Shown here: piece by piece, positions 1 through 8,147 of the stretch | Numbering within the stretch: position 1 is the stretch's first letter | Layout: each line of letters opens with the position of its first letter | Source: a virus | Taxonomy: Duplodnaviria; Heunggongvirae; Uroviricota; Caudoviricetes | Virus record (IMG/VR): IMGVR_UViG_3300028996_000031 | DNA length: 8,147 bases | Direction: 5' to 3' (one strand) | Made by a program: the position numbers and the translations under genes | The notes under the pieces: model-generated | Databases searched by the model: none | Seen by the model: the letters and a program-made list of their open reading frames with translations, nothing else | Told to the model about the DNA's origin: nothing

Positions 1-419
1 GTAAAGCACCATATTGGGCCAGTCGCTCCCGTGCTGTTCGACCGTCAGACTGGGAGAAATGGACAGAGGTAACGGAAGTTGTACCAGTCGTTTGCGATGT
101 ATGTAAAGGGAAGGGAGTGATAAGTGCCAGGTGTCGTTGTGGTGGAAAGGGAGAGGTACTGGACCGCAAAGCCACAAGCGAGCGTGGTGTGCCAGTATTT
201 AAAATCTGCGAACGTTGCAGCGGAAATGGATTTTCCACGGTACCGTCTACCACAGTATATAAAGTTGTACTGAAGCGGATACCCGAGCTACATGTCAGGA
301 CATGGACGCGTAATTGGAAGCCGTTTCTTGATTCTCTGGTTGACATTTGCCACCAGGAAGAGCGTAAGGCCGATATTGCTTTTCAGAATGTGACAAGTTT
401 TGGTGATGATGTGAACTAA
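1..419 (+). CDS. Late-gene antiterminator Q-like protein, 5'-truncated by window edge (C-terminal ~139 aa present)
   Basis: Open frame from position 3 to TAA at 417-419. Contains three Cys-pair motifs (CDVCKGKG, CRCGGKG, CERCSGNG) consistent with a zinc-binding domain. Lies immediately upstream of a terminator hairpin and the lysis cassette, the canonical Q position in lambdoid phages. Family assignment is positional plus motif-based, not verified by alignment. Confidence 0.55.
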   Translation, partial: KAPYWASRSRAVRPSDWEKWTEVTEVVPVVCDVCKGKGVISARCRCGGKGEVLDRKATSERGVPVFKICERCSGNGFSTVPSTTVYKVVLKRIPELHVRTWTRNWKPFLDSLVDICHQEERKADIAFQNVTSFGDDVN

Positions 420-512
420 GCTTAGGGTTTTTGCGACATTGCACTTGATTTTGTCCGAATCTGTCATGTATGCTTTTAAACATGCGGAATAATGCGTAAA
501 TGATTTTGATAG
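420..512 (+). promoter_or_regulatory. Putative late promoter (pR'-like) and Q-utilisation region
   Basis: 93-bp AT-rich spacer between Q stop and a terminator hairpin. Contains weak sigma70-like hexamers (e.g. AATAAT at 488-493) but I could not pin a convincing -35/-10 pair. Call is mainly positional. Confidence 0.3.
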
Positions 513-536
513 AAGCCCCTTTCGGGGCTTTTATCA
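513..536 (+). terminator. Intrinsic terminator, tR'-like
   Basis: Hairpin with GCCCC (515-519) / GGGGC (524-528) stem, TTTC loop, extended by A-T pairs 513-514/529-530, followed by TTTTATCATTT. Located about 95 bp downstream of the Q-like stop. Confidence 0.6.
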
Positions 537-601
537 TTTCAGCCCTTTTAAAAAGCGTTCGAAATTATGGAATTCAAGTTCATCCGCTGTCGATGAGTAT
601 T

Positions 602-1459
602 TTATTTTGTTTGCGATGGGACGNNNNNNNNNNNNNNNNNNNNNNNNNNNTTACTGGCTTCATGTTTCAGTTTTTTTAATCGCTTGATTCGTTCTTCGAT
701 TGAACTGGCAATTTTGGCAACATTAGAAATTTCTGGGCTTGGGGCTGTTTGTAGATCAATACACTGAATTTTTTTTAGATCTTCTTTGAGCGCAACAAAA
801 AAATCACGAAGATTGTTTTCTGGTAAAAGAACATGACTAAATGATACTTTTCCTATGTAGAATTCACTTATTGCCTCTCCAGACTCGCGCATGTGTTCAT
901 TCATTGCGAACAGAATTGTTTTGGTATTCTTATCAGTTTCCACTTCAGAAAGGGTTACAAGGCCTGTCTGGCTCTTGGTCAAAAAACGAATTTCTGTAGC
1001 ACCAAGTCTTCCGGAGTAATTGGAATTTTTACTATTTTCGATGGTAGAAGATAGATAATCTATTGTGGGTTTGATATTTCGTATCGTTTCAATATTTTTT
1101 TTCCACGCTTCACATTTACTTTTTGCGGTGCTAATAATTTCCCGATTGGTTTCGAGTTGCATAAATTTATTGAAACTAAGAACGTTTTCACCAAATTCCA
1201 CACCAAATTCGTTTTTACCACATTTATTTCCGATGTTGGTTTCAATGCCACTAGATGTTTTTACAATATAACCCATTTGATGTGGTTGGTTGCAACCAGT
1301 TAGACCACAGTGGATTTCTTCTTTAAATTTGTAGTAACCAATTATCTCCTCAAGTTGTTGAACTCCTTTGTCTATAGTGGTGACAAAGTTTGGTCTGGAT
1401 ATAATTTCCTCCCAGTTTTCAAGTTTCTCGATGCCGTTTTCAGTTCTGAGAAAAATCAT
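602..1459 (-). CDS. Orphan hypothetical protein (~285 aa), AT-rich, antisense to the late operon; C-terminus crosses an N-run
   Basis: Long minus-strand ORF. ATG at 1459 is preceded by GGAG with 6-nt spacing (the ATG at 1471 lies inside that SD, so 1459 is preferred). Codon usage is strongly A/T-biased relative to flanking phage genes. No P-loop, no hydrophobic segments and no family I recognise. The 3' end (stop at 602-604) is read across the 27-N run at 624-650 and is uncertain. Confidence 0.7.
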   Translation of the reverse strand: MIFLRTENGIEKLENWEEIISRPNFVTTIDKGVQQLEEIIGYYKFKEEIHCGLTGCNQPHQMGYIVKTSSGIETNIGNKCGKNEFGVEFGENVLSFNKFMQLETNREIISTAKSKCEAWKKNIETIRNIKPTIDYLSSTIENSKNSNYSGRLGATEIRFLTKSQTGLVTLSEVETDKNTKTILFAMNEHMRESGEAISEFYIGKVSFSHVLLPENNLRDFFVALKEDLKKIQCIDLQTAPSPEISNVAKIASSIEERIKRLKKLKHEASXXXXXXXXXXVPSQTK

Positions 1460-1682
1460 GAATCGCTCCATTTGAAAGTGGACCGTTTATTTTATCGGCA
1501 TAAAAACGAGAACACCACAAGTTATTTTATTACCGAATACTTGGTGAAGAGGGGGAACTTCGCCACACAGCTTAAACCCGCCGCCGTGCGGTTTTTTTTG
1601 TGCCACTTATCTCGGATAGACATGGTGAATGCGCTGGTGGAGGAAGTAAGAGTGATTTTTAATCAGTTGATTTTTTGAGTGC

Positions 1683-1711
1683 TTGCAACATTGATTTCGT
1701 AACGTTATTAT
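1683..1711 (+). promoter_or_regulatory. Sigma70-type promoter for the tRNA array
   Basis: TTGCAA (1683-1688), 17-bp spacer, TATTAT (1706-1711), then a GC-rich discriminator CCTGCGCCC (1712-1720) as in stable-RNA promoters. The first tRNA begins at 1721. Confidence 0.5.
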
Positions 1712-1720
1712 CCTGCGCCC

Positions 1721-1796
1721 GGCCCTTTAGCTCAGTGGTGAGAGCGAGCGACTCATAATCGCCAGGTCGCTGGTTCAAATCCAGCAAGGGCCACCA
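1721..1796 (+). tRNA. tRNA-Ile2 (anticodon CAU, lysidine type) or tRNA-Met; 76 nt with encoded CCA
   Basis: Cloverleaf folded by hand: acceptor GGCCCTT/AAGGGCC, D-arm GCTC..GAGC, anticodon loop CTCATAA (CAT at 1754-1756), T-loop TTCAAAT, discriminator A plus CCA. C4-G69 and C5-G68 in the acceptor stem and overall resemblance to ileX-type tRNA favour Ile2. Confidence 0.85.
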
Positions 1797-1797
1797 G

Positions 1798-1874
1798 CCG
1801 CCACTAGCTCATCAGGAAAGAGCGTCAACCCTTTAAGTTGAGTGTGCGAGGTTCGAGTCCCCGGTGGCGGTCCA
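1798..1874 (+). tRNA. Atypical tRNA-like gene, anticodon TTT (Lys-like) with C instead of U at position 33; possibly a variant or pseudo-tRNA
   Basis: Cloverleaf: acceptor CCGCCAC/GTGGCGG (starts with C1-G72), D-stem GCTC/GAGC with GG in the loop, anticodon stem TCAAC/GTTGA (perfect), loop CCTTTAA (1830-1836), T-loop TTCGAGT with one A-C mismatch in the T-stem, discriminator T plus CCA. One substitution from a Lys(UUU) loop, two from an Arg(UCU) loop. Confidence 0.55.
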
Positions 1875-1876
1875 GT

Positions 1877-1952
<76 letters not shown>

Positions 1953-1955
1953 TAT

Positions 1956-2030
<75 letters not shown>

Positions 2031-2036
2031 GTTAGA

Positions 2037-2082
2037 GTCTTTCAGTCTGCGATGATGGGAAATCCCGGAGTGACTGAAAGAC
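2037..2082. repeat. Perfect 11-bp inverted repeat (GTCTTTCAGTC / GACTGAAAGAC) around a 24-nt spacer containing a GGGAAATCCC mini-palindrome
   Basis: Arms at 2037-2047 and 2072-2082 are exact reverse complements. Begins 7 nt after the last tRNA. Confidence 0.7.
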
Positions 2083-2090
2083 GTTTAAGT

Positions 2091-2161
2091 TATGAATGAT
2101 CGCCTTTTTTTGCAAAATTGCTGTGCAGAAATACTAACCTTCGAGCAGGCGATCATTCATA
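2091..2161. repeat. Perfect 14-bp inverted repeat (TATGAATGATCGCC / GGCGATCATTCATA) flanking a 43-nt spacer
   Basis: Arms at 2091-2104 and 2148-2161 are exact reverse complements. The left arm is followed by T7 (2105-2111). Confidence 0.7.
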
Positions 2162-2236
2162 AGCACTCTGCTTTTATTCCGATTAACTGTGGGTGGTTTG
2201 TTGGATAGAGTGCTTTCCTTTCTGTATATATCGTTT

Positions 2237-2262
2237 CGCCCGCGTTTGCGGGTTTTTCTTTT
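2237..2262 (+). terminator. Intrinsic terminator between the tRNA array and the holin gene
   Basis: CCCGC (2239-2243) / GCGGG (2248-2252) stem with GTTT loop, followed by TTTTTCTTTT (2253-2262). Lies 60 bp upstream of the S start. Confidence 0.6.
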
Positions 2263-2322
2263 CAAATCCCTTTCATTTCTCAGTGTAAAACTACGCCATC
2301 CGTTATTTGCGGAGGTGAGGCT

Positions 2323-2538
2323 ATGAAATCCATGGACAAAATTTCAACGGGCATTGCCTACGGCACCTCCGCAGGCAGTGCTGGCTACTGGTTTTTACAG
2401 TGGCTTGATCAGGTCAGTCCTTCACAGTGGGCTGCGATTGGTGTACTGGGGAGTCTGGTTCTGGGCTTCCTGACTTATCTGACAAATCTGTACTTCAAAA
2501 TCAGAGAAGACAAGCGTAAGGCTGCACGGGGAGAGTAA
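2323..2538 (+). CDS. S: Class II holin, phage 21 S-type pinholin (71 aa) with dual-start motif
   Basis: Strong SD GGAGGTGAGG (2311-2320). Protein starts MKSMDKIS, i.e. Met1-Lys2-Ser3-Met4 (Met codons at 2323 and 2332), matching the S21 antiholin/holin dual-start arrangement. Two hydrophobic segments, the first Gly/Ala/Ser-rich (SAR-like), and a charged C-tail. Sequence matches my recollection of S21/EssQ-family holins. Confidence 0.9.
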
Positions 2539-2542
2539 TTCA

Positions 2543-2887
2543 ATGACTCAAAACTATGAACTGATTGTGAAAGGGATCCGCAATTTTGAGAATAAAGTTA
2601 CGGTAACTTTAGCGTTACGGGACAAAAAACGCTTTGACGGTGAAATTTTTGACCTGGACATCTCGCTGGACCGTGTTGAAGGTGCCGCGCTGGAGTTTTA
2701 TGAGGCAGCAGCCAGAATGAGAATCAGACAGGTATTCCTGGATGTTGCTGCCGGGTTATGTGTAGGGGATGAGCAGTCGCCGGAAAAGCGCCCCATAATT
2801 TTAGAGGCGCAGAATGTGTGGATAACCTACAAAGGAAAGCCACCAGGAAGAATTACTGATTCTCTGAAGACTCCACCGAAATGGTAA
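2543..2887 (+). CDS. Hypothetical protein (114 aa), positionally equivalent to YdfR (DUF1327-type) between holin and endolysin
   Basis: ATG at 2543 with SD GGGGAGAG 7 nt upstream, 4 nt after the holin stop (translationally coupled). Phage-like codon usage. Stop at 2885-2887 just before the 58-N run. Family name is from recalled Qin gene order (essQ-ydfR-rrrQ), not from alignment. Confidence 0.65.
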   Translation: MTQNYELIVKGIRNFENKVTVTLALRDKKRFDGEIFDLDISLDRVEGAALEFYEAAARMRIRQVFLDVAAGLCVGDEQSPEKRPIILEAQNVWITYKGKPPGRITDSLKTPPKW

Positions 2888-2960
2888 TTTTACCAGCATA
2901 TTNNNNNNNNNNNNNNNNNNNNNNNNNNNNNNNNNNNNNNNNNNNNNNNNNNNNNNNNNN

Positions 2961-3125
2961 GGGGTTGCGTGATTCAAGCAGGAGCGATGCCAGTGTTGGT
3001 TGCATTTGTTCTCTGGGAATTGATAAGGCCAAATATGAAAATGCAACAGTGAGGGCATTTACATCATCCCGAAGCTTTGAAATGCAGTCGAGCAACTCCT
3101 GTAGAGAAATGGTGTTATTGTCCAT
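2961..3125 (-). CDS. Small antisense ORF with strong RBS (at least 55 aa; 90 aa if the frame is continuous across the N-run to 2853)
   Basis: Minus-strand ATG at 3125 preceded by AAGAGGA with 6-nt spacing (reverse complement of 3126-3140). Protein begins MDNNTISLQELLDCISKLRDDVNALTVAFSYLALSIPREQ. The 3' portion is interrupted by the N-run at 2903-2960. Confidence 0.35.
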
Positions 3126-3240
3126 AAATAATCCTCTTGATTGTCTTTACCTTTTCCCCGCCTGATTCAACAGGCCGGGACAGATAAACATATCCAGGGT
3201 TCAGAAACCGATAAATCCTGATAAATATCCATCCATATCC

Positions 3241-4262
<1,022 letters not shown>

Positions 4263-4499
4263 ATGTAGATTAACATTAAATCGGATTATTTTTAGTGCTG
4301 AATGTGAAATTTAAATAAAAAGGACTCTTCCATGAGTCAAAATCCTTGAAATCTTAAGGGTAAGATAAAAGGTCATTAGACAGAATGACACGTTTTATTA
4401 ATAAATAAAGCTATTGTTTCATTCGTGTGTTTTTCTTTACAAAAGTAATCCTTGCTATGGTTGGTTAATCATGCGTTAANNNNNNNNNNTGTTCTGGTT

Positions 4500-4540
4500 T
4501 GTTACAAAATTATCTGAAGCAGTCATTGTTATAATTTTAT
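4500..4540 (+). promoter_or_regulatory. Putative csp promoter (extended -10 TGtTATAAT at 4527-4535) with AT-rich upstream region
   Basis: TG at 4527-4528 followed by TATAAT at 4530-4535; weak -35. Would give a ~95-nt 5'UTR, typical of cold-shock genes. A 10-N run at 4480-4489 lies just upstream. Confidence 0.4.
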
Positions 4541-4637
4541 TATTTGTACCTCTTGAGATTTCCTTGTTGGTTTTTCTCTCTGATATTTTTTTCGGACCAT
4601 TCTGCCCAAGGGCTAACTTCTTCAAAAGGTAATAATG

Positions 4638-4850
4638 ATGTCTAACAAAATGACTGGTTTAGTGAAATGGTTTAACCCTGAAAAAGGTTTTGGTTTCATC
4701 ACGCCGAAAGATGGTAGCAAAGATGTGTTTGTCCATTTCTCAGCTATTCAGAGCAACGATTTCAAAACGTTAACTGAGAATCAGCAAGTCGAATTTGGTA
4801 TTGAGAACGGACCTAAAGGCCCCGCGGCTGTTCATGTAGTGGCACTTTGA
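4638..4850 (+). CDS. cspI: Cold-shock protein, CspA family (70 aa), CspI-like
   Basis: [44 protein letters not shown]... contains the RNP1 (KGFGFI) and RNP2 (VFVHF) motifs of cold-shock domains. Matches my recollection of Qin-encoded CspI. Second of two tandem ATGs chosen on homology grounds. Confidence 0.9.
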
Positions 4851-5054
4851 GGTAGAAAATATTACAAACCATATTCACTTTAGATGCCCGTGTTGCCATG
4901 GTTCTCAGTATAGAACATCATCTTTTGATGTTTCTGACAGGAATCCTTTCGGGGCAAAATGTATCTTTTGTAAATCAATGATGATTACATTTGATAATAT
5001 TTCACAATACTTAAATGTTAGCCGTCTGTCGTTAGATTTAAGAAAGTGAAAATG

Positions 5055-5077
5055 AAGGCTCCTTCGGGAGCTTTTTT
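5055..5077 (+). terminator. Intrinsic terminator downstream of csp
   Basis: AAGGCTCC (5055-5062) / GGAGCTTT (5067-5074) stem with TTCG loop, followed by a T-run to 5077. Confidence 0.6.
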
Positions 5078-5121
5078 GCTTAGTGTCTAGTCGATGGATA
5101 CTCACATATTACGGTAACATC

Positions 5122-5352
5122 ATGAAAAAAATAATAGTTTTTTTTAACTCTGAACCAGCAATGGTAGTGCCAGTGATGACCGGAGTTAACACCATCATGC
5201 GTGAATATCCAAATGGCGAAACAACACATCTCACTGTAATGGCTGCAGGGTTTCCATCTCTGACCGGAGATCATAAAGTCATTTATGTAGCAGCGGATCG
5301 ACATGTAACTTCAGAAGAAATTCTGGAAGCAGCAATGAGACTCTTGAATTGA
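5122..5352 (+). CDS. Hypothetical small protein (76 aa) between csp and gns
   Basis: ATG at 5122 to stop at 5350-5352; protein-like composition (MKKIIVFFNSEPAMVVPVMTGVNTIMREYPNGETTHLTVMAAGFPSLTGDHKVIYVAADRHVTSEEILEAAMRLLN). No convincing SD, and the upstream GTG of the track ORF abuts the terminator. Occupies the position of ynfN in Qin / ymcE in the cspG-gnsA locus; family not verified. Confidence 0.4.
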   Translation: MKKIIVFFNSEPAMVVPVMTGVNTIMREYPNGETTHLTVMAAGFPSLTGDHKVIYVAADRHVTSEEILEAAMRLLN

Positions 5353-5446
5353 TTTCATTCTAATGCCTTGATAATAAAGGATAATCATCTTTATCTGTTT
5401 GTGCGAAATTTAGACTGTCGTATGTTGATTATTGCGATGTTTCATC

Positions 5447-5475
5447 TTATCTTTTATACGTTTGCTCCATATAAT
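5447..5475 (+). promoter_or_regulatory. Putative promoter for gns (perfect -10 TATAAT at 5470-5475)
   Basis: TATAAT at 5470-5475 in an AT-rich region about 50 bp upstream of the gns start codon. The -35 is weak (TTATCT). Confidence 0.35.
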
Positions 5476-5524
5476 TGACACTACTGTGTACCAGGAAAGT
5501 CATAACAGACTAAAAGAGGAAATG

Positions 5525-5703
5525 ATGAACATTGAAGNNNNNNNNNNAAAACAAAAACAGAAGCAGATATTTCTGAATATATAACAAAAAAAATTATTGA
5601 GCTTAAGAAAAAGACCGGGAAAGAAGTTACCAGTATCCAGTTTACTGCACGGGAAAAAATGACTGGTCTTGAAAGCTATGATATCAAGATTGATTTAATC
5701 TAG
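5525..5703 (+). CDS. gnsB: GnsA/GnsB-family protein, interrupted by a 10-N run
   Basis: SD AAAGAGGA upstream. Translation MNIE...[N-run]...KTKTEADISEYITKKIIELKKKTGKEVTSIQFTAREKMTGLESYDIKIDLI matches the Gns-family signature I recall (TGKEV..IRFTAREKMTGLESYD.KI). Reading frames on either side of the N-run differ by 1 nt, so the N-run length is not exact. Confidence 0.8.
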
Positions 5704-5765
5704 TATGTTTATAGTATTAGCATCAATTTCTTATCAGATGCTATTCAACAATACAATTTACCCAT

Positions 5766-5790
5766 AAACCTCGTTTTTACGGGGTTTTGT
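5766..5790 (+). terminator. Putative terminator after gns
   Basis: AAACCTCG (5766-5773) / CGGGGTTT (5780-5787) stem (8 bp, one G-U) with TTTTTA loop, followed by T-rich sequence. Confidence 0.45.
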
Positions 5791-5998
5791 TATATTTAAA
5801 CATTACCGAATAGATATAAATCTCGATAGTCGGTGGTATTGGTTGTGTGACAATACCTAGTCTTTCCGGTATGCCTGGAGAGAATACAAACGACAGATTA
5901 TGTAAGGGAAACGCGCTGAAACTTTCACACTTTCATGCTGAGTGATTTGACGTTATATTTTTAGCCGCAAGTGAAGAGCAAACGCATGGAGCGACAAA

Positions 5999-6205
5999 AT
6001 GCATAAAGATCCATACACTGATGACTCATCCTTGGATCAGGTCCGTGTAAAAACTATGCTCACTAGCACCATTTCTATGAGTTATCCGGATGTTGTAATT
6101 GCATGTATAGAACATCAAGTGTCTCTGGAAGCATTCAGGGCAATTGAGGCAGCGTTGGTGAAGCACGATAAGAATTCGAAGGATTATTCCCTGGTGGTTG
6201 ACTGA
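5999..6205 (+). CDS. Hypothetical protein (68 aa)
   Basis: ATG at 5999 with GGAG 7 nt upstream. No family recognised ([68 protein letters not shown]). Confidence 0.45.
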
Positions 6206-6458
6206 TCGCCATAACTGCTAACCATTCAAACTATTTCACCTGTGACAGAGTCAATATCGCATTCTGTCACTGTCAGGCTAATACAGAACTACAATTCAAC
6301 TACTGCAATGCCTCGTAATTAGGTGAAGTTACAATATCGTCCTGTTCGGATGCCAACTGCATTTCTGAAGATAAGGCGTTTATGACTCACATATTTGTCC
6401 CACACGTTCGCCAGTCCTGTGCGGGGTGGGAGGGGAGGTAAAGAAACCGGGATATTCA

Positions 6459-6650
6459 TTATTCATCACTTTTGATTGATGTAGATGCTCTCTTTTCTGA
6501 CGTTAGTCTCCGACGGCAGGCTTCAATGACCCAGGCTGAGAAATTCCCGGACCCTTTTTGATCAAGAGCGATGTTAATTTGTTCAATCATTTGGTTAGGA
6601 AAGCGGATGTTGCGGGTTGTTGTTCTGCGGGTTCTGTTCTTCGTTGACAT
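6459..6650 (-). CDS. Ribbon-helix-helix (CopG/Arc/MetJ-like) DNA-binding protein (63 aa)
   Basis: Minus-strand ORF from ATG at 6650. Basic N-terminus (MSTKNRTRRTTTR) followed by NIRFPNQMIEQINIALDQKGSGNFSAWVIEACRRRL, the classic beta-strand/helix/G-x-S/N turn/helix RHH pattern. The track ORF extends to a GTG at 6779, which I consider less likely. Confidence 0.65.
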   Translation of the reverse strand: MSTKNRTRRTTTRNIRFPNQMIEQINIALDQKGSGNFSAWVIEACRRRLTSEKRASTSIKSDE

Positions 6651-6840
6651 GAGGTTGTCCCGTATTCTGTGTCGCTGATTTGTATTGTCTGAAGTTGTTT
6701 TTACGTTAAGTTGATGCGGATCAATTAATACGATACCTGCGTCATAATTGATTATTTGACGTGGTTTGATGGCGTACACGCACGTTGTGATATGTAGATG
6801 ATAATTATTATCATTTTGTGGGTCCTTTCCGGCGATCCGA

Positions 6841-6870
6841 CAGGTTACGGGGCGGCGACCTCGCGGTTTT
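6841..6870. other. Lambda-type cohesive end site (cosN); 12-nt cohesive end GGGCGGCGACCT at 6850-6861
   Basis: CAGGTTACG|GGGCGGCGACCT|CGCGGTTTTTCGCTATTTATGA matches, from memory, the junction of the lambda right end (...CGACAGGTTACG) and left end (GGGCGGCGACCTCGCGGGTTTTCGCTATTTATGAAAA). Lies about 215 bp upstream of the terminase small-subunit gene. Confidence 0.75.
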
Positions 6871-7077
6871 TCGCTATTTATGAGATTTTTTGAGGGGGTG
6901 GTTGTTGTTTAATTGTTTGGTATATCTAATTGATAAGTAAGGTGAAAATAAAATAAATACAACAACCTTACGATGTGCTTTGATGTCATTAATGTGAAAA
7001 AATTAAATGATATCAAATGGTTTTGTAAAAACACATGGTTGTTGTATCGCTTTTTATCGATGACTTATGGAGAGGAG

Positions 7078-7584
7078 ATGGCCTTTTTATTGAATAAAAG
7101 TGATATGGCCTCCTCCATCGGTATCTCTGTTCAGGCATTTGATAAATGGGGCGTTCCTCCTGTCGAGCGTCGGGGGAGGGAAGTTTTTTATGACGTTAAA
7201 ACTGTACTGGAGATAGATCGCGAGCGGCGACAACACAATCATAGAACACCTGATGACGGGGGCGATCTGGAGGAAAGGCTGCTTCGGGCCAGAGCTGAAC
7301 TGACAGAAGAACAGGCCGTAGCTCAAAAACTTAAAAATCAGGTAACCGAAGGTAAGCTCATCGATTCAGACTTCTGCGTTTTCGCCCTCAGCAAGCTGGC
7401 GATGGCATTGTCCAGTACGCTTGATTCTATTCCGTTATCCATGCAGCGACAGTTCCCGGATTTAACGCCACGTCATCTTGACCATCTGAAAACCCTTATT
7501 GCGAAGGGCGCAAATCAGTGTGCGCGGGCAGGGGATAAATTACCGGATTTGCTGGATGAATATATCAGAGCAACAACTGAATAA
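7078..7584 (+). CDS. nu1: Terminase small subunit (Nu1-like, 168 aa)
   Basis: ATG at 7078 preceded by GGAGAGG (5-nt spacing). The N-terminus LNKSDMASSIGISVQAFDKWGVPPV parallels the lambda Nu1 N-terminal DNA-binding segment (VNKKQLADIFGASIRTIQNWQEQGMPV), and the C-terminal half (FCVFALSKLA...SIPLSMQRQFPDL) also aligns by eye. The track ORF start at 6973 is treated as an artefactual extension. Confidence 0.85.
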   Translation: MAFLLNKSDMASSIGISVQAFDKWGVPPVERRGREVFYDVKTVLEIDRERRQHNHRTPDDGGDLEERLLRARAELTEEQAVAQKLKNQVTEGKLIDSDFCVFALSKLAMALSSTLDSIPLSMQRQFPDLTPRHLDHLKTLIAKGANQCARAGDKLPDLLDEYIRATTE

Positions 7585-8147
7585 TCTGATGGCTGCCGTT
7601 TCGGTTGCGCTGCAGCCTCTGGTCAGGGTTGTACCGATGACGGCAGTTGAATGGGCTGACCAGTATTATTATCTGCCGAAAGAATCCTCATACGGTGACG
7701 GCGAATGGAAAACGCTGCCGTTCCAGATCGCCATCATGAACAGTATGGGGAATGATCAGGTCCGCACTGTTAATCTGATTAAATCTGCCCGTGTTGGCTA
7801 TACAAAGATGTTGCTGGGGGTGGTCGGGTATTTTATTGAGCATAAATCCCGAAACAGTCTGCTTTTTCAGCCCACGGATTCTGCCGCTGAAGATTTTATG
7901 AAGTCTCACGTGGAGACGACGATTAGGGACGTGCCATGCCTGAAAGACCTTTCCCCATGGCTGGGTCGTAAACATCGTGATAATACCCTCACGCTGAAAC
8001 GCTTTTCATCGGGCGTCGGTTTCTGGTGCCTGGGCGGCGCTGCCGCCAAAAACTACCGTGAAAAATCCGTGGATGTGGTCTGCTATGACGAACTTTCCTC
8101 GTTCGAACCGGATGTTGAAAAAGAGGGTTCGCCAACCCTGCTGGGGG
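7556..8147 (+). CDS. A: Terminase large subunit (gpA-like), 3'-truncated by window edge
   Basis: ATG at 7556 overlaps the 3' end of nu1 as in lambda. Translation MNISEQQLNNLMAAVSVALQPLVRVVPMTAVEWADQYYYLPKESSYGDGEWKTLPFQIAIMNSMG...KSARVGYTKMLLG... closely parallels the lambda gpA N-terminus (MNISNSQ...TAVEWADANYYLPKESAYQEGRWETLPFQRAIMNAMG...), recalled from memory. Confidence 0.9.
   Translation, partial: MNISEQQLNNLMAAVSVALQPLVRVVPMTAVEWADQYYYLPKESSYGDGEWKTLPFQIAIMNSMGNDQVRTVNLIKSARVGYTKMLLGVVGYFIEHKSRNSLLFQPTDSAAEDFMKSHVETTIRDVPCLKDLSPWLGRKHRDNTLTLKRFSSGVGFWCLGGAAAKNYREKSVDVVCYDELSSFEPDVEKEGSPTLLG

What the first reader, a model, noticed from the sequence alone, without database searches (positions are those of the whole stretch)
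602..1459. AT-rich orphan gene inserted antisense between Q and the lysis cassette
A ~285-aa minus-strand ORF with a good SD and markedly lower GC than the surrounding phage genes sits in the Q-to-S moron slot, where Stx phages carry stx. It has no signal peptide, TM segment or P-loop and no family I can recognise. This location, orientation and composition are typical of horizontally acquired accessory genes (anti-phage defence, abortive infection or virulence), so it is the strongest single candidate for an undescribed function here. Its C-terminus is uncertain because of the N-run at 624-650.
Basis: partly seen in the sequence, partly recalled or inferred. Interest (0 to 1): 0.7.

Follow-up and report, generated by a model that had tools for sequence, protein, structure and literature searches.

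The report
Unnamed zinc-motif prophage cargo gene beside Q
The flagged ORF is a real, intact 306-residue prophage cargo gene from a large protein family that nobody has named or characterised; its position suggests, but does not prove, that it protects the lysogen against other phages.

Summary
The ORF is real, but its 3' end was misread. The 27-N mask at 624-650 replaces 22 real bases, which shifts the frame. The true gene is window 534-1459 (minus strand), 306 aa, identical to WP_097479045.1 of E. coli F719. It is not an orphan. It matches PHROG 7003 (function unknown), and an exhaustive profile search found 1,005 clusters at 50% identity across Gamma- and Betaproteobacteria. Every source calls it hypothetical. 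Neither it nor 48 diverse relatives show a reproducible match to any Pfam, NCBIfam or PADLOC model. A high-confidence AlphaFold model (pLDDT 92.8) has no meaningful PDB match, either whole or as the N-terminal domain. The N-terminal beta domain is conserved and carries an invariant C-x4-C-x3-H...C motif. The helical C-terminal two-thirds diverge quickly. In phages the gene sits convergent with the antiterminator Q and upstream of the late terminator, so it is not in the stx slot itself. Stx2f and Stx2e-like phages carry both this gene and stx. Near-identical phage backbones carry alleles only 26% identical, or nothing. The active phage Nef carries a copy with a stop at codon 11, so the gene is dispensable. 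My best reading is a lysogen-expressed accessory gene, probably for phage exclusion, but no function is shown.

The parts
534..1459 (-). True coding sequence of the accessory gene: 306 aa, identical to WP_097479045.1. It spans the N mask, and the stop TGA is at 534-536.
   Evidence: 100% match to E. coli F719 and its RefSeq CDS. PHROG 7003, E = 3e-96. dN/dS 0.10.
624..650 (.). N mask. Its 27 Ns replace 22 real bases, which creates the false stop at 602-604.
   Evidence: The query spans 1301 nt and the F719 match 1296 nt. The real sequence was read.
1202..1459 (-). Codons 1-86, the conserved N-terminal beta-rich domain.
   Evidence: AF2 strands 2-6, 9-13, 36-50, 59-68, 73-77 and helix 78-85. 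Mean pairwise identity is 41.5% here against 21.6% for the rest.
1217..1312 (-). Codons 50-81, HCGLTGCNQPH...NIGNKCG. C51, C56, H60 and C80 are a putative CCHC zinc site.
   Evidence: These four residues, with Y43, G63, G77, G81 and F85, are invariant in 49 representatives down to about 20% identity.
537..1201 (-). Codons 87-306, the fast-diverging helical domain with a small alpha/beta insert (residues 167-204). N276 is its only invariant residue.
   Evidence: AF2 model, conservation, pN 0.133 against 0.060 for the N-domain.
1466..1469 (-). Shine-Dalgarno GGAG, 6 nt before the ATG.
   Evidence: Read directly from the sequence. Conserved in the Salmonella copies.
1489..1494 (-). TAAAAT, a candidate -10 element of the gene's own promoter, 29 nt before the ATG. 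The -35 is weak.
   Evidence: Conserved in the E. coli, Salmonella and Phytobacter upstream regions; the Yersinia upstream region has a TAAAAT offset by a few alignment columns. The consensus promoter scan did not call it, so it is only a candidate.
507..536 (.). GC-rich hairpin between the convergent 3' ends of Q and this gene. It is probably a bidirectional terminator and overlaps the stop codon.
   Evidence: -22.3 kcal/mol, z = -6.0 on the plus strand; -18.8 kcal/mol, z = -4.6 on the minus strand.
1..419 (+). 3' part of the antiterminator Q gene (PF03589), the convergent neighbour.
   Evidence: Pfam Antiterm, E = 8e-29. RefSeq annotation.
1580..1600 (+). tR'-like intrinsic terminator of the short late-promoter transcript. 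It marks the start of the Q-dependent late unit, downstream of this gene's start.
   Evidence: Terminator scan. This segment is shared with phiP27 and other Stx phages. The role of such terminators is described in PMC7547250 (abstract).

Best explanation
Window 534-1459 (minus strand) is a self-contained prophage cargo cassette, or "moron". It comprises a probable promoter of its own, one 306-aa cytoplasmic protein, and a hairpin terminator shared with Q. It is inserted between the Q antiterminator gene and the late promoter/terminator region.

Because it points against both the early-right and the late transcription units, it is most likely transcribed independently of Q, in the lysogen. The protein has two modules. 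The first is a conserved N-terminal beta domain with an invariant Cys-x4-Cys-x3-His...Cys motif, presumably a structural zinc site. The second is a rapidly diverging helical domain.

I commit to this reading: it is a non-essential accessory protein that benefits the lysogen, most probably by excluding or aborting infection by other phages. It would do so by binding rather than by catalysis. The constant zinc domain would hold a conserved partner or nucleic acid, and the variable helical domain would set specificity.

Shown: the gene is real, intact and under purifying selection; it is dispensable; it is mobile; it belongs to no known family.

Inferred: expression in the lysogen, zinc binding, and the defence role.
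For: - Real gene: 100% match to an annotated CDS, dN/dS 0.10, pLDDT 92.8.
- Accessory and dispensable: it is present, replaced or absent in near-identical backbones. The upstream gene is 92% identical and Q 88%, while the cargo is only 25.6% identical. The slot is empty in CP027586. The active, transmissible phage Nef (46 kb, inserted at ssrA; PMC6731689) carries it with a stop at codon 11.
- Fixed counter-orientation: in 56-59 of 79 IMG/VR contigs the immediate 3' neighbour is a convergent Q of either of two unrelated families. Other copies lie beside the repressor, pointing against the neighbouring early genes.
- Cassette features: GC 0.357 against 0.47-0.49 in the flanks, a hairpin with z = -6, and a conserved TAAAAT and SD.
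- Two-module evolution: the N-domain is 41.5% identical on average, the C-domain 21.6%. The invariant residues are C51, C56, H60 and C80 plus glycines and aromatics. No conserved acid/base set is visible that would suggest a catalytic site.
- Other locations resemble accessory or defence niches: the end of a satellite-like element, next to an HTH/ParE-type pair, next to an AbiJ-domain gene, and in an element carrying Arc repressors and an Mrr-type nuclease.
Against: - There is no experimental or homology evidence for defence. PADLOC gives nothing for the protein or for 48 relatives.
- The census of neighbours outside phages shows mostly housekeeping genes and only sporadic defence genes. No enrichment statistic was computed.
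- The consensus scan called no promoter.
- Zinc binding rests on sequence conservation only. I could not inspect model coordinates.
- Some copies are pseudogenes, so selection for the gene is not universal.
- The 2025 Brenes & Laub screen of E. coli prophage defences could not be read.
Confidence: 0.4

Rival explanations
1. It is a regulator of the phage's own development. For example, it could modulate Q-dependent late transcription or lysis timing, either through the protein or through convergent transcription into Q.
For: It is tightly linked to Q in most phage copies, across two unrelated Q families. Its start lies within about 70 nt of the region that must hold the late promoter, which suggests back-to-back promoters.
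Against: - Family members also sit beside repressors, in a satellite-like element, and as solitary genes between housekeeping genes with no Q nearby.
- The active phage Nef has a stop at codon 11.
- The slot is empty in a related prophage.
- Alleles only 26% identical serve 88%-identical Q proteins.
- No HTH or other DNA-binding family is detected.
- A strong hairpin separates it from Q.
Confidence: 0.15
2. It is a host-directed lysogenic-conversion factor unrelated to phage defence, such as a cytoplasmic modulator of host physiology or virulence.
For: It is cargo next to stx in Stx2f and Stx2e-like phages. It has moron-like composition and orientation. Nef lysogens were reported to gain a fitness advantage (PMC6731689), although Nef's copy is truncated.
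Against: - It has no signal peptide or TM segment.
- The family is spread through environmental Alteromonas, Thermomonas, Polaromonas, Variovorax and others, which argues against a host-animal-specific role.
- The Nef copy is a null allele, so it cannot explain Nef's benefit.
Confidence: 0.12
3. It is a selfish or addictive element, such as a toxin-like or mobility-associated gene, that persists by its own spread rather than by benefiting phage or host.
For: It occurs as solitary single-gene islets between core genes. Alleles are swapped with a recombination break inside Q. It is AT-rich. Resolvase and integrase genes lie nearby in some loci.
Against: No nuclease, transposase or toxin family matches. 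There is no conserved partner or antitoxin gene. Purifying selection acts across genera.
Confidence: 0.08
4. It is a decaying or non-functional ORF.
For: Nonsense and frameshifted copies exist.
Against: The ORF is intact here, dN/dS is 0.10, full-length homologues number in the hundreds, and the fold is predicted with confidence.
Confidence: 0.02

Closest known systems
PHROG 7003 (phage protein family of unknown function)
   Same: Full-length match, residues 1-269 against profile positions 1-272 of 309, E = 3e-96. The window protein is a member.
   Different: The family carries no annotation, so membership says nothing about function.
Lambda-type morons expressed from the prophage, such as bor beside the lysis genes (own knowledge of lambda biology; Hendrix/Juhala moron concept)
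   Same: Optional single-gene cassette. Composition differs from the flanks, orientation opposes the lytic operon it sits in, and it has a terminator hairpin.
   Different: There is no sequence or fold relationship. Bor is an exported lipoprotein, whereas this protein is cytoplasmic. Lysogen expression was not tested here.
stx operon of Stx phages
   Same: Cargo in the Q-to-holin interval of lambdoid or P27-like phages. It co-occurs in phi467 and STEC308.
   Different: stx lies downstream of the late terminator and tRNAs on the late strand and depends on Q. This gene lies upstream of that terminator, converges on Q, and is on the opposite strand.
Single-protein prophage defences such as BstA of Salmonella phage BTP1 (own knowledge) and GiPD474 of Gifsy-1 (PMC12724215)
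   Same: About 300-aa cytoplasmic proteins encoded singly in prophage accessory slots. Some family members also lie in the immunity region.
   Different: BstA has a KilA-N domain and GiPD474 a ParA-like Walker A ATPase. This protein has neither, and it has no tested phenotype.
Prophage superinfection-exclusion proteins (lambda RexAB, P22 SieA/SieB, HK022 Nun; own knowledge)
   Same: The proposed logic is the same: a prophage-expressed protein blocks other phages.
   Different: No homology. Rex and Sie proteins are membrane-associated, and Nun is a small RNA-binding peptide sitting at the N position.

Membership tests
PHROG 7003 | Significant full-length match to the family profile | tested here: met
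   E = 3.2e-96, 323.5 bits, residues 1-269.
The CCHC-motif ~300-aa family defined here (alignments A2/A3) | Invariant C51, C56, H60, C80 with G63, G77, G81, F85, and a single-domain-pair architecture of about 300 aa | tested here: met
   All are present in the window protein. 172 representatives at E <= 1e-30, nearly all 280-330 aa.
Zinc-binding protein | Four ligands arranged tetrahedrally around a metal; metal content | not testable with these tools
   Only ligand conservation and their placement at strand ends and a helix N-terminus in the secondary-structure string are available. There are no coordinates and no biochemistry.
Any Pfam / NCBIfam family | Score above the curated cut-off | tested here: not met
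   The best hits are KIF9 (13.6 bits, cut-off 31.9) and NF033205 (16.4 bits, cut-off 40). Among 49 relatives, no family is hit by more than one member.
Known or candidate anti-phage defence proteins (PADLOC-DB v2.0.0) | Match to a defence-protein model | tested here: not met
   0 families for the protein. Only single-member noise hits among 49 relatives. Systems described after 2023 are not covered.
Any solved structure | Significant sequence or fold match | tested here: not met
Phage moron (accessory cassette) | Present or absent between otherwise similar phage genomes | tested here: met
   Slot empty in CP027586. Occupied by a 26%-identical allele in L015, L047 and L048. Occupied here.
Phage moron (accessory cassette) | Own promoter and terminator | tested here: inconclusive
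   Strong hairpin at 507-536 and a conserved TAAAAT and SD, but the consensus scan finds no promoter.
Phage moron (accessory cassette) | Base composition unlike the flanks | tested here: met
   GC 0.357 against 0.487 and 0.474.
Phage moron (accessory cassette) | Expressed from the repressed prophage | not testable with these tools
   No transcript data were found.
Phage core / essential gene | Required for the lytic or lysogenic cycle | tested here: not met
   Phage Nef makes particles, infects and lysogenises (PMC6731689) with a stop at codon 11 of this gene.

The most novel reading that the evidence does not exclude
The protein founds a new single-gene anti-phage immunity family. It would have a zinc-binding fold not seen before and would occupy a Q-proximal hotspot of lambdoid and P27-like prophages, including Stx2f and Stx2e-like phages. 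Highly divergent alleles would be swapped as specificity cassettes.
Probability: 0.3. Interest if true: 0.7.

Novelty: new variant of a known kind. Interest (0 to 1): 0.5.

Why it matters
If the protein does exclude other phages, it would add a widespread defence family (about 1,000 clusters at 50% identity) with no detectable relative among solved structures or catalogued defence systems.

It would also define a second cargo hotspot in lambdoid phages, between Q and the late promoter. That hotspot sits right next to stx in Stx2f and Stx2e-like phages and could influence which phages can superinfect STEC.

A ready natural experiment exists. The Nef phage of mouse-gut E. coli carries a null allele in a K-12 background.

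If the protein has no such role, it is one more conserved phage gene of unknown function.

Tried and rejected
**Family and structure searches that found nothing**
- Pfam, NCBIfam and PADLOC on the protein and on 49 diverse relatives gave only noise.
- PDB by sequence profile, with the full protein and with the N-domain, gave nothing.
- AFDB50 was unavailable.

**Domain fusions and partner genes**
- A profile search with the N-domain, looking for fusions to effector domains, returned only fragments, so no alternative architectures were seen.
- I looked for a conserved partner gene. All-against-all comparison of neighbours found only backbone genes: Q, primase, and a small phage protein with an NPCDGYH motif. 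Candidate partners have no Pfam family.

**Neighbourhoods outside phages**
- A census of 129 flanking ORFs in 27 non-phage loci gave a mixed picture and no convincing defence-island signal.

**Literature**
- Searches by accession, by PHROG id and by topic found no paper on this family.
- GiPD474 (PMC12724215) looked promising but is a ParA-like ATPase.
- Brenes & Laub 2025 is not held.

**Other**
- Rfam found nothing in the gene-to-tRNA spacer.
- The alternative start at 1471 (MERFMIF...) was rejected because all homologues start at MIF/MIT and the SD serves 1459.

Full report
**1. The observation**

GGAG lies 6 nt upstream. Every homologue begins MIF/MIT. RefSeq annotates the same start in an identical sequence.

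The 3' end is an artefact of masking. Window 400-1700 matches the chromosome of E. coli F719 (NZ_OY754392.1) at 100% identity, but over 1296 bases rather than 1301. Reading that record shows that the 27 Ns at 624-650 replace 22 real bases. The frame in the window is therefore wrong downstream of the mask.

The real gene runs to a TGA at window 534-536 and encodes 306 aa (WP_097479045.1, "hypothetical protein"). The ORF is not disrupted.

Composition is as described. GC is 0.357, against 0.487 in Q and 0.474 in the lysis genes. There is no P-loop and no hydrophobic segment.

**2. Is it a real gene?**

Yes, on four grounds:
- The E. coli and Salmonella copies differ at 60% of synonymous sites but only 11% of non-synonymous sites, giving dN/dS of 0.10.
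- The word-indexed search found about 100 clusters at 90% identity.
- The exhaustive profile search found 1,005 representatives at 50% identity with E <= 1e-3, and 172 with E <= 1e-30. Nearly all are 280-330 aa and match end to end.
- AlphaFold2, run on an alignment of 24 sequences, gives pLDDT 92.8 and pTM 0.78.

**3. What the protein looks like**

Residues 1-86 form a beta-rich domain that ends in a short helix. From residue 87 the protein is helical, with long helices at 87-128 and 241-271 and a small alpha/beta insert at 167-204.

Across 49 representatives, down to about 20% identity, the invariant residues are Y43, C51, C56, H60, G63, G77, C80, G81, F85 and, in the C-terminal part, only N276. 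The pattern C-x4-C-x3-H...C places two ligands in the turn after a strand, one at the start of the next strand, and one at the N-terminus of a helix. That arrangement is typical of a structural zinc site. Zinc binding here is an inference from sequence only.

The N-domain is much better conserved than the rest. Mean pairwise identity is 41.5% against 21.6%, and pN is 0.060 against 0.133. I see no conserved set of acidic, basic or histidine residues that would suggest catalysis.

**4. Comparison with what is known**

Every search for a known relative came back empty:
- Pfam, NCBIfam and PADLOC find nothing for the protein.
- When 49 diverse members were scanned one by one at E <= 0.1, no Pfam or PADLOC family was hit by more than one member. 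The hits are noise.
- Profiles of the whole protein and of the N-domain find no PDB sequence.
- Foldseek against the PDB has a best E of 0.27.
- AFDB could not be searched.

The only positive result is PHROG 7003, a family of unknown function (E = 3e-96). All public sources call the proteins hypothetical. No paper in the library mentions the accessions or the PHROG.

**5. Where it sits in this window**

The order along the window is:
- Q antiterminator (PF03589, ends at 419)
- a strong hairpin at 507-536 (-22.3 kcal/mol, z = -6)
- the gene, pointing leftwards
- about 120 nt of spacer
- a tR'-like terminator at 1580-1592, which is shared with phiP27 and other Stx phages
- four tRNA genes at 1721-2030
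- the holin gene at 2323

The cassette therefore lies between Q and the late promoter/terminator. It is not inside the Q-dependent late unit, which is where stx lives.

Phage phi467 (Stx2f) has Q, then this gene at 98.8% identity, then stxAB, tRNAs and S. The STEC308 prophage has Q, a divergent family member, a tRNA and then stxA2. So the two cargo slots are adjacent but distinct.

Upstream of the ATG, a TAAAAT hexamer at 1494-1489 (minus strand) and the SD are conserved between the E. coli, Salmonella and Phytobacter copies; the Yersinia upstream region has a TAAAAT offset by a few alignment columns. The -35 is poor, and the consensus scan did not call a promoter. The gene's own promoter is plausible but unproven.

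**6. Where relatives sit**

The same convergent position next to Q is seen in:
- Salmonella prophages
- a Serratia prophage with a different Q family (DUF1133) and different neighbours
- Yersinia, Morganella, Phytobacter and Proteus
- 56-59 of 79 IMG/VR viral contigs (this sample is biased towards the enteric subfamily)

Other phage copies lie beside the repressor and point against the neighbouring early genes. Examples are Klebsiella phage ST13-OXA48phi12.2, Pseudomonas phage Atpa001, and about seven IMG/VR contigs. Further copies lie:
- next to an HTH/ParE-type pair in Burkholderia phi644-2
- at the end of a satellite-like element carrying integrase, primase, small terminase and capsid genes
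- in an element with Arc repressors, a DNA methylase and an Mrr-type nuclease

Outside phages the gene occurs as a solitary islet between housekeeping genes, for example after folB or after nrdAB, and in other loci close to housekeeping genes such as rpsB or dnaE. Known defence genes nearby are only sporadic: AbiJ-domain, ImmA/IrrE-HTH and DUF3800. There is no conserved partner gene.

**7. Evidence that it is optional, swappable cargo**

- Phages with almost the same backbone carry a 314-aa family member (WP_000576620.1) in the same slot that is only 25.6% identical. In these phages the upstream 285-aa protein is 92% identical and Q is 88% identical, with the homology break inside the 3' end of Q.
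- A related prophage has the slot empty.
- Only 15 of 5,426 complete E. coli genomes hold the window's allele over at least 80% of its length.
- Mouse-gut E. coli strains (M8, and the IGC resident and its evolved K-12 invader) carry the gene with GAA to TAA at codon 11.
- In the K-12 invader this prophage lies next to intA/CP4-57, which is at ssrA. It therefore matches the 46-kb phage Nef described as inserted at ssrA. Nef forms particles, infects and lysogenises in the mouse gut (PMC6731689). The full-length protein is thus not needed for the phage's own cycle.
- phi467's copy differs by two single-base indels in A8/T8 runs. These could be sequencing errors or real inactivation.

**8. Interpretation**

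Shown:
- The gene is real, intact and under purifying selection.
- It is a two-module cytoplasmic protein with a conserved Cys/His motif.
- It has no known relatives by sequence or by fold.
- It is optional cargo at fixed slots in prophages, always pointing against the lytic transcription around it.
- It is dispensable.

Inferred:
- It is expressed in the lysogen from its own promoter.
- It binds zinc.
- It acts by binding rather than by catalysis.
- Its benefit is exclusion of other phages.

The exclusion reading fits five observations: the orientation, the two preferred slots (next to Q and next to the repressor), the allele swapping, the pattern of a fast-evolving specificity-like domain on a constant domain, and the occurrence on a satellite and beside toxin-antitoxin, Abi or restriction genes.

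It stays unproven. PADLOC is silent, the non-phage neighbourhoods are mostly housekeeping, and I computed no enrichment statistic. I give it 0.4.

The rivals are:
- a regulator of the phage's own late development (0.15), weakened by the Nef null allele, the Q-less contexts, and alleles 26% identical serving near-identical Q proteins
- a host-directed conversion factor (0.12)
- a selfish or addictive element (0.08)
- a dead ORF (0.02)

**9. Novelty and score**

The family already exists in databases as an unannotated cluster, so the gene itself is not a discovery. What is new:
- the corrected gene model
- the recognition of a large family with an invariant CCHC motif and no structural relative in the PDB
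- the definition of a Q-proximal cargo slot distinct from the stx slot
- the allele-swap and natural-null observations, which make the family directly testable

I rate it a new variant of a known kind (a prophage accessory gene and candidate defence gene), with interest 0.5.

Noticed in passing
window 624-650, 2903-2960, 4480-4489, 5538-5547: The N masks do not preserve length. The first replaces 22 bases with 27 Ns and so shifts the reading frame. ORFs that cross the other masks may be misread in the same way.
   Followed up: partly
window 1-8147: The window is a mosaic. The left part (tested for 400-1700) is 100% identical to a P27-like prophage of E. coli F719. Positions 2310-8147 are about 98% identical to a Qin/DLP12-type lysis-to-terminase region (rrrQ, rzpQ, ydfR) in other strains. 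No complete E. coli genome in the collection holds more than 80% of the window.
   Followed up: partly
window 4492-4896: A cspA-type 5'-UTR thermoregulator (Rfam RF01766, 113 bits) with a cold-shock-domain gene at 4635-4850. It lies in an AT-rich stretch downstream of the Rz-like gene and looks like another cargo gene.
   Followed up: no
window 1721-2030: Four tRNA genes (anticodons CAT, TTT, TGT, TCC) lie between the tR'-like terminator and the holin gene. RefSeq annotates the CAT one as tRNA-Ile, ARAGORN as tRNA-Met.
   Followed up: no
window 2853-3125 (minus strand): A second AT-rich antisense ORF sits inside the lysis cassette, between the DUF1327 gene and the lysozyme gene. It is partly hidden by the 2903-2960 mask. 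A 93-aa hypothetical protein is annotated at the same position in the F719 lysis cassette (not compared with this ORF), where the DUF1327 gene is marked as a pseudogene.
   Followed up: no
L049-L051 (E. coli IGC_EcoliInv_1.1, IGC_RcoliRes_1.1, M8): The Nef prophage of mouse-gut E. coli (46 kb, at ssrA) carries this gene with a premature stop at codon 11. RefSeq annotates a 245-aa remnant that lacks the Cys/His motif.
   Followed up: yes
L002 (phage phi467, Stx2f), gene positions 358 and 819: The phi467 copy is annotated as two CDSs because of a 1-nt deletion and a 1-nt insertion in A/T homopolymer runs. These may be sequencing errors or phase-variable-like inactivation. The window gene has T8 runs at 769-776 and 1095-1102, and the masked stretch at 624-650 hides a third.
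   Followed up: partly
L015, L047, L048 (E. coli phage vB_EcoS-611R1; strains AUSMDU00002545 and STEC308): A 314-aa family member (WP_000576620.1), only 25.6% identical, occupies the same slot in a near-identical backbone. In STEC308 it lies directly upstream of a Stx2 e/i/l/k-subtype stxA2 gene that is followed by an IS2 element.
   Followed up: yes
L010 951-1853: A 22%-identical member lies at the end of a satellite-like element (integrase, AEP-type primase with AAA_25, small terminase, capsid). A 197-aa gene of unknown function lies just upstream on the same strand.
   Followed up: partly
L008, L023, L037, L041 (3' side of the family gene): A small convergent ORF of about 74-93 aa with an NPCDGYH...LW..LP motif overlaps the 3' end of the family gene in four unrelated loci. 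It has no Pfam match and is probably a phage backbone gene rather than a partner.
   Followed up: partly
window 6459-6779 (minus strand) and 6973-7584: A DUF3950 gene and a Nu1-type small terminase gene mark the start of the packaging module.
   Followed up: no

What the first reader, a model, noticed from the sequence alone, without database searches (positions are those of the whole stretch)
1460..1720. Divergent control region shared by the orphan gene and the tRNA array
The orphan gene (minus strand) and the tRNA promoter (plus strand) are back to back within ~260 bp. That region also holds a weak hairpin with a T8 run (CCGC-CGT-GCGG then TTTTTTTT, 1581-1599) that would stop plus-strand read-through before the tRNA promoter. 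The adjacency raises the speculative possibility that they form one acquired module, for example a tRNA-targeting function paired with resistant tRNAs, or a rare-codon-rich gene paired with its decoders. The late transcript must also cross this region antisense to the orphan gene, which could silence it during lytic growth.
Basis: inference. Interest (0 to 1): 0.45.

Follow-up and report, generated by a model that had tools for sequence, protein, structure and literature searches.

The report
Mosaic junction, not a shared control region
The 260 bases between the orphan gene and the tRNA genes are a seam where two independently mobile prophage cassettes were joined at a decayed terminator, so this is ordinary phage mosaicism and not a functional gene-plus-tRNA module.

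Summary
The sequence features are real. The orphan ATG is at 1459. The hairpin is CCGC/CGT/GCGG plus T8 at 1581-1599. A TTGCAA-17-TATTAT promoter lies at 1683-1711, and the first tRNA starts at 1721.

The region is a composite of parts with separate histories:
- 1460-1517 holds the orphan gene's own ribosome-binding site and a weak promoter whose -10 is conserved across genera.
- 1577-1599 is a weakened homologue of the tR' terminator that follows the late promoter in phages Evi and 606R7.
- 1600-1720 is the upstream block and promoter of a tRNA cassette found in 949 of 5426 complete E. coli genomes. A primary transcription start between tR' and the tRNAs was mapped in an Stx2a phage (PMC7547250).

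The orphan gene (phrog_7003, unknown function) occurs in 16 of 5426 E. coli genomes. Only one of these has the tRNA array next to it. In eight genera the orphan gene always lies convergent with Q, directly behind the working pR'/tR', with no adjacent tRNA array. Homology with orphan-only and tRNA-only relatives breaks exactly at the hairpin.

The idea of one acquired module is therefore refuted. The idea that late transcription must run antisense through the orphan gene is supported by the architecture. Interest is low.

The parts
445..474 (+). Candidate late promoter pR' (-35 TTGATT 445-450, 18-bp spacer containing CCGAATCTGT, -10 TATGCT 469-474), directly after the Q stop at 419
   Evidence: It is conserved in the Q-orphan gap of E. 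coli, Salmonella and Enterobacter. It aligns with the lambda-like pR' of phage Evi, whose Q is 38% identical. It was not picked up by the simple scan. Assignment is by homology and position, so it is an inference.
507..536 (+). Strong hairpin plus T-rich tail. This is the working tR' of the late leader and probably also the terminator of the convergent orphan gene. The orphan stop codon (536-534) lies in its 3' arm.
   Evidence: dG is -21.2 kcal/mol with z = -7.5 on the plus strand, and -18.3 with z = -6.7 on the minus strand. A hairpin plus T-run sits at this position in eight genera, with different stem sequences.
534..1459 (-). Orphan gene (306 aa in the unmasked identical copy; phrog_7003; GC 35%). 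It is convergent with Q and antisense to the late operon.
   Evidence: There are no Pfam, NCBIfam or PADLOC hits. The AF2 model has pLDDT 92 and no significant fold match. C51, C56, H60 and C80 are conserved.
1460..1517 (-). Orphan gene 5' region: SD GGAG 1469-1466, candidate -10 TAAAAT (1494-1489) and weak -35 TGGTGT (1517-1512)
   Evidence: The block is conserved upstream of the gene in Escherichia, Salmonella and Enterobacter. The -10 hexamer is kept even in Phytobacter and Yersinia, where the flanks have diverged. It is below the threshold of the consensus scan, so promoter activity is inferred.
1577..1599 (+). Relic tR'-type intrinsic terminator (stem CCGC 1581-1584 / GCGG 1588-1591, T8 1592-1599). 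It is the recombination seam between the orphan cassette and the tRNA cassette.
   Evidence: It aligns with the terminators that follow pR' in Evi and 606R7/PPompW, where dG is -11 to -13 and z is -2.5 to -2.9. Here dG is -8.2 and z is -0.77. Homology with orphan-only relatives ends at 1599-1601, and homology with tRNA-only relatives starts at 1574.
1600..1682 (+). Conserved upstream block of the tRNA cassette, with two phased A/T tracts (TGATTTTT at 1653-1660 and 1668-1675) just upstream of the -35. These may act as an UP element.
   Evidence: The block 1600-1722 is present in 949 of 5426 E. coli genomes, and every listed hit sits under a tRNA-Ile annotation. The UP-element function is inferred.
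1683..1720 (+). tRNA promoter: TTGCAA 1683-1688, 17-bp spacer, TATTAT 1706-1711, GC-rich discriminator CCTGCGCC. The predicted start is 2-3 nt before the mature tRNA 5' end.
   Evidence: The hexamers, spacing and discriminator are conserved in 606R7, PPompW, PhiR47_1 and an Stx2a phage, and the hexamers and spacing in Evi as far as it was aligned. A primary transcription start between tR' and the tRNAs was mapped by dRNA-seq in Stx2a phage Sp5 (PMC7547250).
1721..2030 (+). tRNA array: Ile2 (CAU), Lys (UUU), Thr (UGU), Gly (UCC)
   Evidence: NCBI annotates the CAU tRNA as tRNA-Ile.

Best explanation
Window 1460-1720 is a chimeric intergenic seam in the Q-to-holin accessory hot spot of a lambdoid prophage. 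It is not a co-evolved bidirectional control region.

**Left part (1460 to about 1535).** This belongs to a 'moron' cassette: an orphan gene with its own ribosome-binding site, a weak sigma-70 promoter and a strong terminator. The cassette sits antisense immediately behind the working late promoter and terminator (pR' 445-474, tR' 507-536).

**Middle (1577-1599).** This is a weakened copy of the tR' terminator that in other phages directly follows pR' and forms the left edge of the tRNA cassette. Here it is the point where the two cassettes were recombined.

**Right part (1600-1720).** This is the tRNA cassette's own constitutive, stable-RNA-type promoter with its A/T-rich upstream block.

**Predicted behaviour (inferred).** In a lysogen, pR' transcripts stop at 507-536. 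The orphan gene is read leftward from its weak promoter, and the tRNAs rightward from theirs, independently of each other. After induction, Q-modified polymerase reads through both terminators. It runs about 0.9 kb antisense through the orphan gene, which probably damps that gene, then through the tRNAs into the lysis genes.
For: **Break in homology**
- Stx2f phage phi467 shares window 400-1601 (Q end, orphan, hairpin) and then continues into stx2f.
- Phages 606R7, 689R5, Evi and PPompW share the stretch from 1574 onward (hairpin, promoter, tRNAs) with no orphan gene.
- E. coli N61 and KC-Dl-1 are near-identical (a few substitutions) to the window up to the T-run. They then diverge and rejoin about 45 bp before the holin ATG.

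**The hairpin is a tR' homologue**
- In Evi it follows a lambda-like pR' (TTGATT..TAAATT..AACGAT).
- In 606R7 it lies 70-90 bp after an unrelated Q gene.
- It is a good terminator in those phages and weaker in the orphan-linked copies.

**The working pR'/tR' lie in the Q-orphan gap**
- This gap is conserved in eight genera, with stems of different sequence.

**The tRNA promoter**
- It is conserved in all cassette variants examined.
- A start site was mapped experimentally in an Stx2a phage (PMC7547250).

**Distribution**
- The orphan gene is in 16 of 5426 E. coli genomes and the tRNA promoter block in 949 of 5426. They are directly adjacent in only one.
- Orphan loci from other genera and from most E. 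coli copies carry no adjacent tRNA array: 0 tRNAs in the 9 Salmonella, Enterobacter, Serratia, Yersinia, Providencia and Pectobacterium loci fetched, and 2 of 27 more distant loci have a single tRNA on the other side of the gene.

**No shared regulatory element**
- No shared palindrome or operator is present in 1440-1740.
- The orphan gene is 35% GC against about 41-52% for the neighbouring genes.
Against: - No expression data exist for this prophage.
- The orphan promoter is weak by consensus and is assigned only from conservation.
- pR' is assigned by position and by similarity to Evi and lambda, and was not detected by the scan.
- The evidence that the hairpin has decayed rests on a few related lineages. 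One orphan-linked copy (strain 90-3040) still has a fair hairpin of -10.6 kcal/mol.
- A T8 tract behind even a 4-bp GC stem may still terminate partially, so the hairpin could retain some insulating function.
- Four of the 16 orphan-carrying E. coli genomes have a tRNA-Ile somewhere in the same Q-holin interval (two of the four, H74 and H75, were not fetched and are assumed from identical match statistics). A loose association cannot be excluded statistically, although the arrangements differ.
Confidence: 0.8

Rival explanations
1. Functional acquired module. Either the orphan protein targets host tRNAs and the adjacent tRNAs are resistant replacements, or the AT-rich orphan gene depends on the adjacent decoders for AUA, AAA, ACA and GGA.
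For: - The orphan gene uses these four codons at 163 per 1000, against 82 per 1000 in 12 neighbouring genes.
- The Lys(UUU) tRNA has a non-host body and an unusual anticodon loop with C33.
- Prophage anticodon nucleases and phage rescue tRNAs exist elsewhere (PMC13043305, PMC11464382).
Against: - The orphan family lacks an adjacent tRNA array in eight other genera and in most E. coli copies, which have the same codon profile.
- The tRNA cassette is about 60 times more common than the orphan gene and normally occurs without it.
- Homology breaks between the two.
- The enrichment is mostly AAA in a Lys-rich, 35% GC gene. The AUA rate equals that of R and Rz.
- No nuclease, HEPN or defence-family hit was found, and no fold match.
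Confidence: 0.03
2. The T8 hairpin is an actively maintained insulator. It would stop unmodified polymerases that leak past tR' or start spuriously inside the AT-rich antisense strand of the orphan gene, protecting the tRNA promoter from occlusion.
For: - A hairpin plus T-run is kept at this spot in the 99%-identical E. coli orphan cassettes examined and in strain 90-3040, whatever lies downstream: tRNAs, stx2f or holin.
- Serratia also has a terminator-like hairpin between the orphan gene and the holin.
- The T-tract here is long, at 8 T.
Against: - The stem is only 4-5 pairs, and its stability is indistinguishable from shuffled sequence (z = -0.77).
- In N61 and KC-Dl-1 the terminator fold is not even the minimum-energy structure.
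- Salmonella and Enterobacter loci show no clear equivalent.
- The simplest reading is inheritance of an old tR' made redundant by the strong hairpin at 507-536.
Confidence: 0.15
3. The TTGCAA-17-TATTAT motif is not a working promoter, and the tRNAs are made only by processing the Q-antiterminated late transcript.
For: - The hexamer match is only 9 of 12, and such matches are not rarer than chance in this region.
- The predicted start would leave only a 2-3 nt leader.
Against: - The hexamers, 17-bp spacing and GC-rich discriminator are conserved across divergent cassettes, including PhiR47_1, where the flanks differ.
- Every class of cassette left boundary (1574, 1648, 1683) retains the promoter.
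- A primary start site for the tRNAs was mapped between tR' and the tRNAs in an Stx2a phage (PMC7547250).
Confidence: 0.04

Closest known systems
Late-leader region of Stx phages (933W / Sakai Sp5): Q - pR' - tR' - tRNA promoter - ileZ argN argO - stx
   Same: The order of elements downstream of the hairpin is the same. The tRNA promoter and tRNA-Ile2 are homologous, at about 88-94% identity. A separate promoter for the tRNAs between tR' and the tRNAs was reported from dRNA-seq (PMC7547250).
   Different: Here an antisense orphan gene with its own terminator lies between pR' and the old tR'. The array is Ile2-Lys-Thr-Gly instead of Ile-Arg-Arg. No stx gene follows. The Q type differs.
Lambda pR' - 6S RNA - tR' (and the StxS small RNA of Stx phages)
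   Same: A constitutive late promoter lies directly after a PF03589-type Q gene. A short leader ends at a strong intrinsic terminator (445-536) that Q-modified polymerase overrides. The -35 TTGATT and spacer resemble the lambda-like pR' of Evi. The lambda sequence itself is from my own knowledge.
   Different: The predicted leader is only about 55 nt, against 194 nt in lambda and 258 nt in Stx phages. The terminator is shared with a convergent gene. A second, decayed tR' copy lies 1.1 kb downstream.
Prophage 'morons': self-contained promoter-gene-terminator cassettes in the late region, such as lambda bor, which is also antisense to late transcription (own knowledge)
   Same: The orphan gene is AT-rich and foreign in composition, has its own -10 and a terminator, and varies in presence among otherwise related phages. 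It is oriented against the late operon.
   Different: Its function is unknown, and no membrane or lipoprotein signal is evident. Its position is unusually fixed: always convergent with Q, abutting tR', and next to two unrelated Q families.
Prophage anticodon nucleases and phage rescue tRNAs (HepS of Gifsy-1; PARIS AriB versus T5 tRNA-Lys)
   Same: Lambdoid prophages do carry single-gene tRNA-cleaving defences, and phages do carry variant tRNAs that escape them (PMC13043305, PMC11464382).
   Different: The orphan protein has no HEPN or Toprim signature, no PADLOC hit and no fold match. HepS sits elsewhere in its prophage. The orphan gene and the tRNAs do not co-occur.

Membership tests
Lambdoid tR' intrinsic terminator (for 1577-1599) | GC-rich stem-loop directly followed by a T-run on the late strand | tested here: met
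   The stem has 4-5 pairs and is followed by T8. It is weak: dG -8.2, z -0.77.
Lambdoid tR' intrinsic terminator (for 1577-1599) | First terminator downstream of pR', within the short late leader | tested here: not met
   In the window the first terminator after pR' is the hairpin at 507-536. The 1577-1599 hairpin is 1.1 kb further on, behind the orphan gene. The feature is met in the homologous positions of Evi and 606R7.
Lambdoid tR' intrinsic terminator (for 1577-1599) | Sequence homology to a terminator that occupies the tR' position in related phages | tested here: met
   Alignment A1. The flanks AAACCCGCC...GCGG(G)TTTTTTTGTGCC are shared with Evi, 606R7 and PPompW.
Sigma-70 stable-RNA (tRNA) promoter (for 1683-1720) | -35 and -10 hexamers with 16-18 bp spacing, conserved among homologues | tested here: met
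   TTGCAA-17-TATTAT. It is conserved in six phage cassettes.
Sigma-70 stable-RNA (tRNA) promoter (for 1683-1720) | GC-rich discriminator between the -10 and the start, and an A/T-rich upstream element | tested here: met
   CCTGCGCC lies at 1712-1719, and phased TGATTTTT tracts at 1653-1675. The functional meaning is inferred from established knowledge of rRNA and tRNA promoters.
Sigma-70 stable-RNA (tRNA) promoter (for 1683-1720) | Mapped primary transcription start | not testable with these tools
   A start is reported in this interval in Stx2a phage Sp5 (PMC7547250). It has not been measured for this prophage.
Moron cassette (orphan gene 507-1517) | Own promoter and own terminator flanking a single gene | tested here: inconclusive
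   The terminator is clearly present. The promoter is only a conserved TAAAAT with a weak -35 and was not detected by the consensus scan.
Moron cassette (orphan gene 507-1517) | Deviant base composition, and presence/absence polymorphism among related phages | tested here: met
   GC is 35% against about 41-52% in the neighbouring genes. The gene is present in 16 of 5426 E. coli genomes. Related late regions (606R7, Evi) lack it.
   Only one of 16 E. coli genomes has direct adjacency. The loci from other genera have no tRNA array next to the gene.
Shared divergent (bidirectional) control region | Common operator or palindrome, or overlapping promoters, conserved as a unit | tested here: not met
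   The -35 elements are 166 bp apart. No palindrome is present. The two halves have different phylogenetic distributions, with the break at 1574-1601.

The most novel reading that the evidence does not exclude
The orphan family (phrog_7003) has a conserved Cys-Cys-His-Cys motif, a long helical domain, and a confident model with no fold relatives. It could be a new single-gene prophage defence or exclusion protein. Its fixed position could be the point: always convergent with Q with its stop codon at the tR' hairpin, in eight genera and beside two unrelated Q families. When its own prophage is induced, Q-antiterminated polymerase would run head-on through the gene and switch it off. The prophage would thus escape its own defence without needing an immunity gene.
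Probability: 0.12. Interest if true: 0.6.

Novelty: new member of a known kind. Interest (0 to 1): 0.18.

Why it matters
The main value is a correct annotation. The late promoter and terminator of this prophage lie upstream of the orphan gene. The tRNA array is a separate cassette with its own promoter. The hairpin is a recombination scar. This removes a tempting but wrong 'toxin plus resistant tRNA' reading. It also shows how terminator hairpins serve as exchange points between accessory cassettes in the Q-to-holin hot spot, the same spot that carries stx genes. The orphan family's fixed antisense position behind tR' is a modest lead for people who look for prophage defence genes.

Tried and rejected
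- **Rfam** (E-value mode, whole window). It found nothing in 1460-1720 except a chance snoRNA-like hit at E = 0.5.
- **Protein family and PDB sequence searches** on the orphan protein. Pfam, NCBIfam, PADLOC, and PDB sequence and profile searches gave no significant match. Only phrog_7003, of unknown function, matched.
- **HEPN-type Rx4-6H motif.** I looked for one by eye in the alignment. None is conserved.
- **Repeat and palindrome search** in 1440-1740. It found only two short A/T tracts.
- **Codon hypothesis.** It was counted and rejected as a family-wide composition effect.
- **Literature searches** for ileZ/argN promoter papers found nothing useful. Plunkett 1999 (PMC93574) is not held.
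- **The plus-strand ORF 1310-1678** (122 aa) was considered and dismissed. It crosses the recombination seam and is not kept in N61 or KC-Dl-1.

Full report
**Context**

The window is the late-control and lysis region of a lambdoid prophage. In order it carries:
- the 3' end of a PF03589 Q antiterminator (to 419);
- an orphan gene on the minus strand;
- four tRNAs (Ile2-CAU 1721, Lys-UUU 1798, Thr-UGU 1877, Gly-UCC 1956);
- a P21-type holin (2323), DUF1327, lysozyme and Rz;
- a csp gene with its cspA thermoregulator, then the terminase genes.

Window 400-2330 is 100% identical to a prophage of E. coli F719 (NZ_OY754392.1). The masked N-run is readable there. The orphan gene is 306 aa (WP_097479045.1) and spans window 534-1459.

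**Observation**

- The orphan start is the ATG at 1459, with GGAG at 1469-1466. The upstream in-frame ATG at 1471 has no ribosome-binding site and is absent in Phytobacter.
- The hairpin is CCGC/CGT/GCGG at 1581-1591 followed by T8 at 1592-1599.
- The promoter is TTGCAA (1683-1688), a 17-bp spacer and TATTAT (1706-1711), followed by the GC-rich CCTGCGCC. The tRNA starts at 1721.

Taken alone these matches are not beyond chance. The scan found 5 promoter-like sites against 3.5 expected and 3 terminator-like sites against 2.2 expected. The hairpin folds no better than shuffled sequence, with dG -8.2 kcal/mol and z -0.77. The comparative data are what give them meaning.

**The region is a seam between two cassettes**

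A search of phage records with 400-2330 found no record that covers both halves.
- Stx2f phage phi467 matches window 400-1601 (Q end, orphan gene, its upstream region and the hairpin). It then runs into stx2f, and it has no Ile or Lys tRNA.
- Phages 606R7, 689R5, Evi and the PPompW group match from window 1574 onward (hairpin, promoter, tRNAs). They have no orphan gene, and a Q gene lies directly upstream.
- Other cassette variants start at window 1648 (Stx2 phages) or at 1683, which is exactly the -35 (PhiR47_1). Every variant keeps the promoter.
- E. coli N61 and KC-Dl-1 are near-identical to the window, apart from a few substitutions, from the orphan ATG to the T-run of the hairpin. They then carry about 270 bp of unrelated sequence without tRNAs and rejoin about 45 bp before the holin ATG.

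The overlap of the two homology classes is the hairpin at 1574-1601.

**What the hairpin is**

- In phage Evi the homologous hairpin (ACCCGC-CCCCGT-GCGGGT plus T7; dG -11, z -2.9) lies about 50 nt after a lambda-like late promoter (TTGATT..TAAATT, then the AACGAT pause motif). The lambda comparison is from my own knowledge. Evi's Q is 38% identical to the window's Q.
- In 606R7 and PPompW a variant of the hairpin with a different loop (dG -13.1, z -2.5) lies 70-90 bp after the stop of an unrelated Q gene. A TTGCAA-17-TATATT promoter overlaps the end of that Q gene.
- The hairpin is therefore the tR' terminator of those phages and the left edge of a 'tR' - tRNA promoter - tRNA' cassette.
- In the orphan-linked copies it is weaker, at -6.1 to -10.6 kcal/mol. 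In N61 and KC-Dl-1 it is not the minimum-energy fold.
- I read it as an inherited tR' that became redundant. The sample is small and the lineages are related, so decay under relaxed selection is an inference.

**Where the working late promoter and terminator are**

The 114-bp gap between Q and the orphan 3' end is conserved in E. coli, Salmonella and Enterobacter.
- TTGATT (445-450) is invariant in the seven sequences aligned apart from one substitution in Serratia (TTGACT).
- The spacer contains CCGAATCTGT and resembles Evi's.
- A -10 TATGCT lies at 469-474.
- A hairpin at 507-536 has a conserved stem and variable loops (TTTC, GCGA, TCTC). It is very stable, at -21.2 kcal/mol with z -7.5, and it also folds on the minus strand at -18.3.
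- The orphan stop codon (536-534) lies in its 3' arm.

Serratia, Yersinia, Providencia, Pectobacterium and Phytobacter carry the orphan gene next to Q genes that, where annotated (the first four genera), are of the DUF1133/PF06530 type. There the same gap again contains a hairpin plus T-run, built from different stem sequences.

The late transcript therefore starts upstream of the orphan gene and must cross it antisense to reach the tRNAs and lysis genes. Any silencing effect remains untested.

**The orphan gene's own signals**

About 75 bp upstream of the ATG is conserved across Escherichia, Salmonella and Enterobacter. A TAAAAT hexamer (1494-1489, minus strand) persists even in Phytobacter and Yersinia, where the flanks have diverged. 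In one E. coli strain it is replaced by TATGAT. A weak -35 (TGGTGT/TGGTGA, 1517-1512) lies 17 bp upstream. This fits a weak constitutive promoter, but it is below the threshold of the consensus scan. Conservation between genera ends near 1535.

**The tRNA promoter**

The -35, the 17-bp spacing, the -10 and the GC-rich discriminator are conserved in 606R7, PPompW, PhiR47_1 and an Stx2a phage, and the hexamers and spacing in Evi as far as it was aligned. Two phased TGATTTTT tracts lie just upstream. The block 1600-1722 occurs in 949 of 5426 complete E. coli genomes (1447 places), and every listed hit sits under a tRNA-Ile annotation. Sy et al. [quoted passage not shown] The Stx2a promoter aligns hexamer for hexamer with the window.

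**Test of the 'one module' idea**

The orphan family (103 database clusters, all named hypothetical where a source names them) is found in lambdoid prophages of Escherichia, Salmonella, Enterobacter, Citrobacter, Phytobacter, Leclercia, Pectobacterium, Serratia, Yersinia and Providencia. More distant relatives occur in other Proteobacteria.

- In every context examined the gene is convergent with Q and antisense to the late genes.
- ARAGORN found no tRNA in the 9 Salmonella, Enterobacter, Serratia, Yersinia, Providencia and Pectobacterium loci.
- Only 2 of 27 more distant loci have a tRNA. Each is a single tRNA on the far side of the gene.

Sixteen of 5426 complete E. coli genomes carry the gene. 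Their downstream arrangements are:
- F719 has the four-tRNA array adjacent.
- Strain 90-3040 has a methyltransferase remnant and then one tRNA-Ile about 520 bp away. Two further strains give the same match statistics and may be alike, but they were not fetched.
- N61 and KC-Dl-1 go straight to the same holin type, and EC2001 goes to a lambda-type holin.
- 2015C-4136CT1 goes to stx2f.
- M8 has a truncated gene followed by an IS.
- Strain 'numer 3' has hypothetical genes and a methyltransferase.

**Codons**

The orphan gene has 8 AUA, 30 AAA, 7 ACA and 5 GGA codons, or 163 per 1000. Twelve other genes pooled give 82 per 1000. This follows from 35% GC and a high Lys content. Shares within each amino acid are only slightly raised (AUA/Ile 0.27 against 0.20), and R and Rz have the same AUA rate. 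Copies of the gene with no tRNAs nearby show the same profile, at 95-160 per 1000.

**The orphan protein**

**Verdict**

The 'shared divergent control region / acquired module' interpretation is not. The antisense-crossing point is correct. The region is a typical lambdoid mosaic junction made of known kinds of elements. Interest is low. The only mildly novel lead is the orphan family's strictly fixed antisense position behind tR'.

Noticed in passing
window 1798-1874: The tRNA-Lys(UUU) has the anticodon loop CCUUUAA, with C33 in place of the near-universal U33. It also has a C1-G72 pair and U73. It is built on the scaffold of the Stx-phage argN tRNA-Arg(UCG) with three changes in the loop. 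It is conserved in 606R7, PhiR47_1 and PPompW, with wobble-compatible stem changes. It could be a decoder that escapes anticodon nucleases, or it could be poorly functional. Its Rfam score is the lowest of the four tRNAs, at 44 bits.
   Followed up: partly
window 1877-2030: The Thr(UGU) and Gly(UCC) tRNAs are 100% identical to the host chromosomal tRNA-Thr and tRNA-Gly genes that flank tRNA-Tyr (thrU and glyT by my own knowledge of K-12). The host match comes in two pieces because tRNA-Tyr lies between them there. This suggests capture from the host operon with loss of the tRNA-Tyr gene. In phi467 the same Thr-Gly pair sits downstream of stx2f.
   Followed up: partly
window 2031-2262: The trailer after tRNA-Gly folds into three consecutive long perfect hairpins. 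The arms are 2037-2047/2072-2082, 2090-2105/2147-2162 and 2161-2169/2207-2215. A terminator follows at 2238-2260. The fold has dG -81 kcal/mol and z -6.3. The trailer is nearly identical in 606R7. No Rfam family matches. It may be a processed small RNA or a stabilising or processing structure.
   Followed up: partly
window 445-536: The predicted pR' leader RNA is only about 55 nt (start near 482, end near 531-540). It would be the counterpart of lambda 6S RNA and of StxS, and would be made constitutively in lysogens. An AATAAT -10-like motif at 488-493 could be the sigma-dependent pause element.
   Followed up: partly
window 534-1459 and loci L004, L007, L010, L049-L051: The orphan family (phrog_7003) always lies convergent with Q, with its stop at the tR' hairpin. 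This holds next to two unrelated Q families and in eight genera, while the sequence on its 5' side varies: holin, tRNAs, stx2f, an Endonuclease_NS gene, or small ORFs.
   Followed up: partly
window 4492-4896: A cspA-type thermoregulator 5' UTR (Rfam RF01766, 113 bits) precedes a 71-aa cold-shock protein gene inside the prophage, between Rz and the terminase genes.
   Followed up: no
window 624-650, 2904-2960, 4480-4488, 5538-5547: The runs of N are masks and do not preserve length. The 27 N at 624-650 replace 22 real bases in the identical F719 locus. ORF coordinates and lengths across them are therefore unreliable. The ORF listing gave the orphan gene as 602-1471 instead of 534-1459.
   Followed up: yes
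L003 (E. coli F719) compared with window beyond 4262: The only complete E. coli genome identical over 400-2330 has an HNH endonuclease and a P27-type small terminase after the lysis genes. The window instead continues into csp, several small ORFs and a terminase region that looks lambda-type by eye (not scanned). The window's prophage is therefore a further mosaic and is not represented end to end in that collection.
   Followed up: no

What the first reader, a model, noticed from the sequence alone, without database searches (positions are those of the whole stretch)
1798..1874. Atypical tRNA: Lys-like TTT anticodon with C33 and a C1-G72 acceptor end
The second tRNA folds into a cloverleaf, but its anticodon loop is CCTTTAA (C at the near-universal U33), its T-stem has an A-C mismatch and its acceptor stem starts with C. 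It is one substitution from a Lys(UUU) loop and two from an Arg(UCU) loop. Either it is a decaying pseudo-tRNA, or it is a variant tRNA whose altered loop resists an anticodon nuclease, as has been reported for phage-encoded tRNA variants that neutralise tRNA-cleaving defences. tRNA-Lys(UUU) is a classic target of such nucleases.
Basis: partly seen in the sequence, partly recalled or inferred. Interest (0 to 1): 0.65.

Follow-up and report, generated by a model that had tools for sequence, protein, structure and literature searches.

The report
Remoulded prophage argN tRNA, doubtful function
The odd "lysine" tRNA gene is real, but it is a mutated copy of a known phage arginine tRNA carried by about 15% of E. 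coli genomes; it is more likely a drifting, poorly working relic than a proven anti-defence tRNA.

Summary
Window 1798-1874 encodes a cloverleaf RNA with anticodon loop CCTTTAA (C33, UUU), C1-G72, U73, an A51·C63 mismatch and an encoded CCA.

It is not a relative of host tRNA-Lys (52% identity). It is an allele of argN, the tRNA-Arg(UCG) that follows ileZ downstream of antiterminator Q in Stx and other lambdoid phages (84% identity). C1-G72 and U73 are argN family traits, and the weak Rfam score is shared (44 vs 43 bits).

The branch leading to this allele carries three fully compensated stem-pair switches plus three anticodon-loop changes. So it evolved as a structured RNA while its anticodon changed.

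Signs of relaxed constraint since then:
- The allele occurs in 798 of 5426 complete E. coli genomes, but only 279 carry the intact form.
- Two D-arm-damaged forms (393 genomes) are not annotated as tRNA and score below the Rfam threshold.
- In published work, C33 stops E. coli TsaBCDE from making t6A37.
- The proven nuclease-evading T5 tRNA-Lys keeps U33 and A73.
- The neighbouring Thr(UGU) is identical to host thrU.

By sequence the RNA lacks the published AriB and P2-OLD recognition motifs, so the anti-nuclease idea is not excluded. It is untested.

The parts
1580..1600 (+). Intrinsic-terminator-like hairpin plus T run upstream of the tRNA operon (tR'-like, downstream of Q)
   Evidence: GCCGCCGTGCGGT + TTTTTTTT; Q antiterminator domain at 117-419
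1683..1711 (+). Sigma-70-like promoter TTGCAA-17-TATTAT, 9 nt before the first tRNA, followed by a GC-rich discriminator
   Evidence: 9/12 match; consensus match only, not shown to be active
1721..1796 (+). tRNA 1: ileZ-type tRNA-Ile2 (anticodon CAT), intact
   Evidence: 72.5 bits; RefSeq annotation tRNA-Ile; pi 0.005 per site across 95 loci
1798..1874 (+). tRNA 2, the finding: argN-derived tRNA-shaped gene, anticodon loop CCTTTAA (C33 at 1831, TTT at 1832-1834), C1-G72, U73, A51·C63 (1849/1861), CCA encoded
1877..1952 (+). tRNA 3: Thr(UGU), 76/76 identical to E. coli K-12 thrU
1956..2030 (+). tRNA 4: Gly(UCC), 75/75 identical to E. coli K-12 glyT
2238..2263 (+). Intrinsic-terminator-like hairpin plus T run between the tRNA operon and the holin gene (2323-2538)

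Best explanation
The gene is a remoulded allele of argN, the phage tRNA-Arg(UCG) that sits in the second slot after ileZ, downstream of antiterminator Q, in lambdoid prophages.

Inferred: it is transcribed with the four-tRNA operon, from a promoter-like site at 1683-1711 and/or the Q-dependent late transcript, and probably cut out as a tRNA-shaped RNA.

Shown: on the branch leading to it, three stem pairs were switched with full compensation, and the anticodon loop changed at positions 33, 35 and 36 (CTTCGAA to CCTTTAA).

Inferred, and most likely: the product is now a poor or dead decoder.
- C33 removes the U-turn uridine and, in E. coli, blocks t6A37 formation.
- The body lacks the A73 of Lys tRNAs.
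- It lost C35, the main ArgRS determinant.
- E. coli already has abundant tRNA-Lys(UUU), so an extra copy offers no codon-supply benefit.

It therefore persists as a dispensable passenger between selected neighbours and is drifting towards loss.
For: Ancestry:
- 84% identity to Stx2 argN and 82% to typical argN, against 52% to host lysT and 65% to argU.
- Same position after ileZ and downstream of Q.
- Similar weak Rfam score (44.4 vs 43.0 bits for Stx2 argN; typical argN 56-58).

Structure was selected on its branch:
- The only three pairs of the family that change on both sides all separate this clade from argN: 7-66 UA>CG, 27-43 CG>UA, 30-40 GC>AU. U·G intermediates survive in Stx2 argN.

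Relaxed constraint now:
- 798 of 5426 E. coli genomes carry it: 279 the intact allele, 171 allele B (C4U, U8C, C11U), 222 allele C (deletion of U12, C70U).
- B and C are not annotated in RefSeq and fall below 29 bits, while Ile2, Thr or argO in the same loci stay at 68-74 bits.
- Other observed lesions are G24A (35.6 bits), C7G, and deletion of the anticodon arm.
- Diversity per site is 0.058 in its first 21 nt, against 0.005 for the same stretch of Ile2 and 0.022 for that of Thr.
- Slot 2 as a whole is decay-prone: no tRNA is called there in 38 of 218 sampled loci, and argN/argO chimeras and an L131-type wreck occur.

Other points:
- The allele is confined to E. coli and Shigella among 185,579 species genomes, so it is young.
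- E. coli TsaBCDE cannot modify a U33C tRNA (PMC8887486).
- The annotation of two induced phages carrying the identical allele omits it.
- The rest of the operon decodes rare codons (AUA, ACA, GGA). A Lys(UUU) tRNA does not fit that logic. K-12 has five lys genes in the single region fetched.
Against: - The intact allele has a complete cloverleaf, an encoded CCA and all tertiary landmarks except U33.
- Its loop is invariant at positions 33-38 in more than 110 sampled copies.
- Three compensated pair switches mean the RNA was under structural selection for part of its history.
- No U33 ancestor or revertant exists in IMG/VR or JGI metagenomes. C33 is therefore fixed, not a sporadic lesion.
- C33 occurs in about 20 other well-paired phage tRNA-Lys(UUU) genes and in many other phage isoacceptors. 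C33 alone does not prove death.
- The neighbouring Gly tRNA is also fairly polymorphic (pi 0.043), so the contrast with neighbours is not absolute.
- Allele counts reflect clonal expansions, only about a dozen independent mutation events.
- Expression, processing, charging and modification were not measured.
Confidence: 0.5

Rival explanations
1. It is a working, nuclease-resistant tRNA-Lys(UUU). LysRS charges it through the UUU anticodon. It reads AAA/AAG during lytic growth when host tRNA-Lys is destroyed by PrrC, PARIS AriB, P2-OLD or similar nucleases, and it escapes them because of C33 and its foreign anticodon stem and D loop.
For: - tRNA-Lys(UUU) is a target of PrrC, AriB and, more weakly, P2-OLD (PMC11464382, PMC12409363, PMC12445682).
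- AriB needs U36AAUC|A41 and U16. This RNA has UAAGUU and C16.
- P2-OLD needs paired CNG at 28-30/40-42. argN has CAG/CUG there, and the compensated G30-C40>A-U switch turned it into CAA/UUG.
- C33 flanks the PrrC cut site.
- The cloverleaf is intact, CCA is encoded, there is a promoter-like site of its own, and the stem switches are compensated.
- Induced, viable phages carry the intact allele.
- Other lambdoid phages carry Asn(GUU) and a diverged Thr(UGU) downstream of Q, the other AriB targets (PMC3636060).
- C33 Lys(UUU) tRNAs recur in phage arrays: 24 contigs vs 2 with A33 or G33.
Against: - The validated evader, T5 tRNA-Lys, keeps the canonical loop CTTTTAA, U33, G1-C72 and A73. Its resistance maps to the stem and D loop.
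- This RNA has U73 and C1-G72, and its homology is to argN rather than to any Lys tRNA.
- C33 blocks t6A37 by the E. coli enzyme. From established knowledge, ASL-Lys(UUU) needs t6A37 and/or mnm5s2U34 to bind ribosomes.
- The partner Thr(UGU) is identical to host thrU, which is cleaved by both AriB and OLD and does not rescue when overexpressed. The operon is therefore not an evasion kit.
- About half of carriers have D-arm-damaged alleles.
- C33 is not Lys-specific in phages.
- K. lactis gamma-toxin, the one anticodon nuclease tested with U33C in the papers read, cuts a U33C substrate normally.
Confidence: 0.25
2. It is a non-decoding but useful tRNA mimic: a decoy that binds and titrates a tRNA-targeting nuclease or a tRNA-modifying enzyme without being consumed.
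For: - The tRNA shape is preserved by compensated changes while decoding determinants are degraded.
- The AriB paper raises non-productive complexes of viral tRNAs with effectors as a possibility.
- T5 encodes several stable tRNA-like RNAs of unknown function.
Against: - There is no direct evidence.
- In the OLD study, resistant phage tRNA did not protect host thrU, so that system shows no competitive inhibition.
- The D-arm-damaged alleles spread widely.
- A decoy for Lys-specific nucleases would be expected to keep their recognition motifs. This RNA lacks those of AriB and OLD.
Confidence: 0.08
3. It is a structural placeholder. The acceptor/T-arm minihelix is kept because RNase P cleavage at its 5' end, 1 nt after the CCA of Ile2, helps mature the neighbouring selected tRNAs. 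Decoding is irrelevant.
For: - Spacers are only 1, 2 and 3 nt.
- All high-frequency lesions (U8C, A9G, C11U, deletion of U12) lie in the D arm or the 8-9 linker, not in the acceptor or T arm.
- The 7-66 pair was switched with compensation.
- From established knowledge, RNase P separates closely spaced E. coli tRNA transcripts.
Against: - The sample that shows an intact 3' half was selected with a pattern that fixed that half.
- In the ileZ-anchored sample, forms with a deleted arm and a damaged T arm exist. L131-type wrecks also follow an intact Ile2, so Ile2 does not need a tRNA-like neighbour.
- Two of the three compensated pairs are in the anticodon stem, which RNase P does not require.
Confidence: 0.07

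Closest known systems
argN, the tRNA-Arg(UCG) of Stx-converting and other lambdoid phages (ileZ-argN-argO cluster downstream of Q)
   Same: Same slot after ileZ. 82-84% identity. Same C1-G72 acceptor end, U73, A20, 9-nt D loop and encoded CCA. The Stx2 allele shares the A51·C63 T-stem mismatch and a similar weak Rfam score.
   Different: Loop CCTTTAA instead of CTTCGAA (U33C, C35U, G36U). Three stem pairs are switched (7-66, 27-43, 30-40). It lost C35, the main ArgRS determinant, and lost the CNG motifs in the anticodon stem. Its downstream partners are thrU and glyT copies instead of argO.
T5 tRNA-Lys(UUU), which neutralises PARIS (Burman et al. 2024, PMC11464382; Belukhina et al. 2025, PMC12409363)
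   Same: Phage-encoded, with anticodon UUU. It differs from host tRNA-Lys at AriB-critical positions 39-41 and 16.
   Different: T5 tRNA-Lys is a recognisable Lys tRNA with G1-C72, A73 and the canonical loop CTTTTAA with U33, and its rescue of infection is shown experimentally. The window RNA has C33, U73, C1-G72 and Arg ancestry, and no functional data.
Phage tRNA-Thr(UGU) variants that resist P2-OLD (Govande et al. 2025, PMC12445682)
   Same: [quoted passage not shown]
   Different: Those tRNAs replace the prime OLD target thrU. Here the Thr(UGU) copy is the cleavable host sequence, and the motif loss is in a tRNA whose decoding ability is doubtful.
tRNA remoulding (anticodon-shift) events and tRNA pseudogenes in prophages
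   Same: A tRNA gene whose anticodon changed to another amino-acid family while the body stayed that of the parent. Later lesions and loss of detectability resemble pseudogene decay. The precedent for identity change by anticodon mutation (Saks, Sampson and Abelson 1998) is cited from memory.
   Different: Remoulding here comes with loss of the near-universal U33. Neither a new function nor complete loss of function has been shown.

Membership tests
Canonical elongator tRNA (Rfam RF00005) | Cloverleaf with 7/4/5/5-bp stems and a score above the family threshold | tested here: met
   44.4 bits vs gathering score 29; 20 of 21 pairs standard, one A·C in the T stem
Canonical elongator tRNA (Rfam RF00005) | Conserved landmarks U8, A14, G18G19, T54-T55-C56, A58, 3' CCA | tested here: met
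   All present in the window allele. U8 is lost in allele B and the D stem is damaged in allele C.
Canonical elongator tRNA (Rfam RF00005) | U33 (U-turn uridine) | tested here: not met
   C at 1831. C33 is fixed in all sampled copies, and no U33 form exists in IMG/VR or JGI metagenomes.
E. coli-type tRNA-Lys(UUU) | Anticodon U34-U35-U36 (major LysRS determinant) | tested here: met
   TTT at 1832-1834
E. coli-type tRNA-Lys(UUU) | Discriminator A73 and homology to Lys tRNAs | tested here: not met
   U73. 52% identity to K-12 lysT vs 84% to argN. The role of A73 is from established identity-element literature.
E. coli-type tRNA-Lys(UUU) | Loop context permitting t6A37 (C32, U33, U36, A37, A38) | tested here: not met
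   C33. EcTsaBCDE does not modify a U33C tRNA (PMC8887486). That result was obtained on tRNA-Met(i), not on this RNA.
E. coli-type tRNA-Lys(UUU) | Aminoacylation with lysine and decoding of AAA/AAG | not testable with these tools
   Needs acid-gel Northern blotting, mass spectrometry or a suppression assay
argN family (phage tRNA-Arg UCG, slot 2 after ileZ) | Synteny (Q, ileZ, slot 2) and sequence homology | tested here: met
argN family (phage tRNA-Arg UCG, slot 2 after ileZ) | Anticodon UCG with C35 (ArgRS determinant); A20 | tested here: not met
   The anticodon is UUU (U35). A20 is retained.
Nuclease-evading phage tRNAs (T5 tRNA-Lys vs AriB; phage tRNA-Thr vs P2-OLD) | Same anticodon as a targeted host tRNA, with substitutions at the nuclease's recognition or cleavage positions | tested here: met
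   UUU. UAAGUU and C16 instead of UAAUCA and U16. CAA/UUG instead of CNG/CNG. This holds by sequence only and is expected from its Arg ancestry.
Nuclease-evading phage tRNAs (T5 tRNA-Lys vs AriB; phage tRNA-Thr vs P2-OLD) | Retains full decoding competence (canonical loop, identity elements) | tested here: not met
   C33 and U73. T5 tRNA-Lys has U33 and A73.
Nuclease-evading phage tRNAs (T5 tRNA-Lys vs AriB; phage tRNA-Thr vs P2-OLD) | Resists cleavage and rescues infection | not testable with these tools
   Needs in vitro cleavage and plaque-rescue assays
tRNA pseudogene | Relaxed constraint relative to functional neighbours; accumulation of disabling lesions | tested here: inconclusive
   For: alleles B and C (393 of 798 genomes) are undetectable as tRNA while Ile2, Thr or argO stay intact, and pi is 0.058 vs 0.005. 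Against: three compensated switches on its branch, an invariant loop, a Gly neighbour that is also variable, and few independent events.

The most novel reading that the evidence does not exclude
A lambdoid-phage tRNA was recruited from Arg(UCG) to Lys(UUU) by anticodon remoulding. It was made invisible to several tRNA-cutting defences at once: C33 next to the PrrC site and no t6A37, no UAAUC|A or U16 for PARIS AriB, and no CNG pair for P2-OLD. It still supplies lysine decoding when host tRNA-Lys is destroyed. More broadly, C33 would be a recurrent phage tRNA adaptation, seen here in hundreds of phage tRNAs of many isoacceptors.
Probability: 0.2. Interest if true: 0.75.

Novelty: new variant of a known kind. 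Interest (0 to 1): 0.4.

Why it matters
If the RNA is only a relic, the practical lesson concerns annotation. RefSeq labels it "tRNA-Lys" in hundreds of E. coli genomes, although it is an argN derivative with doubtful decoding ability, and other pipelines skip it.

If it works, it would be the first temperate-phage counterpart of the T5 anti-PARIS tRNA. It would also be an example of identity remoulding used for defence evasion, in prophages present in about 15% of E. coli, including pathogenic lineages.

Either way, the slot-2 series is a natural experiment in tRNA gene birth, remoulding and death inside one operon. The series runs from intact argN through the Stx2 allele with G3·U70 and the Lys-like allele to the D-arm-damaged alleles, chimeras and wrecks.

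Tried and rejected
1. Arm swap from another tRNA. Exact searches for the arm TCAAC-CCTTTAA-GTTGA outside the family and for its U33 form TCAAC-YTTTTAA-GTTGA found no tRNA in IMG/VR, only unrelated hairpins. One metagenomic tRNA-Asn shares the stem (L445), but it lies in an unrelated AT-rich 41-tRNA array. I judged this coincidental.

2. U33 ancestor or revertant. None was found in IMG/VR or in 241 M metagenome records.

3. Intermediates with argN stems and C33.

4. Link to a neighbouring defence gene. The 289-aa minus-strand ORF between Q and the tRNAs has no Pfam or PADLOC hit, matches only phrog_7003 of unknown function, and is absent from all 88 other Lys-like loci with enough flank. No link.

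5. C33 as a Lys-specific signature. Rejected. C33 is at least as common in phage Ile(GAU), Asn(GUU) and Thr(UGU) tRNAs.

6. Literature on ileZ, argN and argO. Nothing relevant was found in the searchable library.

7. MFE folding. Uninformative, because neither this RNA nor the intact Ile2 folds to a cloverleaf as its MFE.

8. tRNAscan-SE isotype scoring could not be run. The Rfam tRNA model and RefSeq annotation status were used instead.

Full report
**What is there.** The window is part of a lambdoid E. coli prophage. It is 100% identical over the 601-base tRNA region queried (1600-2200) to isolate F719, NZ_OY754392.
- The gene order is the C-terminal part of antiterminator Q (117-419), a 289-aa unknown ORF on the other strand, a terminator-like hairpin (1580-1592), a promoter-like site TTGCAA-17-TATTAT (1683-1711), four tandem tRNA genes, another terminator (2238-2253), then holin, DUF1327, lysozyme, Rz, a cspA-like gene and Nu1.
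- ARAGORN and Rfam both call four tRNAs: Ile2(CAT) 1721-1796, the finding at 1798-1874, Thr(TGT) 1877-1952 and Gly(TCC) 1956-2030.
- The Rfam score is 44.4 bits (E 4e-07), against 65-74 for the neighbours.

**What it is related to.** It is not a Lys tRNA by descent.
- The stretch from upstream of the first tRNA to the end of the second aligns at 89% with the ileZ-argN region of Stx2 phages.
- The gene itself is 84% identical to Stx2 argN and 82% to a typical argN. It is 52% identical to K-12 lysT and 65% to argU.
- argN is a tRNA-Arg with anticodon UCG and loop CTTCGAA.
- An ileZ-anchored sample of IMG/VR prophage contigs shows a diverse argN family in this slot. C1-G72 is present in 39, and U73 in all, of the 41 distinct alleles.
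- The A·C mismatch is shared with the Stx2 allele, whose Rfam score (43.0) is as weak as that of the window gene. Typical argN scores 56-58.
- So three of the four oddities are inherited. Only the loop is new: U33C, C35U and G36U.

**How it evolved.** I counted pairs on the 41-allele alignment.
- 96.6% of cells are paired.
- Only three pairs change on both sides, and all three separate the Lys-like clade from argN: 7-66 U-A to C-G, 27-43 C-G to U-A, and 30-40 G-C to A-U. U·G intermediates at two of them survive in the Stx2 allele.
- The branch that produced the new loop therefore also fixed six stem substitutions that all preserve Watson-Crick pairing. The RNA was under selection for its fold for at least part of that branch.
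- The order of loop and stem changes is unknown. No form with the new stems and a non-C33 loop exists in IMG/VR or in the JGI metagenomes.
- No other tRNA carrying this arm was found, so an arm swap has no support.
- Among 185,579 species genomes, the allele is confined to E. coli and Shigella flexneri. It is therefore young, and invariance of its loop in more than 110 sampled copies says little about selection.

**What has happened since.** The allele is in 798 of 5426 complete E. coli genomes.
- 279 genomes have the window sequence.
- 171 have allele B (C4U, U8C, C11U).
- 222 have allele C (deletion of U12 in the D stem plus C70U), typical of EHEC PPompW prophages, where an IS element sits just downstream.
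- B and C are not annotated as tRNA in RefSeq and fall below the Rfam threshold. Ile2, Thr or argO in the same loci keep 68-74 bits.
- Rarer lesions include G24A (35.6 bits), C7G and deletion of the anticodon arm.
- In 95 loci with the four-tRNA arrangement, diversity per site is 0.058 in the first 21 nt of this gene. It is 0.005 for the same stretch of Ile2 and 0.022 for that of Thr. Gly is also variable (0.043).
- Slot 2 in general is decay-prone. No tRNA is called there in 38 of 218 sampled loci, and argN/argO chimeras and a grossly altered L131-type form occur.
- Caveats: the allele counts reflect clonal expansions and only about a dozen independent mutations, and the first IMG/VR sample fixed the 3' two-thirds of the gene by design.

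**Can it decode?** Nothing here measures expression or charging.
- From the literature read, E. coli TsaBCDE cannot add t6A37 to a U33C tRNA (PMC8887486).
- From established knowledge, U33 makes the U-turn, and the anticodon stem-loop of tRNA-Lys(UUU) needs t6A37 and/or mnm5s2U34 to bind the ribosome.
- LysRS reads the UUU anticodon but also prefers A73. This RNA has U73.
- It has also lost C35, the main ArgRS determinant.
- The other three tRNAs of the operon read rare codons (AUA, ACA, GGA). Thr and Gly are exact copies of host thrU and glyT.
- E. coli has many tRNA-Lys genes, five of them in the one region fetched, so an extra weak Lys tRNA has no codon-supply rationale.

**The anti-nuclease idea.** It is timely and cannot be dismissed.
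- PARIS AriB cuts tRNA-Lys(UUU), Thr(UGU) and Asn(GUU) at U36AAUC|A41 and reads U16 (PMC12409363).
- P2-OLD cuts tRNAs with paired CNG motifs at 28-30/40-42, with thrU as prime target and Lys(UUU) as a lesser one (PMC12445682).
- The window RNA has UAAGUU, C16 and CAA/UUG, so by sequence it should escape both. The compensated 30-40 switch is exactly what removed the CNG pair present in argN.
- However, these differences follow from its Arg ancestry.
- The validated evader, T5 tRNA-Lys, keeps U33, the canonical loop, G1-C72 and A73.
- The Thr(UGU) beside it is the cleavable host sequence, which did not rescue OLD toxicity when overexpressed.
- Gamma-toxin, the one anticodon nuclease tested with U33C in the papers read, was indifferent to it.
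- C33 is not Lys-specific. In IMG/VR, C32-C33 loops occur in Ile(GAU), Asn(GUU), Thr(UGU), Lys(UUU), Ala and Val tRNAs with well-paired stems. 188 of 1177 unique tRNAs in those arrays have C33.
- This last point cuts both ways. It shows that C33 tRNAs are probably usable in some phage-host systems, which keeps the functional reading alive.

**Verdict.** The gene is an argN-derived, anticodon-remoulded, tRNA-shaped gene.
- Most likely (about 0.5) it is a poorly functional or dead decoder that persists between selected neighbours and is decaying.
- A working nuclease-resistant Lys tRNA is the main rival (about 0.25).
- Decoy and processing-placeholder roles are minor rivals.
- It is a new variant of a known kind (prophage tRNA or pseudo-tRNA). 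It is already annotated as tRNA-Lys in RefSeq, but I found no description of it in the searchable literature.
- Interest is moderate. The decisive experiments are simple and are listed separately.

Noticed in passing
window 1877-1952 and 1956-2030: The third and fourth tRNAs are 100% identical to E. coli K-12 thrU (76/76) and glyT (75/75). They are joined by only 3 nt, although tyrU and more than 100 nt lie between these genes in the host operon. thrU is the prime target of P2-OLD and a prime target of PARIS AriB, and the prophage copy keeps the cleavable CUG/CAG and UAAUC|A motifs.
   Followed up: partly
L002:1650-1726 (Stx2a_F349 argN) and L003:1683-1758 (PPompW allele): The Stx2-phage argN allele and the EHEC PPompW Lys-like allele carry G3·U70, the classic AlaRS identity pair. 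The window allele and typical argN have G3-C70. Stx2 argN might be mischarged with alanine, or it might itself be degenerate: it has three wobble pairs plus one mismatch and scores 43 bits.
   Followed up: no
IMG/VR loci L303-L430 (e.g. L303:7671-7746, L313:165-240): C33 instead of U33 recurs in well-paired phage tRNAs of many isoacceptors (Ile GAU, Asn GUU, Thr UGU, Lys UUU, Ala, Val, Pro) inside large tRNA arrays. 188 of 1177 unique tRNAs in these loci have C33, against 5 with A or G. Phage T5 has none. No denominator was available for phage tRNAs in general.
   Followed up: partly
L568:319-394 (phage SfI, downstream of Q): The Thr(UGU) of SfI/P21-type lambdoid phages has a 4-bp anticodon stem without CNG motifs and UAAGCG instead of UAAUCA. 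These are the features reported for P2-OLD-resistant phage tRNA-Thr, and they should also escape AriB. SfI also carries Asn(GUU), another AriB target whose purpose the authors could not explain.
   Followed up: partly
L131, L137, L132 and related loci (slot after ileZ): The second tRNA slot decays in several independent ways. One form has the anticodon arm replaced by an odd 24-nt segment and a T loop GCGGGTC. Another is an argN 5' half fused to an argO 3' half. A third has the anticodon arm deleted. In all of them ileZ stays at 72.5 bits.
   Followed up: partly
window 624-650: A run of 27 N (masked or unresolved bases) lies inside the 289-aa minus-strand ORF 602-1471. This ORF matches only phrog_7003 (unknown function), has no Pfam or PADLOC hit, and is absent from the other Lys-like loci examined.
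   Followed up: partly
window 4492-4896: The prophage carries a cspA-like cold-shock gene (CDS 4635-4850) with a full-length match to the cspA thermoregulator 5' UTR (Rfam RF01766, 113 bits), between the lysis and packaging genes.
   Followed up: no
L445:7580-13283: A metagenome contig holds 41 tRNA genes in under 6 kb, with many repeated Pro, Lys, Asn, Tyr and Gly copies.
   Followed up: no
L570 and L571 (vB_EcoM-606R7, vB_EcoS-689R5) vs L572 (PhiR47_1) and RefSeq genomes: Annotation pipelines disagree on this gene. RefSeq genome records and the PhiR47_1 record call it tRNA-Lys. The two induced-phage records carrying the identical sequence list only Met, Thr and Gly.
   Followed up: yes

What the first reader, a model, noticed from the sequence alone, without database searches (positions are those of the whole stretch)
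2853..3125. Antisense small ORF with a near-consensus RBS inside the lysis cassette, spanning a masked gap
On the minus strand an ATG at 3125 is preceded by AAGAGGA at ideal spacing, and the ORF runs at least 55 codons to the N-run (90 codons if the frame is continuous). A gene in the opposite orientation between the YdfR-like ORF and the endolysin is not part of the standard 21-type lysis cassette as I know it. It could be a small moron (for example an immunity, anti-holin or toxin-like peptide) or a chance ORF. An imperfect hairpin at 3157-3182 lies in its 5' region.
Basis: seen in the sequence. Interest (0 to 1): 0.5.

Follow-up and report, generated by a model that had tools for sequence, protein, structure and literature searches.

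The report
Antisense small gene inside prophage lysis cassette
The antisense ORF is a real, conserved 90-residue gene of unknown function carried as an optional extra ("moron") between the YdfR gene and the endolysin gene of E. coli 21/Qin-type prophages; it is already annotated as a hypothetical protein, and its relatives are ordinary chromosomal genes in Serratia and allied genera.

Summary
The minus-strand ORF 3125..2853 has the Shine-Dalgarno AAGAGGA six bases before its ATG. Outside the 58-base mask it is identical to a 273-nt CDS that RefSeq annotates as a hypothetical protein (WP_001315200.1, 90 aa), so the frame is continuous.

It is not a chance ORF. It matches PHROG 2411 (unknown function) at 4.9e-57. 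It occurs in 1136 of 5426 complete E. coli genomes, always as holin–YdfR–[ORF, antisense]–lysozyme. K-12 Qin and some phages lack it. Relatives at 30–60% identity exist in Citrobacter prophages, a second unidentified prophage and the chromosomes of Serratia, Chimaeribacter and Sodalis. In Serratia and Chimaeribacter the gene sits between dinI and bssS. Deep dN/dS is 0.08–0.21.

The protein is acidic (pI 4.6) and has no membrane segment. It is predicted to be a three-helix bundle with no informative fold match. Anti-holin, toxin-peptide and toxin–antitoxin readings are therefore not supported.

The best reading is a self-contained moron encoding a small cytoplasmic protein unrelated to the lysis machinery. 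Promoter, expression and function remain untested. Interest is modest.

The parts
2853..3125 (-). CDS of the 90-aa protein (PHROG 2411; RefSeq WP_001315200.1; called 'Ybl58' in some UniProt entries). The last 35 nt overlap the 3' end of ydfR on the other strand.
3132..3138 (-). Shine-Dalgarno sequence AAGAGGA, 6 nt upstream of the ATG. It is GAGAGGA in the commonest E. coli variant.
   Evidence: Read from the sequence; conserved in 13 of 13 E. coli upstream variants.
3157..3182 (-). Stable imperfect hairpin 32-57 nt upstream of the ATG (CCCG.GCCUG / UUGAAU / CAGGC.GGGG). It may be a 5'-UTR stem-loop or an operator-like palindrome. It is not followed by a U-run on either strand.
   Evidence: dG -18.5 kcal/mol, z -3.8. 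The inner 5-bp stem is kept in all E. coli variants, with one both-sides change in the L036 type. Hairpins of different sequence lie at a similar position in the Citrobacter and L093 copies, which differ from each other by compensatory changes.
3187..3215 (-). Candidate promoter P1: -35 TTTATC (3215-3210), 17-nt spacer, -10 TATGTT (3192-3187). The inferred start, near 3180, is at the foot of the hairpin.
   Evidence: PWM scan (score 8.4, no better than the shuffle median of 7.8). The -10 lies in the CCCTGGATAT block, which is the only upstream block shared with the Citrobacter copy (TTGCCG-17-TATTGT there). Inference only.
3140..3170 (-). Candidate promoter P2: -35 TTGAAT (3170-3165, in the hairpin loop), 19-nt spacer, -10 GACAAT (3145-3140). 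The -10 is TACAAT in at least 46 of 82 related loci (the Chlobot-type variants; also in the three minor variants L018, L021 and L036). A start from P2 would fall inside the Shine-Dalgarno sequence, which argues against it.
2784..2810 (-). Weak terminator-like hairpin on the minus strand (GCGCCUC...GGGGCGC followed by UUUU), about 45 nt after the stop and inside the ydfR coding sequence. It is also present in phages without the ORF, so it is not specific to the gene.
   Evidence: It does not meet the consensus scan criteria.
2882..3173 (.). Approximate extent of the segment (about 290 bp, GC 0.42) that replaces about 18 bp in prophages lacking the gene.
   Evidence: Alignment A1; GC content.
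2323..2887 (+). Context: S21-type holin (2323-2538, PF04971) and YdfR/DUF1327 (2543-2887).
3241..4262 (+). Context: phage lysozyme (PF00959) with a hydrophobic N-terminal stretch, read here as a signal-anchor-release (SAR) endolysin (3241-3774), and Rz/DUF2514 (3771-4262).

Best explanation
The ORF is a genuine protein-coding gene carried as a moron, an optional self-contained gene cassette. The cassette sits antisense to the late operon, between ydfR and the endolysin gene of 21/Qin-type lambdoid prophages.

It encodes a 10-kDa acidic cytoplasmic protein predicted to fold as a three-helix bundle with a disordered C-terminal tail. The protein belongs to an uncharacterised Enterobacterales family (PHROG 2411). 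Other members of that family are free-standing chromosomal genes, for example between dinI and bssS in Serratia and Chimaeribacter. Others are antisense inserts elsewhere in prophage late regions.

Inferred mechanism, not shown:
- The gene is transcribed from its own weak promoter in the 115-bp spacer before the lysozyme gene.
- The hairpin lies at or near the 5' end of the mRNA.
- Translation starts from the strong Shine-Dalgarno sequence.
- Expression happens when the late operon is silent (lysogeny or cryptic prophage), as for lambda bor and lom. This is because Q-antiterminated late transcription runs head-on through it.
- The product acts by binding another protein, as a small stress or regulatory modulator, and is not part of the holin/endolysin/spanin machinery.
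For: Coding:
- Full-length match to phrog_2411 at 4.9e-57.
- Exact protein seen on at least 1000 contigs (the tool's counting cap).
- 123 homologues down to about 30% identity share the motif L..VN.L.VAFSYLAFS...E...T(I/L)A.L.(F/Y)ES.N and a similar length.
- dN/dS is 0.33 within E. coli, 0.21 against Citrobacter and 0.08-0.16 among chromosomal copies, with synonymous sites saturated.
- Only this frame stays open in all lineages. The + strand 'shadow' frame carries stops in the L076/L059 variants and in Citrobacter.
- AlphaFold2 with 57 sequences gives pLDDT 82 and helices 8-34, 38-52 and 59-76.

Moron:
- Present in 1136 of 5426 complete E. coli genomes.
- In 82 of 82 E. coli-type loci the order is holin-YdfR-[ORF, antisense]-lysozyme.
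- Absent at the same junction in K-12 Qin and phage 611R1.
- GC is 0.43 against 0.45-0.51 in the neighbouring genes.
- Carried by isolated phages: Chlobot, 783R2 and an Stx2k phage.
- In a Citrobacter prophage the homologous cassette (ORF plus about 90 bp upstream) lies antisense upstream of a different holin (PF05106) and a CHAP endolysin. A strong terminator-like hairpin plus U5 follows its stop.
- In L093 it lies antisense next to the Nu1-like, TerL and portal genes, roughly the slot that bor occupies in lambda (the lambda comparison is from my own knowledge).

Not lysis machinery:
- No transmembrane segment and pI 4.64.
- Chromosomal homologues are monocistronic, in non-phage contexts, with no shared partner gene.
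Against: - No promoter reaches significance. The consensus scan found none. Of my PWM candidates, the two in the window (6.8 and 8.4) are no better than the shuffle median of 7.8, and the best in a relative (10.8, Chlobot) is still below the shuffle 95th percentile of 11.2.
- The E. coli copy has only a weak terminator-like hairpin, and that hairpin is also present where the gene is absent.
- There is no expression data of any kind.
- Some E. coli copies are frameshifted or truncated. Within-E. coli dN/dS (0.33-0.47) is only moderately low, so selection on the prophage copies is relaxed relative to the chromosomal ones.
Confidence: 0.6

Rival explanations
1. The product is a lysis regulator. 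It binds or titrates the pinholin, the SAR endolysin or YdfR. Alternatively its antisense transcript pairs with the late mRNA between ydfR and R, and so tunes the timing of lysis.
For: In all 82 E. coli-type loci the gene is inside the lysis cassette. In Citrobacter it is next to the holin. Its mRNA would be complementary to the late transcript across the ydfR 3' end and the ydfR-R spacer, as read from the sequence.
Against: The protein has no membrane segment. The Citrobacter cassette pairs it with an unrelated holin and endolysin. The L093 copy is next to packaging genes. Most family members are chromosomal genes far from any lysis gene. Many related functional phages lack it.
Confidence: 0.1
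2. The product is an immunity, antitoxin or anti-defence protein: a small acidic protein that neutralises a toxin or a host defence system.
Confidence: 0.12
3. The ORF is a chance reading frame, or the antisense shadow of a real + strand gene (2881-3165, 94 codons, co-oriented with the lysis genes).
For: The + strand frame is open in the window and shares wobble positions with the ORF, so it shows an equally low dN/dS of 0.26. Its ATG overlaps the ydfR stop.
Against: The + frame has internal stops in the L076/L059 E. coli variants and in Citrobacter while the minus ORF stays intact. It has no Shine-Dalgarno sequence. Its product is Ser/Cys-rich and not protein-like. Only the minus-strand protein has distant homologues and a confident fold.
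Confidence: 0.02
4. The gene is a decaying passenger: a captured chromosomal gene that is no longer expressed or useful in E. coli prophages.
For: dN/dS is higher in the E. coli prophage copies (0.33-0.47) than in the chromosomal ones (0.16 or less). Frameshifted, truncated or stop-containing alleles exist. No significant promoter was found.
Against: Most copies are intact. 80 of 84 loci have the full ORF, and a further 2 lose only the last codon. All 39 sampled complete-genome hits are annotated as a CDS. The Shine-Dalgarno sequence is conserved in all variants. dN/dS is still below 1, and isolated phages retain the gene.
Confidence: 0.15

Closest known systems
Lambda bor and lom (classical lambdoid morons; borD in DLP12)
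   Same: It is an optional gene embedded in or next to the lysis/late region. It is oriented against late transcription and present in some relatives but absent in others. DLP12 has borD antisense just after rzpD. One family member (L093) occupies a bor-like slot. That bor and lom are expressed in lysogens is from my own knowledge.
   Different: Bor is a lipoprotein and Lom an outer-membrane protein. This product has no signal peptide, lipobox or membrane segment. It lies inside the cassette, between ydfR and R, rather than after Rz. Its own promoter and terminator are not demonstrated.
PHROG 2411 / RefSeq WP_001315200.1 / 'Ybl58' (uncharacterised phage protein family)
   Same: Full-length HMM match (1-90 of 90, E 4.9e-57). 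The distant homologues P0067, P0074, P0076 and P0084 match the same profile. The exact sequence is in RefSeq and UniProt.
   Different: None: this is the family. It has no function, no Pfam model and no literature that I could find.
Chromosomal dinI-X-bssS gene of Serratia and Chimaeribacter (unnamed hypothetical protein)
   Same: Homologous protein at 30-42% identity, with the same length and motif. It is monocistronic.
   Different: It lies in a syntenic core-chromosome position (pyrC-dinI-X-bssS-solA), not in a prophage. It is under stronger purifying selection. There is no sequence or profile relation to BssS or YdfR.
Antiholins and embedded lysis genes (S107/S21-71 dual-start antiholins, Rz1)
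   Same: It is an extra reading frame within a lambdoid lysis cassette.
   Different: Those genes are co-oriented with the cassette and encode membrane proteins or lipoproteins (my own knowledge). This one is antisense and soluble, and it also occurs outside lysis cassettes.

Membership tests
PHROG 2411 (phage protein family of unknown function) | Significant full-length match to the family HMM | tested here: met
   E 4.9e-57, residues 1-90 on profile positions 1-90 of 90.
Moron (optional independent gene cassette in a phage operon) | Present in some and absent from other closely related phages at the same junction | tested here: met
   [not shown]
Moron (optional independent gene cassette in a phage operon) | Own promoter upstream and terminator downstream | tested here: inconclusive
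   No consensus promoter was found. There are two weak candidates, one of them positionally conserved with Citrobacter. The E. coli copy has only a weak terminator-like hairpin, whereas the Citrobacter copy has a strong one (z -3.96).
Moron (optional independent gene cassette in a phage operon) | Base composition differing from the surrounding phage genes | tested here: met
   GC is 0.43 for the ORF and 0.42 for the segment, against 0.45-0.51 for holin, ydfR, lysozyme and Rz. The difference is small.
Moron (optional independent gene cassette in a phage operon) | Expressed from the repressed prophage | not testable with these tools
   This needs RNA-seq, Ribo-seq or proteomics of a lysogen.
Holin / antiholin | At least one transmembrane domain | tested here: not met
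   Maximum 19-residue Kyte-Doolittle mean is 0.93; pI 4.64; no holin Pfam hit.
Type I toxin-like peptide | Short (under about 60 aa) hydrophobic membrane peptide | tested here: not met
   The product is 90 aa, hydrophilic (GRAVY -0.32) and has no transmembrane segment.
Type II toxin-antitoxin or immunity pair | Conserved adjacent partner gene | tested here: not met
   The neighbours differ in every context and the gene is monocistronic. YdfR occurs without it, and it occurs without YdfR.
Known anti-phage defence proteins (PADLOC) | Match to a defence-system HMM | tested here: not met
   No hits at E of 1 or less.
Bor-type lipoprotein | Signal peptide with lipobox cysteine | tested here: not met
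   The N-terminus MDNNTISLQELLD is polar and acidic. The only Cys is at position 14, inside helix 1.

The most novel reading that the evidence does not exclude
The family could be a previously unrecognised small stress- or SOS-neighbourhood regulator of Enterobacterales, core between dinI and bssS in Serratia and Chimaeribacter. Lambdoid phages would have repeatedly captured it and parked it head-on inside their late/lysis region. Late transcription would then switch it off at induction, and its antisense RNA or its protein would feed back on endolysin expression or on host stress physiology. That would make it a lysogeny-versus-lysis coupled switch element.
Probability: 0.1. Interest if true: 0.6.

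Novelty: new member of a known kind. Interest (0 to 1): 0.3.

Why it matters
About one in five complete E. coli genomes, including BL21(DE3), carries this gene inside one of the best-studied phage gene cassettes, yet it has no name, Pfam model or literature.

This work shows that the gene is truly coding, that it is an optional cassette, and that it is homologous to a syntenic chromosomal gene of Serratia and related genera. Together these give a concrete, easily testable small-protein target.

It also warns annotators that the co-oriented + strand ORF is a shadow frame. If the product proves to be expressed in lysogens, it would add one more lysogenic-conversion gene to lambdoid prophages. 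Otherwise it is an ordinary hypothetical moron.

Tried and rejected
- **Function by sequence families.** Pfam, NCBIfam and PADLOC gave nothing for the E. coli protein. Pfam on all 57 family members also gave nothing. Only an unknown-function PHROG matched.
- **Relation to neighbours.** hhalign against BssS and against YdfR showed no relation. The Citrobacter 238-aa neighbour is not detectably YdfR-like.
- **dN/dS within E. coli.** It does not discriminate strands, because the + strand frame shares wobble positions (0.26 against 0.33). This was resolved with stop codons in variants and with distant homologues.
- **Promoter and terminator.** The consensus scan found none for this gene. A PWM scan was not significant. 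By eye I found no LexA box or sigma-54 pattern upstream of the E. coli or Serratia marcescens copies; one CTGT-N8-ACAG match upstream of the Chimaeribacter copy has a GC-rich spacer and is not conserved.
- **Rfam.** Nothing in the region.
- **Literature.** Six searches returned no paper on this gene. The terms included ybl58, the WP and UniProt accessions, phrog_2411, DUF1327, ydfR/essQ/rrrQ, moron plus lysis cassette, and guessed locus tags.
- **More divergent prophage copies.** Scans of viral and metagenome contigs with P0067 found nothing. A scan with P0080 added only another E. coli-type locus. A mixed alignment was too divergent to scan with.

Full report
**Setting.** The window is the late-gene start of an E. 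coli lambdoid (Qin/21-type) prophage. Its features, in order:
- the C-terminal part of antiterminator Q (117-419, PF03589);
- an AT-rich antisense ORF (602-1471);
- four tRNA genes (1721-2030);
- an S21-type holin (2323-2538, PF04971, E 1.4e-35);
- YdfR/DUF1327 (2543-2887);
- a phage lysozyme with a hydrophobic N-terminal stretch, read here as a SAR endolysin (3241-3774, PF00959);
- Rz/DUF2514 (3771-4262);
- a csp gene with a cspA-type leader (4492-4896);
- a DUF3950 gene, and Nu1 (6973-7584).

**Is it a gene?** ORF length alone means little, since the window holds many ORFs of this size. Conservation decides the question.
- The protein matches phrog_2411 (unknown function) end to end at 4.9e-57.
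- The exact sequence is recorded on at least 1000 contigs, which is the tool's counting cap.
- A word-indexed search found 65 relatives, all Escherichia or Shigella.
- An exhaustive profile search and a second profile search reached 123 proteins of 81-106 aa at 30-60% identity. They come from Citrobacter, Serratia, Chimaeribacter, Chania, Gibbsiella, Sodalis and Acerihabitans. All share a core L..VN.L.VAFSYLAFS...E...T(I/L)A.L.(F/Y)ES.N and a third helix F..LA..L.

Within E. coli the Nei-Gojobori dN/dS is 0.33. However, the + strand frame 2881-3165 shares wobble positions with the ORF and scores 0.26, so this test alone cannot choose the strand. Three things break the tie:
- The + frame carries two stops in the L076/L059 variants and one in Citrobacter, while the minus ORF stays intact.
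- Only the sense frame is open in every distant homologue.
- The + frame product is Ser/Cys-rich and has no Shine-Dalgarno sequence.

Deeper comparisons give dN/dS of 0.21 (E. coli against Citrobacter), 0.16 (Serratia against Chimaeribacter) and 0.08 (Sodalis group), with synonymous sites saturated. The ORF is a protein-coding gene under purifying selection.

Some E. coli copies are damaged. Two of 84 fetched loci have internal stops, two lose only the last codon, and the protein database holds frameshifted 94-aa and truncated 50-56-aa clusters. This is as expected for prophage cargo.

**An optional cassette.** The gene is found in 1136 of 5426 complete E. coli genomes, whereas 3755 genomes match some part of the ydfR region. 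In 82 of 82 E. coli-type loci the order is holin, YdfR, ORF (antisense), lysozyme.

K-12 Qin runs ydfR straight into rrrQ, and phage vB_EcoS-611R1 has 63 bp between them. Alignment shows that about 290 bp (window about 2882-3173) stand where the gene-less form has about 18 bp. The exchange also alters the last YdfR codons. The segment has GC 0.42 against 0.45-0.51 around it.

Isolated phages carry the gene: Chlobot, vB_EcoS-783R2 and an Stx2k-converting phage. BL21(DE3) has it in its Rac prophage as B21_RS07140.

**The same gene elsewhere.** The contexts found were:
- *Citrobacter prophage (L086).* The homologue (59% identity, 83 aa) is again antisense to the late genes. Here it lies upstream of a lambda-S-type holin (PF05106), a CHAP endolysin and Rz/Rz1, and converges on an unrelated 238-aa gene. 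DNA homology with the E. coli cassette runs from a CCCTGGATAT block about 75-90 bp upstream of the ATG to just past the stop codon.
- *Logan prophage contig (L093).* A 39%-identical homologue is antisense next to two small phage genes, a Nu1-like gene, TerL and portal. From my own knowledge, that is roughly the slot bor occupies in lambda.
- *Serratia and Chimaeribacter.* The homologue is a syntenic core gene in pyrC-dinI-X-bssS-solA.
- *Sodalis-like group.* It lies in DUF892-DUF1883-(57 aa)-X-HxlR.
- *One further case.* It follows an Rnf/Nqr subunit gene.

The gene is monocistronic everywhere, and no neighbour recurs across contexts. This is the signature of a host-type gene captured as a phage moron. 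It argues against a dedicated lysis function or a two-gene toxin/immunity module.

**The protein.** It is 10.2 kDa, with pI 4.64, GRAVY -0.32 and no transmembrane segment. AlphaFold2 with a 57-sequence alignment gives mean pLDDT 82.1. The model has helices at 8-34, 38-52 and 59-76 and a low-confidence tail at 80-90. That tail is the part encoded opposite ydfR.

No fold or family search gave functional information:
- Foldseek against PDB found nothing significant.
- BFVD gave nothing.
- A profile search against PDB sequences gave nothing below E 0.19.
- Pfam gave nothing for any member.
- hhalign shows no relation to BssS or YdfR.

**Expression signals.** The Shine-Dalgarno sequence is kept in all 13 E. 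coli upstream variants. The consensus scan finds no sigma-70 promoter. A PWM scan gives two weak candidates in the window, neither better than the shuffle median of 7.8.
- *P1* is TTTATC-17-TATGTT (3215-3187). Its -10 lies in the only upstream block shared with Citrobacter, which has TTGCCG-17-TATTGT at the same place. Its inferred start is at the foot of the hairpin.
- *P2* is TTGAAT-19-GACAAT (3170-3140). The -10 is TACAAT in at least 46 of 82 loci (the Chlobot-type variants), where the score reaches 10.8, still below the shuffle 95th percentile of 11.2. It would start transcription inside the Shine-Dalgarno sequence.

The hairpin keeps its inner 5-bp stem in all E. coli variants. The Citrobacter and L093 copies carry an 8-bp hairpin of different sequence at a similar distance from the ATG. 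Those two differ from each other by compensatory changes: CAGUG:CACUG against CUGUG:CACAG. None of these hairpins is followed by a U-run, so a 5'-UTR stem-loop or an operator-like palindrome is more likely than a terminator.

Downstream signals differ between copies. The Citrobacter copy has a 10-bp stem plus U5 right after its stop (z -3.96). The E. coli copy has only a weak hairpin plus U4 at 2810-2784, inside ydfR, and that hairpin also exists where the gene is absent. Independent transcription is therefore plausible but not shown.

**Interpretation.**
- *Shown:* a real, conserved, optional, antisense protein-coding gene. Its product is soluble, acidic and helical, it has no conserved partner gene, and it has chromosomal homologues outside phages.
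- *Inferred:* it is transcribed on its own when the late operon is off, as lambda bor and lom are (established knowledge of those genes, not tested here). Its product would work by binding another protein.

The anti-holin, toxin-peptide and toxin-antitoxin ideas each fail a defining feature. A role in lysis timing through the protein or through antisense RNA cannot be excluded, but the non-lysis contexts of most family members argue against it.

**Novelty and score.** The ORF is already in RefSeq, UniProt ('Ybl58' in some entries) and PHROGs, always as unknown. I found no paper on it. It is a new, uncharacterised member of a well-known kind, the lambdoid moron. Its placement inside the cassette is somewhat unusual, and its chromosomal relatives between dinI and bssS had not been noted in anything I could find. 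That merits modest interest (0.3). The gene becomes more interesting only if expression data tie it to the lysogeny/lysis decision or to stress physiology.

Noticed in passing
window 602-1471 (-): A 289-aa ORF lies antisense to the late operon in an AT-rich block (GC 0.33-0.37) between Q and the tRNA cluster. It matches phrog_7003 (unknown function, 4.5e-96) and has no Pfam or PADLOC hit. It is a second moron candidate, in the slot where Stx phages carry stx (that comparison is from my own knowledge).
   Followed up: partly
window 2881-3165 (+): A 94-codon 'shadow' ORF lies opposite the gene and shares its wobble positions. It therefore shows a spuriously low dN/dS (0.26). It is broken by stops in some E. 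coli variants and in Citrobacter. Gene callers working in the late-operon orientation could be trapped by it.
   Followed up: yes
[not shown]
   Followed up: no
window 1721-2030 (+): A cluster of four tRNA genes (Met-CAT, Lys-TTT, Thr-TGT, Gly-TCC) lies between Q and the holin. A terminator-like hairpin plus T-run follows at 2238-2253, just before the holin gene.
   Followed up: partly
window 4492-4896 (+): A cspA-type thermoregulator leader (Rfam RF01766, 113 bits) with a cold-shock-domain gene (4635-4850) lies directly after Rz, as with cspI in Qin.
   Followed up: partly
L087 4594-4613 and 5001-5282; L095; L098: In Serratia and Chimaeribacter the homologue sits between dinI and bssS. In Serratia marcescens dinI is preceded by a clear LexA box (CTGTATAAATAAACAG) and followed by a terminator. 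By eye I saw no convincing LexA box before the homologue itself, apart from one non-conserved CTGT-N8-ACAG match with a GC-rich spacer in Chimaeribacter.
   Followed up: partly
L088 about 4930-4975; L104 about 3925-3970; L089: The Sodalis-group homologues have a promoter-like TTTAA(C/T)-17-TAT(C/G)GT with a palindrome (CACTAC-N4-GTAGTG, or CACTA-N6-TAGTG in Sodalis ligni) in the spacer. This suggests repressor control of the chromosomal copies.
   Followed up: no
L093 4983-4996 and L102 about 787-800: A shared 14-mer, ATGGCTGATTAACT, lies 20-35 nt upstream of two distant homologues in unrelated contexts. It may be a -10 region (TTAACT) or a tiny upstream ORF (M-A-D-stop).
   Followed up: no
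L086 3239-3955 (-) and window 2543-2887 (+): The Citrobacter 238-aa gene that converges on the homologue ends in ...KITGSLRVPMKL, which resembles the YdfR C-terminus ...GRITDSLKTPPKW. The rest of the two proteins is unrelated. The cassette therefore seems to travel with the last dozen or so codons of its convergent neighbour.
   Followed up: partly
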